Part shown: piece after piece, positions 1 to 64,000 of the stretch | How positions within the stretch are numbered: the first letter of the stretch is position 1 | Layout: each line of letters starts with the position of its first letter | Sequence record: MW057919.1 | DNA length: 64,000 nucleotides | Strand: one strand, 5' to 3' | Translations under genes and position numbers: made by a program | The notes under the pieces: generated by a model | Told to the model about the DNA's origin: nothing | Database searches by the model: none | Seen by the model: only the letters and a program-made list of their open reading frames with translations

Positions 1-447
1 GGTACCAGGAGTATCATGGATGGAATTGATATGACTCCACAGATTAATGACTTTGAACGTCGTCTTATTACCGATGCGATTAACAGTATCTCTTATGGTA
101 ACCAGATTCCGTTTAAAATTTCCATGCACTCTGACTTAGCTGGTGATACTGTTATTGATATCAGTCTAAATCATGAATCGGTAGAACGATTCATCGCACC
201 GACCTTCATTGATAGTCTGTTTAGTCCAGTCATTACTCGGGATGCATCTGCACCGGCTATGATCTCTAATGACCTTACCTATCTTGTTAAGAATGTTATC
301 CCAACTAAGACTCAACAAAACATTCTAAACAGTAGTGGTCAGCCGGTTAACATGCAACCGTATCAACATCCTGTAGCTCAACCTGCTCAAATCAATCCTA
401 AATTTGGTGATAACAATGCCTACGATTTCTCTTTCCAAGTTCTATAG
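1..447 (+). CDS. 3' part of a conserved phiKZ-like gene, 5'-truncated by the window edge (position of gp68/gp69)
   Basis: Frame is open from base 1 (GGT ACC AGG AGT ATC ATG...) to TAG 445-447; overlaps the next start. Identity inferred from synteny only. Confidence 0.7.
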   Translation, partial: GTRSIMDGIDMTPQINDFERRLITDAINSISYGNQIPFKISMHSDLAGDTVIDISLNHESVERFIAPTFIDSLFSPVITRDASAPAMISNDLTYLVKNVIPTKTQQNILNSSGQPVNMQPYQHPVAQPAQINPKFGDNNAYDFSFQVL

Positions 448-1795
448 TGATCAAGTATTACCTGCTTTCCGATACAAAGTAGGTGAAGAGGATATGATCA
501 GTATTCTCGATCCACTTGGTCGACCTGCACCTGCAAAGGTAGATGGTAAGCGACTAGTGGTACCTACTAAAGATTGGCTTCGTAAAGGGCTAGGCGATGA
601 TTACATCGCCTTCCACCCGCTATCTGAAAAGATCTCTCGGCTAGGTACTTCTCAAGTACTACAGCATATGCAGCGTCAAGTTAAGGCTAATCTAATGTTT
701 ACTGTGAAGTATCTTACTTCACGTATTTTAGAAGTAGCTGCCGACTCCACTCTGCATAAAGACATTCCACCAGAATGTTCAGACTTCCTAAAGAAACTAT
801 CCGGTGCTAAGCCAGATACCATTGAGTGGTTTAATAAGGTTGTCAAAGCTGCTGAAAAACGTTCACGTTTTGTAAGCGTGTATCTAAAAGCAAATGGTAA
901 ATTTGATGGGAAGACAGTTAACCGTATCTGCGTTATTCGGTTCCCTATCGTAGAGGATCTTTATTCTAAAGATGATATCCTTGGAGTAAATGTACCTAAG
1001 AAACAGCGGCCAGTTCTAATCGAACTATTTAAACTAGTTGTACCATTTGGTGATTCACCAACTGAATATTCAGCAGGAACAGTTGAGCGGGTAGCACCTT
1101 ATTTTGTATGTCTTATCCAGGCATTTAACAAAATCACTACTCAACTAAATAGTGTTATTGATAAGTATCGCCTGATCTTCGATGATGCTATTCAACCTTA
1201 TTCAAAAGTTGATGAGAAGGTGATTGCTGATTTTGCAAAGATGCAACGTGAGATCCCCTCTCTTGATGGTAATGAAGGAGTCAGCAATGAAGTAGAAGAA
1301 GAAGCTTCTGAAACTGTAAACCCAGTTGCCCAAATTCCTGTCCAGAAAAAGGATAGTGTAGTTAAAGTGGGTAATACTGCTAAAGAACAAACTACTTCTA
1401 CACGTGTACCAGTAGGCACAACTGTGAATGTTAATCCATCTATGAGTCAAGCTGTAGCAATGACTCAGGCACCTCAACGTCCCGCACAACAAGTTCAAAC
1501 TAGCAATAAAGCATCTATCCAAGATCTTCTAAACGCTGGGCAGAAAAACCAATTTGCTCAACCCGGAATGATGCAACAACCTGTTATGATGAACAATAAC
1601 TTTGCAATGCCTGGGATGATGCAGCCACAGCAGCCAATGATGGCTAATATGCATCCGCAAATGATGCAACTCATGGGCAATCAAATGCCGATGGGTGGTG
1701 GATTTGCACAAGCACTAAACCCCGCTCTAGCTGGTAATGGTAACACCGCGATGATGAATCTAGGTGGAAACCAAATGATGGGTCGTCTACTGTAA
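416..1795 (+). CDS. Conserved phage protein (gp69/gp70 position) with Met/Gln/Gly/Pro/Asn-rich low-complexity C-terminal tail
   Basis: 459-aa ORF from ATG 416 with GGTGA RBS (track uses TTG 404); globular N-terminus, acidic linker, tail such as FAQPGMMQQPVMMNNNFAMPGMMQ; followed by a hairpin. Confidence 0.85.
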   Translation: MPTISLSKFYSDQVLPAFRYKVGEEDMISILDPLGRPAPAKVDGKRLVVPTKDWLRKGLGDDYIAFHPLSEKISRLGTSQVLQHMQRQVKANLMFTVKYLTSRILEVAADSTLHKDIPPECSDFLKKLSGAKPDTIEWFNKVVKAAEKRSRFVSVYLKANGKFDGKTVNRICVIRFPIVEDLYSKDDILGVNVPKKQRPVLIELFKLVVPFGDSPTEYSAGTVERVAPYFVCLIQAFNKITTQLNSVIDKYRLIFDDAIQPYSKVDEKVIADFAKMQREIPSLDGNEGVSNEVEEEASETVNPVAQIPVQKKDSVVKVGNTAKEQTTSTRVPVGTTVNVNPSMSQAVAMTQAPQRPAQQVQTSNKASIQDLLNAGQKNQFAQPGMMQQPVMMNNNFAMPGMMQPQQPMMANMHPQMMQLMGNQMPMGGGFAQALNPALAGNGNTAMMNLGGNQMMGRLL

Positions 1796-1800
1796 CACGG

Positions 1801-1830
1801 CATAAACCAGGGGGCCTAAGGGTCCCCTGG
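1801..1830. terminator. GC-rich hairpin between convergent genes, CATA on 5' flank
   Basis: CCAGGGG...CCCCTGG stem directly after the stop at 1795 and before the stop of the minus-strand ORF. Confidence 0.7.
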
Positions 1831-1836
1831 CTTGCT

Positions 1837-2199
1837 TTAAAACTTTTTAGTTTGATATAAGCTAACGAGGTGTTGAATCATGTCGTTATTCGGTATGATT
1901 AAATAGCTGGTGTAATCATTAGCTGAAGGATCCCTTAGAACTTTACCAAAATCATAAGGGCTAACTAAACCATTAACACGCATTTGAATCCACCACATAT
2001 CAGGATTGACACGGCGTTCTGCCATGTATCCATAAAAGTTTCCTTCGAACTGGTAATACAGTTCAGGTGGAATTTGAATACGTGTGGATCTGACATTACG
2101 TAAGATATTCAAATGAGTCTCAATAATTAATCTGAACCCTGGTTCATAATAAACAGATTCACCTGAATCTGGCTGATTAGCTAACAGTGTGAATGCCAT
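1837..2199 (-). CDS. Putative baseplate wedge protein, T4 gp53 / P2 gpX LysM-like
   Basis: Motif DMWWIQMRVNGLVSPYDF...LIIPN resembles the 'LWWII..xN...P.D....L.IP' LysM-like wedge signature; start ATG 2199 or 2211. Confidence 0.6.
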   Translation of the reverse strand: MAFTLLANQPDSGESVYYEPGFRLIIETHLNILRNVRSTRIQIPPELYYQFEGNFYGYMAERRVNPDMWWIQMRVNGLVSPYDFGKVLRDPSANDYTSYLIIPNNDMIQHLVSLYQTKKF

Positions 2200-2220
2200 A
2201 ATAAATTCCAATAAATTTTA

Positions 2221-2237
2221 TTTAAGATCTATATCAT
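2221..2237 (+). promoter_or_regulatory. Putative phiKZ-type early promoter (TTTAA-N4-TATATCAT)
   Basis: Matches the known phiKZ early consensus TTTaA...TATATTAC with 2 mismatches; same spacing as four other copies; lies upstream of nvRNAP genes. Confidence 0.55.
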
Positions 2238-2272
2238 TGATTTGTAATTAGTAAACAGGAGGTATGAGATTG

Positions 2273-2383
2273 GTGATACCAGACATTGAAGTCTTACAAA
2301 AGGCTATATCTAAAAACAGCGCAAATAAGAAATATAGTAGTACTGCATCTTGTCTAATTAATGGTGATAAACAAAATGGCTGA
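2273..2383 (+). CDS. Small leader ORF (~36 aa) overlapping the gp71 start
   Basis: Strong AGGAGGT SD at 2257-2263, GTG 2273, MIPDIEVLQKAISKNSANKKYSSTASCLINGDKQNG, TGA 2381-2383; not in the ORF track. Confidence 0.4.
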   Translation: MIPDIEVLQKAISKNSANKKYSSTASCLINGDKQNG

Positions 2384-3554
2384 ACTAGGTAAACGTGAAA
2401 TTGATCTAACCCTATTAGGGCATACTGGTTTAGATCCTTGGTATGGCACTACCTCATCTGCACGGGGTGCTATGTTTGTAACACATATTGGCCAGGCACC
2501 AGAAGTAAATGGAAATGAATCGCGTTATTTCCTAACGGGTGCTGAATTAGAGTATGCCAAGTATACACATGATGTTCGTTTTCCTGAGGATTGTCGTGTA
2601 CTACATGTTCTTAGAAAATATCCAACGGGTATTGGTAAAGACAGTATTAGATCTAACCCGGTAACAACTATTATCTACGAAAACTATTTTGACAAATATA
2701 AAACCATTGGTGTCTTACATGTTCCCGAGTACATGAGTCATCACCAAGACTTTGGTTATGAACTTGTAAAGAATCGAGAAGTGTGGGAAACCATTGCCCC
2801 AAATGAAATGTTCTCTAAAGACACAGTGATTGCACAGTCTGGTGCAGTTAAGAAAGACGGTACTTTAGGGATGGGTGTTAATGCTAATGTTGTATTCCTA
2901 TCTGCCGCTGGTACCATTGAAGATGGATTCGTAGCTAATAAGAATTTCCTTAAAAGGATGATGCCAACTAGTTATAGCACGGCTGTAGCTAATGCTGGTA
3001 GGAAAGCTTTCTTCTTAAACATGTATGGCGATGATAAGGTCTATAAACCATTCCCAGACATTGGCGATGTTATCCGACCAGATGGTGTAATCTTCGCCAT
3101 CCGTGACCATGATGATGATCTAGCTCCTGCCGAGATGACTCCTAGGGCACTTCGTACACTAGATAGAACTTTCGATAGAGCTGTTATTGGCACACCTGGT
3201 GCGAAGGTTATTGATATTGATATTTGGCGTGATGAGCGTGTAAATCCATCCCCTACTCCAACAGGAATGGATGCACAACTAGTTAAATATCATACTCATC
3301 TTAGCAGTTATTATCGAGAACTATTAAAGATCTATCGTGGTCTATTAGCACGTCGTAAAGATGATCTACATATCACTGAGGAATTTGAACGTCTTATTGT
3401 AACTGCACAGATGTTCCTACCTCAACCTGATAATGTCCGTAAACTATCTCGATTCTATCGACTAGACCCACTAGATGAATGGCGAGTCGAAGTAACTTAC
3501 AAAGCCCAAAAGATGCCTGCTGGTGCTTTCAAGATGACTGATTTTCATGGTGGT
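2376..3554 (+). CDS. gp71-73: Non-virion RNA polymerase beta-like subunit (C-terminal half), exon 1
   Basis: Starts MAELGKR with GGTGA RBS; ends AGAFKMTDFHGG, matching the beta 'GDKxxxRHGxKG' motif that is completed by exon 2; spliced product 700 aa. Confidence 0.92.
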
Positions 3555-3861
3555 AATTAATATCCATCCATCTCTCAGGAATGGATATTGTCAAATTGCC
3601 TGCTTGATCTCGAAAGAGTCAAGTAAATCCTCTCTAATTGCTGGGACATCTCAATGAGACAATCAGCAGCGAAGCTTTCCAGAAATGGATTGAACGTTCA
3701 ACGACTATCCGGTTACGCGGAGTACACTCAAGCGAGTGGAAATGGGAGGGACCTGACCACCTAGGGTGAAGGTTAAGATATAGTCTGGTCTGCATGGTGA
3801 CATGCAGCTGCCTGCAATACGAGAGGCGGGGTAAGCGTAGCGAACTTACCTGAACATAACG
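3555..3861 (+). mobile_element. Group I intron (IA2-like), 307 nt, no homing endonuclease ORF
   Basis: 5' splice after U3554 (U-G wobble with G3598 in P1 GGU|AAUU/AAUUGCC); P AATTGCTGGGA, Q AATCAGCAGC (3661), R TCAACGACTA, S AAGATATAGTC; P3 CCTCTC/GGGAGG; P7.1, P7.2, P8, P9 hairpins; terminal G3861; removal restores FHGG-KGVICKVM in frame. Confidence 0.93.
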
Positions 3862-4785
3862 AAGGGCGTCATCTGTAAGGTAATGGAAGATGAAGATATG
3901 CCTATTGACGAAAATGGTAATAGGGCAGATCTAATTATCTTTGGTGGTTCAACCATGCGTCGTTCAAATTATGGTCGAATTTATGAACATGGTTTTGGCG
4001 CAGCTGCACGAGATCTAGCTCAACGCCTACGCGTTGAAGCTGGACTAGATCGACATGCCAAACCAACCCAGCAACAACTAAATAGTGTAATGGGTAATAC
4101 GCAATGGGTTGATTATGCATTTAAAGAACTATTAGGTTTCTATGAGATCATTGCTCCAACAATGCATAGTAAAATGATGGAACACCCAAATCCAGCAGAA
4201 CATGTTAAAACAGTACTAATGGATGGATTCCCATATATCTACGCACCAGTTGATGATCCAGTGGATCTAATGGCAGCAGTCAACAAATTAATTAATAGCG
4301 ATAAGTATCGACCACACTATGGGAAGGTATCTTATCGAGATCAAGCTGGTAAGTGGGTAACAACTAAAGATAATGTCTTAATGGGTCCACTTTACATGAT
4401 GCTACTAGAAAAGATTGGTGAAGACTGGTCAGCAGCAGCATCTGTAAAAACACAACCATTTGGTCTACCTTCTAAGTTAAACAATGCTGATAGGGCTAGC
4501 ACACCTGGTCGAGAAACAGCTATCCGGTCATTCGGTGAATCTGAAACTCGGTCATATAACTGTACAGTTGGTCCAGGTCCGACTGCTGAAATCTTAGACC
4601 AAACTAATAACCCATTGGCGCATGCTGCGGTTATCGAGTCTTGGCTAACAGCAGAAAAACCTTCATCTGTACCAGTTGCAGTTGATCGTGAAAAGATTCC
4701 ATTTGGTGGATCTCGCCCAGTAGCTATGTTTGATCACCTGCTTGAATGTAGTGGTATTGCATTAGAATATGCCCCTGATCATTGA
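3862..4785 (+). CDS. gp71-73: Non-virion RNA polymerase beta-like subunit, exon 2
   Basis: KGVICKVMEDEDMPIDENGNRADLII..STMRRSNYGRIYE and GPLYMMLLEK match beta C-terminal motifs (KGV..., MP...G...D.I, RMN.GQ, G..Y..KL). Confidence 0.92.
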   Translation, partial: KGVICKVMEDEDMPIDENGNRADLIIFGGSTMRRSNYGRIYEHGFGAAARDLAQRLRVEAGLDRHAKPTQQQLNSVMGNTQWVDYAFKELLGFYEIIAPTMHSKMMEHPNPAEHVKTVLMDGFPYIYAPVDDPVDLMAAVNKLINSDKYRPHYGKVSYRDQAGKWVTTKDNVLMGPLYMMLLEKIGEDWSAAASVKTQPFGLPSKLNNADRASTPGRETAIRSFGESETRSYNCTVGPGPTAEILDQTNNPLAHAAVIESWLTAEKPSSVPVAVDREKIPFGGSRPVAMFDHLLECSGIALEYAPDH

Positions 4786-4815
4786 TCAGGGGTTTAATAA
4801 TACAAGAGGTAAATA

Positions 4816-6849
4816 ATGAATCTTAATCGTTATAAAGCGCGTGATCTTCTAAATCTAAGTTATGATGATTTATGGTCACTCCCTTCAGAATGGCATCTAA
4901 TCGAATTTGATGATGGTAAAACGGTTGTGTCAGTTGACCGTATTACCAAATTATCCGTTCTGTGTTGGTATCCTCTTAAACATTATAAAGATTGCCCAAT
5001 TCCATCTGATCACCATATCGATTTCAATCGCATCTTAACTGATAACCCTAAAGATTATCTAAATGTTGAAGGTGGCCGAGTAACATCTAAGGCCATGGTT
5101 AAGCATTTAAATAAGGCTATTTGGAACATCTATGATTGGTCAGGTGAAACAGTAGATCCTGAAGTACTATCTAAACTGGCTATTGAAGGTAAGAACTGGC
5201 TGTATAATCAGACCACTGTGAAACTGTCTGAATATCTAGCAACCTTGTCGATGTTTGATATTGCTGAAGTATATAATCATCCCAAGGTACGTGAGGCTAA
5301 CCATAATATCGAACCAACTACTTATGGTATCGAAAAAATTAGTTATGGTAAAGTCAAAGAAGTATTTAATGATCCTACCCAATTCATTGGTAACAGCATC
5401 ATTGAAGGTCTTCGTTCTGGTACTCAGAAAACTGAACAGCTTCTACAAGCATTTGCTTGGCGGGGCTTTCCAACTGACATTAACTCAGATATCTTTAAAT
5501 ATCCGGTAACAACTGGTTATATTGATGGTATTTGGAATCTGTATGAGAATATGATTGAATCTCGTTCAGGTACTAAAGCACTACTATATAACAAAGAACT
5601 ACTGCGAGTAACTGAATACTTTAACCGGAAATCTCAGCTTATTGCACAATATGTCCAAAGGCTACATCCTGGTGATTGTAAGACCACAATCTTAGCTGAG
5701 TATCCTGTAACTAAGTTAACTTTAAAAGCATTCAAAGGAAAATATTATCAAAAAGAAGATGGTAAACTAGACTGGATCCGTGGAAATGAAACACACCTAA
5801 TTGGAACTAAACAGAAATTCAGGTCTGTATTTGGATGTAATCATCCAGATAGTCAGGGTATCTGTATGACTTGTTATGGCCGACTAGGTATCAATATTCC
5901 AAAAGGAACTAATATCGGTCAGGTTGCTGCCGTATCGATGGGTGACAAAATTACTTCAGCAGTATTGTCTACTAAACACACCGATGCGTCTTCTGCTGTA
6001 GAACAATATAAACTTGGCAAAATTGAAAGTAATTATTTAAGAACAGGTGAAATCCCAGAGACACTATATCTAAAGAAAGAACTTACTCAGAAGGATTATC
6101 GTTTAGTAATCGCACGGTCAGAGGCAGAAAACCTTGCTGACATTTTAATGATTGATGACCTTACTGCATATCCAGCTACTTCAGCTACTGAACTAACCAG
6201 CCTGGCCCTAGTCTATGATGATGAGGTGAATGGTGAATGTGGTGATGTTCTGACTGTGTCGCTGTATAACCGTAGGGCTAGTCTATCTATTGAAATGCTA
6301 AAGCATATTAAGATGGTCCGTTGGGAACTAGATCAGCGAGACAATATCGTCATTAGTCTTCGTGGTTTTGATTTTAACCTACCATTCTTAACGCTACCAA
6401 ATAAGCACGTAAACATGTATGAAGTAATGAAACGATTCCAAAGTTTCTTACATTCCGGTAGTGACTCAGCCGAGGCAGGTAAACTAAGCACTGAGAAAGT
6501 TGGATATACGTCTAAAACGTATCTTAAAAACTACAAGTCACCAATTGAAGCACTACCTGTATTTGCAACAATGGCTAATGAAAAGATTAGCCTTAATATT
6601 TCCCATTGTGAGATCTTGATATACGCTATGATGATCCGTTCAGCTCAATATCGAGACTATCGCTTACCTAAACCCGGTATTAATGGCCAATTTGAAAAAT
6701 ATAATAGGCTAATGCAATGTCGTAGTTTAGGTGGTGCGATGGCTTTCGAAAAGCAGCATGAGCCACTAAATAACCCAGGCAGTTTCCTTAACAAGATGAG
6801 GAATGACCATCCATATGACTTACTAGTTAAAGGTGGTAAACTGCGATAG
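4816..6849 (+). CDS. gp74: Non-virion RNA polymerase beta'-like subunit (C-terminal part)
   Basis: 677 aa; bridge-helix-like ESRSGTKALLYNKELLRVTEYFNRK, Zn site RSVFGC...GICMTCYG, trigger-loop-like GQVAAVSMGDKITSAVLSTKH. Confidence 0.93.
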   Translation: MNLNRYKARDLLNLSYDDLWSLPSEWHLIEFDDGKTVVSVDRITKLSVLCWYPLKHYKDCPIPSDHHIDFNRILTDNPKDYLNVEGGRVTSKAMVKHLNKAIWNIYDWSGETVDPEVLSKLAIEGKNWLYNQTTVKLSEYLATLSMFDIAEVYNHPKVREANHNIEPTTYGIEKISYGKVKEVFNDPTQFIGNSIIEGLRSGTQKTEQLLQAFAWRGFPTDINSDIFKYPVTTGYIDGIWNLYENMIESRSGTKALLYNKELLRVTEYFNRKSQLIAQYVQRLHPGDCKTTILAEYPVTKLTLKAFKGKYYQKEDGKLDWIRGNETHLIGTKQKFRSVFGCNHPDSQGICMTCYGRLGINIPKGTNIGQVAAVSMGDKITSAVLSTKHTDASSAVEQYKLGKIESNYLRTGEIPETLYLKKELTQKDYRLVIARSEAENLADILMIDDLTAYPATSATELTSLALVYDDEVNGECGDVLTVSLYNRRASLSIEMLKHIKMVRWELDQRDNIVISLRGFDFNLPFLTLPNKHVNMYEVMKRFQSFLHSGSDSAEAGKLSTEKVGYTSKTYLKNYKSPIEALPVFATMANEKISLNISHCEILIYAMMIRSAQYRDYRLPKPGINGQFEKYNRLMQCRSLGGAMAFEKQHEPLNNPGSFLNKMRNDHPYDLLVKGGKLR

Positions 6850-6907
6850 ACGTGGAGGACGTGAGGTTTGGGGAGCACTGCTCCCCTTACCGATCGTTGA
6901 TTTTTTT

Positions 6908-8446
6908 ATGAAACCGATTCTTACAGCAGAACGATACACCCATGGTGTTCGTTTATCCGGTTACGATCGGGAAACATACTTAAAGATGACTGGATATCTT
7001 AATAAACTGGTTTTAAAAGAACCTAAGAAGATACCTGGTCAACGCACCATAATGGAAATAAAGAAAAAATATTATGGTGAAACAGAAGATGGTAAATCTG
7101 TATTCATCCATCGTGAATGTCTTCAAGAACTTATTAATTATCTAGCCGATAAGAATATACCATCTACTAGAATTGAAATTGTAGATATTCCTGTACCAAC
7201 AGCTGTTAAAGTAGACTATACTTTATTTGAACATTATGTTCTAAGGGATTATCAGGAAACCATCCGCGAAGATATTCTAAGACCACATTTACATTCAGCA
7301 CGTGTTGATTTACAGACTGGTAAAGGTAAAACCTTAACTAGTTTAGCTTCAGTTGCAGTAATGAAAGAACGTGGTGTTGTTATGATTCCACCTAAATATT
7401 TCGGTATTTGGGAGAAAGCATTAAAAGAAACATTTGTTGGTTATGAAGATCAGCTAGGTATAAAATATTTAAAAGTATCTGGATCTGCTGAGTTACAGAA
7501 TCTAATTAATCGCGGACTAGAGAATGATTTAGAGGGTGTTGAAATTATTCTCATTAGTTCTACAACATACCGTGCATATATCGATACTTTTGAACGATTA
7601 GGTGAAAAAATCGATGTAGTTGGATTTAATGTACCACCACCTAGATTCCATGAGGTTATTGGAGCAGGTTGGCAGATCAATGATGAGATTCAAGAAGATC
7701 CAGGATTAGTATTTCGTACTGATCTATATACCAATGTCAATAAACAAATCTATTTATCAGCTACTCCATACACTGGTAATCAGTTTGTTACTAAAATGAT
7801 TGATGTCATGCTACCTGCCACTACAAAGTGTAGGTTACCTGCATATGACTCATACATCAATGTTATTGGCTTGTTATATAGTGAACCAACTATTAAACCT
7901 AAGGACTATTTAACTCCATTTAAAAATACATATAACCATGCTCGTTATGAAACAGTAATGATGAAGAATCCTAGGCGACTAGACTTCTATTTAAAGATGG
8001 TTAAACGTATTGTAGATGGCGTTTATATAAAGGATCGTATTGAAGGTCAGAAATGTTTGCTATTATGCGCGACTGTAAACTTTATCGATGTACTGACAGC
8101 TTATCTTAAGAAACAATATCCAGATCTTCAGATTAATAGACATGTTTCGGGTAGTCCGTATGATAGATTAATGACTAATGATATCACTGTATCAACTATT
8201 AAATCATCTGGTACTGGTGTTGATATTAGGAATTTAAGGGAAGTTATTCTATTACAAGCAACTGACTCTAAAAAGGACAGCATCCAAATTCTTGGACGAC
8301 TAAGACCATTGAAGAACTGGCCTGATGTAATACCAAGGTTAACATTCATGGTTTGTAATAACATACCTCATCATTGCAGATACGCTAGAAATAAAGAAAA
8401 TCATTTCATGGGTAAAACTAAAAGTATGCGCATGATGCGTTTATAG
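6908..8446 (+). CDS. SF2 helicase (UvsW/DEAD-like; phiKZ gp75 equivalent)
   Basis: Walker A LQTGKGKT, motif II variant NDEIQE, motif III LSATP, motif VI QILGRLR; start ATG 6908 preferred over GTG 6833. Confidence 0.9.
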   Translation: MKPILTAERYTHGVRLSGYDRETYLKMTGYLNKLVLKEPKKIPGQRTIMEIKKKYYGETEDGKSVFIHRECLQELINYLADKNIPSTRIEIVDIPVPTAVKVDYTLFEHYVLRDYQETIREDILRPHLHSARVDLQTGKGKTLTSLASVAVMKERGVVMIPPKYFGIWEKALKETFVGYEDQLGIKYLKVSGSAELQNLINRGLENDLEGVEIILISSTTYRAYIDTFERLGEKIDVVGFNVPPPRFHEVIGAGWQINDEIQEDPGLVFRTDLYTNVNKQIYLSATPYTGNQFVTKMIDVMLPATTKCRLPAYDSYINVIGLLYSEPTIKPKDYLTPFKNTYNHARYETVMMKNPRRLDFYLKMVKRIVDGVYIKDRIEGQKCLLLCATVNFIDVLTAYLKKQYPDLQINRHVSGSPYDRLMTNDITVSTIKSSGTGVDIRNLREVILLQATDSKKDSIQILGRLRPLKNWPDVIPRLTFMVCNNIPHHCRYARNKENHFMGKTKSMRMMRL

Positions 8447-8453
8447 TAAATGG

Positions 8454-8497
8454 CATAAATGATCCCTCCCTTAGTTGGGAGGGATTATGCTTTTTTT
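8454..8497 (+). terminator. Hairpin terminator flanked by CATA/TATG with T tract
   Basis: ATCCCTCCC-TTAGTT-GGGAGGGAT, then TATGC and T7, just after the helicase stop. Confidence 0.8.
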
Positions 8498-8517
8498 ATT
8501 TTTTGTATTTAAAGCAT

Positions 8518-8534
8518 TTTAAACAGTATATCAC
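8518..8534 (+). promoter_or_regulatory. phiKZ-type early promoter (TTTAA-ACAG-TATATCAC)
   Basis: One mismatch to the TATATTAC early consensus; identical upstream context to the copy at 46244. Confidence 0.75.
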
Positions 8535-8563
8535 AAATGTGATAAAACTATAGGGTATTTACA

Positions 8564-8629
8564 ATGAAGAAAAAATTGATTATGATTACAATTGTAGTTA
8601 TAGCTTATAAACTATGGGAGTGGAAATAA
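8564..8629 (+). CDS. 21-aa hydrophobic peptide
   Basis: MKKKLIMITIVVIAYKLWEWK; first ORF after the early promoter; TAATG overlap with the next gene; absent from the ORF track. Confidence 0.5.
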   Translation: MKKKLIMITIVVIAYKLWEWK

Positions 8630-8886
8630 TGTATACAGTTGATCAGATCTTTGGTGCAACATGGCTTCTAGTCAGTACTTTGATCTTAGTTGATATTCTT
8701 CTAACATGCATGCTGATATTTATTATTAAAACATATCTTGAGTTTAAAGATATCTTTAATAAAAGTGCATGCCAGTACGCTATGCTTTTTCTCTCCGTAA
8801 GCATTGTATTAGTTACCATATGGGTAAGTACTATTGTTAGTTGCTGGACTAACTATTCACTGACATGTACAACTTATCTATTTTGA
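8629..8886 (+). CDS. Small membrane protein (2 predicted TM segments)
   Basis: MYTVDQIFGATWLLVSTLILVDILLTCMLIFII...; GGAG RBS at 8617 favours ATG 8629. Confidence 0.75.
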   Translation: MYTVDQIFGATWLLVSTLILVDILLTCMLIFIIKTYLEFKDIFNKSACQYAMLFLSVSIVLVTIWVSTIVSCWTNYSLTCTTYLF

Positions 8887-8898
8887 TGAGGTGTCTAT

Positions 8899-9090
8899 AT
8901 GGCTCGGGTATTGTTATTTTTAGTACCACTATTAATTGCATTTAGTGGATTAATAACTTCAATTATATTTCTTGCTGCTGCTAAAACAATCAAACAAAAA
9001 GCAATGATTGTAAGTGGCTTGATTTGCAGTATGTTTACCCTTATGTTAGGGTTGTGGTTATTTAATATGATAATCATGCATATTAAATAG
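8899..9090 (+). CDS. Small membrane protein (63 aa, 2 predicted TM segments)
   Basis: GAGGT RBS; two hydrophobic stretches separated by KTIKQK. Confidence 0.75.
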   Translation: MARVLLFLVPLLIAFSGLITSIIFLAAAKTIKQKAMIVSGLICSMFTLMLGLWLFNMIIMHIK

Positions 9091-9340
9091 ACATGCTATG
9101 TAAGAACAATTGATCATTGTTCTCTAATAATAAGAGCATCCCACTATGGTCTTTTTGTGTCAACTTATAGTAATAGCCCTTGTGGCTAGTATGGGATATA
9201 AAAGTTATCAGATTTATCTTTATGTCAAGTCAAACTTGACATAAAGATAGTATTAAATCCCGGTATGTTCGCCAAAAGACACTGCTTGTTGTTTTATATG
9301 GCTTCTTTGCTTTATTCCCATTAGGATATCTGATGGTTTA
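9091..9340. ncRNA. Candidate structured non-coding region
   Basis: No ORF; inverted repeats 9103-9123 (8 bp), a multibranch segment ~9139-9200, and a perfect 16-bp repeat 9215-9230/9234-9249. Confidence 0.35.
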
Positions 9341-9436
9341 ATAAATATTACCCCGCCTTTTATTGGTGGGGTAATATGCCATCTTTATATCAAAAGACTT
9401 TTGAATATCATATCCCACCCTGATAAGGAGTAGACC

Positions 9437-9580
9437 ATGCAAGTACGAATTGAGGTAATCAATAGTGAGGGCAATCTGGATATCGAAGAACGGGTTGATA
9501 TCCGCCCAATGAAGGGGTTAACGGCCTGGATGGTCGCTCTAGCTATCAAAGGTCTTGTAGCTAGCTTTGCACGTAAGTAA
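9437..9580 (+). CDS. 47-aa peptide with C-terminal hydrophobic/amphipathic helix
   Basis: AAGGAG RBS 9425-9430; MQVRIEVINSEGNLDIEERVDIRPMKGLTAWMVALAIKGLVASFARK; bounded by hairpins at 9345-9376 and 9592-9613; not in the ORF track. Confidence 0.65.
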   Translation: MQVRIEVINSEGNLDIEERVDIRPMKGLTAWMVALAIKGLVASFARK

Positions 9581-9630
9581 GGCGACATAAACCCCTCTCC
9601 ATGTGGAGAGGGGCCTGTCTTTATTTTTTT

Positions 9631-10128
9631 TTATTTAGTTAACGGCTTGTTTAATTCATTTAACTGGTTATTGTTATTAACAGCTTCATTATGGGTAATA
9701 TTTCTACATAATTCAATTATGTATTCTACCTCAGAATAAGCTAATTCAAAGAATTCAGTTAATGACATATTAGATAAGCTACCTACTTTATACTTGAAGA
9801 AATCTCTAGTCAGTCTCCTTCTCAACCCACCTTCGATAAAGTCCTCTTTAGGATTTACCTTGTTTAACCACATGGGTCCGTTTTCTGGTGAACCGATATC
9901 GTAATCAAGTAGATATGCTTCTCTTGTTAAACGTGCTGCTGTAGACGGTCTTACTGCCCCTACTGTCGATAATAGTCTATCCAAGTGTGTATCATCTTCA
10001 GTTAACTTATCATAACCAAAGTTCGGATGTAGGATGTGGCCACTATCTTCCTTGAAGGTGGCCTCAAGACGACTATATCTCAGATCATTAACTACACCAT
10101 CCGGTTTGACTTCGAGGCCGCCAAAGTA
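9631..10128 (-). CDS. Start-less frame, probably the -1 frameshift extension of the gp77-like protein (chaperone 'T'-like / T4 gp51-like segment)
   Basis: Frame open from 10146 to TAA 9633 with no ATG/GTG/TTG until TTG 9984; overlaps the upstream gene in its -1 frame across T TTT TTT; C-terminal MSLTEFFELAYSEVEYIIEL resembles short chaperone C-terminal modules. Confidence 0.7.
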   Translation of the reverse strand, partial: YFGGLEVKPDGVVNDLRYSRLEATFKEDSGHILHPNFGYDKLTEDDTHLDRLLSTVGAVRPSTAARLTREAYLLDYDIGSPENGPMWLNKVNPKEDFIEGGLRRRLTRDFFKYKVGSLSNMSLTEFFELAYSEVEYIIELCRNITHNEAVNNNNQLNELNKPLTK

Positions 10129-10134
10129 AAAAAA
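10057..10134 (-). other. Candidate -1 programmed ribosomal frameshift signal
   Basis: Heptamer T TTT TTT (10134-10128), spacer ACTTT, then GGCGGCCTCGAAG (10122-10110) pairing with CTTGAGGCCACC (10068-10057). Confidence 0.7.
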
Positions 10135-11693
10135 GTTGACAGCATGTCAATAGGAATTAGGTGTGGGAAACGTTCTTTAAATTTAGTAGCGGCAGGTGAC
10201 TCACATACTGGACAATTCCAACTTGTAATTGCAATCATGCCAATTAGTTGTGAATCAATGAAGTTACTTACCGCATTAATAAAGCGGTCATTATATTCTG
10301 GTGTGGATAGAATATTAGTTAAGAACTTTTCAATGGTTTCACGATTAGTGGTTGCAGTACGAATATTGTCTTCAGAACTTTCACCATCGTCATCTTCACG
10401 TACTTTAATTTCTTTAACAAAATGTGAGAACTGACGAGCAATAGAGATCTTTTGTAAACGAGCAATATACTGAGAACGTTGCGGTCCATCAACTGGTTCA
10501 TTAAAACTACCTTGAGTCATATCGATAATTGAGTTAATCCAACTATCACCAGACTCTCGGCGCTCAGCAATTGTGCACATCTCAAGAACGACACCAACGT
10601 CACCAAACATTTCAGTTACTTGAGTTTCAATACGGAATCCTTCTTTATAAGTCTTAAGATCAGATTCGGTACATGCATTAAACTTACGTGCAATATATTT
10701 CTTTTGTTCTTCTGAGAATGCCAGTAGATCATATTGAACAAGCGTTGACATATTAAGTTTCGCTGTTTCAATATGGTTACATGTATTGGCATCTGCAATG
10801 CACGGATAACTGTAATTAAATCCATCTGGATACATAGTCGCCGCTAGTGCATGATGTAAGAATGGTTCATCAGCTACTGAGATAACATGCTCTAGATCAG
10901 TTGGGGTGTTGAACTTATAGTTGGATTGAATAACACATGCAAGTGCTAAACTACTAACCATGTTAAGTAACACAGCTGCCATGTTCGAGAACAGCATACC
11001 TTTTGATTCAGCGCCTAGCCGAATCTTTAATTGCGCTAGACGTGCTTGTAGGGCAGCTACTTCAGTACCAGTAGGTGCACGTAGTTTTACCCAAATACCT
11101 GAATGAGGTAAGAAAGTATCATATGGCGTACCGATGTTAGCTTTACGTGTTAGGAAAACTAGAGTTTCGTCATCGGTCATTTTACGACCATTGGTATTAA
11201 ATACAGGGCGGCCAGGTCGAATGATCTTTTCACCATAAGGAATTTCACTAGACCATTCAGAGCCTTCTCGGGCAGTTGCACCAATTGGTGCATCTTCAAC
11301 AATGGAGTGAGCCAAACCTTCCAGAATAGCAGCTGTCCACTTTACACCATCACTGGTGTCATCTACTTTATTATCAGCAAATGCTTTAAATAGTTCTTTA
11401 TTGTGTTCCAGGAAATTATAAACAGTCTGGGGGTTCTCACGTAGTAAAGTAAGAATACTGACACTGTCTTTAATAGCCGGTTCAGAAGCATCCCGAATAT
11501 TTCCAGTTTTAGCATTACGTGGAATACGTAGTTTAATTTCTTTTTGATCAGGAACGAAAGGTGGTGTTTCCACCTCATCATTATTTTCAATACTAGAGTC
11601 AGGATCGTGTTGCGCATTGATCTCATCAATTTGATCTAGTAAATTCTCTTCTGAAGTATCATCATACTCATTATCGAAGTCAGCAGTAGCCAT
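10092..11693 (-). CDS. gp77-equivalent; putative T4 gp26-like baseplate-hub/tail assembly chaperone
   Basis: 533 aa; VKLRAPTGTE...YSYPCIADANTCNH and WNCPVCESP Cys pairs resemble hub-assembly proteins. Family call is inference. Confidence 0.7.
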   Translation of the reverse strand: MATADFDNEYDDTSEENLLDQIDEINAQHDPDSSIENNDEVETPPFVPDQKEIKLRIPRNAKTGNIRDASEPAIKDSVSILTLLRENPQTVYNFLEHNKELFKAFADNKVDDTSDGVKWTAAILEGLAHSIVEDAPIGATAREGSEWSSEIPYGEKIIRPGRPVFNTNGRKMTDDETLVFLTRKANIGTPYDTFLPHSGIWVKLRAPTGTEVAALQARLAQLKIRLGAESKGMLFSNMAAVLLNMVSSLALACVIQSNYKFNTPTDLEHVISVADEPFLHHALAATMYPDGFNYSYPCIADANTCNHIETAKLNMSTLVQYDLLAFSEEQKKYIARKFNACTESDLKTYKEGFRIETQVTEMFGDVGVVLEMCTIAERRESGDSWINSIIDMTQGSFNEPVDGPQRSQYIARLQKISIARQFSHFVKEIKVREDDDGESSEDNIRTATTNRETIEKFLTNILSTPEYNDRFINAVSNFIDSQLIGMIAITSWNCPVCESPAATKFKERFPHLIPIDMLSTFFTLAASKSNRMV

Positions 11694-11704
11694 TTAAAAC
11701 TCCA

Positions 11705-12199
11705 TTATTGTTGAATTAGTTTTTCGTCCCAACCAGCTTCTCGAAGAGTGCCGATCATCGCTAGGATTACACCATCAATACCGCGTTCAATAGCGCCTTC
11801 AATACCAGTGTATTTAGTGACAAGTTCACTGATGAGTTTTAGTTCATCTTCATTATTTGCTGGACCAGCCTTACCTTGATGTTGTGCATATAGGACACTG
11901 ATAATTTTAGTTAATCGATTAAGATCAGCAATAACTGTTTGTAGATTCTTTTGGAATCCAGTAGGATCAGATAACGTCGGAATGATTTCATTGATCTTAT
12001 TAATAACTGGATTAATGAATACTTCAGTTTGTAGAATACGCTTACCTACAGAGCCTGCTAGTACATTGACAACATCCCAACCATCACGGTTAAGAATATG
12101 ATCAGCTGCGGCAGCTGATGCTCCAACTGCACGTTCAAATAGACGTAGAGTCTTTTCCTGTTCTTTAGTTAGAGTTGGTTCTTTAGCTTTATTTGACAT
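11705..12199 (-). CDS. Hypothetical protein (gp78 position)
   Basis: 164-aa ORF, co-oriented and closely spaced with the gp77-like gene. Confidence 0.8.
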   Translation of the reverse strand: MSNKAKEPTLTKEQEKTLRLFERAVGASAAAADHILNRDGWDVVNVLAGSVGKRILQTEVFINPVINKINEIIPTLSDPTGFQKNLQTVIADLNRLTKIISVLYAQHQGKAGPANNEDELKLISELVTKYTGIEGAIERGIDGVILAMIGTLREAGWDEKLIQQ

Positions 12200-12369
12200 C
12201 TTGTTATACTCCGATAGAGGCTTAATTTAATATTTGCCAATATAAATTGACAAATGAAAAAATGATTAGTTCAACATATATTTAACACATTTGGTAATTT
12301 TACACTATATTAAAGAATAACTATCTGTCCAACCCTATGTTAATAATTCCGTATAAAAAGGATATCGTC

Positions 12370-13227
12370 ATGAAAGATTTCATTGATAGTTATCTTACGC
12401 CTCTTATACATGAAGAGCGTAAAGAAATTATCCTAGACTGCGTGGCATCTTTTGAAAAGATCAATTATGTTGCAGCACTAGATGAACTAAATACAGTATG
12501 TCAGATTCAATCAGGTATCTCAGATAATGCAATGCTTCTTTCTCGCATTGATGATATCATTCGCATTGCACAAGATGAAATTCTAAATGAACATTTTATT
12601 AAAATTAGTGATGAGGCAACTCAGGCTGAGCGGCAAGCTGTTGTTAATACACTCCTTAGTTTAGAAGATTACATTATTCCAGATGAAGTGAATGATATTC
12701 TGTTAGCTGAATATTCACCTGAAGAGACATTAGCACATCTGGTAGAACTTATCGATACAAGTGTAGATTTCTTAAATATCATTGACTTAATTGAAAGTGT
12801 ATCGCCAACAATTATTAGTAATATTACATCATTTATTCAGTCAGTACTTACTACCCGTGGTCAAGCATATGGCAATGTAAGTAATGTCGAACGAATTAAT
12901 TTAATTAATCGTCTTATTCGCATTCATACGCGTGCATCATTTAAGTTAGCTATGGATCTAGTTAATGCGGGATTACGTGTTGGTAAAAGGAATATTGATG
13001 ACCTATTACAAATTTCATTTGGTCCATTAGATGCTATGACACCTATTGAAGTTGCTAAAGAAATTGTTGGATTAGTATTAATTTCAAATACTGAACAGAA
13101 TGAAATTAGTAGAACCGTAATGGGTATTATAGATGATTTCACATCTAACAATATTGAACGATCTATTATGGAAAATGAAGCTAAAAAGATTTTAAATAGC
13201 ATAGGTGATACTAATGAAATTACGTGA
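12370..13227 (+). CDS. Virion/head-associated protein (gp79 position)
   Basis: 285 aa from ATG 12370 with AAGGA RBS; overlaps the gp80 start. Confidence 0.8.
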   Translation: MKDFIDSYLTPLIHEERKEIILDCVASFEKINYVAALDELNTVCQIQSGISDNAMLLSRIDDIIRIAQDEILNEHFIKISDEATQAERQAVVNTLLSLEDYIIPDEVNDILLAEYSPEETLAHLVELIDTSVDFLNIIDLIESVSPTIISNITSFIQSVLTTRGQAYGNVSNVERINLINRLIRIHTRASFKLAMDLVNAGLRVGKRNIDDLLQISFGPLDAMTPIEVAKEIVGLVLISNTEQNEISRTVMGIIDDFTSNNIERSIMENEAKKILNSIGDTNEIT

Positions 13228-14563
13228 TTATTTTCTAATGGGTATCAATGCTGGATTAGATAAGAAACGAGCATGGATTAACGTTCTATTTAATATCGTT
13301 TATAACCCAAATGATGGCGGTGAATATCTATACAAGCCATATTTCAAAGATGGTAAAATGTTCTTCTATAAAGAAGGTGATTCTAATGATGAAGTTGTTT
13401 ATATCGACGATTATGTTGAAGGTAAACAACCATTAGCATTTCGAGATGAATTTATTTTACAACCTGGTGAAATTGAAAACTATAAAGGACCAGGTGCATT
13501 AAGAACAACTTATGGTAACGTTTTTGTTAACCATTTAGTATTATGTTTACCTTTCGGTGATCTGTTCCCATTCCAATCTGGTTATTTCGATATTGGTAAA
13601 GTTGAGAAAGAGATTCTTAACCGCATGATCGATGATCCAATTGATGATGATAATCCACCGCGTGCATCTGATGGTAAGTTATATGTGTGGCAATATCGGA
13701 TGTTTGCAGATCATTGTTTAGCATTACCTGCATATGCCAGTACCTTAGTAACATCCATTACTGAGAAATCAATGACCTCGGCACCAGACAGAGATAAGGT
13801 ACGTAAAGAACTAGAAGAGAAATATAAAGATAGGTTAGATGATCCAGCTGTTATTGCAGAAATGGGTAATGCATTAATCAAGCTAGATGAGGACTATCTA
13901 AAAGACGATCCTTCTTATGAGTTCTATGACACTAAACATAGTAAATTATTTGGTGGTGTGCGTAAGAAAGTATTTGGTATGTTCGGTGGGGAAGCGCCAT
14001 TCCAAGATGGTACATCAGTTGAATATATCGGTAAATCACTAGAAGAAGGCATTGACACTGACCATATGCCAGTAATGAATAACTCATTACGTTATGGTTC
14101 ATATAACCGTGGTGCACAAACAGCCCTTGGTGGTGAGTCAACTAAAACGATTTATCGAATGGTTGGTACAGTAAGGATTATTATGGAAGACTGCAATACA
14201 TGGATAGGTATTCCAACTACTGTTCACCAATTTAATAAGAAAGATTTCATTGGTTTGTCTTATGTTAAGAATGGGAAATCTATCCTTATTGAAGAAACTA
14301 ATATTGATGAACTAGTTGGCACTGAGATTGAACTACGTGGTCCAATGACATGTAAGGCCGGTGGTGATCCAGCTAATGGTGTAATAGGTAGAGGTAAGAA
14401 CGTATGTGCTGTCTGTATGGGTAAACAAATGTCAGAGAACCCCAATGGCATTCCGGCAGCAGCAGCAGGTGTTGGTGGTCGATTCCTATCCATCTTCATG
14501 TCTAAAATGCACAGTGCTGTTCTTAAGACTGTTAAATGGTCTTATCGCGATCGCATCAGTTAA
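13214..14563 (+). CDS. gp80: Virion RNA polymerase beta'-like subunit
   Basis: 449 aa; YGSYNRGAQTALGGESTKTIYR bridge-helix-like segment, RGPMTCK...VCAVCMG Zn site, AAAGVGGRFLSIFMSKMH trigger-loop-like segment. Confidence 0.88.
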   Translation: MKLRDYFLMGINAGLDKKRAWINVLFNIVYNPNDGGEYLYKPYFKDGKMFFYKEGDSNDEVVYIDDYVEGKQPLAFRDEFILQPGEIENYKGPGALRTTYGNVFVNHLVLCLPFGDLFPFQSGYFDIGKVEKEILNRMIDDPIDDDNPPRASDGKLYVWQYRMFADHCLALPAYASTLVTSITEKSMTSAPDRDKVRKELEEKYKDRLDDPAVIAEMGNALIKLDEDYLKDDPSYEFYDTKHSKLFGGVRKKVFGMFGGEAPFQDGTSVEYIGKSLEEGIDTDHMPVMNNSLRYGSYNRGAQTALGGESTKTIYRMVGTVRIIMEDCNTWIGIPTTVHQFNKKDFIGLSYVKNGKSILIEETNIDELVGTEIELRGPMTCKAGGDPANGVIGRGKNVCAVCMGKQMSENPNGIPAAAAGVGGRFLSIFMSKMHSAVLKTVKWSYRDRIS

Positions 14564-14625
14564 AATAGATGGAGAAGTTACTCAGCTTCTCCATTATTTA
14601 GATTATAACCCGAAAGGAACTAGTA

Positions 14626-16047
14626 ATGTCTAAAAAGAATCAACGATTTGGAAAGTTTCCTCAACTCAATCGTTTACCTGAAAAACCTATTGTCAAAGAC
14701 GAAGTTTTATCAGAAGTAACTGAAGATAAGCCAACTTCTGAAATTGGTCGAGGATTAACAAATATTGAATTAGTATCTCCTGAGGAAGTATATGCTACAG
14801 CAGATGATATTAATTCTTCAGTTAATACAGTTAACGATACCTCAGAATTAGCTAAAGTTAATGTAAATGCACTGCGTACTGACCATGATATTCCTGAAAC
14901 ATGGACAGATGAAAACGTCATTGAATGGTTTACCAATGATGGCATTGCTAAAGGTAAAACTGAACTCGGTAGCTTTGTATTTGACCCAACCCGTAAATAT
15001 CGTCCTTATGATGAATGGTCAGATGATGAACTAATCGATGCTGCTAACCATCGTCTAACTGGTGTAGTTAATGATATCGCAGATATTGCTGATGATATTT
15101 TAACTAAACGGGCTAAAGAGAATGAGACTACTGAGGAAGTAATTGTACCGGTAGTTAATGAAGATACTCTGAAACAAGATATTCGCAATACTGAAGACAG
15201 TATCAAGCTTGAAGAATTAGTCAAGCAACTGCGTATTCACACTAGTAATATTCCACTAGATTGGTCTACCCAAGAAGTGGTTGATTTTGTTAAACAAGGT
15301 ATTACCCCACCAAAAACACTACGTGGTAGTTGGGTCAATAGTGTTATTCGTGATAATGCTCCACCTACCGATTGGACGACAGCAGAGCTTGAAGACTGGG
15401 CTGAAGGACTTATTAAAAATAGTAATCTGATAAAAGATTTTAAAATTGCTATTGAGTTACGCGATCGTTTATTCTTACCTACCACTAGTCAAGATATTGA
15501 AACTATTGTTGAGCAATGGAAAGTATTCTCTGGTAAAGATGATATTAAACCAACCGGGGAAGTTAAAATCTTGAATAGTGAATCAACATCTAATGAACCT
15601 GTACTTCGTAAAGGTATGACCAAAATGAACCAAGTATTTATCGAATCTCGTCTAGAGCAGTTTGCCACTGGTGCTAAACCTGGTGACTATATCACTATCG
15701 AACGTGGTGGCGATGCACAAAAGAAACTAGATGATGTATTCAACTACGTAATGACAATCGAAGATATTGAAGGCTTTAAATCAGGCATGGATATTATCTT
15801 TGATTTCGTTAAGAAAAATCGTAATACTCTATTTAGTGAATCTAACGCACTTCGCTTTGTTGCTACTCTACCTACTCAGAATAACCGTCAAGAAGCACAT
15901 ATTAATCTTCTTACTCTATTCTGCCTATTTACTAGTGATGTATCAGATGCGCTTTATCAGGTAGATATTAACTATCTTGCACGTTTCATCCCTGAAGGTA
16001 AGCGGCAACTCGTTCTACACTTCTTCCGGCAGAAAGCTGGTATGTAA
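14626..16047 (+). CDS. Hypothetical protein with internal duplicated Trp-containing module (gp81 position)
   Basis: 473 aa; two copies of IP..W(S/T)...V..(W/F)...G....KT..GS.V....R.....W(S/T)..EL.D.A. Confidence 0.85.
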   Translation: MSKKNQRFGKFPQLNRLPEKPIVKDEVLSEVTEDKPTSEIGRGLTNIELVSPEEVYATADDINSSVNTVNDTSELAKVNVNALRTDHDIPETWTDENVIEWFTNDGIAKGKTELGSFVFDPTRKYRPYDEWSDDELIDAANHRLTGVVNDIADIADDILTKRAKENETTEEVIVPVVNEDTLKQDIRNTEDSIKLEELVKQLRIHTSNIPLDWSTQEVVDFVKQGITPPKTLRGSWVNSVIRDNAPPTDWTTAELEDWAEGLIKNSNLIKDFKIAIELRDRLFLPTTSQDIETIVEQWKVFSGKDDIKPTGEVKILNSESTSNEPVLRKGMTKMNQVFIESRLEQFATGAKPGDYITIERGGDAQKKLDDVFNYVMTIEDIEGFKSGMDIIFDFVKKNRNTLFSESNALRFVATLPTQNNRQEAHINLLTLFCLFTSDVSDALYQVDINYLARFIPEGKRQLVLHFFRQKAGM

Positions 16048-16048
16048 A

Positions 16049-16078
16049 CATATTGCCTCCCCTAGGGGAGGCTTTATG
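16049..16078. terminator. CATA-hairpin-TATG element
   Basis: CATA-TT-GCCTCCCC-TA-GGGGAGGC-TT-TATG. Confidence 0.7.
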
Positions 16079-16148
16079 CTGATTATTACTTTTACTAGGC
16101 ACTAATATAGTACGTAGATAAATATCAATATGTGCTGAGGTTATAGCA

Positions 16149-18065
16149 ATGTCTAATGAACAACAGGTTACAAATAAGAAAAAGATTAAGGGCATTGAAG
16201 CCAAACATATTACTTATTGTACTGATCAATTTGGTAAGTTTACAGATGCGCATTTCGTTAAAGAACGAATTCATTTTGAAGATGGTACAACTGCAAATAA
16301 TTTAAGGATGTGGGAAAACTACCAGCGTCCTTTTTGGATTACCGCAAAAGGAATGCGTAACCATAAAGAAAAGAAAGATTACGAATATGAGCGTAACTTA
16401 GTTAAATACATGTCAACTCAAATTGACATGAAACGTAAGATTAGTAAAATCCTAGGTGACTATTCGGCTAGATCTCTTCGTCAACTAGCGCGTAGTCCTT
16501 ACCTATATGGCAGTGATGTTAGTTCAACCTGTTATCTGAAGCATGATTATCAAGAACGTTATCCTGGTCTAATCTCTCTAAACACTGTTGCTGGCGGTGA
16601 CATCGAAACCAACGTTTATGAAGCTGAGAACGATGGCCAGATTATCTGTATGTCAGTTACACATAAGAACAAAGCTTTCCTAGCCTATTTAAAACGATGG
16701 GTTAGTGATATTGAAGATCCAGTGAAAGAGACATTAGAACAAGCACAAAAAGAAGAGGTATTATCACATCTAATTAAAGAACGTGGTCTAGATATTGAAG
16801 TAATGGTTGTTGAAACACCAGTAGATATTATTATTGAATGTTTTAAACGACTACATACCTGGAAACCAGATTTCTTCGCATTCTGGAATATTAGCTTCGA
16901 CATTGGTAGAATCTTAAAAACATTAGAACACTATGGTGTTAATCCAGCTGATGTTTTTTCTGATCCATCGGTACCTAAGAATTATAGGTATTTCCATTTT
17001 AAGATTGATGAACCTATGACCACCACTGCATCTGGGGTCACTAAATCTAAAGGACCGGAGGATCAATGGCATTGGATTACAGCACCCTCTAGTTTTCAAT
17101 GTATCGATTCTATGTCAACTTATCGAGTAACTCGATTAGCTAAAGGACGTGATCCTAACTATCGGTTAGAGTCTATTCTTAGAAAAGAACTAAACATCGA
17201 TAAATCCACGACCATTAAAAATGATAAGGACTTAGAAGATTTTATTGAAGGTTTTAATAAACAACTAGTTGACCGACCAGGCGGCGTTATTACTAAATAT
17301 ATTAAAAATGTAGGTAGTAATGAATGGGTACCGGTGGATGATTTTATATTAAATGATAACTTTACCTATGGTGATTCTATTAGATATGTAATGGAATTTG
17401 GTAAGTTAACCTTTAAAGAAACTGCACATCTTGGTGGTATCGATTGGCACCGTGAGATGCAGACTAAGCATAAAATCAAATATGGTCTTTATAACATCAT
17501 CGACTCCATTCGACTAGAACAACTTGATGAACAAGTAAATGACCTTGGTCGCTCTATAAGTCTATTCTCTAAGGCATCTGACTATAAGAACTTTAGTTCT
17601 AACCCAAAACGACTATGTGACGATATGCACTTCTGGTATTTGAATAGACCAGAGCCATGTGTCATTGGTTCAAGTTCAGATCAGATGGTGCATGAACTTG
17701 ATCAATATGTTATTGGCCATAATGATTGGATTGTTACACTACCATCATACATGGCAGGTCCAAATGGATTGCAGTGTGTTAAAGATTTACCGAATTATAA
17801 AACCTTAATCTTCTGTCATATCGCCGACCTTGACATCGTGTCGACATATCCTAACGTTAGTCAGATTCTAAATATTGCACGTGAAACATGTGTGATGGAA
17901 TTCTCAATGATGGAAGGAATTAGTGAACACCATCGCCGTGAAGTTGGCGTAAACTTAACAGGTGGTAGGGTTAATGCTATTGAAATCACACAGAAGATCA
18001 TGGGTGCTCCTAAAATGGACACCCTGCTAGAGAAGTTTATTAATACCTATAAGAACCCAAAGTAA
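16149..18065 (+). CDS. gp82: Split family-B DNA polymerase subunit: 3'-5' exonuclease plus motif A (gp82 equivalent)
   Basis: ExoI GGDIET, ExoII FWNISFDI, ExoIII YNIIDS, PolB motif A DLDIVSTYPN near the C-terminus; motifs B and C absent. Confidence 0.85.
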   Translation: MSNEQQVTNKKKIKGIEAKHITYCTDQFGKFTDAHFVKERIHFEDGTTANNLRMWENYQRPFWITAKGMRNHKEKKDYEYERNLVKYMSTQIDMKRKISKILGDYSARSLRQLARSPYLYGSDVSSTCYLKHDYQERYPGLISLNTVAGGDIETNVYEAENDGQIICMSVTHKNKAFLAYLKRWVSDIEDPVKETLEQAQKEEVLSHLIKERGLDIEVMVVETPVDIIIECFKRLHTWKPDFFAFWNISFDIGRILKTLEHYGVNPADVFSDPSVPKNYRYFHFKIDEPMTTTASGVTKSKGPEDQWHWITAPSSFQCIDSMSTYRVTRLAKGRDPNYRLESILRKELNIDKSTTIKNDKDLEDFIEGFNKQLVDRPGGVITKYIKNVGSNEWVPVDDFILNDNFTYGDSIRYVMEFGKLTFKETAHLGGIDWHREMQTKHKIKYGLYNIIDSIRLEQLDEQVNDLGRSISLFSKASDYKNFSSNPKRLCDDMHFWYLNRPEPCVIGSSSDQMVHELDQYVIGHNDWIVTLPSYMAGPNGLQCVKDLPNYKTLIFCHIADLDIVSTYPNVSQILNIARETCVMEFSMMEGISEHHRREVGVNLTGGRVNAIEITQKIMGAPKMDTLLEKFINTYKNPK

Positions 18066-18433
18066 TATATCAGTGGAAGCGCCGAGGAGGATATGAATGT
18101 TCATCTGTTGGTGACAAAAGATTCTCGGCTCTTTACGCAAGGCTTCCTGATGGCAGAACAATTGAGGAAGCTTGGCAGTTAGATTGTAAAGGATATCGCA
18201 TATACTCCAACCATTGGAAAGCTGGTAAAGGAAAACCACCACTAGACGGGTATAATCCCAAATATGATGATTATAAAAATCTGTGGAAAGTATGGGCGGT
18301 ATCTAATAAACATCTAATGGATGAATTGCGTCAGAATGCAAAAGAACATGATAACTATCTTTCTGATGTTTTTGCTTCTACTGATATTTCACAGGCACGT
18401 GCTCTAGCAGAACTACTTAATGAAGGATATTAA
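18062..18433 (+). CDS. Start-less NADAR-like (ADP-ribosyl hydrolase-like) reading frame
   Basis: Open 18053-18433, VIYQWKRRGGYECSSVGDKRFSALYARLPDGRTIEEAWQLDCKGY...YLSDVFASTDISQARALAELL; first ATG only at 18317; in the -1 frame of the PolB subunit at C CCA AAG; alternatively ATA 18065 in a TAATA overlap. Confidence 0.7.
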   Translation, partial: VIYQWKRRGGYECSSVGDKRFSALYARLPDGRTIEEAWQLDCKGYRIYSNHWKAGKGKPPLDGYNPKYDDYKNLWKVWAVSNKHLMDELRQNAKEHDNYLSDVFASTDISQARALAELLNEGY

Positions 18434-18501
18434 AAAATGGAAGGTATTCCTAATTAAATATTATCAATTGATCATTACTGCTAACATAAACTTCGACACA
18501 T

Positions 18502-18530
18502 CATAAAACCCTCCCATTACGGGAGGGTTT
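18502..18530. terminator. Hairpin terminator between convergent genes
   Basis: CATA-AAACCCTCCC-ATTAC-GGGAGGGTTT. Confidence 0.75.
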
Positions 18531-18536
18531 ATTTCG

Positions 18537-20051
18537 TTAACTAATTTGGTATTTTAAATTCTGATTACCGTTTAGAACATAAATCTTACCGTCATTATTA
18601 AACGTATTGGCAAAACCTGCATCCACTAAACCAGTTTCTAAATTACCTAAATTTATCCATCGTGCTAATCGTGGTTCATAATACTTAATTGGTGCGTTAT
18701 TTTGATTTTCACCAGCGATTACATAAAGTTCACCAGATGGGCGTATATTAATAGCTGCACCAAGAGGTATACCTGTAGTTATTGGTTTGGACCAATTATT
18801 GTTGGTTTGATTGTACGATATGATTCCAGTATTAACACCAGCACCAACCGTACCACCAATAACGCATACGCTATTATTATAAATACTCACTGAATAATCT
18901 TGGGTATATTCCCCAGTATCATTAAATGCTGCACCACTGGTATATGTATCTGTAGTTGGATTGTACATTAATGTAAATCCACGATTATTTGTCGCAGTTG
19001 TATCAGCTGCACCTAATATGTAGATTAACCCATTAAGACTAGTTCCACGTGCATACCGGCAAGCTATCGTGCCTGGTGATTTTATTTCCCATGTATTAGT
19101 TGCAGGATCATAACACTGCATATCTTTAGTAAGTACACCATCTGTGGCACTTTCACCACCATAGAAATATACTTTACCATTAAATGCAACAGCCGAGCAT
19201 TGTTTAACTGCTATAGGCGTACCAGTTGGTTGTAATGTTGTTAACTTACCCGTGACTAAATTCAGTGTACGTAGAGCAGTATTAGCATTATTCTTACCAC
19301 CGTAATAATAGACTAAGTTACCTATTTGGGCACCTGCTGCCATTTCGTTATCAGTTTCAAAATCAGTAAGTTTAATAACATTATCTTTAACGAATGGATA
19401 TGTACCACTAGCATAAACCACTGGACGCCAACCTTGGGTTGCAGCACCCGTTTCACTACTTGACGAGCTAGTTATATCAATCGCATAGTAGCCACGATAG
19501 AGCTGGTCATTAACTGGATCACTACCTGGGTCTCTTCCCCAGTTAGTAGTACCATCAGTGCTAATACCACCAGCGACCGCTTGGTTAATACCTAAGTCAT
19601 TATCTGTAAATTTATAAGGCCAGTTAGCACCATTTAAATTAGATACGTGAACATTATAAAGTAACCTTTGCCATTCTGATGTGGCACCAGCCATTGTTAA
19701 TAAACCAAATTTATAAATGTTCCCCATAAATCTAACTTCATAGTCACCATTACGGAGTCCGGCATTATTAAGCCGTGATTTTTGTATTGATTTACGAGCT
19801 GGTTTCTTTGGTATGTAACAAGTAACATTTTTATTAGAGAACTTTAACCATGGTTGTCCATCATTGATTACTGTTCCAAATGTCATATTAACTAATTTAG
19901 CTGCATCATCATAACCAAATAATTCTGAAGATGTTGTTTCACCATACAAACCTAATTCCCTTGTCCCAGCTATCAGTGTTTTAGGACCTGGATAAGGATC
20001 GGAATATATAGGCGTATTTGTTAGTCCAGAAGACAACAATAACTCAAACAT
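18537..20051 (-). CDS. Virion protein: phiKZ paralog-family N-terminal domain plus Kelch beta-propeller (gp83 position)
   Basis: PGPKTLIAG...WLKF...KKP.R N-terminal signature; six Kelch-like repeats (GNLVYYYGG, NGKVYFYGG, NGLIYILGA, NSVCVIGG, GELYVIAG, GKIYVLNG). Confidence 0.8.
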   Translation of the reverse strand: MFELLLSSGLTNTPIYSDPYPGPKTLIAGTRELGLYGETTSSELFGYDDAAKLVNMTFGTVINDGQPWLKFSNKNVTCYIPKKPARKSIQKSRLNNAGLRNGDYEVRFMGNIYKFGLLTMAGATSEWQRLLYNVHVSNLNGANWPYKFTDNDLGINQAVAGGISTDGTTNWGRDPGSDPVNDQLYRGYYAIDITSSSSSETGAATQGWRPVVYASGTYPFVKDNVIKLTDFETDNEMAAGAQIGNLVYYYGGKNNANTALRTLNLVTGKLTTLQPTGTPIAVKQCSAVAFNGKVYFYGGESATDGVLTKDMQCYDPATNTWEIKSPGTIACRYARGTSLNGLIYILGAADTTATNNRGFTLMYNPTTDTYTSGAAFNDTGEYTQDYSVSIYNNSVCVIGGTVGAGVNTGIISYNQTNNNWSKPITTGIPLGAAINIRPSGELYVIAGENQNNAPIKYYEPRLARWINLGNLETGLVDAGFANTFNNDGKIYVLNGNQNLKYQIS

Positions 20052-20152
20052 TTTGTGTGCGCCTCTTTTATAATACGTAGTGCATAAGATTGAATTCTAT
20101 ACAACGCAGCCTTATCTTTATGATTATAAATTAATACTGGTAGAGATATAAA

Positions 20153-21394
20153 ATGCTACATACGATAGAAATCTCTAATGAAGTGTTAGATGTGAATGTT
20201 AAGCGTGACTTAGGTCCATTGATCGAAGAACATCTAACCAAGATTCGTGATAAATTAGATAATCAACAGAGAATAGATATTAATGATTTTAGGTCACTGA
20301 GTGATGATGTTTCTAAGATCCTCAATATGAATATAGAGTTTACACACCTGGATGATCAGGGTATAATGGGTGGTGCATACACATCCTTTACAGTTGGACA
20401 TACTGGTAGTAAATTTGACAATATTAATCGAGTTACTTTAGCAACTGAGCAAGGTGTCAATACATTCATTAATATTGATTTAACAAATTTAAAAGTTACG
20501 GGTGAGGCTGTTTCAACTTTTAAATACAAGGTCGGTTTATCTATTGGTTTATTATCGGCTATTAACCGTGTTAGTATAGCAGAAGCTACTGCCATTACAT
20601 TACATGAAATTGGGCATTGTTGGGAAACACTGGCTACAATGGGTGACTACGTCTATCTTAACTATGCACTTACTGAAGGTATACTTATCTTACAGGGTAG
20701 GAAAGCTAATAAGTATAAGATTCAATTATTGGATGAAACATGGTTAAAGAAAAACGTTGATCCAGCCGATTATGAGAAGTTTGCTAATGATAGGACTGAA
20801 GGAAATATTCGTAAAGTCATTCTATCATCATTTAAGAAAGCGCAACGTCCGCATTTAACTGGTGATGTTCAATCATGTAAACGCGATGAACAATTAGCTG
20901 ATTTATTCGCCACTCGATTAGGTTATGGAAGGCCACTGGCAACGGCATTAACTAAATCAGGTCGGTATTATAATGACCGTGAATATAAATCTGTTTCTAG
21001 CCATATTACTGCTGAGGTATTCAAAGGTCTATTTATGATCATTGGTTTACCTGTTACACTAGGTATCATTGCCGGTAATTTAAAAGTTGGATATGATCCA
21101 ATTAGTTCACGTTATGACAAACAACGACAACGTTTAATGAAAATTAAACAAGATCTAGTAGCACAACTTAAATGGGTAAAGGACTCATCACTAAAACCAG
21201 GAATTGATGATGACATTAAAGTAATTGATTCATTGATAAATGATTTAGCTAATGAGTGGACCATTTTTGATAAAATTTTAGATTTCCTTAGTCCCCAGCG
21301 TCGTAAAGATAAACGGGCTACTGAATTAGAAGATACTTTAGAAAGTCTATTAAATAATGACTTATTTGTAAGAGCCTACCGCTTAACTAAATAG
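20153..21394 (+). CDS. Virion protein with HEXXH zincin motif (gp84 position)
   Basis: 413 aa; ITLHEIGHCWE and downstream EQLADLFATRLGYG typical of zincin-like folds. Confidence 0.8.
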   Translation: MLHTIEISNEVLDVNVKRDLGPLIEEHLTKIRDKLDNQQRIDINDFRSLSDDVSKILNMNIEFTHLDDQGIMGGAYTSFTVGHTGSKFDNINRVTLATEQGVNTFINIDLTNLKVTGEAVSTFKYKVGLSIGLLSAINRVSIAEATAITLHEIGHCWETLATMGDYVYLNYALTEGILILQGRKANKYKIQLLDETWLKKNVDPADYEKFANDRTEGNIRKVILSSFKKAQRPHLTGDVQSCKRDEQLADLFATRLGYGRPLATALTKSGRYYNDREYKSVSSHITAEVFKGLFMIIGLPVTLGIIAGNLKVGYDPISSRYDKQRQRLMKIKQDLVAQLKWVKDSSLKPGIDDDIKVIDSLINDLANEWTIFDKILDFLSPQRRKDKRATELEDTLESLLNNDLFVRAYRLTK

Positions 21395-21405
21395 AGAGAA
21401 AAATC

Positions 21406-21855
21406 ATGCAACAATTAGGTTTTGAACTTTCCCGTATTCTAAAGCAACTGCCTAACTTAGGTGGTTCTGATCGTAAAACCCGCGCAATGCTCCTAGCTAA
21501 TGCGGTGGCATTACAGATTCCATTTGAGATTTTACTTGATTTCAATGAACAACAGGATAAAGCTGTTGCTAAATTTAAGAAAATCTTAAGTAAAGTTAAT
21601 GAGAATATTGCAGTTGATACTAAACTAGCCGTAACCTATTTTAACAATATTCTTCGCATTCGCCAAAGTCTTATCAACGGTATTACTGATCCATGTCTTG
21701 TCAAAGCTGTACTGACATCTGATACCGCTAATGATTATCTAACTGTCGATGATATCAATATTGTCTCTGCCGTTGTTAATGGCCCAGATTATAACCGTAT
21801 CCAAGCAGACATGGGTAATGCATTAAATCAATTAATCGGTAGTATTGATGAGTGA
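21406..21855 (+). CDS. Virion/minor capsid protein (gp85 position)
   Basis: 149 aa, within the structural operon; synteny. Confidence 0.75.
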   Translation: MQQLGFELSRILKQLPNLGGSDRKTRAMLLANAVALQIPFEILLDFNEQQDKAVAKFKKILSKVNENIAVDTKLAVTYFNNILRIRQSLINGITDPCLVKAVLTSDTANDYLTVDDINIVSAVVNGPDYNRIQADMGNALNQLIGSIDE

Positions 21856-23134
21856 GGTTAAACCCATGTCTCATGTTAAAGAAGTAGATGTCGAAGAGGA
21901 AAAACTTTTCTTTGATGAGAACCAACCAGAGATGGTTGAAGGCGAAGAAGAGACTGTTTCAAGTGCCTCGGCTCCTGAAATTTTAGCTAAGATGTGTGTA
22001 ACTGTCGAAGCGATTCATCAGCTATCTGATATTTATGCAATCACTAAACTTGAAGGCGTATCAAAACCAGATGTTGATGGTATTCGAGCATTAGTTAAGC
22101 GCATGAGCACTGAAGGGTTTGAAGCTCCTAAGAAAGCAGTAGCTTCACTTGAGCAATATGCTTCTATGTTTACACCAACCCGTAGTACTCTTAATGTGAC
22201 TATTTCTCAAGAGGCAGTGATGGCTACCATCATTAATACTCTTAAGACTTGGTTTGAGAAACTAATGGAACTATTTGCTAAGCTGATGCGTTGGATTAGT
22301 GATTTTAAGAAGCGTGATGTTGTTGTAGCAACTCGTTATGGAAAGATTGTCCGGGCAGTTGATCAAGCACGTACTCTCTTTCAAGAGTTACTAGTTAAAA
22401 ATCGATTAGGTAATCGAAAGGATGCATTACTAGAAAAGTTTGATGCAATTGCACAATCAATCATTGATGATCCTAAAATCCTAGCTAGTCGTGTATATGC
22501 TGCTGCATTTGGTAGTGTATACTACCAGAAAGAAATCATTAATATTAATAATGAAGCACGTACTGAACTAGGTACAATGGAAAAGCTAGTTGGCACTATC
22601 ATTGAATATGTTAATTACAATGGTGATGATTATCGTGCACTTATGCCTATTGTCAACATCCGTGAGATTGGTAAACTAGCTACCCGGTGCAATGAACTAT
22701 CTACAGTATATCCTGATCGTTCAAGCATTCCAGATTTCCCCGATAAGAATTTCTGGAAAAACTCACATCTATTAAAAGATCGTTTTGTCGCACCACTTGA
22801 TGATTTGTTAAAAGCATATCGTAATAGCAGTGATGCTTTACGTAAGTTAAAGCAACTATCACGTAATTATAGTCAAGAAACTATTGATGCTATTGGTGAG
22901 TCTGTTCAATTAATCAACACTTCTCTTGAAGGTATGCGTCGTATTACTGATACGATGTTTGAATATTCTCAAGCACAATATCTAGCAGCTAGTTGCGTAC
23001 TTAACTATTATGGTAAGTGTGCACAAGTAGTTAGCGAAGATTATAAGATCCATGGTTTCAATGATGCTATTCGCGAGTGGCAGCGTCGATTTGATAAAGT
23101 TATCGATGACTTTAAACGTGGTTATGCAATGTAA
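21845..23134 (+). CDS. Head protein with acidic propeptide (gp86 position)
   Basis: 429 aa; ASLE and ISQE sites fit the S/A/G-X-E prohead protease consensus. Confidence 0.8.
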   Translation: MMSEVKPMSHVKEVDVEEEKLFFDENQPEMVEGEEETVSSASAPEILAKMCVTVEAIHQLSDIYAITKLEGVSKPDVDGIRALVKRMSTEGFEAPKKAVASLEQYASMFTPTRSTLNVTISQEAVMATIINTLKTWFEKLMELFAKLMRWISDFKKRDVVVATRYGKIVRAVDQARTLFQELLVKNRLGNRKDALLEKFDAIAQSIIDDPKILASRVYAAAFGSVYYQKEIININNEARTELGTMEKLVGTIIEYVNYNGDDYRALMPIVNIREIGKLATRCNELSTVYPDRSSIPDFPDKNFWKNSHLLKDRFVAPLDDLLKAYRNSSDALRKLKQLSRNYSQETIDAIGESVQLINTSLEGMRRITDTMFEYSQAQYLAASCVLNYYGKCAQVVSEDYKIHGFNDAIREWQRRFDKVIDDFKRGYAM

Positions 23135-23141
23135 AATACAA

Positions 23142-23172
23142 CATAATGCCCTCCCCTAGGGGAGGGCTTATG
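23142..23172. terminator. CATA-hairpin-TATG element between convergent genes
   Basis: CATA-AT-GCCCTCCCC-TA-GGGGAGGGC-T-TATG. Confidence 0.75.
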
Positions 23173-23175
23173 ACC

Positions 23176-27147
<3,972 letters not shown>

Positions 27148-27183
27148 TTATAACTCTCTGCAAACCCATATAGGAAGAGAAAA

Positions 27184-28347
27184 ATGCCATTACCTGTAAT
27201 CGCCGGAGCAGTTAGTTCTGCTCTGATGACTGTTGCTGCTGATCAAGGTGTACGTGGTCTAATGCAGACTGTCCTACAAGCCACTAAAAATGGTGTAGAG
27301 ATTTCTTCTCTAACCGATCTAGCACGTCCAACTCGTGTTGAACCATTGGTCATCGTAGACCAAACCTTAGTTGATCAACCTTACATGAAAGACGTTATGA
27401 AATTTGTTTCATCGTCTTTTACTGGTTATTATCTACAAGCTGTTAATATGCTTCTAGGTGTGGATAAGATTGATACTTTAAAAGTATTCGATACTATTAA
27501 TCCTAACCGTACAGGTGTAACTCGCACTAGCGTATTCTCTGCCGAAGAGTATTCTGATGGTCTTCCTTCATTAGAGTCTTTTGAGAAGCCTGTGCATTTA
27601 CCAAATATCGTCGCTGAACACTCACATGAGCGTTGGGTAGCTTCAATGGAAGCAAATGACGAAAGTACAAGTGCACAAAGTATTTCTAGTGGCGATACAC
27701 AAAAGATTTATGAAGTTGAAAACCTTGCCGTTGGTAAGCTGGTTAACGTTGATGTTAAATCAGGAAAGCAGAAAGCTAAAATTCCTGTTATGATCCGTTT
27801 AATTCCAGCCGCTGTTAGTCCTCAGATTATTGCGCACATCTTTAGTGCTGGTGGACGAGATACTTGGCTACATCGTCTATTTCTAGTGAAAACTGGTCAA
27901 ATTAAATTCTGGCGTGACTTTGTTCTAGGTCAGGATATGATCGATGAACATTATCGCATTCTAATGAATGATAAGTCAGGTGTTTATAAACAAATCACCG
28001 ATCGTCGCCGTAACAACTGGAAACAATCTGTTCGCAGTGGCACGGTTTCATTAGCAGATGCATCAAATATCGCGATTGTATCAACGTCAACTCTTAAAGC
28101 TGCTTCTAATTCTCTTTATGGTCGTATCGATGATTTCGCCACTCGGCAAAAGATCTTTGACAATAGCTATCTAATGATGCTTGTTGTTATCGATGATCGT
28201 TATGAGCGAGTAACTATTTATCATCGTGGGGTTGATCTATCTACATCCCACCGACTTGATGAAATTAAAATGGCTGAAAAGAATAAAGGTCCGGATATCA
28301 CTGAGATCTTTAAAATGATGAATAAAACCATGTCTACCAATATTTAA
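27184..28347 (+). CDS. Inner-body/head protein (gp89 equivalent)
   Basis: 387 aa; SLE and SME protease sites; synteny. Confidence 0.8.
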   Translation: MPLPVIAGAVSSALMTVAADQGVRGLMQTVLQATKNGVEISSLTDLARPTRVEPLVIVDQTLVDQPYMKDVMKFVSSSFTGYYLQAVNMLLGVDKIDTLKVFDTINPNRTGVTRTSVFSAEEYSDGLPSLESFEKPVHLPNIVAEHSHERWVASMEANDESTSAQSISSGDTQKIYEVENLAVGKLVNVDVKSGKQKAKIPVMIRLIPAAVSPQIIAHIFSAGGRDTWLHRLFLVKTGQIKFWRDFVLGQDMIDEHYRILMNDKSGVYKQITDRRRNNWKQSVRSGTVSLADASNIAIVSTSTLKAASNSLYGRIDDFATRQKIFDNSYLMMLVVIDDRYERVTIYHRGVDLSTSHRLDEIKMAEKNKGPDITEIFKMMNKTMSTNI

Positions 28348-28354
28348 GGACTGA

Positions 28355-29287
28355 GTGATGAGAATTATTGATTATGTACGTGAACTCGCACCAGTTACTG
28401 AACGTCGTGAACTATTAAATCAAATCCGTTCATTACGTGAAGAATATGATGCAACTCTCGCACCAATTATTGACGATGTAGGTGAAGTATTTGGTAATAT
28501 GCAACTTAAATCAGATTTAGGTATGCGACTATCTACTGAACTACGGCGAGCGATTAGTTTTAATACCGAACCAATTACACTAGTACTGGATACTCTTTCA
28601 AATATTCGTGGTAGCTTTGATATGATCGAAAGCGAAATCCGACGTTTATTTGCTATTCAGTTTACTAACTCTAATCTAACCTTTGACCGTGCAAATATGC
28701 TACGTTTTGTTGATGGTCTTAGTTTCTATATTCGTTATGGCCGTAAACTACTGCTAAATCTAATTGCACAAGAAGCAATGAAATTAGGTAAGGCTACAGA
28801 ATTAAAATCATCTCGTGCTGAGAAAGAATGGCTATACACCAATATGGCACAATTCATTACTCTGTATCCAGCAATGAGTCTTAAGACTAATGAACTGAAA
28901 CAACGCTTAAGCCGTGCATCTAGTGCTGAAGTCAATGAAGGTACTTATGATGTAGCTGTGAGTGCTCTCTCTATAGCTCAACGTGATCCACTTAACATGG
29001 ATGGCTTCTCACCTCGTCAGAACCCGTTCGTGCTATTTGGCAAGTTCTTAGCTGAGTATCAGGTTGAACGTTTTAAAGAAGCTGAGCAAGAATTCCTTGC
29101 ACTTCAACTACGTTTACAAGAAATGCGGGAAATGCAAAGTAATGGTAAAGTGGATGCACGCCTACAGAAGCTTATTAAAGAGTATGAAATTCGTATCTCT
29201 GATTATAACTATCGCCTAGGTATGATCCAAGATCGCGCATCTGAGTTCTTTGCTAACCATCGTGATCTACTATCTCTTGGTCACTAA
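28355..29287 (+). CDS. Inner-body/head protein (gp90 equivalent)
   Basis: 310 aa, helical; TAATG overlap with the next gene. Confidence 0.8.
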   Translation: MMRIIDYVRELAPVTERRELLNQIRSLREEYDATLAPIIDDVGEVFGNMQLKSDLGMRLSTELRRAISFNTEPITLVLDTLSNIRGSFDMIESEIRRLFAIQFTNSNLTFDRANMLRFVDGLSFYIRYGRKLLLNLIAQEAMKLGKATELKSSRAEKEWLYTNMAQFITLYPAMSLKTNELKQRLSRASSAEVNEGTYDVAVSALSIAQRDPLNMDGFSPRQNPFVLFGKFLAEYQVERFKEAEQEFLALQLRLQEMREMQSNGKVDARLQKLIKEYEIRISDYNYRLGMIQDRASEFFANHRDLLSLGH

Positions 29288-29832
29288 TGGAGGGCATTGA
29301 TATGCCAGCAACTAATGCTGTACGCCCATTTGGTCGTAATTACTCAGGTGGTCAACAACAGGCCATTTCACGGTTCACTGCTCGTCCCGGTGATCCTCAA
29401 GTTGAAGAACTATATCTTATCTTTACCAACTTTCCTGCACAAACTGCATATTGGGAATTCCATAAGAAAGTTCTAGCTTGTGCTATTCGTCTTTTTAGCG
29501 GAAACTATAATTGGTTTATTCTACAGGACAATAATAGTAATATTGATAGTTATAATTATCAATTCCTATTAGATACTGTTCGATACATTGCTACGGGTCA
29601 TCGACGTATTTCAATTACCCAATGGCCAATGTTACTAGCTACTGAACCAGATGCTGGTGCACAACTCATTGAACCGCGCGCTGAAATTGCTACTCTCTTT
29701 AATGAGTTAAAATTAGATCTAGATACTGTTTCAATGATCCAGAATTGGGTTAAACACAAAAACGGTATGAATGATCTAATGTATACCCTACATCTACTAT
29801 TTGGATCTGTAGAAGTAATAGATAAGGACTGA
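29287..29832 (+). CDS. Virion/minor capsid protein (gp91 position)
   Basis: 181 aa; translationally coupled to the previous gene. Confidence 0.75.
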   Translation: MEGIDMPATNAVRPFGRNYSGGQQQAISRFTARPGDPQVEELYLIFTNFPAQTAYWEFHKKVLACAIRLFSGNYNWFILQDNNSNIDSYNYQFLLDTVRYIATGHRRISITQWPMLLATEPDAGAQLIEPRAEIATLFNELKLDLDTVSMIQNWVKHKNGMNDLMYTLHLLFGSVEVIDKD

Positions 29833-29841
29833 GGACTATCT

Positions 29842-31164
29842 ATGACTAATAATTCACTTAGTCATTCGGTCTTACTTGAATCAATCGACGGGGACAGCCC
29901 CGTCGATATGATCGCTACATGCGATGGATATCTAAAAGAATTATTGCCATCAATTGAAGATATTCAAAGTAGATTAGAATGCACTGAAAAAGACATTTTA
30001 GTTAAAACCTATACCGATGGCTTATTTCAAAAATATGCAGATAACCAAGATGTTGTTAGTGAACACATTCTAAAAACTGAGAATGTGTCATTAGAAGACC
30101 TATCTAAGACAGCACGAAATACCTGGGATGAAATGAAAAAATCCCAAGCAAAGCATCGAGATGAGTTAAAAGAGTATGCACGTGTTATTACACAAGGTAA
30201 TCAACGTACTCTTGAACGAATAAACATGCTTTTAGAAAGAGCTGAAAATATTAAGCATGAGCCATTTAAGCAAGAATTAAAATTTAAAAATACTAAACGA
30301 TTTAGTATTGATGGTAAATTCGAACCGACTACAGTTGATCCGATACTCATGCAAGTTAACAACTTGATAGCTTTCTATGATAAATCCCTACTCTTGTATA
30401 TCCAATCTGTAGCGGATATCCTTAGGAAATTATCATTTGATGAAAAATGGACTGATAGAGCTGCACAAGACTTTAGTAAGTTTAATGTTAAGAACTGGAT
30501 GAAGGGTGCAGTACCTATTAAGAAAGATGATAGATTTAGAGTAAGTTCTACAGTTTATCGTAGTATGCCAGTTCAAGGTAATAAGACTTTATTTGGCGCA
30601 GGGCCAACTGAAACACAGACTGAAGAGATCAGGGATTGGGATTTTTTAGTAAATACTGTCCGTGATTTTGCCTTTAAGTTTTATACTATTCCTACTATGA
30701 AGGATGCACCTGAAGGTAACAATACCTTTAAGGTTAATGATACGAGTTCAATTGGAAGACGGTTAGTATTATTAAGCGAAATGGCTAAACGTATAGATGC
30801 TAGAAAAGATTATGCAACTAAACTAGATTTTGAATTTGGTAGGTTAATGCAGTTAGCCGAGACTAATCGTCAACAAGCTGGTAGGATTCGGGCACAACAA
30901 TCTAATATGCGAAATCGTCAAGCAAAAGTTCAAGATCCGGATGCACCTGATGGCATCCCTGCTATCTCAAATATCATTAATTCAATTACATTAATGATCA
31001 ATAATGTAAGTCGCGTTGTAACAGATTTTAGTAATGCTCTTGCTGGTTTAGTCAGAGTAATGGGTCGACTAGTATTCGTGACCGAGTTAGAATTAAAAGC
31101 TTACCAGCGTCCAATTCAAAGACCTACGCAAGAACAAGTAAATAATCCCTCCCAGGTAAGGTAA
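29842..31164 (+). CDS. Head protein (gp92 position)
   Basis: 440 aa; VSLE site; GAGGA RBS. Confidence 0.8.
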   Translation: MTNNSLSHSVLLESIDGDSPVDMIATCDGYLKELLPSIEDIQSRLECTEKDILVKTYTDGLFQKYADNQDVVSEHILKTENVSLEDLSKTARNTWDEMKKSQAKHRDELKEYARVITQGNQRTLERINMLLERAENIKHEPFKQELKFKNTKRFSIDGKFEPTTVDPILMQVNNLIAFYDKSLLLYIQSVADILRKLSFDEKWTDRAAQDFSKFNVKNWMKGAVPIKKDDRFRVSSTVYRSMPVQGNKTLFGAGPTETQTEEIRDWDFLVNTVRDFAFKFYTIPTMKDAPEGNNTFKVNDTSSIGRRLVLLSEMAKRIDARKDYATKLDFEFGRLMQLAETNRQQAGRIRAQQSNMRNRQAKVQDPDAPDGIPAISNIINSITLMINNVSRVVTDFSNALAGLVRVMGRLVFVTELELKAYQRPIQRPTQEQVNNPSQVR

Positions 31165-31169
31165 TTAAC

Positions 31170-32477
31170 ATGTCTCTACTTAAAATGCTAGACAAACTAT
31201 CACTTGAATCAATTGAAGATCAAGGCACTACGATTCATGGTGATGTTGAATTAGTCGTTGAAAATGAAACTTCTGCTGATGTATCATCCGTTTTAGCAGA
31301 AGTAGATCAGATTGAGAATAATCCCGTAGAAGAAGTTCTTGATGCAGATGATGCTGTTCAACCCACTGCATTAGATACTGAAGTGACTATTGTTCAAGCT
31401 GAAGATGAATTAGGCCTAATTGAAGATGCTAAAGAAGCACTTGAAAAGTTCCAAGGTCTTTTACTTCAAGCTGGTGAAGATGGTATCTCTCGTCAAGCAG
31501 CTGCCTTCATGCATGTTGGCATGGAATCAATTGATCGTATCCTAGGTATTGAAAAATCTGGACTCACTGCCGCGCTTGAGAATTACGATGCTTCTCCACG
31601 CAGCGCTATTCAGAAAGCAGCAGTTATCTCTCTTGAGGATCTCAAAGAGAAACTAAAAGAAGCAGGTAAGAAAGCTTTAGAGATTATCAAGAAGATTGTT
31701 GCAATGATAAAGCAGAAGATTAAAGATTTTAATCCTAAGCTGATTGCACTCGATATGCGTATTACTAAAACTATTGATGCTATTAAATCACTCAAAGCCG
31801 GTGATCTAAAGAAAGAAGAAATTAAGTTCACTCCTTCTGAGTATATGGTATCTAGTAGTGGCTTTATTGCAAATAATCCGAAGACTATTGCAGACTTCAT
31901 GACTGTATTCTCAACTCAGTATGTATCTGCTCTTAGGAAATATGGCGAACTTGGAGTACGTTATCTCAAAGGTGACAAGTCTATTGATATTGATCAAGTC
32001 ACCAGTGATTTACAAGCTAAGATGGCTGAAGATATTAATAAAGCCGTTGAGAAAGCTCCTGGTAATGTTAAGTTAGAAGTTACTTCTTCTAAGTCGGGTG
32101 TGAATAAGTGGGAAGTTGTTGAGGGTGATGGGGAAACGGATCTACATGAAGTTGAAGTTGATGTCCGTGCACCGAGTAAAATCTTAGCACATCTTAATAT
32201 TCTTAAAGGTCTTGTTATTAAACTACAGGACTTTAATAAGATTGATTACAAGATTGCTGAGAATCTTGAAAAGGCCCTAGCTGATTGGAATCCTGACGAA
32301 GCAGGCATGTCAAAAGAAACAGCGCGTGATGCACTGAATATTGGTGGCATTGACAATAGTGCACTAGTTAACTATATTGCTAAATGTATCGCTGCGCAAT
32401 ATACATTTATTGTTAAATATGAACTAGCTGCATATGGCAAAGAAACTTCTAAAGCATCTGAGAATGATGAGAAGTAA
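31170..32477 (+). CDS. Inner head protein, gp93 paralog family
   Basis: 435 aa; AGEDGISRQAAAFMHVGMESID motif shared with the next two genes; ALE and SLE sites. Confidence 0.85.
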   Translation: MSLLKMLDKLSLESIEDQGTTIHGDVELVVENETSADVSSVLAEVDQIENNPVEEVLDADDAVQPTALDTEVTIVQAEDELGLIEDAKEALEKFQGLLLQAGEDGISRQAAAFMHVGMESIDRILGIEKSGLTAALENYDASPRSAIQKAAVISLEDLKEKLKEAGKKALEIIKKIVAMIKQKIKDFNPKLIALDMRITKTIDAIKSLKAGDLKKEEIKFTPSEYMVSSSGFIANNPKTIADFMTVFSTQYVSALRKYGELGVRYLKGDKSIDIDQVTSDLQAKMAEDINKAVEKAPGNVKLEVTSSKSGVNKWEVVEGDGETDLHEVEVDVRAPSKILAHLNILKGLVIKLQDFNKIDYKIAENLEKALADWNPDEAGMSKETARDALNIGGIDNSALVNYIAKCIAAQYTFIVKYELAAYGKETSKASENDEK

Positions 32478-32481
32478 CAAA

Positions 32482-32519
32482 CATAATGAGGAACCCTTCG
32501 GGGTTCCTCTTATGCTATG
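32482..32519. terminator. CATA-hairpin(UUCG)-TATG element / possible late promoter
   Basis: CATA-AT-GAGGAACCC-TTCG-GGGTTCCTC-T-TATG-C-TATG. Confidence 0.75.
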
Positions 32520-32546
32520 TAATTAAGTATTCTTGAGGAATTGTAA

Positions 32547-34064
32547 ATGAACTTAAATAAGTTACTTGATAGTTTAGAAGGTTATGGTGTTGTCGAAGTA
32601 AAAGAAAAAGTCGCGAAAGCCAAACTAAAGCACGCTGCTACAGACGACAAGCAAATATCTAAAGAACCAGAAGAAGCTGCCAAATTAATTGATGAATTAC
32701 CAAATGATGTAAAAGCAACTAATAATGGGTTAGATGTTGAAGAAGCACATAAACCTAATATCCATTGGAAATCAGATCGTGGTTTAGTTACTGAAGTTGA
32801 TTCATTTGGTAAAACATACGTCGCATCAGAAGAATATCCAGCATCACCCCATGATACCCGAGAAAGTCCTGATAATAGACCTACACCAGTGGATGGTAAA
32901 GATTTAGATAGTGATGATGATCATTTAAATATCTTTGCGTATGATGCACCTCCATCTCAAAACATGACATATCAGCTAAATCAATTACTGCATGCGCGTA
33001 CTAGTTTAGAATGTTTTATAGATTTATTAAATACCGCTGGTGATAGAGGTATTACTAAACAATCAGCTGCTTTTATGCACGTTACATTAGAATCAATTGA
33101 TAAGCTTATCGGCTTTGAAAAGATTAGTATTGAAGATTTTAATGCAACCCCTAGCAGCGCTATGCGTTTTGTAAATATTTCTCAAGAAGAAATAAAAGAA
33201 CGTATTGAAAGTATAGGTAAAAAGATACTTGCTTTAATAGTCCATGTTATTGAACAAGCTAAAGTAGCGGCACAGCGTGTACTAACTGGAATCAAATCAG
33301 TTGAAGATAAAACTGATGAGTTAATTGAAAAAGCGAAAAGTTTAATCAATAAGCCAACTGTATCAAATGAAAGGGTAACACCTGATTTTGATATGTCAAT
33401 TAAAATTGACAATCCTAAAATGTTATTCATTGGTGATGAATTTGTTTTAGACGATTTAACTAATGAAACAAAAGTTAGTCAATTTCTAGCTAAAGAATGG
33501 CCAAATATAGCTAGATCAAACATTGATAAAGTAGTTAAATTAATTAAAGACTACGACTTAGAAGATAATGAACTAGATAAGTTTAAAGAGGCTTTTGAAT
33601 TTATTGGTGAAGCTAATCAGTTAGATAAAGTAAAAGATACTTCTCTACCTGGTAATAGTAAACTTATATTCCAGAAAGATAAATATGCTCCACGACTTGG
33701 TGAAGATAAACATGGTGATGGTCCAGATACAATCACGATCGAGCCAAGGCCGCCTGTTGAAGTGCGTAAAACATTAGAAGTTAATAAAGAAGCTATTCGT
33801 CGTTTAGGTGATCTATTTAAAGCTGAAAAAGATGTCCTTGAACAACTGAAGAAGGTTGCACAGGGCATTGAGGACATGGAGCTACGTAGGTCTAAAGCTA
33901 TTTGGAAAGGTGCTCGTGATGATGCAAAGGAGATTATATCTTTAGTTAATGGCTTTATTACCGATATGTCACCAGAATACGCAACACTAATTAGTTACCT
34001 ATTACGTATTGCAAAGCAACGAAATGCTGTTTGTAATATGGAATTAGAAAGATATGGCCAATAA
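32547..34064 (+). CDS. Inner head protein, gp93 paralog family (gp94 position)
   Basis: 505 aa; AGDRGITKQSAAFMHVTLESID motif. Confidence 0.85.
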   Translation: MNLNKLLDSLEGYGVVEVKEKVAKAKLKHAATDDKQISKEPEEAAKLIDELPNDVKATNNGLDVEEAHKPNIHWKSDRGLVTEVDSFGKTYVASEEYPASPHDTRESPDNRPTPVDGKDLDSDDDHLNIFAYDAPPSQNMTYQLNQLLHARTSLECFIDLLNTAGDRGITKQSAAFMHVTLESIDKLIGFEKISIEDFNATPSSAMRFVNISQEEIKERIESIGKKILALIVHVIEQAKVAAQRVLTGIKSVEDKTDELIEKAKSLINKPTVSNERVTPDFDMSIKIDNPKMLFIGDEFVLDDLTNETKVSQFLAKEWPNIARSNIDKVVKLIKDYDLEDNELDKFKEAFEFIGEANQLDKVKDTSLPGNSKLIFQKDKYAPRLGEDKHGDGPDTITIEPRPPVEVRKTLEVNKEAIRRLGDLFKAEKDVLEQLKKVAQGIEDMELRRSKAIWKGARDDAKEIISLVNGFITDMSPEYATLISYLLRIAKQRNAVCNMELERYGQ

Positions 34065-34151
34065 ATATATCTAAGTGTTCATTTTTATCTAAGTACCTAA
34101 TTCTATGGTTTATTGTTAAACGCGCGCAAAGAAATTCCTTGAGGAAATAAC

Positions 34152-35795
34152 ATGACATTTAAACTCAATGAGTATCTAGATAGTCTAGAAGACTATACTG
34201 AGGTACCTATTCCTGAAACAGCAGTTGATAAAGTAGCAGCCATGACTAGTGGCGATTGTATTTCTGAAGACGCTGTACCTGAAAATACTATTCAAGATGT
34301 GACTGACAATAATGTTGGTGTAACACCAACTGCACCAGTGGATGCAGATACCACTATTGTTAATACTCCTAATAATGGCGTTATTGTTGAGACTCCAGCT
34401 GCTACTCTAGTTGAACAACCAGCTGTACCAGTTACCGTAGTTGAAACAGATGTAGTAACAGAAGTACCCCCTATTCCTGAACAACCTAATATTGCTGTTG
34501 AAACAGTTATTCCAGCAGGTGCCGAAGGAGAGGAACCACAAGGTGGTGAAACAGTAACTCAGCAAATCGCTGATCAGGCTGCCAAAGATAGTTCTATTCC
34601 ACTAGCGCATAATGGCGTGGTGCCACAGATCGCTGTTGCAGTGGATATGGATAAACCTACTGATTTCATGGACATTGGTAATGCACAAGTAGTTACTACA
34701 GCAGTGCAAGATATTAATCAAGGTCTAAATACCGCATATGCCCTAGAGTCGATTAAAGCTCTTGTTCGACAAGCTGGTATTAATGGTATCAGTCAAAGTA
34801 CAGCTGCATTTATTCATTCTGCACTCTTACCACATCGTCATGTACTTGGTGATAATACTTTAACTAGCTCATTAGAAAACTATACGACTGGTGGTAAAAG
34901 TCATTTATATCCAGTTAAGATTTCAACTGAGGATATTAAAGAGTTAAGTCGTAAGGCGCTTGCTTATATCAAGAAAGCTATTGCTAAACTACGTGAAATT
35001 ATTAGCCACGTATGGGATAGTCTTAAGAATAGTGTACCGCGTGTGAGTGTAAAAGTTGATGAACTCATTTTAGCTATCCAAAATGCTAAGTTTGAAAATA
35101 TACCCAGTGAATTAACGGTTCCTGTTAAAAATGGTGGACCCGTATTTGCTAATGGTAAATTCATTCAGCCTTCAGCTAACGTTGGATATGGCCCTATCGT
35201 TAAATGGATGGCATCTGTATATGCAAAAGACTATGCTACCTACCTAACGAATATTGGTACTGTGCTTAAAGCTTGGGATCCAGAGCGTAATGATGCTAGT
35301 GAACTAGTTGAGAAGATGGACAAACTTCAAGATGGACCTCTCAAACACTACGCTAGTACATCTAACACTTTACCGGGTAATAAGCTTGTAACTACGACTG
35401 CTACTCAAGTATATCTAACGGATGATGAGACAGCCGCAGAACCTGGCACTGAAGTGACTTTAAAGAACTTTGATAAGAGTCAAGCTAAGAAAGAAGCGGT
35501 AGCTCTACGTAATCTGGTTGATGATGCAGCTGATGTTATCACTGGCGGTCGGAATATTGTTAAAGCCATTAAGCAACTTGAAGATGATGTTGATCAACTT
35601 TCACGGAAACTAGAGAGTGATAAAATCGACGATGTTTCTAAAGAACAGATCGAAGAAGTATCACGTAAGGTAGCATCTATTATTACAGATAGTGCACCTA
35701 AACATGACTCCATTATTCGTGAAGCAATGCGTTACGCAAATACTGCAACTGGACTTTATAATAGTGTAATTAACACTAAATTCCAAGCAGAATAA
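34152..35795 (+). CDS. Inner head protein, gp93 paralog family (gp95 position)
   Basis: 547 aa; AGINGISQSTAAFIH motif, SLE and STE sites, acidic Pro/Val/Thr-rich propeptide. Confidence 0.85.
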   Translation: MTFKLNEYLDSLEDYTEVPIPETAVDKVAAMTSGDCISEDAVPENTIQDVTDNNVGVTPTAPVDADTTIVNTPNNGVIVETPAATLVEQPAVPVTVVETDVVTEVPPIPEQPNIAVETVIPAGAEGEEPQGGETVTQQIADQAAKDSSIPLAHNGVVPQIAVAVDMDKPTDFMDIGNAQVVTTAVQDINQGLNTAYALESIKALVRQAGINGISQSTAAFIHSALLPHRHVLGDNTLTSSLENYTTGGKSHLYPVKISTEDIKELSRKALAYIKKAIAKLREIISHVWDSLKNSVPRVSVKVDELILAIQNAKFENIPSELTVPVKNGGPVFANGKFIQPSANVGYGPIVKWMASVYAKDYATYLTNIGTVLKAWDPERNDASELVEKMDKLQDGPLKHYASTSNTLPGNKLVTTTATQVYLTDDETAAEPGTEVTLKNFDKSQAKKEAVALRNLVDDAADVITGGRNIVKAIKQLEDDVDQLSRKLESDKIDDVSKEQIEEVSRKVASIITDSAPKHDSIIREAMRYANTATGLYNSVINTKFQAE

Positions 35796-35808
35796 TGATA
35801 AGTGACGA

Positions 35809-35843
35809 CATATCGACGGGGCTCGGAAGAGTCCCGTCTTATG
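35809..35843. terminator. CATA-hairpin-TATG element / possible late promoter
   Basis: CATA-TC-GACGGGGCTC-GGAA-GAGTCCCGTC-T-TATG, 13 nt before the next start. Confidence 0.7.
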
Positions 35844-35856
35844 TTAGGAGTTAGCA

Positions 35857-36972
35857 ATGGAATTAATTGATATTTATAAAGATACTCCAGATGAAATGAT
35901 TATTGATCTTGATGAACCTAAAAGACTTGCAGATTTATTATCAGGCGATGAAGCGTTAGCTAGGCGAGTGATGGATCTATTAGGCGGTATGGAAGATTAT
36001 AATCAGATCCAAGGGGTTATCAAAGAATTAGAGGATGTTGTATCTACTGAAGATATTAGTGATACTATTAAACATGTTATTGATCGAGTTATAAAACTAT
36101 TTGTTACCACTATTGAGAAACTGATGGATAGTGGAGTAGTGCTAGCAGCTACTGCTGAATATGTTGCAATTCGAGCAGAAAACTTACGAGTTAACAGTCG
36201 TGCTAGAACTCGTAAAAATAAGAATCCTACATTTCTAATTACAACTCGTATTCAGAACTTAAGTGTTAGATATAAACCTATTACCAATAGTGCTAATTTG
36301 TTATCTCACTTACGCGTATTGGAGACAGTAGTTGATGGGTATATCAATGGATTAGACAATGTGATTCTAAGGCCAGCTAATATCATACCTTCGTATATGA
36401 ATCCAAATGCTAGTCCAGATGCTTTAGCAGAACTACTATTAAATAGTGCCCCAACTAAAATAACCACACCATCTGTTTATCGCGATCAAGGTAATCGATT
36501 TGTATCATTGCATTTGCTAGGTAATCATCAAATTGTAATTAACTATAATCCCGATAAGAATGCAAGTGCTTATGATCAGTGTAGGGATATTTCTTCACGG
36601 TTAGTTCCATCTGAAGAAACCCCTAGACCACTACCAGTCGAAATAGAATTTGAACATTTCAACCATCAAGTTACTGAAAGTATTATTGATCGAGTTGTTA
36701 AGGTAGTTGATAAGATCAATCGTGCAAATGCTGCATCAATGCGTACTCGTCGAAATGAACGGTTAAGGACTCTTAAAGGTGCATTAATCAGGTTTAGAGA
36801 TGAACTAACACGTGCTCGTAATGAAGGGCGACCTGATAGAGAAATACAAGAACTTGTTTCATTGGTAGAAACATATGTTGATTGGTTGGCTATTCCTTAT
36901 CACGACCTATTTAAATTAACATGTCGTAATTTGACTGCCATACTCAATGTATGCGATGAAAATCTAAAGTAA
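35857..36972 (+). CDS. Head protein (gp96 position)
   Basis: 371 aa; GME and STE sites; AGGAG RBS. Confidence 0.8.
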   Translation: MELIDIYKDTPDEMIIDLDEPKRLADLLSGDEALARRVMDLLGGMEDYNQIQGVIKELEDVVSTEDISDTIKHVIDRVIKLFVTTIEKLMDSGVVLAATAEYVAIRAENLRVNSRARTRKNKNPTFLITTRIQNLSVRYKPITNSANLLSHLRVLETVVDGYINGLDNVILRPANIIPSYMNPNASPDALAELLLNSAPTKITTPSVYRDQGNRFVSLHLLGNHQIVINYNPDKNASAYDQCRDISSRLVPSEETPRPLPVEIEFEHFNHQVTESIIDRVVKVVDKINRANAASMRTRRNERLRTLKGALIRFRDELTRARNEGRPDREIQELVSLVETYVDWLAIPYHDLFKLTCRNLTAILNVCDENLK

Positions 36973-37071
36973 GATTCCAGCGCAATATTTTGAATGTTAA
37001 CGTTCGTCGCTTGGAGTTATGACTAAGACGAATAGCATAACTCATAAACTCTGTACAGAAGGTATATTAAC

Positions 37072-39522
37072 ATGATGGTAAATATTCACAAATATGTAGC
37101 CAGCCTTGAGAACCAAGATGGTACGGCTGTGGAACAGGATGTATCCAAAGTCGAGACATCTGTTAAAGATGATCATGAACTAGTTCAAGATTTAAAGAAA
37201 GATAATGATGCATCTGCAACTATTGAGAATGAAACTGTTAAAACAGATACTGATATTATCTCTGCTGAAGAACATGAAGAAACAGCACATGCTGCTGATA
37301 AGTCAGCAGTAATTGTTGAAGAAGTTGTACCAGAAGAAACTGTTGTTGAGGAAAGTATTCCTGAACCGCTAGCTACCACTAGTGTCGAAGAAGGCGAAGA
37401 AGCAGTTAAAGTTGCTGAAGCTGAAATCGCTGAAGAAATCGGTACAATTTCTGAAGGCGGTAAAGAGGTTTTAGATTCAACCACTGAAATTATTGAAGCT
37501 GCACAAGATGCGGCTGATGATACTGAACTAGTACCTGTTGCAGAAGCACCTGGTGAAACAGCAGTGGAATTAACCCCCACTGAAGAAACCCCACTTGGTG
37601 ACGAAACTCCACCGCCTGCACCACTATCTGAGGAACTTCCAGCTGGTGATGAACCTGTTTCATCAACCATGGATACACTACCAGATGAAGTGTTAGATGC
37701 TGGTGAAGTTGTAAGTGAAGCAGTCCCTGGTATTGATGACGATGTAACTCCTGAAGAAGCCGGTGCTGAGCAAACAACTGCTGATGAAAGTTCCAATGAT
37801 GAACCTGAGACAGAGATCACTGAAACAGAAGAAGTCGAAATTACTGAACCAGCTGTAGCTGATGCTGAAACAGAAGTTGTTGAAACCGTAGAAGATACGC
37901 CGGATACAACTGATAGTGAAGTAGCTGAAGTAGTAGAGGCGGAATCTGAAAGTGTTCCTGCTGAAGCTGAACCAGATGAAATCGTAGCAGTTGATGAAGA
38001 AGTAGCTGTAACTGATCCAATTGTAGAAGAAGCTGCCGAAACAGCAGAAGTAGCTGAAGAAGGCTTAAGCGAATTGGAAGAAGTTCGGGATGAAGCTGAA
38101 GAAGAATTAACTAATGATGACAGTGATTCTACTGATGTATTAATCAATGAAGCTGAAACTGAAGAAACAGTTGCTGAAACCGAAACGGCATCTACTATTT
38201 CCGAACCAACAATTGAAGAAGGTGCTGTTGAAGACGACAGTGAAACAATTGTTGCAGAAACAGATGATGACGTTTCAGAAGATGACATCGAAGAAAAGTT
38301 AGCTGAAGGTGAAATTGACATCCCGGATGTTGACGTAGAAGTAACTGAAGATGATGTTGAAGAAGCTGACGAGACTGCTGATGAGGCAGTTGAAGAAGCC
38401 GATAAGCTTGAAGATGACATTGAAGATGGTAAGAAAACCATTGGTCAATTACTTGAAGAGCAGGCATCAAATGAATCCATGCTTGAGATTCTACATTATG
38501 GCCTAGAACATAAGCAATATAGTCCTCAGTTCATCGTACATGCTAATAGCTGTTTAGAACGCCTGCATAACGCCTTTGATGTCTATTCACCTGGTGTTCC
38601 AGCAATGGAAGATTATGGTTATGGTAATCTAGAAGATTACTATAAGGCGATGGTTACTTCGCTAGAATCATTTAATAGCACTATTGGTAAGTTTGTTCGA
38701 AATATTATCGACAACATTGCTGAAGGTGCAAATGCATCCATCCATGTTAAAGCTAACCAAAAAGAACTAGCCGCAGCTAATACTAAAGCTGACCAACTTC
38801 TAGTTAAGCTTAAAGATACTGATAATTTTGAAAATAAAGAAATCAAAATTAATGGTATTCTAAAAGGTGATGATAATCTAGTACGCGGTGTTGCTGGAGA
38901 AGTTCGTCGTATTAGCGATATTATTAACAAATGCTTCAAAATCGATGGTGAATACATCGAACGTTTAGTTGGTCACCTATCAACTGCTATTGAAGCTGAT
39001 AGTGAAGAAGCTATTGATAAGGCTCTAGAAGAAGCAACTAAATTAGAAGTACCTGTTAAGAAATATCCTGAGAGTTCATTTATCAGTGGAAAACTAGAAG
39101 GTAGTTTTACCTTCGAGAAGTCTGGCCGTGATGTAACTGGTCGCACTAGTAAAGATATTGAACGATTAGCTGCTATTGCACTTCCAACTGGTGAATGGGG
39201 TGCTACCGGTACTGCTACTGCTAAAGTTAGCCGTAAGGACGTTACTGAACTAATGAAACTTTCTAAAGTTCTAATTGGTCTTGGTAATGCCTCTCTAAAA
39301 GTTAGCGGTAACCGCGGTGTACGTCGTCTTGACCAAGCTAACCGTGATATCTCTAAAGTGGCTAGCATGGATAGTAAAGCCGGTAAAAAGAAAGTCCGGC
39401 AACTAGCTAGTGCAGTATGGGAAGTTGTTGGCCAATCGGCTGAAAACCACACCGTTCTAGTTGATTACATTGTAGCTCTTACCAATGCAATTAACACTGC
39501 TGTGAATCGTGCCATTAAGTAA
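37072..39522 (+). CDS. Inner-body protein with very long acidic propeptide (gp97 position)
   Basis: 816 aa; N-terminal ~470 aa Glu/Asp/Ala/Thr/Val-rich; AME and SLE sites before the globular domain. Confidence 0.87.
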   Translation: MMVNIHKYVASLENQDGTAVEQDVSKVETSVKDDHELVQDLKKDNDASATIENETVKTDTDIISAEEHEETAHAADKSAVIVEEVVPEETVVEESIPEPLATTSVEEGEEAVKVAEAEIAEEIGTISEGGKEVLDSTTEIIEAAQDAADDTELVPVAEAPGETAVELTPTEETPLGDETPPPAPLSEELPAGDEPVSSTMDTLPDEVLDAGEVVSEAVPGIDDDVTPEEAGAEQTTADESSNDEPETEITETEEVEITEPAVADAETEVVETVEDTPDTTDSEVAEVVEAESESVPAEAEPDEIVAVDEEVAVTDPIVEEAAETAEVAEEGLSELEEVRDEAEEELTNDDSDSTDVLINEAETEETVAETETASTISEPTIEEGAVEDDSETIVAETDDDVSEDDIEEKLAEGEIDIPDVDVEVTEDDVEEADETADEAVEEADKLEDDIEDGKKTIGQLLEEQASNESMLEILHYGLEHKQYSPQFIVHANSCLERLHNAFDVYSPGVPAMEDYGYGNLEDYYKAMVTSLESFNSTIGKFVRNIIDNIAEGANASIHVKANQKELAAANTKADQLLVKLKDTDNFENKEIKINGILKGDDNLVRGVAGEVRRISDIINKCFKIDGEYIERLVGHLSTAIEADSEEAIDKALEEATKLEVPVKKYPESSFISGKLEGSFTFEKSGRDVTGRTSKDIERLAAIALPTGEWGATGTATAKVSRKDVTELMKLSKVLIGLGNASLKVSGNRGVRRLDQANRDISKVASMDSKAGKKKVRQLASAVWEVVGQSAENHTVLVDYIVALTNAINTAVNRAIK

Positions 39523-39526
39523 CAAA

Positions 39527-39559
39527 CATAACGGGGAGCCTTCATGGCTCCCTTTTATG
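39527..39559. terminator. CATA-hairpin-TATG element
   Basis: CATA-AC-GGGGAGCC-TTCAT-GGCTCCC-TTT-TATG. Confidence 0.7.
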
Positions 39560-39587
39560 CTGTTAGACCATGATCTTATGATCTTAA

Positions 39588-42643
<3,056 letters not shown>

Positions 42644-42647
42644 TACC

Positions 42648-44613
<1,966 letters not shown>

Positions 44614-44637
44614 GTGGAGGGTTTATTTAGGTGTATT

Positions 44638-45060
44638 ATGGAACAACTATTTATACGAGTTGATGTGAGGTGGTCACAACAATTCTTTTCTGAATTAAAA
44701 CAATACTTTAATTATACCGCAAAAGATGAAGATGATCTTAACTACTTGATCATTCTTTATATTAAAGAACGACATAATTTCTTTTGGACATGTGTTCCAG
44801 ATAGATACAATGATGTAATGTGTAGTTTCTATAAATCAATTTGTGGTTATCCAATAAATCCTAATATCATTGCAAATAGATTTGATCAACTCTATCGTGA
44901 GATTATGAATAGCTTATTACAAATAAAAGGTATTATCAAAGATATAGTTGCTGTTAAAACAAAAGAAGGGGATATCGAGGGATTCATTATACATTCTGAA
45001 TCACTACCTAGGTCCTATCCAAGACCTACTAATTGGAAAGGTGTATTTGAAAGATCTTAA
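44638..45060 (+). CDS. Hypothetical protein
   Basis: 140 aa from ATG 44638 (AGGTG RBS); GTG 44614 lies inside a hairpin. Confidence 0.7.
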   Translation: MEQLFIRVDVRWSQQFFSELKQYFNYTAKDEDDLNYLIILYIKERHNFFWTCVPDRYNDVMCSFYKSICGYPINPNIIANRFDQLYREIMNSLLQIKGIIKDIVAVKTKEGDIEGFIIHSESLPRSYPRPTNWKGVFERS

Positions 45061-45072
45061 AAAGTATATTAC
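45056..45072 (+). promoter_or_regulatory. phiKZ-type early promoter (CTTAA-AAAG-TATATTAC)
   Basis: Exact TATATTAC core at 45065-45072. Confidence 0.75.
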
Positions 45073-45099
45073 ACATATGAACTAATGTGGAGTATATAC

Positions 45100-45225
45100 A
45101 TGGAAAACATCCCTTTAAATAAACCTAAACAACCGGTAGTACCTGAAACATGGATAAAACTTCATCATGTGGTCGTGTTATTCATTCTCTCACTAATAGG
45201 AACTTTAATCTTCAATGGTATTTAG
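45100..45225 (+). CDS. 41-aa membrane peptide
   Basis: TGGAG RBS; MENIPLNKPKQPVVPETWIKLHHVVVLFILSLIGTLIFNGI; not in the ORF track. Confidence 0.6.
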   Translation: MENIPLNKPKQPVVPETWIKLHHVVVLFILSLIGTLIFNGI

Positions 45226-45233
45226 GAGGACAT

Positions 45234-45626
45234 ATGTCATTTATAATTGCTATATGTCTAGCAGTAATGGTAATAGGTATTTTTACTATTGGATCTAAAG
45301 TTAGAGCTTTATGGTATCTTATAAATGGTAAAACTTTAAATGAGCATAAGAAATGGCGCGCAGACTTCAATGAAGTAATTCAATGGCTTCATGAAGGTGC
45401 TTTCTTTACTAAATCAGGTTTATTTAAAGATCAAGCTATCTCGATTAGATTGTGTGAGCTATCGCGCAGTAAGAAATTATTCCCAATGCTACGGCGTTCT
45501 AAGTTCGAAGTTATAACTGCTAAGGTATTTAGGGAAATAACTGGTGAGCCTTCAGAGTATAATTATTACTTGAAATTTAATAAGGCTTATATTGGCTTCT
45601 ACAACGCTAATCCAGAAATCCAATAA
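45234..45626 (+). CDS. Membrane-anchored hypothetical protein
   Basis: 130 aa from ATG 45234 (GGAGG RBS); N-terminal MSFIIAICLAVMVIGIFTIG. Confidence 0.75.
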   Translation: MSFIIAICLAVMVIGIFTIGSKVRALWYLINGKTLNEHKKWRADFNEVIQWLHEGAFFTKSGLFKDQAISIRLCELSRSKKLFPMLRRSKFEVITAKVFREITGEPSEYNYYLKFNKAYIGFYNANPEIQ

Positions 45627-45706
45627 GCCTGGAAATGCACCCAATCTAATGAGAAGGTCTATGTTTTGATCTTCTCATTAGTACTCTTGTAGAAGGAGCC
45701 ATTATC

Positions 45707-46195
45707 ATGGCTGAATTTATTATAGGTAAAGATATATTCAATGTACCTGGTGATCTTTATCTAATCACTGTTAATGTTGTTGGCGTCATGGGCGCTGGTT
45801 TAGCCAAATCGTTTAAAGAAAAGTATCCTGAACTTTTTGAAAGATACAAACACGATTGCAAAAAGAGAATTATTACTATTGGTAATCCGGTTATTTACAA
45901 AGCATCCGATGGTAAACGTTTCATGATGTTTCCTACTAAGGATAACTGGCGGAACCCATCTCAAATTAGTTTCATTGAACGTGGTCTAGAGTGGATGATG
46001 GAGAACGTATCGGATTCTGCGGAAAATGAAGAAGACTGTATTCATCCAGATTGGAAAATTATCATACCACCTCTAGGGTGTGCTAATGGTGGATTAGATT
46101 TCTCTGATGTTAGAACTATCATTGAAGATTGGTCTAATCACATGCCTAACCAGATTGTGGTTGTTTATCCACCGTGGATAGATTCATCGGTTTAA
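45707..46195 (+). CDS. DarG/TARG1-type macrodomain ADP-ribosyl hydrolase (gp104 position)
   Basis: TVNVVGVMGAGLAKSFKEKYP, MFPTKDNWRNPS, IPPLGCANGGLDF are the DarG-class macrodomain signatures; AAGGAG RBS. Confidence 0.88.
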   Translation: MAEFIIGKDIFNVPGDLYLITVNVVGVMGAGLAKSFKEKYPELFERYKHDCKKRIITIGNPVIYKASDGKRFMMFPTKDNWRNPSQISFIERGLEWMMENVSDSAENEEDCIHPDWKIIIPPLGCANGGLDFSDVRTIIEDWSNHMPNQIVVVYPPWIDSSV

Positions 46196-46243
46196 CATTG
46201 GCCTTCCCTCAGGGGAAGGCTTTATGTCGTATATTCAAACCAT

Positions 46244-46260
46244 TTTAAACAGTATATTAC
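46244..46260 (+). promoter_or_regulatory. phiKZ-type early promoter (TTTAA-ACAG-TATATTAC)
   Basis: Exact consensus, downstream of hairpin 46201-46220. Confidence 0.8.
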
Positions 46261-46318
46261 ATTTGTGACAATACTGTAAACATTATCATACAACTTAATG
46301 TAAATAGGTGGAAATAAA

Positions 46319-46765
46319 ATGGCAAAGACTAAAAAGCAGAAAGTGCAAGAGGCGATTACTCGTAAATTGATCAAGTTCTATAGTGATACATTTCCGGAGT
46401 TGATGAAAGCTATTGAAAACTGTGATAGCAGTGGCGAAGAGCATAACCTCCACAATGTATTTGATAATTATAAGAAAACCATTAAAATGGCAGAAGAAGC
46501 CAAGGTTGACCTTAGTCTTTATGGAGTAAATTTAATTGACAAGGATACATACACGAGTCTTTTGTGGTTTATCGAAGGTTGCTATGTATGGGACATGATT
46601 AAAAAACTTAACAAAGCAAAATATGACAATGTTCCTGAACTGGCCAGAATTACACAATGGGATGAACTGGATGACGCAAAGAAACTTCAATTCAATAAAA
46701 GTCGAGATTACATCATCAAACGACTGAAAGAAGTAACGACTTGTGAACATTTCAGAAACTATTAA
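46319..46765 (+). CDS. Early hypothetical protein
   Basis: 148 aa; AGGTGG RBS. Confidence 0.8.
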   Translation: MAKTKKQKVQEAITRKLIKFYSDTFPELMKAIENCDSSGEEHNLHNVFDNYKKTIKMAEEAKVDLSLYGVNLIDKDTYTSLLWFIEGCYVWDMIKKLNKAKYDNVPELARITQWDELDDAKKLQFNKSRDYIIKRLKEVTTCEHFRNY

Positions 46766-46799
46766 ATAGTTTTAATATTAGTAAATAGGAATATTTATT

Positions 46800-47138
46800 A
46801 TGAAATTCAATACGATTGCAAAAGGTGTATCTTTTCTTCTGGCCACTGCATCACTGGCTGGAACTGGGTATGTTATCTACAAGAAGGCTAAAGAGACTAA
46901 AGCCAACTTTGACAAACTCATGGGTTTCAGGGATCAGTTTAAAAGTATTTCAAAAGAGTATGGTGAATCAGATGAGTTCATGATGTTCGTCAATGCTGCA
47001 ATGACTGAGACAATGGATAGTGCTGTTGCTGAGAGCAATATTGAAAAACATCGACTGGATGTAATTCGTAATAAGCTGTCGATCATTTATGGCGATGACT
47101 ATACGAATCAAGTATTCGATACAGTTCGTAAGATGTAA
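46800..47138 (+). CDS. Early signal-anchor protein
   Basis: 112 aa; N-terminal hydrophobic segment followed by a basic patch. Confidence 0.8.
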   Translation: MKFNTIAKGVSFLLATASLAGTGYVIYKKAKETKANFDKLMGFRDQFKSISKEYGESDEFMMFVNAAMTETMDSAVAESNIEKHRLDVIRNKLSIIYGDDYTNQVFDTVRKM

Positions 47139-47246
47139 AAATGGATAGGGCCTCACTGAGGCCCCATTCAAATATAATTACGATAATAAAATTATATTTG
47201 AATGAGTTTGTTAAACCTTCAATTAATCGTAAAAAGGAAAATACAA

Positions 47247-47408
47247 ATGAATATTGATAAAGTTAAACTTCAAAAACTTATCGCGGATGTGCCCGAGGCA
47301 CCTAAACATAAGAAGATTAAAAACGTCATCACCAAATATGCGGAGATAGCACTAGGAGTATATGTTGGTATTATAATAGCTAAACGTGTTCTAAATATCA
47401 AGTTTTAA
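47247..47408 (+). CDS. Early small protein with C-terminal hydrophobic segment
   Basis: 53 aa from ATG 47247 (AAGGA RBS); starts MNIDKV. Confidence 0.7.
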   Translation: MNIDKVKLQKLIADVPEAPKHKKIKNVITKYAEIALGVYVGIIIAKRVLNIKF

Positions 47409-47453
47409 TATAATCAAAATAAATCTACATTCATTAACTAATAGGATATTATC

Positions 47454-47771
47454 ATGCTTTCCATTATCGGTAATGTTGTAAAAACTGGTCTCATGCTGGC
47501 TGGTACCATCTATGTGTTCGAAGTCAGTGTGACTGTTTATAATGAGATTAAATTAGAAAAGAATATCCGTGAAAAAGTAAAGGACTATTCCGATTATATC
47601 AAATCTAATTCAGATAATACCACCGTGGAAGTAATGACGGACTTTATTGAAGTAGAGCTTATATACGTTATTAATGATGGATTGGATATGTTTAACACCA
47701 TCAGTGATAAACATCGAATTAAATCAAAAATCCGTAACTGGATTAAGGATGCAATTAACAATGAACTCTAA
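47454..47771 (+). CDS. Early signal-anchor protein
   Basis: 105 aa; N-terminal hydrophobic segment, AGGA RBS. Confidence 0.8.
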   Translation: MLSIIGNVVKTGLMLAGTIYVFEVSVTVYNEIKLEKNIREKVKDYSDYIKSNSDNTTVEVMTDFIEVELIYVINDGLDMFNTISDKHRIKSKIRNWIKDAINNEL

Positions 47772-48201
47772 GCTATCTCTTACATTAGGGATGGTAAGTG
47801 GAGCCGTACTCGGTAAGCTTGCTTGGGATTCTAGAGAAAAACTCTATGAATTCTATTATGGACGAATTATTATCCATAAACTGAAAGCTTATCAAAAGAC
47901 CATGGATGTCGATAAACTACCGTTCCATCCAGCAACAGCAATGGCCCATTATCTTAAGGCTAGCATTAATGCATCCAAGGAGACACTTGTGTCACTGGAT
48001 CTTCTTGAGAGCATTAATGAAGTAGGGCTTAAATATATTGAATCAGTGCGATGCCGTTATGATACTGCATGGCAAATGAGTCTGCACAGGAGGCTTGTCA
48101 AACGGCAGAAAGAGATTGAAGAAGAGAATCGTCGTATCGAAGAAGAAGAACGACGTAATCGGAAACAACTTGATCTGTTCGATGATGTGTCAGATGTGTA
48201 A
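47761..48201 (+). CDS. Early signal-anchor protein with charged coiled-coil tail
   Basis: 146 aa from ATG 47761 (AAGGA RBS); MNSKLSLTLGMVSGAVLGKLAW. Confidence 0.75.
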   Translation: MNSKLSLTLGMVSGAVLGKLAWDSREKLYEFYYGRIIIHKLKAYQKTMDVDKLPFHPATAMAHYLKASINASKETLVSLDLLESINEVGLKYIESVRCRYDTAWQMSLHRRLVKRQKEIEEENRRIEEEERRNRKQLDLFDDVSDV

Positions 48202-48288
48202 CTGATAATGGGAGTCTTCGGACTCCCTTTTATTTTCTACATCGTATTATTTTTTAATCACTTCAATAAACGTAAATAGGTATACAAA

Positions 48289-48645
48289 ATGAATATTGAT
48301 AAAGTATCACTCTGTCTTGGTATTTTTGTTGGTTCAGTTACAATGTGTGTAGTTGGTAAAATCTATCATAAAACTGTTATTGATGTAAAAATCAATAAGT
48401 TGCGTAATGCTGCTTCAGTGTCTAATGAAATTCTTACAATGCTTTCTAAGCGTGCCTCTGTTATTCGCGCTGAGGTTATGCCAACCGCAGAAGACTTTAT
48501 CGATTGTGAAGGTAAAGTACACAACAAACTCACTGAAGAGTTACAGGACATCGTCGCTGGTTTTAAAGTAGCGCCTGAACACGGGGCTAGTGTTAATACA
48601 CGTATTAATGATTGGTTCCTACAAACGTTCCCAACTGTTTACTAA
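48289..48645 (+). CDS. Early signal-anchor protein
   Basis: 118 aa; MNIDKVSLCLGIFVGSVTMCVVGKIY. Confidence 0.8.
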   Translation: MNIDKVSLCLGIFVGSVTMCVVGKIYHKTVIDVKINKLRNAASVSNEILTMLSKRASVIRAEVMPTAEDFIDCEGKVHNKLTEELQDIVAGFKVAPEHGASVNTRINDWFLQTFPTVY

Positions 48646-48655
48646 TAGGTGATAT

Positions 48656-49078
48656 ATGTCAAAAGTAGTATTTCCTAATGGTCTACTAATAGCGCTCATG
48701 CAAAACTTCGATCACACTCTCGAATGTTTTGATCATGATGTTAGTGTTTTTAAAAAGGCACTCAGTGACCTAGATAATAAAATTAAAGGTGGTATTAAGT
48801 CACTTGATAATGATTACCCTAATGCTAAAATTGCATTAGAACGCATTCTTGAAGAACTTTTTAAAAGAGGATTACATATCCCTGGGCCTTCTGGAAAAGC
48901 ATTTGTCATTGAAAAAGTTCACATTGTAGATAGCACAGGTGTGGCTAAGGCATACCGTGTCAGTTACAATGATGAAAAAGCTATGCCTGAATATGTATCA
49001 GCCGATAATGTATGGGGTGCACTAATTTCATATCAAAAACGTAGTCGTAGTGCAAATCCATTCAAACCAACTGCGTGA
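48656..49078 (+). CDS. Hypothetical protein
   Basis: 140 aa; AGGTGA RBS. Confidence 0.8.
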   Translation: MSKVVFPNGLLIALMQNFDHTLECFDHDVSVFKKALSDLDNKIKGGIKSLDNDYPNAKIALERILEELFKRGLHIPGPSGKAFVIEKVHIVDSTGVAKAYRVSYNDEKAMPEYVSADNVWGALISYQKRSRSANPFKPTA

Positions 49079-49149
49079 AAAGGATCTGATGGTTAAAGCC
49101 ATAATCCATTATCGTATTACATAATACCTGCAAAAGAAGGAATAAGTCA

Positions 49150-49401
49150 ATGAGCGAATCTAAAGAAGTTATCAACATGGTGGAATGTTTTATCAGTGAA
49201 TCTTACATGGAGCCAGGTGTTGACCACAATCGTCGGATTTTGATGCGTGAATACGGGATCAACCCTAACAGCGGTATACCACTTCGGGGGAACTGGGTTC
49301 TGCGTAACATGCTCACTGGGGAATTTATCGACAATGATAAATACCTCAACGATATTGTTGAACGTAATTCCATCCAATTCGAACGCAATACCTTCGTCTA
49401 G
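49150..49401 (+). CDS. Hypothetical protein, REYGINP family copy 1
   Basis: 83 aa; AAGGA RBS; paralog at 50395. Confidence 0.8.
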   Translation: MSESKEVINMVECFISESYMEPGVDHNRRILMREYGINPNSGIPLRGNWVLRNMLTGEFIDNDKYLNDIVERNSIQFERNTFV

Positions 49402-49436
49402 CTATAATTAATCCAAATCTGAAAATAGGTCAAACC

Positions 49437-49820
49437 ATGAACGAACACATTCAAAAGAAAATCAACCAGGGTACTGGCAGACTGGCTATGTGCAACTTCG
49501 ACAAAATGAACTATGTTCAGGGTCGTGAGTACTATGCCATCTCAGATAGTGGTTTACTTGAACAAATCGTTGCTCTATGCGCAGTTCAGTGGCCTCAGGA
49601 AATGGCCAACTACCTGCATGATGAAAGCGCTCTGTTCTGGGCTCTTTTCGACCGTGGTATCGTAGCTGATGGTAAACCTCGCGCCGACCGTAAAGACTTC
49701 ATCTACGAACGCCTTGGTTTCATCCACAAGAAGAAGTTCAAAAAATACGGCTTGTCTATTCTACAGCGTGCGCGCACCCGCTCGATGGCTAGTTTTGAGA
49801 AAGCTCAAGAGACTTGCTGA
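49437..49820 (+). CDS. Hypothetical protein
   Basis: 127 aa; AGGT RBS. Confidence 0.8.
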   Translation: MNEHIQKKINQGTGRLAMCNFDKMNYVQGREYYAISDSGLLEQIVALCAVQWPQEMANYLHDESALFWALFDRGIVADGKPRADRKDFIYERLGFIHKKKFKKYGLSILQRARTRSMASFEKAQETC

Positions 49821-49855
49821 GCTATGCTGCAACACCAATACGAGGATCGTTAATT

Positions 49856-50353
49856 ATGAACCGCATGATTCCTGCAAATGAGCGTGACAGTGAACTCAGT
49901 CTCTATGGCTATTTGACCTCTGTTGTAACTGGTGGGGTTGCTTGGGATTATAACCCTATCGTTCTGCTGGAGAAGATGTGTAATCGTGATGATGAGGCCA
50001 TCTGCATGGGTGAACCCAATTACGATCAATTACGTTTGATCGGTGCAAGGGGTATGTTCGAACAGATCTCTGAAAACATCCTGTCTCGCAATGAACAAAT
50101 CATGGATGGTGTTCGTGATTTCTTCAAAGATGGTCTCCAGTTGAAAACCAATGTAGATGACATGTTGGTGAGACTGAATTATCAAACTGTGCATAACGGG
50201 ACTGATATGGATGAGGTGATCATGGTAAACTTGTTCAAAAAAATTGATGGTGATTATGTGGTTGCTCATAAGTGCACATATGACCCTCAAGATTGGAAAC
50301 ATGCGTTATATTACTTCACCAATGCCTCCATGATCAGTCAAAAACAAAAATAA
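49856..50353 (+). CDS. Hypothetical protein
   Basis: 165 aa from ATG 49856 (GAGG RBS). Confidence 0.75.
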   Translation: MNRMIPANERDSELSLYGYLTSVVTGGVAWDYNPIVLLEKMCNRDDEAICMGEPNYDQLRLIGARGMFEQISENILSRNEQIMDGVRDFFKDGLQLKTNVDDMLVRLNYQTVHNGTDMDEVIMVNLFKKIDGDYVVAHKCTYDPQDWKHALYYFTNASMISQKQK

Positions 50354-50394
50354 ATATCATGCATATCCCTTCAGGTAATTTTAGAGAGGTTATT

Positions 50395-50670
50395 ATGAGC
50401 AATAAAGATGTATCAATGATCCCAGTTTATGAAAATCACTTTGTCACTACTGGTGCTACTCCACGACATGAAGCAATTGTGGTATGTCGTGAATATGGTA
50501 TTAATCCATTAGATGATGCACCATTTCGGGGTTCATGGGTGATGCGCTACCGAGAGACTGGCAAATTCATTGATTGTTCCAGGGATATTGATGATTTAGC
50601 TAAGAAATATAATCTGACCATTCATAAACCAACCATTGAATTATACACCAGCACGTATATTGGTCAATAG
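50395..50670 (+). CDS. Hypothetical protein, REYGINP family copy 2
   Basis: 91 aa from ATG 50395 (GAGGT RBS). Confidence 0.8.
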   Translation: MSNKDVSMIPVYENHFVTTGATPRHEAIVVCREYGINPLDDAPFRGSWVMRYRETGKFIDCSRDIDDLAKKYNLTIHKPTIELYTSTYIGQ

Positions 50671-50717
50671 AAAAAAAAACCACCCTATATAAGGGTGGTT
50701 TATAAAAGAGGTGAAAT

Positions 50718-50981
50718 ATGCATAAACTTAATCCTGGTTGTTATCCATTAACTATAAATCCTAATGGTAAGTTTCTGAATAAAGACGATTTACGGAATCT
50801 TCCCAATGGGATTTATGTAACTTCTCCGTTACATGGTCCTAGGGTATATAGCCATGATCGACGCGTTATGGTTGATGGTGATTATTGTTATCTAATCACT
50901 GCACCGAACATAAAATTCAAGGTAAGTGATTTCTTTAAATATAATGTAGTTTATTATCCGAGCATTTACCTCAAGAGGTAA
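50718..50981 (+). CDS. Hypothetical protein, NLP-G/HGP/DR family copy 1
   Basis: 87 aa; GAGGTG RBS; paralog at 51337. Confidence 0.75.
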   Translation: MHKLNPGCYPLTINPNGKFLNKDDLRNLPNGIYVTSPLHGPRVYSHDRRVMVDGDYCYLITAPNIKFKVSDFFKYNVVYYPSIYLKR

Positions 50982-50988
50982 TAAATAA

Positions 50989-51273
50989 ATGGCAAACGAA
51001 TGCACTCCCGGTGTCTGGGATACACTAGTTGACTCGACAAAAGAAACTGAAAACCTACGTATCCGTTCCCAACTCATGCGGGCTCTCACCCGTACTATAA
51101 AGGGCTGGGATCTTCCGCAAAAAGACGCTGCTGCTCGCCTACATGTTACGCAACCGAGATTGAATGATCTTCTCAAAGGCAAGATTGACAAGTTCTCTCT
51201 GGACGCCCTGGTAAACCTACTGGACGCGGCTGATCTGACTCTTGAGATATCAGTGATCCCACGTGCAGTATAA
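50989..51273 (+). CDS. XRE-family helix-turn-helix protein, HigA-antitoxin-like
   Basis: LPQKDAAARLHVTQPRLNDLLKGKIDKFSLDALVNLL matches the 'Q..AA..LGVTQPRVS.L..GKI..FSLD.LV' signature; GAGGT RBS. Confidence 0.88.
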   Translation: MANECTPGVWDTLVDSTKETENLRIRSQLMRALTRTIKGWDLPQKDAAARLHVTQPRLNDLLKGKIDKFSLDALVNLLDAADLTLEISVIPRAV

Positions 51274-51336
51274 ACCATGGGGACGCAGCTTGATACGGCC
51301 ACCGGGTGGTTTCATGACAGCAAGGAAATAAAGAAA

Positions 51337-51564
51337 ATGACAACTGATAAAAAGTTTAGTATTAAAGAACTCGGATGGGAAAAAGCCACTAATCTACCCG
51401 ATGGTGAATACTACACTATTCCTAAACATGGACCACAAAACTGGCGGTATGATCGCAAGATTATCAAAACCAAGAACAGTGTAAAACTGGTAAATGAACC
51501 AGATTATAGCTGGTCAGCCCCATTCTTTTTCGAGGCAAATAACTTGTTAATCGAAGAACCATGA
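51337..51564 (+). CDS. Hypothetical protein, NLP-G/HGP/DR family copy 2
   Basis: 75 aa from ATG 51337 (AAGGA RBS). Confidence 0.75.
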   Translation: MTTDKKFSIKELGWEKATNLPDGEYYTIPKHGPQNWRYDRKIIKTKNSVKLVNEPDYSWSAPFFFEANNLLIEEP

Positions 51565-51722
51565 CTATGAAACGATCACCAGGTTATTTTAAAAGAGTAG
51601 TAAAAGAACTAACTGAGCGAGAGAACATTATACATCAGAAAGTTCTTAAATACATCAATGATAATCCGAATATTTCTTATAAAGAAGCACGTCAGATAGT
51701 AACTAAGGAGATTATAAAGTGA
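51561..51722 (+). CDS. 53-aa basic hypothetical protein
   Basis: ATGA overlap upstream and GTGA overlap downstream; MTMKRSPGYFKRVVKEL...; not in the ORF track. Confidence 0.65.
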   Translation: MTMKRSPGYFKRVVKELTERENIIHQKVLKYINDNPNISYKEARQIVTKEIIK

Positions 51723-51931
51723 CTATTTCAATTCCTGCATCAGTTCGTGGTGAGTTTGGAATTTATTACAAAAATAATAAGAATCTTCGACTGGGTCAGG
51801 CATGGCATAATTACATGCGTCTTGAAAATATCCAAAATGAAATGGATAAAGAATGGGCTGATAAACTCTGGAATGCTTCTGATAAAGAAGCAGCTGATAT
51901 GGTTGATGAAGCCACTAATTGGACTATGTAA
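51719..51931 (+). CDS. Hypothetical protein
   Basis: 70 aa; GTG start with AAGGAG RBS; LRLGQAW.NY motif. Confidence 0.75.
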   Translation: MTISIPASVRGEFGIYYKNNKNLRLGQAWHNYMRLENIQNEMDKEWADKLWNASDKEAADMVDEATNWTM

Positions 51932-51970
51932 CTAAACAATATTTACTATAGTAAATAAGGAGAAATACAA

Positions 51971-52114
51971 ATGACTAATGAAGAAATTATCGTAGATGAA
52001 AGTAAATGGGCCGATGACAGCGAGATGGTTGGCTGTAAACCAGTTGATCTGTTTATTGATTTTTACTGGGTAGAGCCCACTCATCATACTCAAGAAGGAA
52101 AAGAGGATAATTAA
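51971..52114 (+). CDS. 47-aa acidic hypothetical protein
   Basis: AAGGAG RBS; MTNEEIIVDESKWADDSEMVGCKPVDLFIDFYWVEPTHHTQEGKEDN; not in the ORF track. Confidence 0.65.
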   Translation: MTNEEIIVDESKWADDSEMVGCKPVDLFIDFYWVEPTHHTQEGKEDN

Positions 52115-52115
52115 C

Positions 52116-52391
52116 ATGGGTGAATATACACAGAATGGTATTCGTCATTTTCGTCCGGATGATACCGAAGATACCTTTTATATCTTGGGTGATTGTTATG
52201 TAGCCAATACTATCGCCGATATTATCGAGATGGCAACTAAGAAATGGGGTGATGGTATTACTCTTGATATGATTAATATCAGTACTGAATATATTCATAC
52301 AAGTTGTCTAGGGTATGATGAGTACGACCCCAGCGATTACAGTAATTATTTATGCATCTCTCGTGTTAGGGAAACATCGCTGGTTAAATAA
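52116..52391 (+). CDS. Hypothetical protein
   Basis: 91 aa; GAGG RBS; followed by UUCG hairpin 52405-52426. Confidence 0.8.
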   Translation: MGEYTQNGIRHFRPDDTEDTFYILGDCYVANTIADIIEMATKKWGDGITLDMINISTEYIHTSCLGYDEYDPSDYSNYLCISRVRETSLVK

Positions 52392-52556
52392 ATTAACGAC
52401 ATAAGCCCTCTCCTTCGGGAGAGGGCATTTATTCAGTTAAACTTTTAAGAATAAAAGAATTAGCCCTACTGCTGTAACAGTAGGGCTATATGCCGTTGAG
52501 TAAAAAATACTCAACATTTTCGCCCAAGTGGGCTTGGATTAACAAGAGGAACAATC

Positions 52557-52862
52557 ATGTTAATTCCAGTTACCGCTAACAATGTTAGCCCTGACCTGCA
52601 CAGAATGCAGGAAGTAGGTTTCTTTTTCAAGAGACCCGATGGATCAACCCATAGCATGTCGGTTGCGAAAACGCAAGCCGATAATGTTATCCAATGTCGA
52701 GATCGTAGAGGTAACTTCATTGGTTATTGGGCTGGCCCTACAATAGGATACGTCAACAACGCAGGTTTAGCCGTATCCATCAACCCCTTCGACAATTTCA
52801 TAGTAACATACACTGACATGGATCAGAAGAAGTTCTATGTAACCGAAAGGAGAAGCCTATGA
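52557..52862 (+). CDS. Hypothetical protein in its own hairpin-bounded unit
   Basis: 101 aa; GAGGA RBS; hairpins at 52461-52488 and 52871-52890. Confidence 0.8.
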   Translation: MLIPVTANNVSPDLHRMQEVGFFFKRPDGSTHSMSVAKTQADNVIQCRDRRGNFIGYWAGPTIGYVNNAGLAVSINPFDNFIVTYTDMDQKKFYVTERRSL

Positions 52863-53400
52863 TAAACAACCCCTCTCCTAAAGGAGAGGGACTTATCTGA
52901 ATTCTTTTTTTGTTTAAGTGAGAGCCGCCCGCTAAAGCGGCTCCCAAGTGGAGTTAAGTCTCCCGCTAAAGAGAAACTCCAGAATACATGGGGTAGCGAC
53001 TCCTCATGTAGATATCCTAATTAATCTCTTTAGCTAGTAATCAATACCCGTTATCACTCGTTGATAATTGATTTGTTTATTAACTAATTTGACTTAATCA
53101 GAATGATCAATACATATTGTTAATAATCTAGTATATTATTACCAGTATCATTGAGTAATACTGGTAATCAAATATTACTCATGAATCTTACCTAATGTGG
53201 AACTGAGGAATCGGATCGCCCCATAGGGGCTTTTATTTCATAATAAACTATACCGAAGGTATATCCTTATTCTAATAATAAATAATATTAGCATTATTCT
53301 AATAGCGTTAGCTAAAACATACTGTCTCCCTAAAAGGAGACACAGTATAGATTATATTTTTTTAATTAAAAATAATAAGTCTAGAGATAGACTTTCTTTA
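52863..53400. other. Hairpin-dense, AT-rich non-coding region (candidate ncRNA or replication origin)
   Basis: At least ten inverted repeats, two with the same CCGCTAAA loop, and a TTATTCTAATA direct repeat; no credible ORF. Confidence 0.55.
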
Positions 53401-53503
53401 TGCCTTTAATACCTTCTAATTTGCTCTATAATCGATTTTATTCATTATTCACTAGCATATTAGCCATACGACATAAAAGCCCTCCTAAGAGGGCTAAAAT
53501 GCT

Positions 53504-53740
53504 TTATTTTTCATTAGTTGGATATAGGAGTACAATAGACTCTGCGCATACTTTAATAACTTGGATATTTTCACTGTCATTATTTTTTGATTGTTTATTT
53601 TTAACGCAGTATTCAAATTGTTGGGATTTGAGTTTATATACGTTATTGTTCTCTTCTCCCAGTATTCCTCCAAATACCAATCCTAGGATAAATATTAATA
53701 AACCACCAATAAAGATAATATAAACATTACCATAGTACAT
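53504..53740 (-). CDS. Small membrane protein
   Basis: 78 aa; N-terminal TM segment; terminator hairpin 53478-53495 downstream. Confidence 0.75.
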   Translation of the reverse strand: MYYGNVYIIFIGGLLIFILGLVFGGILGEENNNVYKLKSQQFEYCVKNKQSKNNDSENIQVIKVCAESIVLLYPTNEK

Positions 53741-53741
53741 A

Positions 53742-54110
53742 TTACATTAACTCCTTTACATCATCTGGAATAGATTCACACCGATCTAAATCCCAGTAGA
53801 TGTGTGTATAGTGATCTTGGTTTACGATACTGATAAAATCCCCATTAGGATCGGGTAATGGTTTACGGATAATATCAACGTAAATAGTGTAATATAAATA
53901 AAGATCACTGATGAGTTCATCAATGTTTAAATTATTACCCTCTGCATATTTCCCATATTTAAAATAATGGGCTTCTTCTGCTACAGCATAACGGATTTTA
54001 TCGTAATTTTGTGATGCGGCATATACACGTGCAAATAGAGGGCGATTAAACTTTCTACATTCACTAATATTTTTTCTTAAAGTATTTACTAAATTATCAA
54101 TTGCACTCAT
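53742..54110 (-). CDS. Hypothetical protein
   Basis: 122 aa; closely spaced with its neighbours. Confidence 0.8.
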   Translation of the reverse strand: MSAIDNLVNTLRKNISECRKFNRPLFARVYAASQNYDKIRYAVAEEAHYFKYGKYAEGNNLNIDELISDLYLYYTIYVDIIRKPLPDPNGDFISIVNQDHYTHIYWDLDRCESIPDDVKELM

Positions 54111-54164
54111 TTAGATTACCTATTAAAATTATAGTGCTCTCCCCGAAGGGAGAGCTTTATGTTG

Positions 54165-55712
54165 TTAATATCCCCAGTCATCTCCACCAGTGGCTTGCAT
54201 ATTGCTAAGACTTGGTACAAAGTCCATGTAATTGTTTTCTTCTTTATCGATATCCCATCTAATACCACCAATACGGTCTGGATCAAACGGCATAACAAAA
54301 TAGTGATGCTTACTATCACTTACAACGTTACGGTGTTTACCACGTTGTACGGTTAGATAATACTTACCACTTACTTTAACAATGTGGAAGAAGAATTCCA
54401 GATCAGGTTCTTGTCCAAGTCGGCGACAACCGTCATAGTAACCTTTGTTAGCAACTTGTTTAACAAAGTCTTCTGGTGGGATATTATCCCTGATTAGTTC
54501 TAATGCCTGAGAACTTAACTGATGCGGACTAAAGAATGTGATACCACGTGGTGCAGTATAGTTACGCATTCGCCTAAATAGGAGACGAACGTCATCACCT
54601 GCTACACTGGTCACTAATCCAGTTTTAGGCAACATGTTTAGATAATCTACGCAGAGATATTGTAGTTCATAACCACGTGCTTGATATGTATCTAGGTAGT
54701 TAACTAAACCAGCAATCGTAAATTCAGTTGGGTCAAAACGATACATTACTGGTTCAAAACCATTTTCACGGAGACGAGCTGATACATATTCAGCTGCTTC
54801 AGCTTTACTAATAGAACTACGATCTACCTTGATACCTGTTTCATTTTCGTAAATATACTCATAAATGAAAATAAGGTTATCCGGAATCTCATTCTCAAGA
54901 GTAATAAACATTACTAATGGTTTCTTATTGATATCACGCATGTATGGTTTATTAAATAGACACACATGGCAAAATAGACTCATAGAAACGCCAGATTTAT
55001 ATTGATGTTGTAGGCCACCACCGATAATAAATTCACCACGTTTTAATGCACCCAGATCACCAAGCATCCTGTTAAAACCTTTCCATCCAGTACGGAAAGC
55101 ACCATTTGGGGAAAGAATAGTTTTAGCTTCCTCAAAGAAGCCTTCAATAGAATCTAAATTACCAAAATCAAGTGCACCCATTTCAGCTGGGTGTTTCTCT
55201 TCAGCACGCGCGCGAATATATGGGTCAGCTCTGGTTGCCATTTCATTAATGATTGCCGGAATATCAGCAGAGCCTCTATTGAAAAGAATTTTTGATGAAC
55301 ATTCTTTTACAATAGCTTTTACCTTCTCATCAGCTAAGTAGCTATTTAGATCACGACGATATGAAGTTACACGCATGGCTAATGCCATGCCATTTGGAAA
55401 TTCTTCTTCTACTGCATTTTTAACAGCATCGTATAGATAACTTTCTTCACGACAACATACTTGTAGTGATTGTAATACCTGTTGGGTAGCTGGGAAATAT
55501 GCTTTCTGTTTCTTATTTAGATCCACTAGTAGATTACGAAGATCTAAAAATGTTTGTCGACCATGATCTACATCTAATGTACCACCCTTATCATTTAGAG
55601 TATCAAGAATCTCAGTAACCAATTCATTGGATGGTTCCACTGGAGAATCTTCTCGATTTTCTAAACATAATAGAGTGATACATGAAACGAGTAATTGTTT
55701 TGGACTTGACAT
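54165..55712 (-). CDS. dnaB: DnaB-like replicative helicase (gp118 equivalent)
   Basis: FRTGWKGFNRML, variant Walker A GGLQHQYKSG, FITLEN, CVDYLNML, HQLS, YYDGCRRLGQEPD, QRGKHR. Confidence 0.9.
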   Translation of the reverse strand: MSSPKQLLVSCITLLCLENREDSPVEPSNELVTEILDTLNDKGGTLDVDHGRQTFLDLRNLLVDLNKKQKAYFPATQQVLQSLQVCCREESYLYDAVKNAVEEEFPNGMALAMRVTSYRRDLNSYLADEKVKAIVKECSSKILFNRGSADIPAIINEMATRADPYIRARAEEKHPAEMGALDFGNLDSIEGFFEEAKTILSPNGAFRTGWKGFNRMLGDLGALKRGEFIIGGGLQHQYKSGVSMSLFCHVCLFNKPYMRDINKKPLVMFITLENEIPDNLIFIYEYIYENETGIKVDRSSISKAEAAEYVSARLRENGFEPVMYRFDPTEFTIAGLVNYLDTYQARGYELQYLCVDYLNMLPKTGLVTSVAGDDVRLLFRRMRNYTAPRGITFFSPHQLSSQALELIRDNIPPEDFVKQVANKGYYDGCRRLGQEPDLEFFFHIVKVSGKYYLTVQRGKHRNVVSDSKHHYFVMPFDPDRIGGIRWDIDKEENNYMDFVPSLSNMQATGGDDWGY

Positions 55713-55801
55713 TTTTATAGATTTCCAATTGTGAAATTAAGAGATGTACAGTGTATCATTTAGATAGCTAGTAATTTTAGTGAATGTATTTGCTATATTG
55801 C

Positions 55802-55805
55802 TATG
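55802..55805 (+). promoter_or_regulatory. Late promoter core TATG upstream of the gp119/gp120 operon (P119L-type)
   Basis: TATG is the known nvRNAP late consensus; context TTTGCTATATTGCTATGTAGACAGTTCCC matches my recollection of the phiKZ P119L promoter. Confidence 0.7.
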
Positions 55806-55851
55806 TAGACAGTTCCCAAAAGCCTAAAGTTACAATATAGGTACTTTCACA

Positions 55852-56385
55852 ATGACCCAAGTTCTGGTTATGCCAAAAGCTGTTTTTGAATCATATAAAA
55901 CAGCAGGTGTACAATTTAACAAATTGTTAGACACCAACTATATAGTTTCCGAAACCTCCGTAAATGATCTTGCGGAGATACATCAGGCTTTAACTGCTTT
56001 CCCCTTTCTATTACCAGAAAAACTAGATATTAAGTTAGCAGTAAGCCCGATAATCAAAGTTGCTGAGTTAGGTGAAATAGACGGTCCTGAACAATTTAAG
56101 ATGAAGGATTTACACAATCGTTTAGAGAGCCGCCTAGCGACTAATGAACTTAGGGATGCAGGTAACCGTAATTTAGTGTACGATTATTACCTATATCCTG
56201 TAGATGAGAATCTGTGGGTTGCGGTGCAGCAGAGTGCGCACATTGCAAGTAGCGATCCTAGACGTGTCTCAATTCAACTTAACCATACTTTCTTTGATAG
56301 TATGATAAATGAAATGTTGAACACCCGCCCACGTGAATCCGTGGCGTCAACACAAATTTTTACCTATTATTTGGAGAGCTGCTAG
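55852..56385 (+). CDS. Minor capsid/head protein (gp119 equivalent)
   Basis: 177 aa between the DnaB-like gene and the capsid gene; synteny. Confidence 0.8.
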   Translation: MTQVLVMPKAVFESYKTAGVQFNKLLDTNYIVSETSVNDLAEIHQALTAFPFLLPEKLDIKLAVSPIIKVAELGEIDGPEQFKMKDLHNRLESRLATNELRDAGNRNLVYDYYLYPVDENLWVAVQQSAHIASSDPRRVSIQLNHTFFDSMINEMLNTRPRESVASTQIFTYYLESC

Positions 56386-56457
56386 GTTGATTCCGGAAAA
56401 GATGCTTAGTAGACCCAAATTTTTAAACCAAAAACTCATCCTACGTAGGAATAAAAA

Positions 56458-58701
56458 ATGAGCGTACATGCCCTAAGAGAACTGTTTAAACACAAAGGCG
56501 AAAAGAATTACGAAGTCTTCTCAATGGAAGATTTCATTGGCCGCCTAGAAAGTGAAATTGGTCTAAATGACAGCGTTGTTAGTCAAGGTCGTTCCCTTAT
56601 TAGCAGCATTTCACATGAAAACTTCGGTACCGTGCAAGCTACCGACATTCAAGATGCCGCTGCAATTTATAACAAAATGCAAATGCTCGTTAACGACTAT
56701 GGTTTCGAACGAGTAAGTTCCAGTGATCCTCAAGTACGTGCTCGTGAAGAACGTGTCCGTGAGAACCAAATCACTGCTGCTACCATGGCTGCTATCGCCT
56801 GTGCTGATGAAACTAAATATATCCGTGCACTACGTGGTATTACCAAAGCTAAAGCTTCTAATGAAGATCATGTTAAGGTTGTACAGCATCAGTTCAATGG
56901 CCCTGCTGGTGGCATTCAAGTATTCGAAAATGGTGTTGGCCTAGAGAACTATAACGAGAAGTCACAGCGTGATTTCCGTGTTGTAACTATTGGTTATAAC
57001 CTAGCTGCTAGCCGTCAGGATGAATTCGCTGAGCGTATCTATCCGACCACCGTTATCAACCCGATTGAAGGTGGTGTTGTTCAGGTTCTTCCTTACATCG
57101 CTGTAATGAAAGACGTTTACCACGAAGTATCCGGCGTTAAGATGGATAACGAAGAAGTGAACATGGTAGAAGCCTATCGTGATCCTTCCATCCTCGACGA
57201 CGAAAGCATTGCACTAATTCCTGCCCTAGATCCGGCTGGTTCCAATGCTGACTTCTTCGTAGACCCGGCTCTTGTTCCTCCGTACACCATCAAGAACGAG
57301 CAGAACCTAACTATCACTACTGCTCCGCTAAAAGCGAACGTACGTCTTGATCTAATGGGTAACTCCAATGCTAACCTACTCATTCAGCGTGGCATGCTTG
57401 AAGTTTCTGACACCATTGATCCGGCTGGTCGTCTAAAGAACCTATTCGTTCTACTCGGCGGTAAAGTTGTTAAGTTCAAGGTTGACCGTCTACCTCGCGC
57501 TGTGTTCCAGCCCGATCTAGTTGGTGATACCCGGAACGCAGTTATCCGTTTCGATAGCGATGACCTTGTTGTTAGTGGCGATACCACTTTCATCGACGGT
57601 TCAGCTGATGGCGTTATTAACGACCTTAAGACTGCTAAACTAAGCCTACGTCTAAGCGTTGGTTTTGGTGGTACTATCAGCCTATCCAAAGGCGATTCTA
57701 AGTTTGGTGCTACCGACACTTACGTCGATAAAGTTCTAAACGAAGATGGCCAGGTAATGGATAATGCTGACCCGGCTGTTAAAGCTATTCTAGATCAGCT
57801 AACTGACCTAGCTGTTATCGGTTTCGAACTAGATACTCGCTTCACCAACACTAACCGTCGTCAGCGTGGTCACCTACTACAGACCCGTGCACTACAGTTC
57901 CGTCATCCGATCCCGATGCACGCTCCTGTAACTCTACCGATGGACACCATGACCGATGAAGGTCCGGGTGAGGTTGTTAAAGCTCTAACTGTTAACACCA
58001 ACATCCGTAACAGCAACAACGCTGTTAAGCGCATGCTTAACTACCTTGCTCAACTACGTGAAGTTGTACACAATGGTTACAACCGTCCGAAGTTTGGTAT
58101 CATCGAAGGTGCACTATCCGCTGTAATGCGTCCGACCTATCGTTACAAAGAACTAGATCTTGAGAAAGTCATCGACACCATCAAGTCTAAAGATCGTTGG
58201 GACGACGTTTGCGCTGCGATCCTAAACTGTGTTAAAGCTGAGCTATTCCCGGCTCACCGTGATTCCAACATTGAAGCTGCCTTCCGTGTTATCTCCGGTA
58301 ACCAGGATGAAACTCCGATGTATCTCTTCTGCTCCGACAAAGAGATTGCTAACTATCTAATGACTAAAGGTGACGACCGTACTCTAGGTGCTTATCTCAA
58401 GTACGATATCGTTTCCACCAACAACCAGCTATTTGATGGTAAGCTAGTTGTAATTCCGACCCGCGCAGTACAACAAGAAAACGACATCCTCTCCTGGGGC
58501 CAGTTCTTCTACGTATCTACTGTTATCGCTGACCTACCGATCACTCGTGGTGGTCACCAGGTTACTCGCGAAATCGCGGCCATTCCGTTCAACCTACACG
58601 TCAACAACATTCCGTTCGCGCTAGAGTTCAAGATCACTGGCTTCCAGAAAGTCATGGGCGAAACTCAGTTCAACGGTAAGCTTGCTGATCTTAAGCCGTG
58701 A
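56458..58701 (+). CDS. gp120: Major capsid protein
   Basis: 747 aa recognised as phiKZ gp120 (MSVHALRELFKHKG...); GLE|NYN maturation site near residue 163; strong codon bias; ends in TGA. Confidence 0.95.
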   Translation: MSVHALRELFKHKGEKNYEVFSMEDFIGRLESEIGLNDSVVSQGRSLISSISHENFGTVQATDIQDAAAIYNKMQMLVNDYGFERVSSSDPQVRAREERVRENQITAATMAAIACADETKYIRALRGITKAKASNEDHVKVVQHQFNGPAGGIQVFENGVGLENYNEKSQRDFRVVTIGYNLAASRQDEFAERIYPTTVINPIEGGVVQVLPYIAVMKDVYHEVSGVKMDNEEVNMVEAYRDPSILDDESIALIPALDPAGSNADFFVDPALVPPYTIKNEQNLTITTAPLKANVRLDLMGNSNANLLIQRGMLEVSDTIDPAGRLKNLFVLLGGKVVKFKVDRLPRAVFQPDLVGDTRNAVIRFDSDDLVVSGDTTFIDGSADGVINDLKTAKLSLRLSVGFGGTISLSKGDSKFGATDTYVDKVLNEDGQVMDNADPAVKAILDQLTDLAVIGFELDTRFTNTNRRQRGHLLQTRALQFRHPIPMHAPVTLPMDTMTDEGPGEVVKALTVNTNIRNSNNAVKRMLNYLAQLREVVHNGYNRPKFGIIEGALSAVMRPTYRYKELDLEKVIDTIKSKDRWDDVCAAILNCVKAELFPAHRDSNIEAAFRVISGNQDETPMYLFCSDKEIANYLMTKGDDRTLGAYLKYDIVSTNNQLFDGKLVVIPTRAVQQENDILSWGQFFYVSTVIADLPITRGGHQVTREIAAIPFNLHVNNIPFALEFKITGFQKVMGETQFNGKLADLKP

Positions 58702-58782
58702 GCTGGAAAGGGTTACCGTTATCTAGAAAATGGGACTATCCGTTATTTGGAAGACGGTAATGCCCGGAAGTTAGAAGAGTAA
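58702..58782 (+). other. In-frame extension behind the capsid UGA (candidate readthrough domain)
   Basis: 26 sense codons AGKGYRYLENGTIRYLEDGNARKLEE then TAA; 8-residue repeat with synonymous codon differences; no independent start. Confidence 0.65.
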
Positions 58783-58786
58783 CAGA

Positions 58787-58817
58787 CATAGGCCCTCCCT
58801 TCGGGGAGGGCTTTATG
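58787..58817. terminator. CATA-hairpin(UUCG)-TATG element after the capsid gene
   Basis: CATA-G-GCCCTCCC-TTCG-GGGAGGGC-TT-TATG, 4 nt after the extension's TAA. Confidence 0.8.
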
Positions 58818-58837
58818 TTGTATTACATTAAAAAAAG

Positions 58838-58854
58838 TTTAAGATCTATATTAC
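58838..58854 (+). promoter_or_regulatory. phiKZ-type early promoter (TTTAA-GATC-TATATTAC)
   Basis: Exact consensus; would drive the operon containing nvRNAP gp123. Confidence 0.8.
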
Positions 58855-58897
58855 AGTAATGATCATGATCTTCTAATTTAAAAATAGGTTAATCCAA

Positions 58898-59350
58898 ATG
58901 AACGTTCAATTATTTCCAGAAGTCATCGAAAGATGGCAAGATGCCCTAAGGGTATCTCTTATAGAAAAAAATACCATGGTAGATAATAAGATGTCTACCG
59001 TAGATGATGATAAATACATTAATACTTTCTTTGAAGAATTCCATCCTGTTCAGGATGCCTTTATGCCCAAAGGGCTAGAGGACTTTATTACTGATTATGC
59101 CAAGAAAAACATTGAGGAGATCCTTCAAGAAAAACAGTTTAAGCGGGCCACCGAAAAGTTATATTGTTCGAGTGACCCGCATAAATGGCAGAAATCAAGT
59201 AATAAGGAAAAGAGTGAATCCTTTAAGGGAAGGTCCGTACATCAAACTAAAAAGAGGCTCCCCAACATTGTAGATTTGGAGGCCGTTGTGATTAAGGTAG
59301 ATTTCAATGGTAACACTAAAAATTGCGGGGCTTACTCAAGTATCAGTTAA
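58898..59350 (+). CDS. Hypothetical protein (gp121 position)
   Basis: 150 aa; AGGT RBS. Confidence 0.75.
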   Translation: MNVQLFPEVIERWQDALRVSLIEKNTMVDNKMSTVDDDKYINTFFEEFHPVQDAFMPKGLEDFITDYAKKNIEEILQEKQFKRATEKLYCSSDPHKWQKSSNKEKSESFKGRSVHQTKKRLPNIVDLEAVVIKVDFNGNTKNCGAYSSIS

Positions 59351-60389
59351 GCCTACTATCGATCACCCGTATGATAAGAAATCGGGAACTGCATACACTA
59401 AGGGTGATCCATACGCTAATTGGAATCTCCCTGTCTCACGTTTTGTTGAGTATCGGAATGAATCATTTCATCGTATTACTGTAGTCGATTCATCTGGTCA
59501 CGCTATCAATATTGGGACATCCCGTAAGTATGTAATGTCTAATAGACTAGTAGTTAAGGTCATTTACCGATGGAGTGGTGATGATAGTTTTAACTATGAA
59601 GTTATGGCTAAATCTATTCCAGGTTTTACACCTGAGGAAATGTTAGAATATATTCAGTCATTTAGTCGACAGACATTCGATCAGTTTAATAACCAGCTAT
59701 CTGAGATTACTATTTGGTATTCAATTGACTTATCAAAACTAGTAGATCAGTATCATGGTGGTTGGATTCAGAGTTTAGGTATCCAAGTATTTAAAACTGA
59801 GTATAGTCAGTATTTTGAATTTTATCCAAATAGAAATATTAGTCCTCCTGGTTACAGCGGACTTAGTCCAGAAGAAGAAGCACTTTCTAATCAAGTATGG
59901 AATGAAACATATTCTTTAACGTATAATACTGACATCAATAAACCAGATAAATTGTTTTATGTAATGGCTGGCAGAATTATGGCCATTGAGTCAATCTACA
60001 ATCCATCATTAGATCCTGGTCTTATTGTTAATATCCGTGGTAAGCATGGATGTATTAGTCATAATGGCGAAAAGAGATATGTAATACCTCCTGAACAGTT
60101 CCATGAAAATGGTTTCTTTAGAACACATGAAGAAGCTGCTGCAATGGTTGGAATTAAAGATAAGAAAGTTATTGAACGTCTTAAGACTGCACTCTTAACA
60201 GCGGCTGATATTAAGGAAAGGGAAGCCCAGGAAAAAGCAGCTGGTACGTTTGATAAAGAATTCAAACCAAAAGATGTTGTATTGATTCATGGTCTAAAAT
60301 GGGGTGATCTAAACTCCATTGCCTCTGATCTAGTATCATCCATTAAAATTGTAGGTTCACTGATGGATTTAATTTTGCCAAAAGTTTAG
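59307..60389 (+). CDS. Hypothetical protein (gp122 position)
   Basis: 360 aa; overlaps the upstream gene by 44 nt. Confidence 0.8.
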   Translation: MVTLKIAGLTQVSVKPTIDHPYDKKSGTAYTKGDPYANWNLPVSRFVEYRNESFHRITVVDSSGHAINIGTSRKYVMSNRLVVKVIYRWSGDDSFNYEVMAKSIPGFTPEEMLEYIQSFSRQTFDQFNNQLSEITIWYSIDLSKLVDQYHGGWIQSLGIQVFKTEYSQYFEFYPNRNISPPGYSGLSPEEEALSNQVWNETYSLTYNTDINKPDKLFYVMAGRIMAIESIYNPSLDPGLIVNIRGKHGCISHNGEKRYVIPPEQFHENGFFRTHEEAAAMVGIKDKKVIERLKTALLTAADIKEREAQEKAAGTFDKEFKPKDVVLIHGLKWGDLNSIASDLVSSIKIVGSLMDLILPKV

Positions 60390-60398
60390 GAGTTTATA

Positions 60399-62030
60399 AT
60401 GCCGGATCCATTTCTAATTGAAAAGATTCGTGAAAATACGCCTTGCATGAATCCAACACTAGCAAATGGTATCACAGTCGAACACACCATGACTCGTGAT
60501 CCAAATACTGGTGTTAATATGACCAGGCGTTATATTGATTCTTTATTTGATATCAGTTCAGTTCTATTTCCCGATGGCTTCAAATATGAAGGCAATCGTG
60601 CATGTACACCGCTTAAGCATTTTGAAGAGATTACTCGGGAATATAATGCTAAGCGTATTGCCAATATTGCTCCAACTGACATGTACATGATTGACCTAAT
60701 GTTTAGTTATAAAGGGGAAATGCTTTATCCTCGTCCAATGTTGTTACCAGCTTTTAAGAGAGGCAATATGGTAACTATCAATGGTGCGAAATATATCGGT
60801 TCACCAGTATTAACTGATGTTGGGTTCTCTGTACTTAATGATAGCATCTTCATCCCGTTTCGTCGTACTAAGCTAACCTTTAAACAAACTGACCACCATT
60901 ACATGTGCAATGGTCAGCGTAAAATCATGTATGTGATCTGGTCACAGATTCACAATGAAATGGCTAAGCGTACTAAACGAGATCTGGATAATCGACCACA
61001 TATTGAGTCATGTTTAGCTCATTATTTCTTCTGTCAGTTTGGAGTAACTCAAACTTTCAAACAATGGGCTAATGTAGATGTTAAGTGTGGACTGCTGTCT
61101 GATTTTCCTGAAGAAGAATATCCACGTGAAAAGTGGAATATTTATTCCAGTGCAACATTAAAAGGCAAACATCCCACCGGTGAAATGGTTCTTGTTATAC
61201 CTCGTCATCAAGAATCTATTTTTGCCACACGACTTATCGCTGGTTTCTGGTATGTGGTCGATGCATTTCCAATGCGGTTTACTCGACCTGAATATGTAGA
61301 TAGTACCAACTTATGGCGTGTTATCCTAGGTCACATGGTGTTTGGTGATTTTGAGCACCAAGGTAAAGTAGAGGAAAACATTGATTCACACCTACACAGT
61401 TTCTGTAATTCACTAGACGAAATGACTATTGAAGAACTTAAAACAGTTGGTGTCAATGTAAGTACTATTTGGGAACTTCTTTACGAGATCATGACTAGTT
61501 TGGCTCATCATCTTTATGCTACTGATATTGATGAAACTAGTATGTATGGTAAAAGGTTAACAGTACTGCATTACTTGATGTCAGAGTTTAACTATGCTGT
61601 AAGTATGTTTGGTTATATGTTCCAGTCTAGGCGTGATCGTGAATGGACTGTACAAGAGCTAAACGAAGGTTTAAAACGTTCTTTTAAACTACAGACAGCT
61701 ATTAAACGATTAACAGTGGACCATGGTGAACTCGATACAATGAGTAATCCAAACTCCAGTATGTTGATTAAAGGGACATCTATCCTAGTTACACAGGATC
61801 GCGCTAAAACAGCTAAGGCTCATAATAAGTCTCTAATCAATGACTCATCTAGGATTATTCACGCATCTATTGCTGAGGTAGGTCAATATAAAAACCAACC
61901 TAAGAACAACCCGGATGGTCGAGGTAGGCTTAATATGTATACCAAAGTGGGTCCAACTGGACTAGTTGAACGTCGTGAAGAAGTGCGTGAAATAATTGAC
62001 AACGCTCAATTAATGTTCCGTGCAAAATAA
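60399..62030 (+). CDS. gp123: Non-virion RNA polymerase beta-like subunit (N-terminal half)
   Basis: 543 aa recognised as phiKZ gp123; GNMVTINGAKYIGSPVL resembles beta 'GTFIING.ERV'; AGGAG RBS. Confidence 0.92.
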   Translation: MPDPFLIEKIRENTPCMNPTLANGITVEHTMTRDPNTGVNMTRRYIDSLFDISSVLFPDGFKYEGNRACTPLKHFEEITREYNAKRIANIAPTDMYMIDLMFSYKGEMLYPRPMLLPAFKRGNMVTINGAKYIGSPVLTDVGFSVLNDSIFIPFRRTKLTFKQTDHHYMCNGQRKIMYVIWSQIHNEMAKRTKRDLDNRPHIESCLAHYFFCQFGVTQTFKQWANVDVKCGLLSDFPEEEYPREKWNIYSSATLKGKHPTGEMVLVIPRHQESIFATRLIAGFWYVVDAFPMRFTRPEYVDSTNLWRVILGHMVFGDFEHQGKVEENIDSHLHSFCNSLDEMTIEELKTVGVNVSTIWELLYEIMTSLAHHLYATDIDETSMYGKRLTVLHYLMSEFNYAVSMFGYMFQSRRDREWTVQELNEGLKRSFKLQTAIKRLTVDHGELDTMSNPNSSMLIKGTSILVTQDRAKTAKAHNKSLINDSSRIIHASIAEVGQYKNQPKNNPDGRGRLNMYTKVGPTGLVERREEVREIIDNAQLMFRAK

Positions 62031-62065
62031 ATTAAATCTTTAACTACTTAATAGGTATTATTCAC

Positions 62066-64000
62066 ATGAACTATGCACAGTACAATCTACCTGTCGATTT
62101 TGAGAGTGTAGATACCAGTACTTTCGATCCTAACCTACCTAATGGGAATTATCTGTTTAGCCTACCGCTACAGTTATCACCACATCAACAACATCCTCAA
62201 CTACAACCATATTTCAATGGTGTAATTGGGCTGTTCCGGCTGAATGCTCAAAATGCTGCTACTACCACCCAGCTTCATGCATTTGCGTATAATCTGCTAT
62301 CTAGTAATGGTTTTCAGAATAACTATTATCAGCAGTGGGCTCAGAAAGTTATTGACTTTCTAGAGTTTCTATTTATTCATCGTCAAATGGTGAATAACCC
62401 ACAGCAGGCAATGCAGCAAGCTGCATCTCTAGTATGGTCTGGTTTTGTTGGTAAATGTGCTCAAACCTTCCCGCAGCTACAAAGTCTAGTTCAACATCTA
62501 ATGCCGAATATCCAACAGGCACTTGGTGTAATCGGGCAGATTGAATCAGATATCCAAAAGATGCGTATGGGTGGTAACACCATGATGCAGGGTGGATATC
62601 AACAACCTGGTGTACAGCCTGGAAGTTTCCCTGGGATGGGTGCAGCAATGGGTCGTCCTGGCATGAGTTCACAACTACCTCCAATTAACGCAGGTATCCA
62701 ACAGACCTATGGTCAACCGGCTACCATGGCTAATCCGCAGCTGAACATTCCAGGGGCATATACACCAACAACTAATCATGACACTGGTCCATCAATTGCA
62801 AATGCTGCATATGACGTACCTGGTTCTTCTCCTTTCCTGGAAAACAAACCAGTCATGCAACCTAAAGACTCTTGGGGTGCCACTGTTGAAGTATCTCCAA
62901 ATAGTAGTTATGATACAATCCCTGGTGGAGGTGATGTAATGATTCTACCTGAACTACAACAAAATGCAAATACTGTAACTAATGATAATACGGATCTACC
63001 CATCCCTCAAGATGTGAAAGAACTCGTATTCGATCCGAACTATTATGTACCCAATGGATTTGTAATTAATAAAGATCGTCCGATGGATGTTATCTATAAT
63101 CCAGGTGGCATTGAAATCCGACCTGCTCATCTAGTTGCAGATAAACCTGATTGGGTACGTACTGCTAGTTCAGCTAATCCATACAGCATCCTAATGGATC
63201 CGGCAGTATATTGTCGCTTCCTTGCTAAATGGCCTGATAACACTGTACATGAAGTATATCGTAAGTGGGAGAATCACATGGAAATGGATTATCTAAAGCA
63301 TGAGCTTCAAGATGATCTCCGTCGTCAAGCACATCGTGGTGGTGGTGCGCGTACTGCAACCAGTTATAAGCTATCTACCATTATGGGTGATGCCAAACCG
63401 GTTAAAGAAGTAGCCGAAGAGTTTTCACCAAATGATGCTGGGTTAACTGATAATCGTGAACATGATCCAGTTATCCTAGAAGGTTATATTGCTTGTGCAA
63501 ATAATCTTGAAGCAGAAGCTGGTGCACTCAATGCAGTTCGTGAAGCACTTGAGCTAAGCGAAGATGATGTAGTTCCAGCACATGAGTATCGCGCAGCATC
63601 ATCCCATCCATTTGATGCTTCAACTGAAGTCATGTATGAGATCGAGGATATTCGAAAAGAACCCGATCCGCATCTAATTGCAAAGCGCCTTAAGCAACTA
63701 ATGCTAGATGGTAAGCTGGCTCAACGCTACTATCGGTTCCTAGTTGAAAGGCTCACCAGTGCAGTTAATGAGTTCCTGGCTGATTCAATGAGTCAGAAGG
63801 TAACCATTGATGACTTCTGTGAAGATATCGGTGACCTTATCGCATATCTGATCGGTAAGAAGGGTAAGTCAGTAGCTGATAAATTTACCGCTAGTATTCC
63901 GTTTATTGTTGGACGGAGTATGTGTGTTAATATTGATCCAGAAGAAGGTAATTCTATTCTAGATCTATCAGTGCGTTTCCAAACTGGCTGGCGCCTTGAG
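62066..64000 (+). CDS. Large protein with Gln/Gly/Met/Pro-rich region, 3'-truncated (gp124 position)
   Basis: ATG 62066 with AGGT RBS; frame checked open at start, middle (IPQDVKELVFDPNYY) and end (VRFQTGWRLE); missing from the track because no stop falls in the window. Confidence 0.85.
   Translation, partial: MNYAQYNLPVDFESVDTSTFDPNLPNGNYLFSLPLQLSPHQQHPQLQPYFNGVIGLFRLNAQNAATTTQLHAFAYNLLSSNGFQNNYYQQWAQKVIDFLEFLFIHRQMVNNPQQAMQQAASLVWSGFVGKCAQTFPQLQSLVQHLMPNIQQALGVIGQIESDIQKMRMGGNTMMQGGYQQPGVQPGSFPGMGAAMGRPGMSSQLPPINAGIQQTYGQPATMANPQLNIPGAYTPTTNHDTGPSIANAAYDVPGSSPFLENKPVMQPKDSWGATVEVSPNSSYDTIPGGGDVMILPELQQNANTVTNDNTDLPIPQDVKELVFDPNYYVPNGFVINKDRPMDVIYNPGGIEIRPAHLVADKPDWVRTASSANPYSILMDPAVYCRFLAKWPDNTVHEVYRKWENHMEMDYLKHELQDDLRRQAHRGGGARTATSYKLSTIMGDAKPVKEVAEEFSPNDAGLTDNREHDPVILEGYIACANNLEAEAGALNAVREALELSEDDVVPAHEYRAASSHPFDASTEVMYEIEDIRKEPDPHLIAKRLKQLMLDGKLAQRYYRFLVERLTSAVNEFLADSMSQKVTIDDFCEDIGDLIAYLIGKKGKSVADKFTASIPFIVGRSMCVNIDPEEGNSILDLSVRFQTGWRLE

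Follow-up and report, generated by a model that had tools for sequence, protein, structure and literature searches.

The gene for the PHIKZ077 homologue (gp77) of the phiKZ-like Pseudomonas phage vB_PaeM_kmuB ends shortly after a run of seven T residues from which a long -1 frame continues, and the question is whether this single gene yields two proteins through a programmed shift of the ribosome, or whether the open -1 frame has another origin. Our analysis of the window, i.e., the 64,000-nucleotide stretch of record MW057919.1, and of the corresponding loci in related phages strongly supports -1 programmed frameshifting with predicted products of 533 and 687 residues. Judged from sequence comparisons, gp77 is likely to be an enlarged relative of the gp26/gp51-type hub chaperones that makes two proteins from one mRNA.

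Slip site and gene layout at the gp77 locus

The features of the locus are as follows.

10092..11693, minus strand: 0-frame ORF, PHIKZ077 homologue, 533 aa, the short form; matches phrog_4585
10182..11018, minus strand: T4 gp26-like (PF12322-like) module, gp77 residues 226-504, probable from hhalign and BFVD fold matches
10779..10802, minus strand: first Cys pair, C298 and C305, near-invariant in alignments A1 and A2 and collinear with the first pair of gp26
10203..10214, minus strand: second Cys pair, CxxC, C494 and C497, conserved in A1 and A2 and aligned with the C-terminal CPEC of T4 gp26
10128..10134, minus strand: putative slippery heptamer T_TTT_TTT, coding for the invariant F521 and F522, from the reading frame and relatives
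10092..10127, minus strand: 0-frame tail past the slip site, 11 codons and TAG, overlapping the -1 frame
9631..10128, minus strand: predicted -1 frame extension, 165 codons and TAA; the -1 products of 46 of 47 relatives match phrog_12109
9673..9792, minus strand: -1 product residues 113-152, possible likeness to a gp51-type C-terminal tail (hhalign, suggestive only)
10057..10122, minus strand: phiKZ-specific stem with arms 10122-10110 and 10068-10057, 5 nt past the heptamer, from folding; not conserved
9592..9613, no strand assigned: GC-rich hairpin, called terminator-like on both strands
11705..12199, minus strand: PHIKZ078 homologue, the upstream same-strand gene, next to gp77 in all relatives examined

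At the site, the minus-strand 0 frame reads ACT TTT TTT ACT, with the T7 run at 10134-10128, and the heptamer, of the X_XXY_YYZ type, is followed by 11 sense codons and a TAG at 10094-10092, while the -1 frame is closed by a TAA at 9633-9631. Direct reading of the letters agrees with the sequence-only reading, which had described an in-frame T TTT TTT near the gp77-like stop, a -1 frame open from 10146 to 9631 with no start for 54 codons, and a shifted product of 522 + 165 = 687 residues beside the 533-residue one. The first ATG, GTG or TTG in the -1 frame is TTG 9984, 54 codons from the frame opening and 48 past the slip point. The T_TTT_TTY pattern occurs 26 times on the two strands of the window, and just one of these heptamers, the gp77 site, is in phase with an ORF that has been open for 100 codons or more ahead of it; since it is the sole in-frame case in a long ORF, we consider its presence to be more than chance. 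A sequencing error at the T run is excluded by the agreement in length of 47 independently sequenced phiKZ-like records, all of which could be aligned over the site: 44 contain the full 126-base query in exactly 126 bases without a gap, and in the remaining three 123 bases match 123. The T7 run itself is present in all six phiKZ-like records that were read directly. In E. coli, efficient -1 heptamers include U_UU.U_UU.Y, and among slippery tetramers U_UUY ranks second (PMC4066793).

The phiKZ annotation covers just the last 80 codons of the -1 extension, as PHIKZ076.4, and the kmuB record leaves the extension without any annotation. The candidate chimallivirus frameshift is described in none of the genome records examined, and our literature search found no report of a frameshift for phiKZ, for any jumbo phage or for genes named "baseplate hub assembly catalyst". 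Literature matches to "gp77" were set aside, as they follow the numbering of other phages and are unrelated to phiKZ gp77. The gene is flanked by PHIKZ078, the head protein gp79, the virion RNA polymerase gp80 and the helicase gp75, which bears out the earlier observation that it is not adjacent to the tape-measure gene. The terminator-like hairpin separates the -1 ORF from a convergent small ORF.

The RNA structure proposed downstream of the heptamer fared less well. The spacer is indeed 5 nt; however, the stem, put at about 12 bp from the sequence alone, has some 10 pairs with one interruption, and of the alternative fold of its 3' arm on itself (10068-10051) one pair is lost in phiKZ itself. 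The phiKZ stem folds with z = -1.97 relative to windows of the same ORF, but it is absent from a relative with 54% protein identity (L085), structure downstream of the site averages z = +0.15 over 47 representatives of the family, and RNAalifold on 14 Pseudomonas-phage relatives returned just a 4-bp hairpin without compensatory pairs. The covariation looked for in the stem is therefore not there, and on these three grounds we ruled it out as a conserved stimulator; the stem may still play a local role in phiKZ. An Rfam search found no relevant element.

Conservation of the site and competing explanations

The strongest evidence comes from relatives, as the heptamer and its frame phase are retained across the nucleus-forming jumbo phages. 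The site reads N_TTT_TTY in 83 of 84 loci, over which gp77 identity ranges from 23% to 100%, and beyond it the -1 frame continues without a stop for 149-180 codons in 82 of 82 complete loci. The loci with a conserved site include one in a Bacillus jumbo phage. Variants read GTT TTT in one locus and TTT TTG in three. The first Phe codon at the site is TTT in 46 of 47 representatives versus 15.1 expected, although joint probabilities over the relatives presume independent lineages, which these are not; in the Xoo-sp14-like phages (GC 58%), the TTT at the site is the only one among the 16-17 Phe codons of the gene. The base ahead of the run is not T in 10 of the 47, so that re-pairing in the P site would be imperfect there. 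The 0-frame tail past the site spans 8-44 codons in relatives. Past the site, no stop interrupts the -1 frame ahead of a conserved H..FG motif in any of the 47 representatives, as against a stop frequency of 7.9% of codons in the -1 frame of the gene body. Its products form a single downstream family, with 46 of 47 matching phrog_12109, and tblastn matches to the -1 product start at its residue 1 in PhiPA3, PA1C, Psa21 and Phabio.

The same pattern could be produced by two separate genes, the downstream ORF being translated by re-initiation after the gp77 stop or by way of a non-canonical start codon, with the T run doing no more than coding for a Phe-Phe that the protein structure needs. Separate downstream genes are annotated in database records, T4 gp26 has FF at the corresponding near-C-terminal position in non-slippery codons, an ATG lies 2-6 codons past the site in the T4-like phages S-SM2 and K491, and 8 of the 47 chimallivirus representatives have a start codon in the open -1 frame ahead of the site. 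The Desertfox annotation uses such an upstream start. However, the annotated starts are inconsistent (TTG, CTG, GTG, or an ATG 85 codons into the ORF), and orthologs show no sign of having exchanged the heptamer for a proper start: the first ATG, GTG or TTG is scattered over a range of -30 to +136 codons as counted from the site, none stands ahead of the conserved -1 motif in 23 of 47 representatives, and some lack a canonical start for 100-136 of the ~160 -1 codons. Moreover, no -1 stop separates the run from the 0-frame stop (0 of 47 just downstream), yet one often lies just upstream (25 of 47), and the TTT codon bias is unexplained by the protein sequence, even though the two Phe residues could be protein-constrained in their own right. 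We therefore regard two independent genes as an unlikely account. Far less credible still is a broken gene or assembly error, in which an ancestral ORF of ~690 residues was split by a one-base homopolymer change; such runs are prone to indels, yet 44 phiKZ-like genomes align without a gap, the split layout is kept down to 23% protein identity, and a search for in-frame fusions among 169 diverse relatives found none, all being shorter than the predicted fusion. In 166 of these 169, which have the FF motif, the protein ends 8-34 residues past it. The lack of any fused relative fits a need for both forms. BFVD matches of 686-687 residues are probably not natural fusions, since phrog_8054 profile positions make N-terminal extensions their simplest account.

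Slippage might also occur during transcription rather than translation. If the phage RNA polymerase added one U at the T run, the extra base in the mRNA would bring about the same frame change, and ordinary translation would give the same 687-residue fusion. T7 and T8 runs are found in many distant relatives, and phiKZ-like phages possess unusual multisubunit RNA polymerases, which may be prone to slip. UUUUUUU is under-represented in genes, and transcriptional slippage is part of the reason (PMC4066793). Across the loci, however, the run varies from T5 to T8, and several clades have only T5 or T6 (ATA TTT TTC, GAG TTT TTC, ACG TTT TTT). Known transcriptional-slippage genes have runs of ~9 or more, a threshold below which all of these fall. 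In addition, the conserved element is the frame-specific A-site T_TTY, present even in the GTT TTT variant. Slippage of the polymerase thus appears improbable to us, about as much so as two separate genes, and a -1 shift of the ribosome is the explanation that we favor.

Relation to T4 gp26/gp51 and to other recoding systems

What gp77 might do is suggested by its middle and C-terminal parts. Local hhalign of gp77 (a family of 1685 clusters) against T4 gp26 gave a probability of 80.9% (E 1.2e-5) over 170 columns, covering residues 21-197 of the 208 in gp26, and a probability of 27% with a shallow alignment. BFVD fold matches of gp77 are to "baseplate hub assembly protein/subunit" entries, with E from 4e-4 to 5e-2 and target-normalised TM of 0.5-0.58. 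The alignment takes in nearly the whole of gp26 and residues 226-504 of gp77, the two Cys pairs are collinear, and the two proteins share the FF near the C-terminus. Differences are also evident: gp77 carries ~225 extra N-terminal residues and insertions and falls below the Pfam threshold, as PF12322, which is matched by T4 gp26, T4 gp51 and the OLIVR5, S-WAM1 and LPCS28 proteins, gave no match to gp77 or to any of nine relatives with the limit set as high as E <= 10. Searching the PDB by sequence and by fold, with gp77 and with the -1 product, returned nothing. On this sequence and modeled-fold evidence, gp77 is probably an enlarged distant homologue of T4 gp26, which, like gp51, is listed as a hub-assembly chaperone (PMC3004832).

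The relation extends, with less clarity, to the -1 extension. T4 gp51 is a gp26 paralogue with an added C-terminal tail, so that T4, too, has forms of two lengths, the longer one ending in a tail; there, however, they are encoded by two paralogous genes, and the FF codons are not slippery. Five T4-like phages encode a gp51-type tail in the -1 frame right behind a T_TTT_TTC at the end of a gp26-like gene. The gp51 tail has ~60 residues compared with 165 in the gp77 extension, and the similarity is weak: an hhalign comparison between A3 and the OLIVR5, S-WAM1 and LPCS28 -1 extensions gave a weak match (48%, E 1.8e-4) over 40 columns, none of the 47 -1 products matched phrog_634 (the gp51-type tail), and the -1 product showed no likeness to T4 gp25 or to whole gp51. 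A single-sequence structure model of the -1 product was unusable (pLDDT 38).

The sequence-only reading had taken the locus for a hidden G/GT-type pair. Its idea of a chaperone gains support from the probable gp26 homology, but membership in the G/GT family does not: gp77 had no Pfam match to a tail-assembly-chaperone family, and only one of ten gp77 family members gave a single weak match to phrog_3792 (E 0.024). Our reading of these comparisons is that the gp77 pair would be G/GT-like in operation without being homologous to lambda G/GT. As in lambda gpG/gpGT (PMC5009743), the predicted -1 slip uses a heptamer close to the 3' end of a gene for an assembly chaperone, only a short stretch separates it from the 0-frame stop, the long form consists of the shared N-terminal body and a C-terminal domain, a strong stimulator is lacking, and the layout is conserved despite low sequence similarity. 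In contrast, no sequence or family relation connects the two, the short form of gp77 is about four times larger (533 aa versus ~140), the pair does not lie between the tube and tape-measure genes, and its heptamer is U-rich instead of G_GGA_AAG. Other systems differ in their own ways. In E. coli dnaX, strong stimulators lie both upstream and downstream, and the shifted frame stops almost at once, making the frameshift product the shorter form, whereas that predicted for gp77 is the longer. The dnaX tau/gamma pair nevertheless shares a -1 shift on a homopolymeric heptamer and two forms with a common N-terminus (PMC7412058). OrfA-OrfAB of IS3/IS911 likewise consists of two overlapping ORFs joined by a -1 slip, and U_UU.U_UU.C is among the motifs of this type (PMC4066793), but these are transposase genes, usually with a hairpin or pseudoknot as stimulator.

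Proposed mechanism and its meaning

In the mechanism that we propose, most ribosomes would read straight through U_UUU_UUU and stop 11 codons on, producing the 533-residue form. A minority, with two tRNA-Phe in the P and A sites, would move back by one base, re-pair to UUU UUU and translate 165 further codons in the -1 frame, giving the 687-residue form with an extra C-terminal domain; the downstream ORF would have no initiation site of its own. Slippage on the ribosome and the ratio of the two forms are inferred. The efficiency is probably low, as in lambda G/GT, given that no RNA stimulator is conserved. Both forms may act in hub or tail assembly without entering the virion. In the 201phi2-1 record, gp138 is marked as found by mass spectrometry and gp135 and gp136 are not, which is a hint only. 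The gp77 homologue of Churi, gp256, is on a list of proteins detected at an early stage of infection (PMC11849849); a tail-assembly factor would not be expected there, which counts against this role.

T4 has long been quoted as an exception to the conserved tail-chaperone frameshift. A wider and more tentative reading, possible rather than probable in our estimate, is that the C-terminal Phe-Phe frameshift of PF12322-type hub chaperone genes is an ancient recoding signal, absent from the records and literature checked, that nucleus-forming jumbo phages share with many T4-like phages, among them cyanophages and vibriophages. It would be the functional counterpart of G/GT in these lineages, and T4 would have replaced it with the paralogous genes 26 and 51. 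This would offer a reason for the apparent lack of a tail-chaperone frameshift in T4. For the phiKZ-like phages and chimalliviruses themselves, the frameshift, if real, would mean that one protein, the ~687-residue long form, is missing from the annotation of every genome, where the downstream ORF now has either an arbitrary start or no entry. The rule of a short form accompanied by a frameshift-extended long form would then reach a second, unrelated chaperone family of tail assembly. A role as a baseplate-hub assembly factor would also be the first clue to the function of gp77, whose family of 1685 clusters carries no functional assignment.

The slippery heptamer of the gp77 homologue

The region shares 100% identity with Pseudomonas phage vB_PaeM_kmuB; with 29 other listed phiKZ-like genomes the figure is 97.6-97.9%, and every remaining phiKZ-like record lies in the 95-99% band. 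Two features frame the locus:

10092-11693, minus strand: ORF of the PHIKZ077 homologue (gp77), downstream of the co-oriented PHIKZ078 homologue
9592-9613: GC-rich hairpin 3' of the gp77 ORF, with a terminator-like score on both strands

On the minus strand, the 0 frame of gp77 reads ACT TTT TTT ACT, and its T run (10134-10128) is followed by 11 sense codons and TAG, so that the heptamer lies in frame shortly before the stop, as the sequence-only reading had proposed. Its account of the -1 frame is likewise borne out: it stays open from 10146 until the TAA at 9633-9631, its first ATG, GTG or TTG is the TTG at 9984, and a slip would yield 522 + 165 = 687 aa. Since all 47 phiKZ-like records align over the site, 44 of them as full-length matches that cover a 126-base query in exactly 126 bases, the T run is not an error. 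Among the 26 T_TTT_TTY heptamers on both strands of the 64-kb window, only that of gp77 is in frame within a long ORF, despite the 36% GC of the genome; coding frames in the window (1-64000) seem to avoid such heptamers.

Conservation of the site and of the -1 frame

Our comparative set comprised 13 loci from named phages, 71 IMG/VR loci and one Logan contig, in which the Phe521-Phe522 column was located by profile alignment. The 0 and -1 frames were analysed separately in every case. The heptamer, whose retention in relatives had been suggested as a check, is kept as N_TTT_TTY in 83/84 loci, even where gp77 identity is as low as 23%, in phages of hosts that include Pseudomonas, Xanthomonas, Ralstonia, Erwinia, Serratia, Salmonella and Vibrio. 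The frame phase holds as well, the -1 frame after the site being open for 149-180 codons in 82/82 complete loci, alongside a 0-frame tail of 8-44 codons. Bacillus jumbo phage vB_BspM_AgentSmith (L086:1922-4100, a fetched relative locus) carries GTT TTT TTA (T_TTT_TTA) and a -1 ORF of ~165 codons, of which the annotation covers only the last 78; its gp77 homologue is annotated as 'putative baseplate hub assembly protein'.

Only 11 columns of the gp77 protein are invariant, and both site Phe are among them. Across 47 representatives, whose -1 products are <70% identical to each other, 46 use TTT for the first site Phe, where codon usage in the same gene predicts 15.1, and 37 have T as the base before this codon, although joint statistics assume independent lineages and thus overstate significance. 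In GC-rich relatives, this codon is the sole TTT among the 16-17 Phe codons of the gene. Within the gene body, 7.9% of -1-frame codons are stops; 25/47 representatives have a -1 stop no more than one tail-length before the site, none of the 47 has one in the downstream tail, and the frame is open from the site to the conserved H..FG motif in all 47. The -1 products form one family (phrog_12109 match in 46/47). The pattern is uniform over very deep divergence.

Slippage of the ribosome into the -1 frame at the heptamer is probably the best explanation of this pattern. A broken gene is highly improbable. Independent translation of the downstream ORF is improbable: the position of its first canonical start ranges from 30 codons upstream to 136 codons downstream of the site, 23/47 representatives lack one ahead of the H..FG motif, and annotated starts vary among TTG, CTG, GTG, a distant ATG or no annotation at all. 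Transcriptional slippage, which would also act at the T run, is about equally unlikely. In E. coli, U_UU.U_UU.Y is among the efficient heptamers, shifting above background without stimulators, and the tetramers U_UUC and U_UUU rank directly behind A_AAG (PMC4066793).

In Ea35-70-like Erwinia phages (L010:~3020-3185, L089:1832-2380), the -1 frame is already open for 46 codons ahead of the site and contains an ATG, which the Desertfox annotation uses for the downstream gene, giving a 136-nt overlap with the gp77 homologue. None of the 21 annotated records examined has a joined CDS. The gp77 family comprised 1685 clusters in a scan of 1.84 billion proteins; none of the 169 members examined reaches the length of the predicted fusion, and those with FF, 166 in number, terminate 8-34 residues beyond it, so no natural in-frame fusion is found among them.

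The downstream stem proposed as a stimulator does begin 5 nt past the heptamer, but it has ~10 pairs with one interruption rather than ~12 bp. In phiKZ its stability exceeds that of 97% of same-size windows within the gp77 gene (z = -1.97), whereas the whole region reaches only z = -0.86 against shuffles. An equivalent stem is absent from a relative with 54% protein identity, the mean folding z over the 47 representatives is +0.15, and RNAalifold on 14 Pseudomonas-phage relatives gave a 4-bp hairpin as the sole structure and no compensatory change, contrary to the covariation expected of such a stem. We therefore conclude that a conserved stimulator is absent.

Probable relation of gp77 to the T4 hub-assembly chaperones

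Searches of Pfam and of the PDB by sequence and by fold gave no match for gp77. With its good AlphaFold model (pLDDT 78.7, pTM 0.81), BFVD returned its own family and, as weaker matches (E 4e-4 to 5e-2, target-normalised TM 0.5-0.58), 225-285-aa proteins whose names refer to a baseplate hub subunit or a hub assembly protein. Shallow gp77 alignments showed weak hhalign similarity to our gp26 alignment (A4); with 169 family members, the match reached 80.9% probability (E 1.2e-5) over residues 21-197 of the 208 of gp26, with both Cys pairs collinear. The C-terminus of T4 gp26 has the gp77 layout, CPEC followed after twelve residues by FF, four residues before the stop, but its FF codons are TTC TTT in place of the slippery T run. 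Four gp77 cysteines are nearly invariant (C298 and C305, 10779-10802; C494 and C497, 10203-10214; minus strand), which suggests a candidate metal-binding site common to T4 gp26.

Leiman et al. (PMC3004832) count both gp26 and gp51 among the hub-assembly chaperones. By distant homology and analogy, the gp77 products may be a hub/tail assembly chaperone pair. Proteomics placed Churi gp256, a gp77 homologue, among 15 hypothetical proteins found early in infection (PMC11849849), an unexpected timing not easily fitted to a tail-assembly role. The Churi record gives the name 'baseplate hub protein' to a 47-aa ORF that runs convergently to the -1 ORF (9437-9580, plus strand; PHIKZ076.3 homologue), an odd label for an ORF of this small size beside a gp26-like gene and perhaps a mis-transferred name.

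T4 gp51 and gp26 are paralogues (hhalign 97.9%, E 6.5e-13; PF12322 match in both), and gp51 carries a C-terminal tail of ~60 aa. An internal product of T4 gene 26, named 26', is annotated too (L090:4803-6229 spans genes 26 and 51). In five T4-like phages outside Tevenvirinae, the FF of the gp26-like gene is coded T_TTT_TTC, one or two codons ahead of the stop:

T_TTT_TTC sites with a -1 ORF in T4-like phages (locus coordinates)
L098:1866-2057, Agrobacterium phage OLIVR5, phrog_634 match
L099:1863-2063, Synechococcus phage S-WAM1, phrog_634 match
L100:1866-2042, Cronobacter phage LPCS28, phrog_634 match
L101:~895-1092, Synechococcus phage S-SM2
L102:~895-1074, Vibrio phage K491

The -1 frame past the site runs for 57-65 codons in OLIVR5, S-WAM1 and LPCS28, the three measured, and similarly in S-SM2 and K491; the matched family, phrog_634 'baseplate hub assembly catalyst', is that of the gp51 tail. 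A search with the S-WAM1 extension gave 545 matching phage records, chiefly from cyanophages and vibriophages; of the 30 listed, most match from the first residue of the extension onward, and in roughly two-thirds the match falls under both hub and catalyst annotations. Because these phages often have an ATG a few codons past the site, a separate small protein starting there stays a live rival to frameshifting. The chimallivirus -1 product has no direct phrog_634 match and shows a possible likeness to the T4-like tail (40 columns, 48% probability, E 1.8e-4).

Our literature search found frameshifting linked neither to phiKZ or jumbo phages nor to hub assembly catalyst genes, and according to a 2016 recoding review (PMC5009743), long-tailed phages 'except T4' share a conserved G-T frameshift. 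T4 may use two genes, 26 and 51, where other phages use a single gene and a frameshift.

Follow-up and report, generated by a model that had tools for sequence, protein, structure and literature searches.

In phiKZ-like giant phages of Pseudomonas, a DNA polymerase subunit gene is followed by a conserved reading frame that has no start codon. How is this frame translated, and what does it encode? We addressed these questions in a window of 64,000 nucleotides from record MW057919.1, the whole stretch of DNA analyzed here, which derives from a phiKZ-like jumbo phage. An earlier note, made from the sequence alone, had proposed that a -1 frameshift at the end of the polymerase gene appends a hidden NADAR-like ADP-ribose eraser that counters DarT. 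Its observation of the sequence proved correct, whereas its interpretation was supported in part: comparison of relatives strongly favors the frameshift, but the likeness to NADAR is weak and no link to DarT was found in the contexts examined.

Anatomy of the junction

The features of the locus are collected in Table 1. The last two sense codons of the polymerase subunit gene and the preceding C form the slippery heptamer, which is directly followed by the stop. The -1 frame opens 3 nt before the heptamer and remains open for 126 codons (18053-18430), with no ATG, GTG, or TTG until codon 89. An ORF scan returned no ORF of 40 aa or more there. The shift window is 13 nt long and consists essentially of the heptamer. 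The 761-residue fusion product calculated in the earlier note (638 + 123) is arithmetically right, and TAATG overlaps are present at the three other sites it had named (8629, 29287, and 41234).

Table 1. Features of the polymerase-domain junction (window positions)
Position	Strand	Feature	Observations
16149..18065	+	DNAP-N subunit gene, phiKZ gp82 homologue (N-terminal domain, exonuclease, little-finger insertion, and part of the palm of a split B-family DNA polymerase)	638 codons plus TAA; phrog_3011 "DNA polymerase", E 1e-241; annotated as PHIKZ082/DNA polymerase; role as DNAP-N from bioRxiv 10.64898/2026.09.30.755723 and 10.64898/2026.10.01.755736
18050..18052	+	TAA in the -1 frame	Closes that frame just upstream of the heptamer; a -1 shift can enter the downstream ORF only between 18053 and 18065
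18056..18062	+	Slippery heptamer C CCA AAG, in phase with the polymerase frame	Proposed site of tandem -1 slippage of tRNA-Pro and tRNA-Lys
18063..18065	+	0-frame stop codon TAA ("shifty stop" arrangement)	Directly 3' of the heptamer
18053..18433	+	-1-frame ORF without a start codon	Conserved 122-residue domain (phrog_9995 family) at 18065-18430; stop at 18431-18433
18317..18433	+	Annotated 38-aa PHIKZ082.1	C-terminal fragment of the domain ORF called from the first in-frame ATG, a truncated annotation; phrog_33573 covers only residues 85-122
18093..18182	+	29-aa ORF annotated in several records, probably spurious	Lies in the polymerase frame downstream of the polymerase stop; two substitutions among phiKZ-like genomes are synonymous in the domain frame but non-synonymous in this frame
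18506..18530	.	Intrinsic terminator-like hairpin with a T-run	Between the convergent polymerase/domain unit and the gp83 gene; follows the domain ORF rather than the polymerase stop

The heptamer at the junction is more than a chance occurrence. Among 17,837 codons in ORFs of 150 aa or more in the window, only four in-phase XXXAAAG heptamers occur, and the only in-phase CCCAAAG is the one at the junction. All 47 phiKZ-like GenBank records keep the heptamer, the stop, and the non-start codon. No tRNA genes were found in the window, and Rfam has no family at the site, where only subthreshold terminator-like hits were returned.

The downstream frame is a real gene

The domain matches the phrog_9995 profile (unknown function) over its full length (E 1.6e-55, residues 2-122 against profile positions 2-123 of 124), and this family of about 125 aa is widespread. 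A tblastn search found the domain full-length in 91 phage records, and 693 database proteins match it. The 13 start-less lineages analyzed for selection have diverged to synonymous saturation, yet dN/dS is 0.07-0.24 where it can be measured. An AlphaFold model of the domain has a pLDDT of 96.7. No record examined in the phiKZ group annotates the full ORF, and most call only fragments of it; neither the 29-aa nor the 38-aa annotation was accepted as a real gene.

Comparison of the junction across lineages

Reading the heptamer and the possible start codon in relatives had been proposed beforehand as a way to tell a frameshift from a standalone gene. We compared 32 non-redundant lineages with the domain directly behind the polymerase gene. 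In 20, the domain is in the -1 frame with an in-phase X XXA AAG (CCCAAAG, GGGAAAG, or AAAAAAG) inside the shift window, and 15 of these have no ATG, GTG, or TTG. The two -1-frame lineages without a heptamer (L103 and L165 in our set) both have a start codon, in ATGA and GTGA overlaps with the stop. The heptamer is therefore present in 20 of 22 -1-frame lineages and in every one of these that lacks a start codon. Two further lineages (L079/L080 and L146) have the domain in-frame behind a single TAG with no start codon, and one metagenomic contig (L099, JAAIGE0100541199.1) has polymerase and domain as a single 836-codon ORF, although this could reflect a homopolymer assembly error. The remaining seven lineages have the domain in the +1 frame, where the mechanism cannot apply, and are unexplained.

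The slippery pattern is conserved at the nucleotide level beyond what the encoded amino acids require. The third base of the preceding codon always equals X, although the amino acid varies: N, P, S, L, V, or A before CCCAAAG; L before GGGAAAG; and A, S, L, or G before AAAAAAG. In a background count there were 18 junction heptamers, against only 5 other in-phase XXXAAAG in 15,261 polymerase codons. The stop directly follows the heptamer in 9 of the 10 CCCAAAG/GGGAAAG lineages first tabulated, with TAA, TAG, and TGA all used, and L100, a lineage found later, also has TAG directly after it. Among IMG/VR loci not adjacent to a polymerase gene, the domain has its own nearby start codon or lies inside a larger ORF.

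The stimulatory elements that commonly accompany such sites were not found. There is no conserved RNA structure 3' of the heptamer (consensus -4.15 kcal/mol, covariation 0), the hairpin in the window itself has z = -1.48, and SD-like motifs 5' of the site are inconsistent, so efficiency may be low. The only recurrent feature is the 0-frame stop described above. A stimulator is not required for X XXA AAG slippage.

Relation to NADAR and domain context

The domain is not a demonstrable member of the NADAR superfamily. No match to Pfam NADAR (PF08719) or Phage_30_3 (PF08010) was found for the window protein at E <= 1 or for any of 69 family members at E <= 10. NCBIfam and PADLOC scans gave no meaningful hit, and a PDB sequence-profile search gave only chance-level uL3 matches. 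Alignment by hhalign against a single phage NADAR was not significant, nor was that against a 40-sequence phage NADAR alignment (probability 0.15, E 0.38).

Among named folds, NADAR is the nearest to the predicted structure, but below significance (TM 0.44-0.59; all Foldseek E-values to NADAR entries above 0.2). The best PDB TM-scores are to YbiA (0.53) and to a NADAR-ADP-ribose complex, 8bau (0.44), with E > 2. A cloud of subthreshold BFVD entries named NADAR gives TM 0.42-0.55 with probability <= 0.51, and 16 of these are shared with a true NADAR query. The reciprocal Foldseek search with a modeled NADAR did not return the domain family in its top 50. The model has four longer helices plus short turns and small strands. 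The order of its secondary-structure elements is parallel to that of a modeled phage NADAR, but about 30-40 residues of the NADAR core, including the middle helices and hairpin, are missing. NADARs have a catalytic Glu and Lys on the first core helix and a charged residue at the last strand (E, D, or H according to subfamily). In the domain, the invariant residues E34 and K42 lie at and just after helix 33-41, and the invariant D101 lies right after strand 98-100. In phage NADAR, E36 is invariant in the alignment, K43 is reported to be catalytic in T4 AdfN (bioRxiv 10.1101/2024.07.11.602962; PMC11125620), and H121 is invariant after strand 118-120. E34, K42, and D101 sit where E36, K43, and H121 sit, a correspondence that was read from the order of elements and not from a residue-level superposition.

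A DarT-linked antitoxin was rejected on the contexts examined. In the window, the neighbors are the polymerase subunit and virion protein genes, and the free-standing members examined lie in phage or plasmid-like accessory regions with no ART domain and no toxin-antitoxin-like or DarT-like gene nearby.

Elsewhere, the domain stands alone or is fused in-frame to RNA_pol-domain proteins, to Pif1/RecD-like SF1 helicases, and to DUF4326 and SLOG domains of the ADP-ribose/NAD network. DUF4326 and SLOG belong to the fusion network that the literature reports for NADAR. A search for more natural single ORFs joining polymerase and domain found none in that length range and recovered the RNA_pol-domain and SF1 helicase fusions instead. 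Whether the gp82 little-finger insertion co-occurs with the domain was examined by tblastn, but coverage was too fragmentary to tell.

A proposed programmed -1 frameshift

The explanation that we consider likely is that the DNAP-N (gp82) mRNA carries a programmed -1 frameshift site at its last two sense codons. In this view, most ribosomes terminate there and make the 638-residue subunit used in published structures, while a fraction slip back one base as tRNA-Pro and tRNA-Lys occupy CCA and AAG and re-pair with CCC and AAA. Those ribosomes would read the 122-codon -1 frame and produce a DNAP-N with an extra C-terminal domain. The sequence anatomy, the conservation pattern, purifying selection, and the predicted fold are established by the analysis, whereas the occurrence of slippage, its efficiency, the fused protein, and the biochemical activity of the domain are inferred, and an anti-DarT role is only hypothetical. 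That the domain is translated by recoding from the polymerase frame is very likely. Support for this comes from comparison and not from direct detection: the papers that describe gp82, including the two 2026 polymerase preprints, treat it as 638 residues and report neither a larger species nor a frameshift, and a literature search for a frameshift in a jumbo-phage polymerase found nothing. The single ORF of L099, the two lineages with an in-frame TAG, the position of the terminator after the domain ORF, and the in-frame fusions of the domain to other proteins are further support. Against this, RNA-seq tables show 10-18 times more signal over the 3' end of the domain ORF than over gp82, which could mean a separate transcript.

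The many invariant charged residues (D17, R19, D29, R31, E34, Q38, D40, K42, K55, D101, and Q110) suggest that the domain is probably an enzyme. We infer, with somewhat more support than not, that it acts on nucleic acid or a nucleotide adduct next to a translocating enzyme. Fusion to the polymerase would also carry it into the phage nucleus. NADAR-like removal of a base adduct is the most specific guess, but that the domain is a NADAR-related ADP-ribosyl glycohydrolase remains doubtful.

Alternative explanations

The best surviving alternative, though unlikely, is start-stop coupling, which the earlier note had also raised. Here ribosomes would re-initiate after the polymerase stop at an overlapping near-cognate codon (AUA in phiKZ-like phages) and make a free protein of about 14 kDa, and the heptamer would only encode a conserved Pro-Lys C-terminus. 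Such coupling is real in some relatives. Five heptamer-bearing lineages have a canonical start codon, so a free form is possible there: PhiPA3 has an ATG and PS119XW and L100 a GTG overlapping the polymerase stop, and 201phi2-1 and Viktualia have a GTG 11-14 nt downstream. The L103 and L165 overlaps, the TAATG coupling elsewhere in the window, and the higher RNA-seq signal over the 3' part of the ORF also fit this view. It cannot explain the 15 start-less -1-frame lineages, in which the codons at the homologous position vary (ATA, GTA, ACA, and others). In the AAAAAAG lineages, the polymerase stop lies 8-32 codons beyond the heptamer, so there is no stop-start overlap at the domain N-terminus. 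Further, the base before the CCA, GGA, or AAA codon co-varies with it although it lies in a different, non-conserved codon, and a fused ORF and in-frame TAG variants exist.

Slippage of the phage RNA polymerase on the short homopolymer runs (C3A3 or A6), giving some mRNAs with both parts in one frame, is very unlikely. The sites are homopolymeric, the nine AAAAAAG lineages have a run of six A, and L099 shows that a change in run length gives a viable single ORF. However, efficient transcriptional slippage usually needs about nine or more identical bases, and CCCAAAG has only three plus three. The strict phase of the heptamers and the requirement for G at position 7 are features of tRNA re-pairing, not of polymerase stuttering.

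That the ORF in phiKZ-like phages is a decaying remnant of a once free-standing gene, no longer translated, would fit the lack of a start codon and the annotation of fragments only, but this reading was rejected as extremely unlikely: the ORF is intact with all 24 family-invariant residues in the window and in all 47 phiKZ-like records at 98% or more identity, start-less lineages are under purifying selection, and nearby polymorphisms are synonymous or conservative in the domain frame.

Comparison with known recoding systems

In bacterial dnaX, which encodes tau and gamma of DNA polymerase III, a replicative-polymerase subunit gene is likewise recoded by -1 slippage on A AAA AAG, the heptamer used by nine lineages here. 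In dnaX, the shift truncates the protein, because gamma ends at a nearby -1-frame stop, and is stimulated by an upstream SD-like sequence and a downstream hairpin; here, the shift would extend the protein by a whole domain, and no conserved stimulator was found. The tail assembly chaperone G/GT frameshift of lambda-like phages (G GGA AAG in lambda) also gives a C-terminally extended protein by a low-frequency -1 shift near the end of the first ORF, with a slippery sequence that varies while the arrangement is conserved, and one lineage here (L018) uses G GGA AAG. The proteins differ in function, and in most CCCAAAG lineages the proposed shift is on the very last two sense codons, next to the stop. 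The IS3-family orfA/orfB transposase (A AAA AAG) also gives a fusion by -1 slippage on X XXA AAG, and its downstream ORF often lacks an efficient start, but it is a mobile-element transposase with a long ORF overlap and usually a downstream structure. The two lineages with an in-frame TAG have the arrangement expected for read-through extensions such as the A1 protein of Q-beta, where the stop is UGA; in these uncultured phages, UAG may be read through, suppressed, or reassigned. T4 gp30.3/AdfN and other phage NADAR ADP-ribosylglycohydrolases are, like the domain described here, small phage-encoded alpha/beta domains, with the structural parallels and differences given above.

Implications for the phage replisome

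phiKZ is the model nucleus-forming phage, and its polymerase was reconstituted and solved in 2026 as a gp82-gp50-Rhc complex with the 638-residue gp82. If a fraction of gp82 carries an extra conserved, enzyme-like domain in infected cells, the native replisome has a component that current structures, knock-down screens, and annotations miss. This would be a new case of recoding in a replicative polymerase gene, beside dnaX.

A more far-reaching reading is possible but tentative. In one clade of nucleus-forming jumbo phages, the polymerase would have a fourth, substoichiometric module appended to DNAP-N only by recoding, a link kept at one orthologous junction through interchangeable devices: -1 slippage on three different heptamers, UAG read-through, possibly a -2/+1 event on GAA AAG AAG, and outright fusion. 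On this reading, the appended enzyme must travel with the polymerase into the phage nucleus, where it would remove a base adduct, such as ADP-ribose, from template DNA at the fork.

The junction offers an unusually clear natural series in which one site would be served by several recoding devices, which is useful for learning what sequence alone suffices for slippage in Pseudomonas. It also points to an uncharacterized, probably enzymatic family of about 125 aa that recurs on polymerases, helicases, and large multi-domain phage proteins, the places where counter-defense or DNA-repair activities are expected.

The polymerase gene end and the overlapping frame

The region is 100% identical to Pseudomonas phages of the genus Phikzvirus (PA7, SL2, and many others) and 99% identical to phiKZ itself. 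The 638-codon ORF is the homologue of PHIKZ082 and matches phrog_3011 "DNA polymerase" with an E value of 1e-241. Two 2026 preprints show that gp82 is DNAP-N, the subunit carrying the N-terminal, exonuclease, and little-finger domains and part of the palm of a three-subunit B-family polymerase (gp82 + gp50 + Rhc/gp155). One 2026 preprint notes that the little-finger insertion of gp82 occurs only in Pseudomonas chimalliviruses and may bind a partner found only there, and the phages that it names are among those carrying the appended domain described here.

The gene ends AAC CCA AAG TAA, thus placing C CCA AAG in phase and directly before the stop codon. In the -1 phase, a TAA is followed by 126 open codons, and no ATG, GTG, or TTG occurs in that frame until position 18317, which is why depositors annotate only the 38-aa PHIKZ082.1, some adding a 29-aa ORF in another frame. 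The latter is probably spurious, as substitutions among phiKZ-like genomes are synonymous in the domain frame but Val-to-Ala in the frame of the 29-aa ORF. The earlier note had described a frame without a nearby start codon, beginning at the last codons of the polymerase subunit where a slippery heptamer immediately precedes the stop, and this description is accurate.

Features of the region and of the loci compared (window coordinates unless a locus, L, from our collection is named)
Feature	Position	Remarks
Polymerase subunit ORF (PHIKZ082 homologue)	16149-18065	+ strand
Little-finger insertion of gp82	17196-17393	gp82 residues 350-415
TAA in the -1 phase	18050-18052	Upstream limit of the open frame
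C CCA AAG heptamer	18056-18062
Annotated 29-aa ORF	18093-18182	In another frame; annotated in several phiKZ-like records
PHIKZ082.1	18317-18433	phiKZ 80128-80244
Stop of the -1 frame	18431-18433
Hairpin, probable terminator	18506-18530	10 base pairs, flanking A/T runs
T TTA AAG in other long ORFs of the window	7990, 35459, 37191	In phase
T TTA AAG at one homologous site in the polymerase gene	L018 1142, L027 1109, L029/L031 693, L034 687	In phase; five loci
Group I intron, PhiPA3	L004 14-319	Rfam RF00028
Group I intron, HPP-Temi	L009 584-919	Rfam RF00028
Insert at the same place as the introns	L079 about 1804-2174
TAG junction	L079/L080 about 2495-2500; L146 about 2046-2051	TAG followed by CTN
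Single fused ORF	L099 359-2869	Contig JAAIGE0100541199.1
+1-frame junctions	L010, L011/L036, L020, L025, L034, L029/L031/L110, L108, L117/L118	About 20-40 nt before the polymerase stop

The -1 frame is a gene

A tblastn search recovered the whole 123 residues in 91 phage records, with 88% identity in PhiPA3 (annotated gp084), 68% in 201phi2-1 (gp143), 58% in Phabio, and 50-55% in free-standing genes of N4-like Achromobacter and Delftia phages and of Sphingomonas phage PAU. At least 693 relatives were found in a large protein collection; most are 120-130 aa, and none has a Pfam domain. An alignment of 69 members has 24 invariant columns, many of them charged or polar (D17, R19, D29, R31, E34, Q38, D40, K42, K55, D101, and Q110). 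The family corresponds to phrog_9995, of unknown function, and AlphaFold predicts a compact alpha/beta domain with a mean pLDDT of 96.7. Among 13 lineages lacking a start codon, synonymous sites are mostly saturated, but dN/dS is 0.07-0.24 where dS can be estimated. A pseudogene is excluded.

Junctions in related phages

Polymerase-adjacent copies were collected from GenBank phages, IMG/VR, and metagenomes, and for each we determined the polymerase frame and its stop, the domain frame, start codons, and in-phase heptamers. Clustering at 95% amino acid identity resulted in 32 lineages.

Junction types among the 32 polymerase-adjacent lineages
Junction type	Lineages	Start codon at the domain N-terminus
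-1 frame, in-phase CCCAAAG	10	5 without, 5 with
-1 frame, in-phase GGGAAAG	1	None
-1 frame, in-phase AAAAAAG	9	None
-1 frame, no heptamer	2	Both have one (ATGA, GTGA overlap)
+1 frame, conserved GAA AAG AAG	7	4 with, 3 without
Same frame behind a single TAG	2	None
Single fused ORF (L099)	1	Not applicable

In the 20 heptamer-bearing lineages, the codon before the heptamer encodes different amino acids but always ends in the base that completes the triplet: AAC, CCC, TCC, CTC, GTC, and GCC before CCAAAG; CTG before GGAAAG; and GCA, TCA, CTA, and GGA before AAAAAG. This is conservation of a nucleotide pattern and not of a peptide, and the change from CCCA to GGGA keeps the pattern through three substitutions. 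Fifteen of the 20 have no canonical start codon anywhere between the upstream -1-frame stop and the conserved N-terminus of the domain, while the other five have an ATG (PhiPA3) or a GTG (201phi2-1, Viktualia, PS119XW, and the metagenomic locus L100). In the IMG/VR loci where the domain is not next to a polymerase gene, it has an ordinary start codon nearby or lies inside a larger ORF.

In 15,261 polymerase codons of these loci, 18 in-phase XXXAAAG were found at the junction, one per -1-frame locus, and only 5 elsewhere, all at one homologous TTTAAAG site. The 17,837 long-ORF codons of the window contain four, of which only the one at the polymerase end is CCCAAAG, the other three being T TTA AAG. 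All 47 phiKZ-like GenBank records keep the heptamer, the stop, and the non-start codon, and the three nearby substitutions are two synonymous changes and one Lys/Arg change in the domain frame.

Other junction types point the same way. One 78-kb metagenomic contig (L099), closest to 201phi2-1, differs in the length of the C-run at the heptamer position, with the result that polymerase and domain form one 836-codon ORF; this is either a natural in-frame fusion or a homopolymer error in the assembly. In two uncultured lineages (L079/L080 and L146), the domain lies in the polymerase frame behind the single TAG without a start codon, which suggests read-through, suppression, or reassignment of TAG. 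In seven lineages (D6, Psa21, and relatives), the domain lies in the +1 frame and overlaps the polymerase end by 20-23 nt, with a polymerase-frame GAA AAG AAG conserved just before it. The first codon of the domain is GTG or TTG in four of these lineages but CTG/ACG, CGG, or TCG in three. We cannot explain this group, although near-cognate initiation or a -2/+1 event on GAAAAG are possibilities.

The polymerase-subunit gene of PhiPA3 and HPP-Temi is interrupted by group I introns (71.7 and 59.2 bits) near residue 562/563, next to a catalytic Asp, and an HNH endonuclease ORF is annotated just upstream of the HPP-Temi intron. The gene in the window is uninterrupted.

Proposed expression by -1 frameshifting

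X XXA AAG is the class of heptamers on which bacterial ribosomes slip most readily, as established for dnaX, IS elements, and lambda G/GT. A single tRNA-Lys reads both AAA and AAG and pairs better with AAA. In the CCCAAAG and GGGAAAG lineages, the 0-frame stop directly follows the heptamer in 9 of the 10 initially tabulated and also in the later-found L100, and all three stop codons occur. This is the "shifty stop" arrangement. In the AAAAAAG lineages, the 0 frame runs on for 8-32 unconserved codons. No conserved structure was found downstream of the heptamer (consensus energy of -4.15 kcal/mol, no covariation), the hairpin of the window itself is unremarkable (z = -1.48), and no consistent upstream SD-like motif was found, and the efficiency may therefore be modest.

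A strong hairpin, probably a bidirectional intrinsic terminator, lies after the domain ORF, between the convergent polymerase/domain unit and the gp83 gene. Published phiKZ RNA-seq tables show that the last 117 nt of the ORF are transcribed, with normalized counts over PHIKZ082.1 that are 10-18 times those over gp82 and co-vary with them. This may reflect a stable, terminator-protected 3' fragment or an internal transcription start, and it is the main loose end for the rival view of a free-standing protein.

Taken together, the anatomy of the junction and its conservation are observed directly, whereas translation by recoding from the polymerase frame is inferred from comparative evidence, which supports it strongly, and we consider it very likely. 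The interpretation in the earlier note, which combined a possible frameshift fusion with a NADAR-like identity and an anti-DarT role, is thus only partly supported: the NADAR reading has weak support and remains doubtful, and the anti-DarT function is conjecture. Literature searches of the paper library found no report of a frameshift in a jumbo-phage polymerase gene, and an antisense screen and both 2026 polymerase preprints treat gp82 as the 638-residue protein. The mechanism is well established in other genes, while the instance appears to be new.

Possible relationship to NADAR proteins

No member of the family matches Pfam NADAR, Phage_30_3, or DUF4326, even at E <= 10, and a profile search of PDB sequences found no NADAR. 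As a comparator, we used the gp30.3-type NADAR of Acinetobacter phage DLP1 (accession from PMC10051250), which matches Pfam Phage_30_3 at 4e-43 and from which a 40-sequence alignment was built. An hhalign comparison of the two family alignments was not significant (Prob 0.15, E 0.38).

Structural comparison gave hints of a NADAR-like fold. In Foldseek searches with the predicted structure, no PDB entry was significant, and the only ones with a sizeable TM-score were E. coli YbiA (0.53) and a NADAR-ADP-ribose complex, 8bau (0.44). In BFVD, beyond the family itself, the sub-threshold list is rich in proteins named NADAR (TM 0.42-0.55, prob <= 0.51). Sixteen of these targets are also hit, significantly, by a modelled true NADAR, although that query did not return the domain family in its top 50. 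The two models have their secondary-structure elements in the same order, apart from a missing middle section of about 30-40 residues. Judged from the order of these elements and not from a residue-level superposition, the invariant E34, K42, and D101 lie where phage NADARs have E36, K43, and H121, D101 coming just after the last strand. PMC11125620 and the AdfN preprint describe these as the catalytic positions, and an Asp at the last-strand position marks the DarT1-associated subfamily. These observations are suggestive of a trimmed, very divergent NADAR-like fold but do not demonstrate membership.

Context of the domain family

In other phages, the domain is part of larger proteins together with DUF4326, YAcAr/cpYpsA SLOG, and DUF7831 domains, and one protein reads DUF4326, then this domain, then YAcAr. 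It is also fused in-frame, at the N-terminus, to proteins with an RNA_pol (PF00940) domain and to Pif1/RecD-like SF1 helicases, and it sits inside very large phage ORFs (up to more than 1,780 codons) without Pfam hits (entries P0241-P0257 and the large ORFs of L040-L085 in our collection). Free-standing copies lie in accessory regions of phages and plasmid-like elements, near recombination, nuclease, and partition genes, and none of those examined lies next to an ADP-ribosyltransferase. A specific anti-DarT role remains a guess. The recurrent attachment to enzymes that track along nucleic acids fits a domain that works on DNA or RNA, or on adducts on them, and we infer that, for a nucleus-forming phage, fusion to a polymerase subunit would also ensure import into the phage nucleus.

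What the first reader, a model, noticed from the sequence alone, without database searches (positions are those of the whole stretch)
58699..58782. Stop-codon readthrough extension of the major capsid protein with R-x-L-E-(N/D)-G repeats
Seen: the capsid gene ends in TGA, while abundant head genes here (27184, 28355, 31170, 34152, 37072) end in TAA. It is followed in frame by 26 codons, AGKGYRYLENGTIRYLEDGNARKLEE-TAA, all inside the transcript before the hairpin at 58792. The repeat is conserved as protein with synonymous changes (CGT TAT CTA GAA AAT GGG vs CGT TAT TTG GAA GAC GGT), which points to selection on translation, and no start codon could express it alone. Known: Qbeta A1 (UGA readthrough) and T7 10B (frameshift) are minor extended coat forms. 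Inference: a sub-stoichiometric 774-aa capsid variant (~3 kDa larger) carrying a docking motif for decoration, fibre or inner proteins.
Basis: partly seen in the sequence, partly recalled or inferred. Interest (0 to 1): 0.85.

Follow-up and report, generated by a model that had tools for sequence, protein, structure and literature searches.

The report
Readthrough tail on phiKZ capsid protein
The major capsid gene of the giant Pseudomonas phage phiKZ ends in a UGA stop that relatives in at least seven genera keep, always followed by a short conserved peptide-coding tail, so a small share of capsid subunits very probably carries an extra 26-residue tail that has not been described in the literature I could search.

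Summary
The window is a phiKZ-type genome, and the ORF at 56458..58701 is gp120, the major capsid protein (MCP).

In one genome this is not beyond chance. In 38 distinct relatives it is:
- 27 have TGA plus a 24-30-codon extension carrying R-x-x-E-[DN]-G octapeptide repeats.
- 10 have TAA and no extension, from at least 5 independent losses.
- 1 has TGA followed by an in-frame Ig-like gene.

The second stop varies freely (TAA 17, TGA 6, TAG 4). The six motif residues are held by 2-6 synonymous codons each. Nucleotide differences at those columns are 0.12, 0.03 and 0.51 for codon positions 1, 2 and 3. None of 120 MCP protein clusters has the tail fused on.

I found no in-frame start, SECIS element, suppressor tRNA, or RNA structure selected beyond what the peptide imposes.

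The same triple repeat is the true C-terminus of gp143, a virion protein and holin regulator, in all 46 full-length clusters of its family.

Best reading: programmed low-level UGA readthrough makes a minor 774-aa MCP that displays a gp143-type tail at capsomer centres. The function of the tail, and direct protein evidence for it, are still missing.

The parts
56458..58701 (+). gp120 major capsid protein gene (747 codons plus TGA)
   Evidence: 100% identical to PHIKZ120. Pfam PhiKZ_MCP, E=5e-228.
58699..58701 (+). Leaky UGA stop, preceded by Pro codon CCG and followed by G
   Evidence: TGA in 27 of 27 extension-bearing relatives. The next base is A in 19, G in 8, C in 1 and never T, counted over all 28 TGA-ending sequences. 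The last residue is P 12, A 11, G 3, V 1.
58702..58779 (+). 26-codon in-frame readthrough extension
   Evidence: Open in frame 0 in all 27 relatives; the other five frames are not consistently open. The motif columns show a coding-type substitution pattern.
58717..58740 (+). Octapeptide repeat unit 1 (R-Y-L-E-N-G-T-I)
   Evidence: R, E and G are invariant or nearly invariant across relatives and are encoded by 2-6 synonymous codons.
58741..58764 (+). Octapeptide repeat unit 2 (R-Y-L-E-D-G-N-A)
   Evidence: Same as unit 1. It matches the repeats of the gp143 tail.
58765..58779 (+). Partial repeat unit 3 (R-K-L-E-E)
   Evidence: An R-x-L-E ending is shared with the gp143 family C-termini.
58780..58782 (+). 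Second stop (TAA)
   Evidence: It varies freely among relatives: TAA 17, TGA 6, TAG 4. This serves as an internal control for the fixed first stop.
58790..58813 (+). Intrinsic-terminator-like hairpin ending the capsid transcript
   Evidence: The stem is kept by compensatory changes in relatives (alignment A3). The extension lies upstream of it in every relative.

Best explanation
This is a programmed, low-level readthrough of the UGA that ends the phiKZ major capsid gene.

Most ribosomes terminate and make the 747-aa gp120. A minority insert an amino acid at UGA, most likely through a host near-cognate tRNA such as tRNA-Trp (inferred). They then translate 26 more codons to the TAA at 58780. 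The product is a 774-aa form, about 3.0 kDa larger.

The added peptide consists of three octapeptide repeats, R-x-L-E-[DN]-G-x-x. It is the same module that forms the extreme C-terminus of the virion protein and holin regulator gp143.

The gp120 C-terminal arms meet at the centre of each capsomer, so the tail would emerge there on a few subunits per capsid. It probably engages whatever partner the gp143 tail engages, or associates with that tail directly.

Shown: the layout, its conservation, selection at the peptide level, the coupling of TGA with the tail, and the homology to the gp143 tail. Inferred: that readthrough happens, its low efficiency, the inserted residue, and the function.
For: 1. 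TGA is the first stop in 27 of 27 distinct extension-bearing sequences from at least seven genera plus uncultured lineages. The second stop varies at about genome-wide frequencies (genome usage).
2. All 10 lineages without an extension have TAA. On an NJ tree these represent at least 5 independent losses. One of them (L049) retains an out-of-frame remnant of the last repeat.
3. Peptide-level selection is evident. R, E, G, R, E, G are each kept in 25-27 of 27 sequences and encoded by 2-6 synonymous codons, including CGN/AGR switches. Pairwise differences at these columns are 0.12, 0.03 and 0.51 for codon positions 1, 2 and 3. Linker columns differ at about 0.5 at all three positions. Indels come in multiples of three.
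4. There is no conserved in-frame start codon, and conservation begins immediately after the TGA.
5. None of 120 MCP clusters (58-100% identity) has the motif fused to its C-terminus. A constitutive fusion is therefore never seen.
6. The same triple repeat is the genuine C-terminus of gp143 in all 46 full-length clusters, down to 33% identity. The extension's only PHROG hit is the last 23 positions of that family. The motif occurs only at these two places in 136 kb of phiKZ, where 0.0003 is expected.
7. The cryo-EM model ends at residue 747. The C-terminal arms form a six-helix bundle around a ~9 A pore at hexamer centres and contact the outer-surface protein gp244 at pentamers (PMC11297242). 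This gives a steric reason for a sub-stoichiometric tail.
8. Coliphage Qbeta makes its minor coat protein A1 by about 5% UGA readthrough, and near-cognate tRNAs can read stop codons (PMC7026636). A C-terminal proline prolongs pausing at termination (PMC5009743).
Against: There is no direct protein or ribosome evidence. No paper in the searchable library reports extension peptides or readthrough of gp120, and the cryo-EM and atlas papers do not mention it.

Overall pN/pS of the extension is only 0.64, against 0.28 for the last 60 MCP codons. Only about 9 residues are constrained.

No dedicated stimulatory RNA element was found. The predicted hairpin is no more stable than the peptide sequence alone would give: mean z is -0.24 against a synonymous-codon null.

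The feature is dispensable in several lineages, which have lost it. Phages without the MCP tail still keep the gp143 tail, so the two tails are not obligate partners.
Confidence: 0.77

Rival explanations
1. The stretch is a conserved untranslated nucleic-acid element, for example a 3' UTR structure, a terminator accessory or a DNA site. Its open frame would then be incidental.
For: The region folds better than mononucleotide shuffles in all 27 sequences, with mean z of -2.2. In phiKZ, a 56-nt hairpin starts 9 nt after the UGA. RNAalifold finds a small conserved stem with two compensatory pairs.
Against: Folding is no better than a synonymous-codon null, with mean z of -0.24. The consensus structure has only -6.9 kcal/mol. 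Conserved columns differ at the third codon position only, and arginine switches between CGN and AGR. An untranslated element does not predict any of these. It also does not predict the frame-0 openness, the three-base indels, or the match to a real protein tail in gp143.
Confidence: 0.04
2. The 26 codons are a separate small gene, or are translated by termination-reinitiation, and give a free peptide instead of an extended capsid protein.
For: A purine-rich Shine-Dalgarno-like run follows the TGA in many relatives. Automatic annotation placed a small ORF here in two records.
Against: No ATG, GTG or TTG is conserved in frame. In phiKZ the only candidates are ATC and TTG, in the middle of the motif. 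Conservation starts at the first codon after the TGA. The ORF annotated in Viktualia is in another frame and does not encode the motif. Reinitiation also would not explain why the upstream stop must be TGA.
Confidence: 0.05
3. The UGA is decoded specifically, either as selenocysteine through a SECIS element or by a phage-encoded suppressor tRNA. It is not read by near-cognate leakage.
For: UGA is the selenocysteine codon, and a hairpin lies just downstream in phiKZ.
Against: No Rfam family, SECIS included, matches even at E<=10. No RNA structure is conserved beyond the peptide null. The seven phiKZ tRNAs are Thr, Asn x2, Asp, Met, Pro and Leu, none with a UGA-reading anticodon. TGA is also an ordinary stop for 13 of 70 genes.
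Confidence: 0.03
4. The extension is an evolutionary leftover. An ancestral C-terminal tail was cut off by a nonsense mutation, and it now persists without function or is read only as translational noise.
For: The tail has been lost at least 5 times, so it is dispensable. Overall pN/pS is 0.64.
Against: A dead tail would accumulate stops, frameshifts and replacements at the motif residues. Synonymous sites here differ at about 0.5, yet 27 of 27 sequences are intact with invariant R, E and G. The first stop never drifts to TAA or TAG while the tail is present, although the second stop does.
Confidence: 0.05
5. Readthrough is efficient late in infection, so most capsid subunits carry the tail and it simply goes unseen because it is disordered.
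For: Icosahedrally averaged maps would not show a flexible tail. The model ends exactly at residue 747.
Against: If the tail were wanted on every subunit, a sense codon would do, yet none of 120 MCP clusters has one. Six tails would have to pass a ~9 A pore region at each hexamer centre. Efficient UGA suppression would also extend the other 19% of genes that end in TGA.
Confidence: 0.04

Closest known systems
Coliphage Qbeta minor coat protein A1 (UGA readthrough of the coat cistron)
   Same: A leaky UGA ends the coat or capsid gene. A small fraction of subunits gains a C-terminal extension and is built into the capsid (about 5% for A1; PMC7026636).
   Different: Qbeta is a small ssRNA phage with a T=3 coat of an unrelated fold, and its extension is a large globular domain. 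Here the phage is a 280-kb dsDNA jumbo phage with an HK97-fold T=27 capsid, and the tail is a 26-residue repeat peptide. There is no sequence relationship: the extension has no Pfam hit.
Frameshift-derived capsid extensions of tailed phages (T7 10B, T3, Lactobacillus A2, Listeria A118/A500/PSA)
   Same: One capsid gene of a dsDNA tailed phage gives a major form and a minor C-terminally extended form through recoding at its 3' end (PMC5009743).
   Different: Those cases use -1 or +1 frameshifting into another frame, often to add an Ig-like domain. Here the extension is in frame 0 behind a stop codon. No slippery site is needed, and the added piece is a short repeat.
C-terminal tail of phiKZ gp143 (phrog_2935; virion structural protein and holin-specific lysis regulator)
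   Same: It has three R-x-L-E-[DN]-G-x-x units at the extreme C-terminus. In phiKZ, 13 of 21 residues are identical in register. The tail is conserved in all 46 full-length clusters of the family.
   Different: In gp143 the tail follows a DUF7941-like globular domain that resembles baseplate protein gp127, and it is translated constitutively. On gp120 it follows the capsid C-terminal arm and needs readthrough. Nucleotide identity is only 57%, so this is not a recent copy.
Stop-codon-reassigned phages (genome-wide TGA or TAG recoding with suppressor tRNAs)
   Same: A stop codon is read as sense during late-gene translation.
   Different: Here TGA remains a normal stop for other genes (13 of 70). 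There is no suppressor tRNA, and only this one site shows the conserved pattern.

Membership tests
Programmed stop-codon readthrough giving a minor capsid protein (Qbeta A1 type) | The capsid gene ends in a leaky stop, followed in the same frame by an open extension lying inside the same transcript. | tested here: met
   TGA at 58699, 26 open codons, TAA, then the terminator hairpin at 58790.
Programmed stop-codon readthrough giving a minor capsid protein (Qbeta A1 type) | Stop-codon identity and an open extension are conserved in diverged relatives. | tested here: met
   27 of 27 have TGA with an open extension. All 10 losses have TAA. The second stop varies.
Programmed stop-codon readthrough giving a minor capsid protein (Qbeta A1 type) | The extension evolves as protein-coding sequence. 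| tested here: met
   Differences at motif columns are 0.12, 0.03 and 0.51 by codon position. Each conserved residue uses 2-6 synonymous codons.
Programmed stop-codon readthrough giving a minor capsid protein (Qbeta A1 type) | The extended protein is detected, and the readthrough efficiency is measured. | not testable with these tools
   No peptide or ribosome-footprint data were available, and no report was found in the library.
Programmed stop-codon readthrough giving a minor capsid protein (Qbeta A1 type) | Sequence homology to the A1 readthrough domain. | tested here: not met
   The extension gives no Pfam family at E<=1. Its only PHROG hit is the gp143 family. It works like A1 but is not a relative of it.
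gp143-type C-terminal octapeptide-repeat tail (phrog_2935) | Three R-x-[LYM]-E-[DN]-G-x-x units ending the polypeptide. | tested here: met
gp143-type C-terminal octapeptide-repeat tail (phrog_2935) | The tail follows the DUF7941-like globular domain of the family. | tested here: not met
   Here the tail follows the MCP C-terminal arm. gp120 matches only PhiKZ_MCP. Only the tail module is shared.
Bacterial selenoprotein gene (SECIS-directed UGA) | A conserved SECIS hairpin lies just 3' of the UGA. | tested here: not met
   No Rfam match at E<=10. The consensus structure is weak, and there is no excess stability over the synonymous-codon null.
Programmed frameshift capsid extension (T7 10B type) | The extension is in the -1 or +1 frame and is reached at a slippery site before the stop. 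| tested here: not met
   The conserved peptide is in frame 0. Frames +1 and +2 are not consistently open.
Stop-codon-reassigned phage genome | In-frame TGA occurs in many genes, together with a cognate suppressor tRNA. | tested here: not met
   TGA ends 13 of 70 annotated genes. The seven tRNAs include no suppressor.

The most novel reading that the evidence does not exclude
The readthrough tail is a capsid-borne copy of the C-terminal tail of gp143. gp143 is found in virions, regulates the holin gp142, and has the fold of a baseplate and fibre adaptor domain.

If the two tails co-assemble or compete for one partner, then a few capsomer centres per capsid would recruit or titrate gp143. This would account for gp143 being detected in virions. 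It could also couple lysis timing to the number of capsids made, or it could give the head a few fibre-adaptor docking points.

The eight-residue period, with a fixed glycine in each unit, is also compatible with a short oligomeric beta-structure stub. That resemblance is recalled from memory and was not tested.
Probability: 0.15. Interest if true: 0.9.

Novelty: new variant of a known kind. Interest (0 to 1): 0.78.

Why it matters
phiKZ is the reference nucleus-forming jumbo phage. Its capsid has been solved at near-atomic resolution and its virion proteome catalogued, yet a second, recoded form of its most abundant protein appears to have gone unnoticed.

If the tail is confirmed, several things follow:
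- It would be, as far as the searchable literature shows, the first conserved stop-codon readthrough in the capsid gene of a tailed dsDNA phage. The known cases in tailed phages use frameshifting.
- It would add a sub-stoichiometric, symmetry-breaking component to the T=27 shell.
- It would link the capsid to gp143, a protein recently tied to lysis timing.
- It would show that stop-to-stop databases are needed when phage proteomes are searched.

The claim can be tested directly with existing samples by targeted mass spectrometry.

Tried and rejected
**RNA explanations**
- A Rfam scan at E<=10 gave only chance-level hits and no SECIS.
- RNAalifold gave a weak consensus structure.
- Single-sequence folds looked stable against shuffles. 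That stability vanished against a null that keeps the peptide. I therefore dropped a dedicated stimulatory hairpin as a claim.

**Other ways to express the tail**
- Independent initiation: no conserved start codon. The small ORF annotated in Viktualia is in another frame.
- Phage suppressor tRNA: none among the seven phiKZ tRNAs, and none in the window.
- Fused forms: none in 120 MCP clusters.

**Relation between the two tails**
- Co-variation between the MCP tail and the gp143 tail within the same genome: nothing obvious by eye.
- Obligate partnership between the two tails: rejected, because TAA lineages keep the gp143 tail.

**Other checks**
- The motif at 58845-58854 is not enriched in the window.
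- gp143 itself has no solved structure by sequence search.
- The metagenome scan added only 7 loci.

**Not done**
- The pieces were searched apart.
- The 26-residue piece is below the length limit of the structure predictor.

**Slip note.** None was entered into a tool or used as evidence, and none is written out here. The string searched was copied from the window.
Full report
**Identity of the locus.** The 2.4-kb stretch around the finding is 100% identical to Pseudomonas phage phiKZ and to dozens of phiKZ-type isolates. The ORF 56458..58701 is PHIKZ120, the 747-aa major capsid protein (MCP). It matches Pfam PhiKZ_MCP at E=5e-228. The next gene, PHIKZ121, starts at 58898.

**The observation.** It is exact.
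- TGA lies at 58699-58701.
- 26 open codons follow in frame 0 (58702-58779), ending at TAA 58780-58782.
- A 10-bp G+C-rich hairpin lies at 58790-58813.
- The tail holds two full octapeptide units and one partial unit of the form R-x-L-E-[ND]-G-x-x. The synonymous differences between units are as quoted.

Taken alone this is not remarkable. TGA ends 13 of 70 genes in this phiKZ segment, and 26 open codons have a probability of about 0.15 at this base composition.

**Comparative test.** I collected the 3' end of the MCP gene from several sources:
- isolates of other genera;
- IMG/VR contigs;
- metagenomes;
- contigs that encode MCP clusters found by protein search.

This gave 38 distinct sequences, with 59-100% identity over the C-terminal third of the MCP. 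They sort as follows.

| First stop | What follows | Count |
|---|---|---|
| TGA | in-frame extension of 24-30 codons with the same motif | 27 |
| TAA | no extension | 10 |
| TGA | in-frame ATG-initiated ORF with an Ig-like Big_2 domain, six bases downstream (L027) | 1 |

On a neighbour-joining tree the extension occurs on both sides of the midpoint root. Noxifer and L026 lie on one side, and phiKZ, PhiPA3, PS119XW, Phabio, 201phi2-1 and Psa21 on the other. The extension is therefore ancestral to the group. The TAA lineages represent at least five independent losses. One of them (L049) still carries the last repeat out of frame, and another (L033) keeps an eight-codon vestige.

The second stop gives an internal control. 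It is TAA in 17, TGA in 6 and TAG in 4 sequences, close to genome-wide usage. The first stop is TGA in 27 of 27.

**Is the extension translated?** Several results say it is.
- Frame 0 is open in every sequence, while the other five frames are not consistently open.
- Indels are multiples of three.
- Six columns are held in 25-27 of 27 sequences: R, E, G, R, E, G. They are encoded by 2-6 synonymous codons each. Glycine uses all four codons, and arginine switches between the CGN and AGR families.
- Pairwise nucleotide differences at these columns are 0.12, 0.03 and 0.51 for codon positions 1, 2 and 3. Linker columns differ at about 0.5 at every position.
- Overall pN/pS is 0.64, against 0.28 for the last 60 MCP codons. 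The peptide is a short constrained motif set in free linkers.
- No in-frame start codon is conserved, and conservation begins at the first codon after TGA.
- None of 120 MCP protein clusters carries the motif fused to its C-terminus. The tail is never made constitutively.

**Mechanistic alternatives.** None found support.
- Rfam gives no SECIS or other credible match.
- The consensus RNA structure is weak.
- Each extension folds better than mononucleotide shuffles, with mean z of -2.2. It does not fold better than random synonymous encodings of the same peptide, with mean z of -0.24. The hairpin seen in phiKZ is therefore a by-product of the repeat, because arginine codons pair with Asp-Gly codons. 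It may still matter physically, but nothing shows it is selected.
- The seven phiKZ tRNAs are Thr, Asn x2, Asp, Met, Pro and Leu. There is no suppressor.
- The local context is consistent across relatives but loose. The base after TGA is A in 19, G in 8 and C in 1, and never T. The last residue is Pro in 12, Ala in 11, Gly in 3 and Val in 1.

Near-cognate decoding, as in the roughly 5% UGA readthrough that makes Qbeta A1 (PMC7026636), is the simplest mechanism. A C-terminal proline is known to prolong pausing at termination (PMC5009743).

**What the tail is.**
- A tblastn search with the 26 residues finds exactly two places in every phiKZ genome. The second is the C-terminus of gp143 (PHIKZ143), which ends in three units of the same octapeptide.
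- The gp143 family search returned 47 clusters, down to 33% identity. All 46 full-length clusters end in this way; the remaining one is a partial sequence that lacks the C-terminus.
- The extension's only PHROG hit is the last 23 positions of that family.
- In 136 kb of phiKZ translated in six frames, the double unit occurs only at these two sites, where 0.0003 is expected.
- In register, the two phiKZ tails share 13 of 21 residues but only 57% of nucleotides. This is an old shared module and not a recent copy.

**What is known about gp143.**
- It is annotated as a virion structural protein.
- It was recently reported to be a non-essential, holin-specific lysis regulator (PMC12894885; bioRxiv 10.1101/2025.11.23.690004).
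- Its AlphaFold2 model (mean pLDDT 90) has a globular part resembling PHIKZ127, a protein of the baseplate outer periphery (9xqd chain 0).
- The same fold is the N-terminal module of many jumbo-phage virion and tail-fibre proteins. gp126 and gp127 are DUF7941 paralogues.
- In the model, the tail residues show beta-bridges with a period of eight residues.
- Three phage contigs whose MCP ends in TAA without a tail still encode gp143 with its tail. The gp143 tail therefore does not depend on the MCP tail.

**Where the tail would sit.** In the 2024 capsid structure, gp120 is modelled from residue 164 to 747. Residues 728-747 form the C-terminal arm. Six arms form a helix bundle around a ~9 A pore at each hexamer centre. 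In pentamers the arm contacts the outer-surface protein gp244 (PMC11297242). A tail added to residue 747 would therefore emerge at capsomer centres. Crowding there gives a plausible reason for keeping it sub-stoichiometric. The paper does not mention extra density or readthrough, and neither does the 2026 virion atlas.

**Conclusion.** The evidence supports a conserved, programmed UGA readthrough that makes a minor 774-aa form of the phiKZ capsid protein. That form carries a gp143-type repeat tail.
- Shown: the layout, its phylogenetic depth, the TGA-tail coupling, the peptide-level constraint, and the homology to gp143.
- Inferred: the readthrough event itself, its low level, the inserted residue, and the function.
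- My working view of the function is display of a binding or assembly module shared with gp143.

No paper in the searchable library describes this. I rate it a new variant of a known kind. It works like Qbeta A1 and like the frameshift-derived capsid extensions of T7, T3, A2 and the Listeria phages. It differs from them in virus type, recoding mechanism or added module.

**Slip note.** None was entered into a tool or used as evidence, and none is written out here.

Noticed in passing
window 58813-58822 and 58845-58854: Two short motifs downstream of the terminator stem are conserved across genera, although the spacer around them is not (alignment A3). One is a TTTATG-containing run directly after the stem. 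The other is a ten-base A+T-rich box about 45 bases before gene 121. The second is not enriched elsewhere in the window. They may be phage promoter elements for gene 121, but the link to published phiKZ promoter motifs rests on memory only.
   Followed up: partly
window 29302-29832 and 29842 onward: Head gene gp91 also ends in TGA followed by G. The ATG of the internal head protein gene gp92 lies three codons downstream in the same frame. Readthrough would therefore fuse the two proteins. This could be chance, since one adjacent gene pair in three shares a frame.
   Followed up: no
L027:2218-2832 (IMGVR_UViG_3300043122_000192): In this uncultured relative the MCP ends in TGA. Two codons later, in the same frame, an ATG opens a 201-aa ORF with a Big_2 Ig-like domain (Pfam E=4.7e-9). 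It could be a separate decoration gene, a readthrough fusion, or both.
   Followed up: partly
L008:1501-2034 (phiKZ gp143) and L092:1009-2333 (gp126, gp127): The globular part of gp143 has the fold of baseplate protein gp127 (9xqd chain 0) and of the N-terminal module of many jumbo-phage tail-fibre proteins. gp126 and gp127 are DUF7941 members. This sits oddly with the recent assignment of gp143 as a cytoplasmic holin regulator.
   Followed up: partly
protein clusters P0064-P0120; loci L028-L031, L034: MCPs of the TAA lineages that lack the repeat tail often carry constitutive C-terminal tails of 10-35 residues, rich in acidic residues, Gly, Thr and Pro, and frequently ending in Thr-Pro. These may be a different solution for decorating capsomer centres.
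   Followed up: no
L044:1086-1184 (phage Viktualia); HPP-Temi record under hit H148: In the Viktualia record, automatic annotation placed a small hypothetical ORF over the MCP stop in a different frame, and its translation does not contain the conserved motif. The HPP-Temi record also has a hypothetical protein annotated under the match, which I did not inspect.
   Followed up: partly
window 1-64000 versus NC_004629.1 61811-125810: The window is not base-for-base collinear with the phiKZ reference over its whole length. Small indels shift some annotated coordinates. It is therefore a phiKZ-type strain and not necessarily the reference isolate. The capsid region itself is identical.
   Followed up: no
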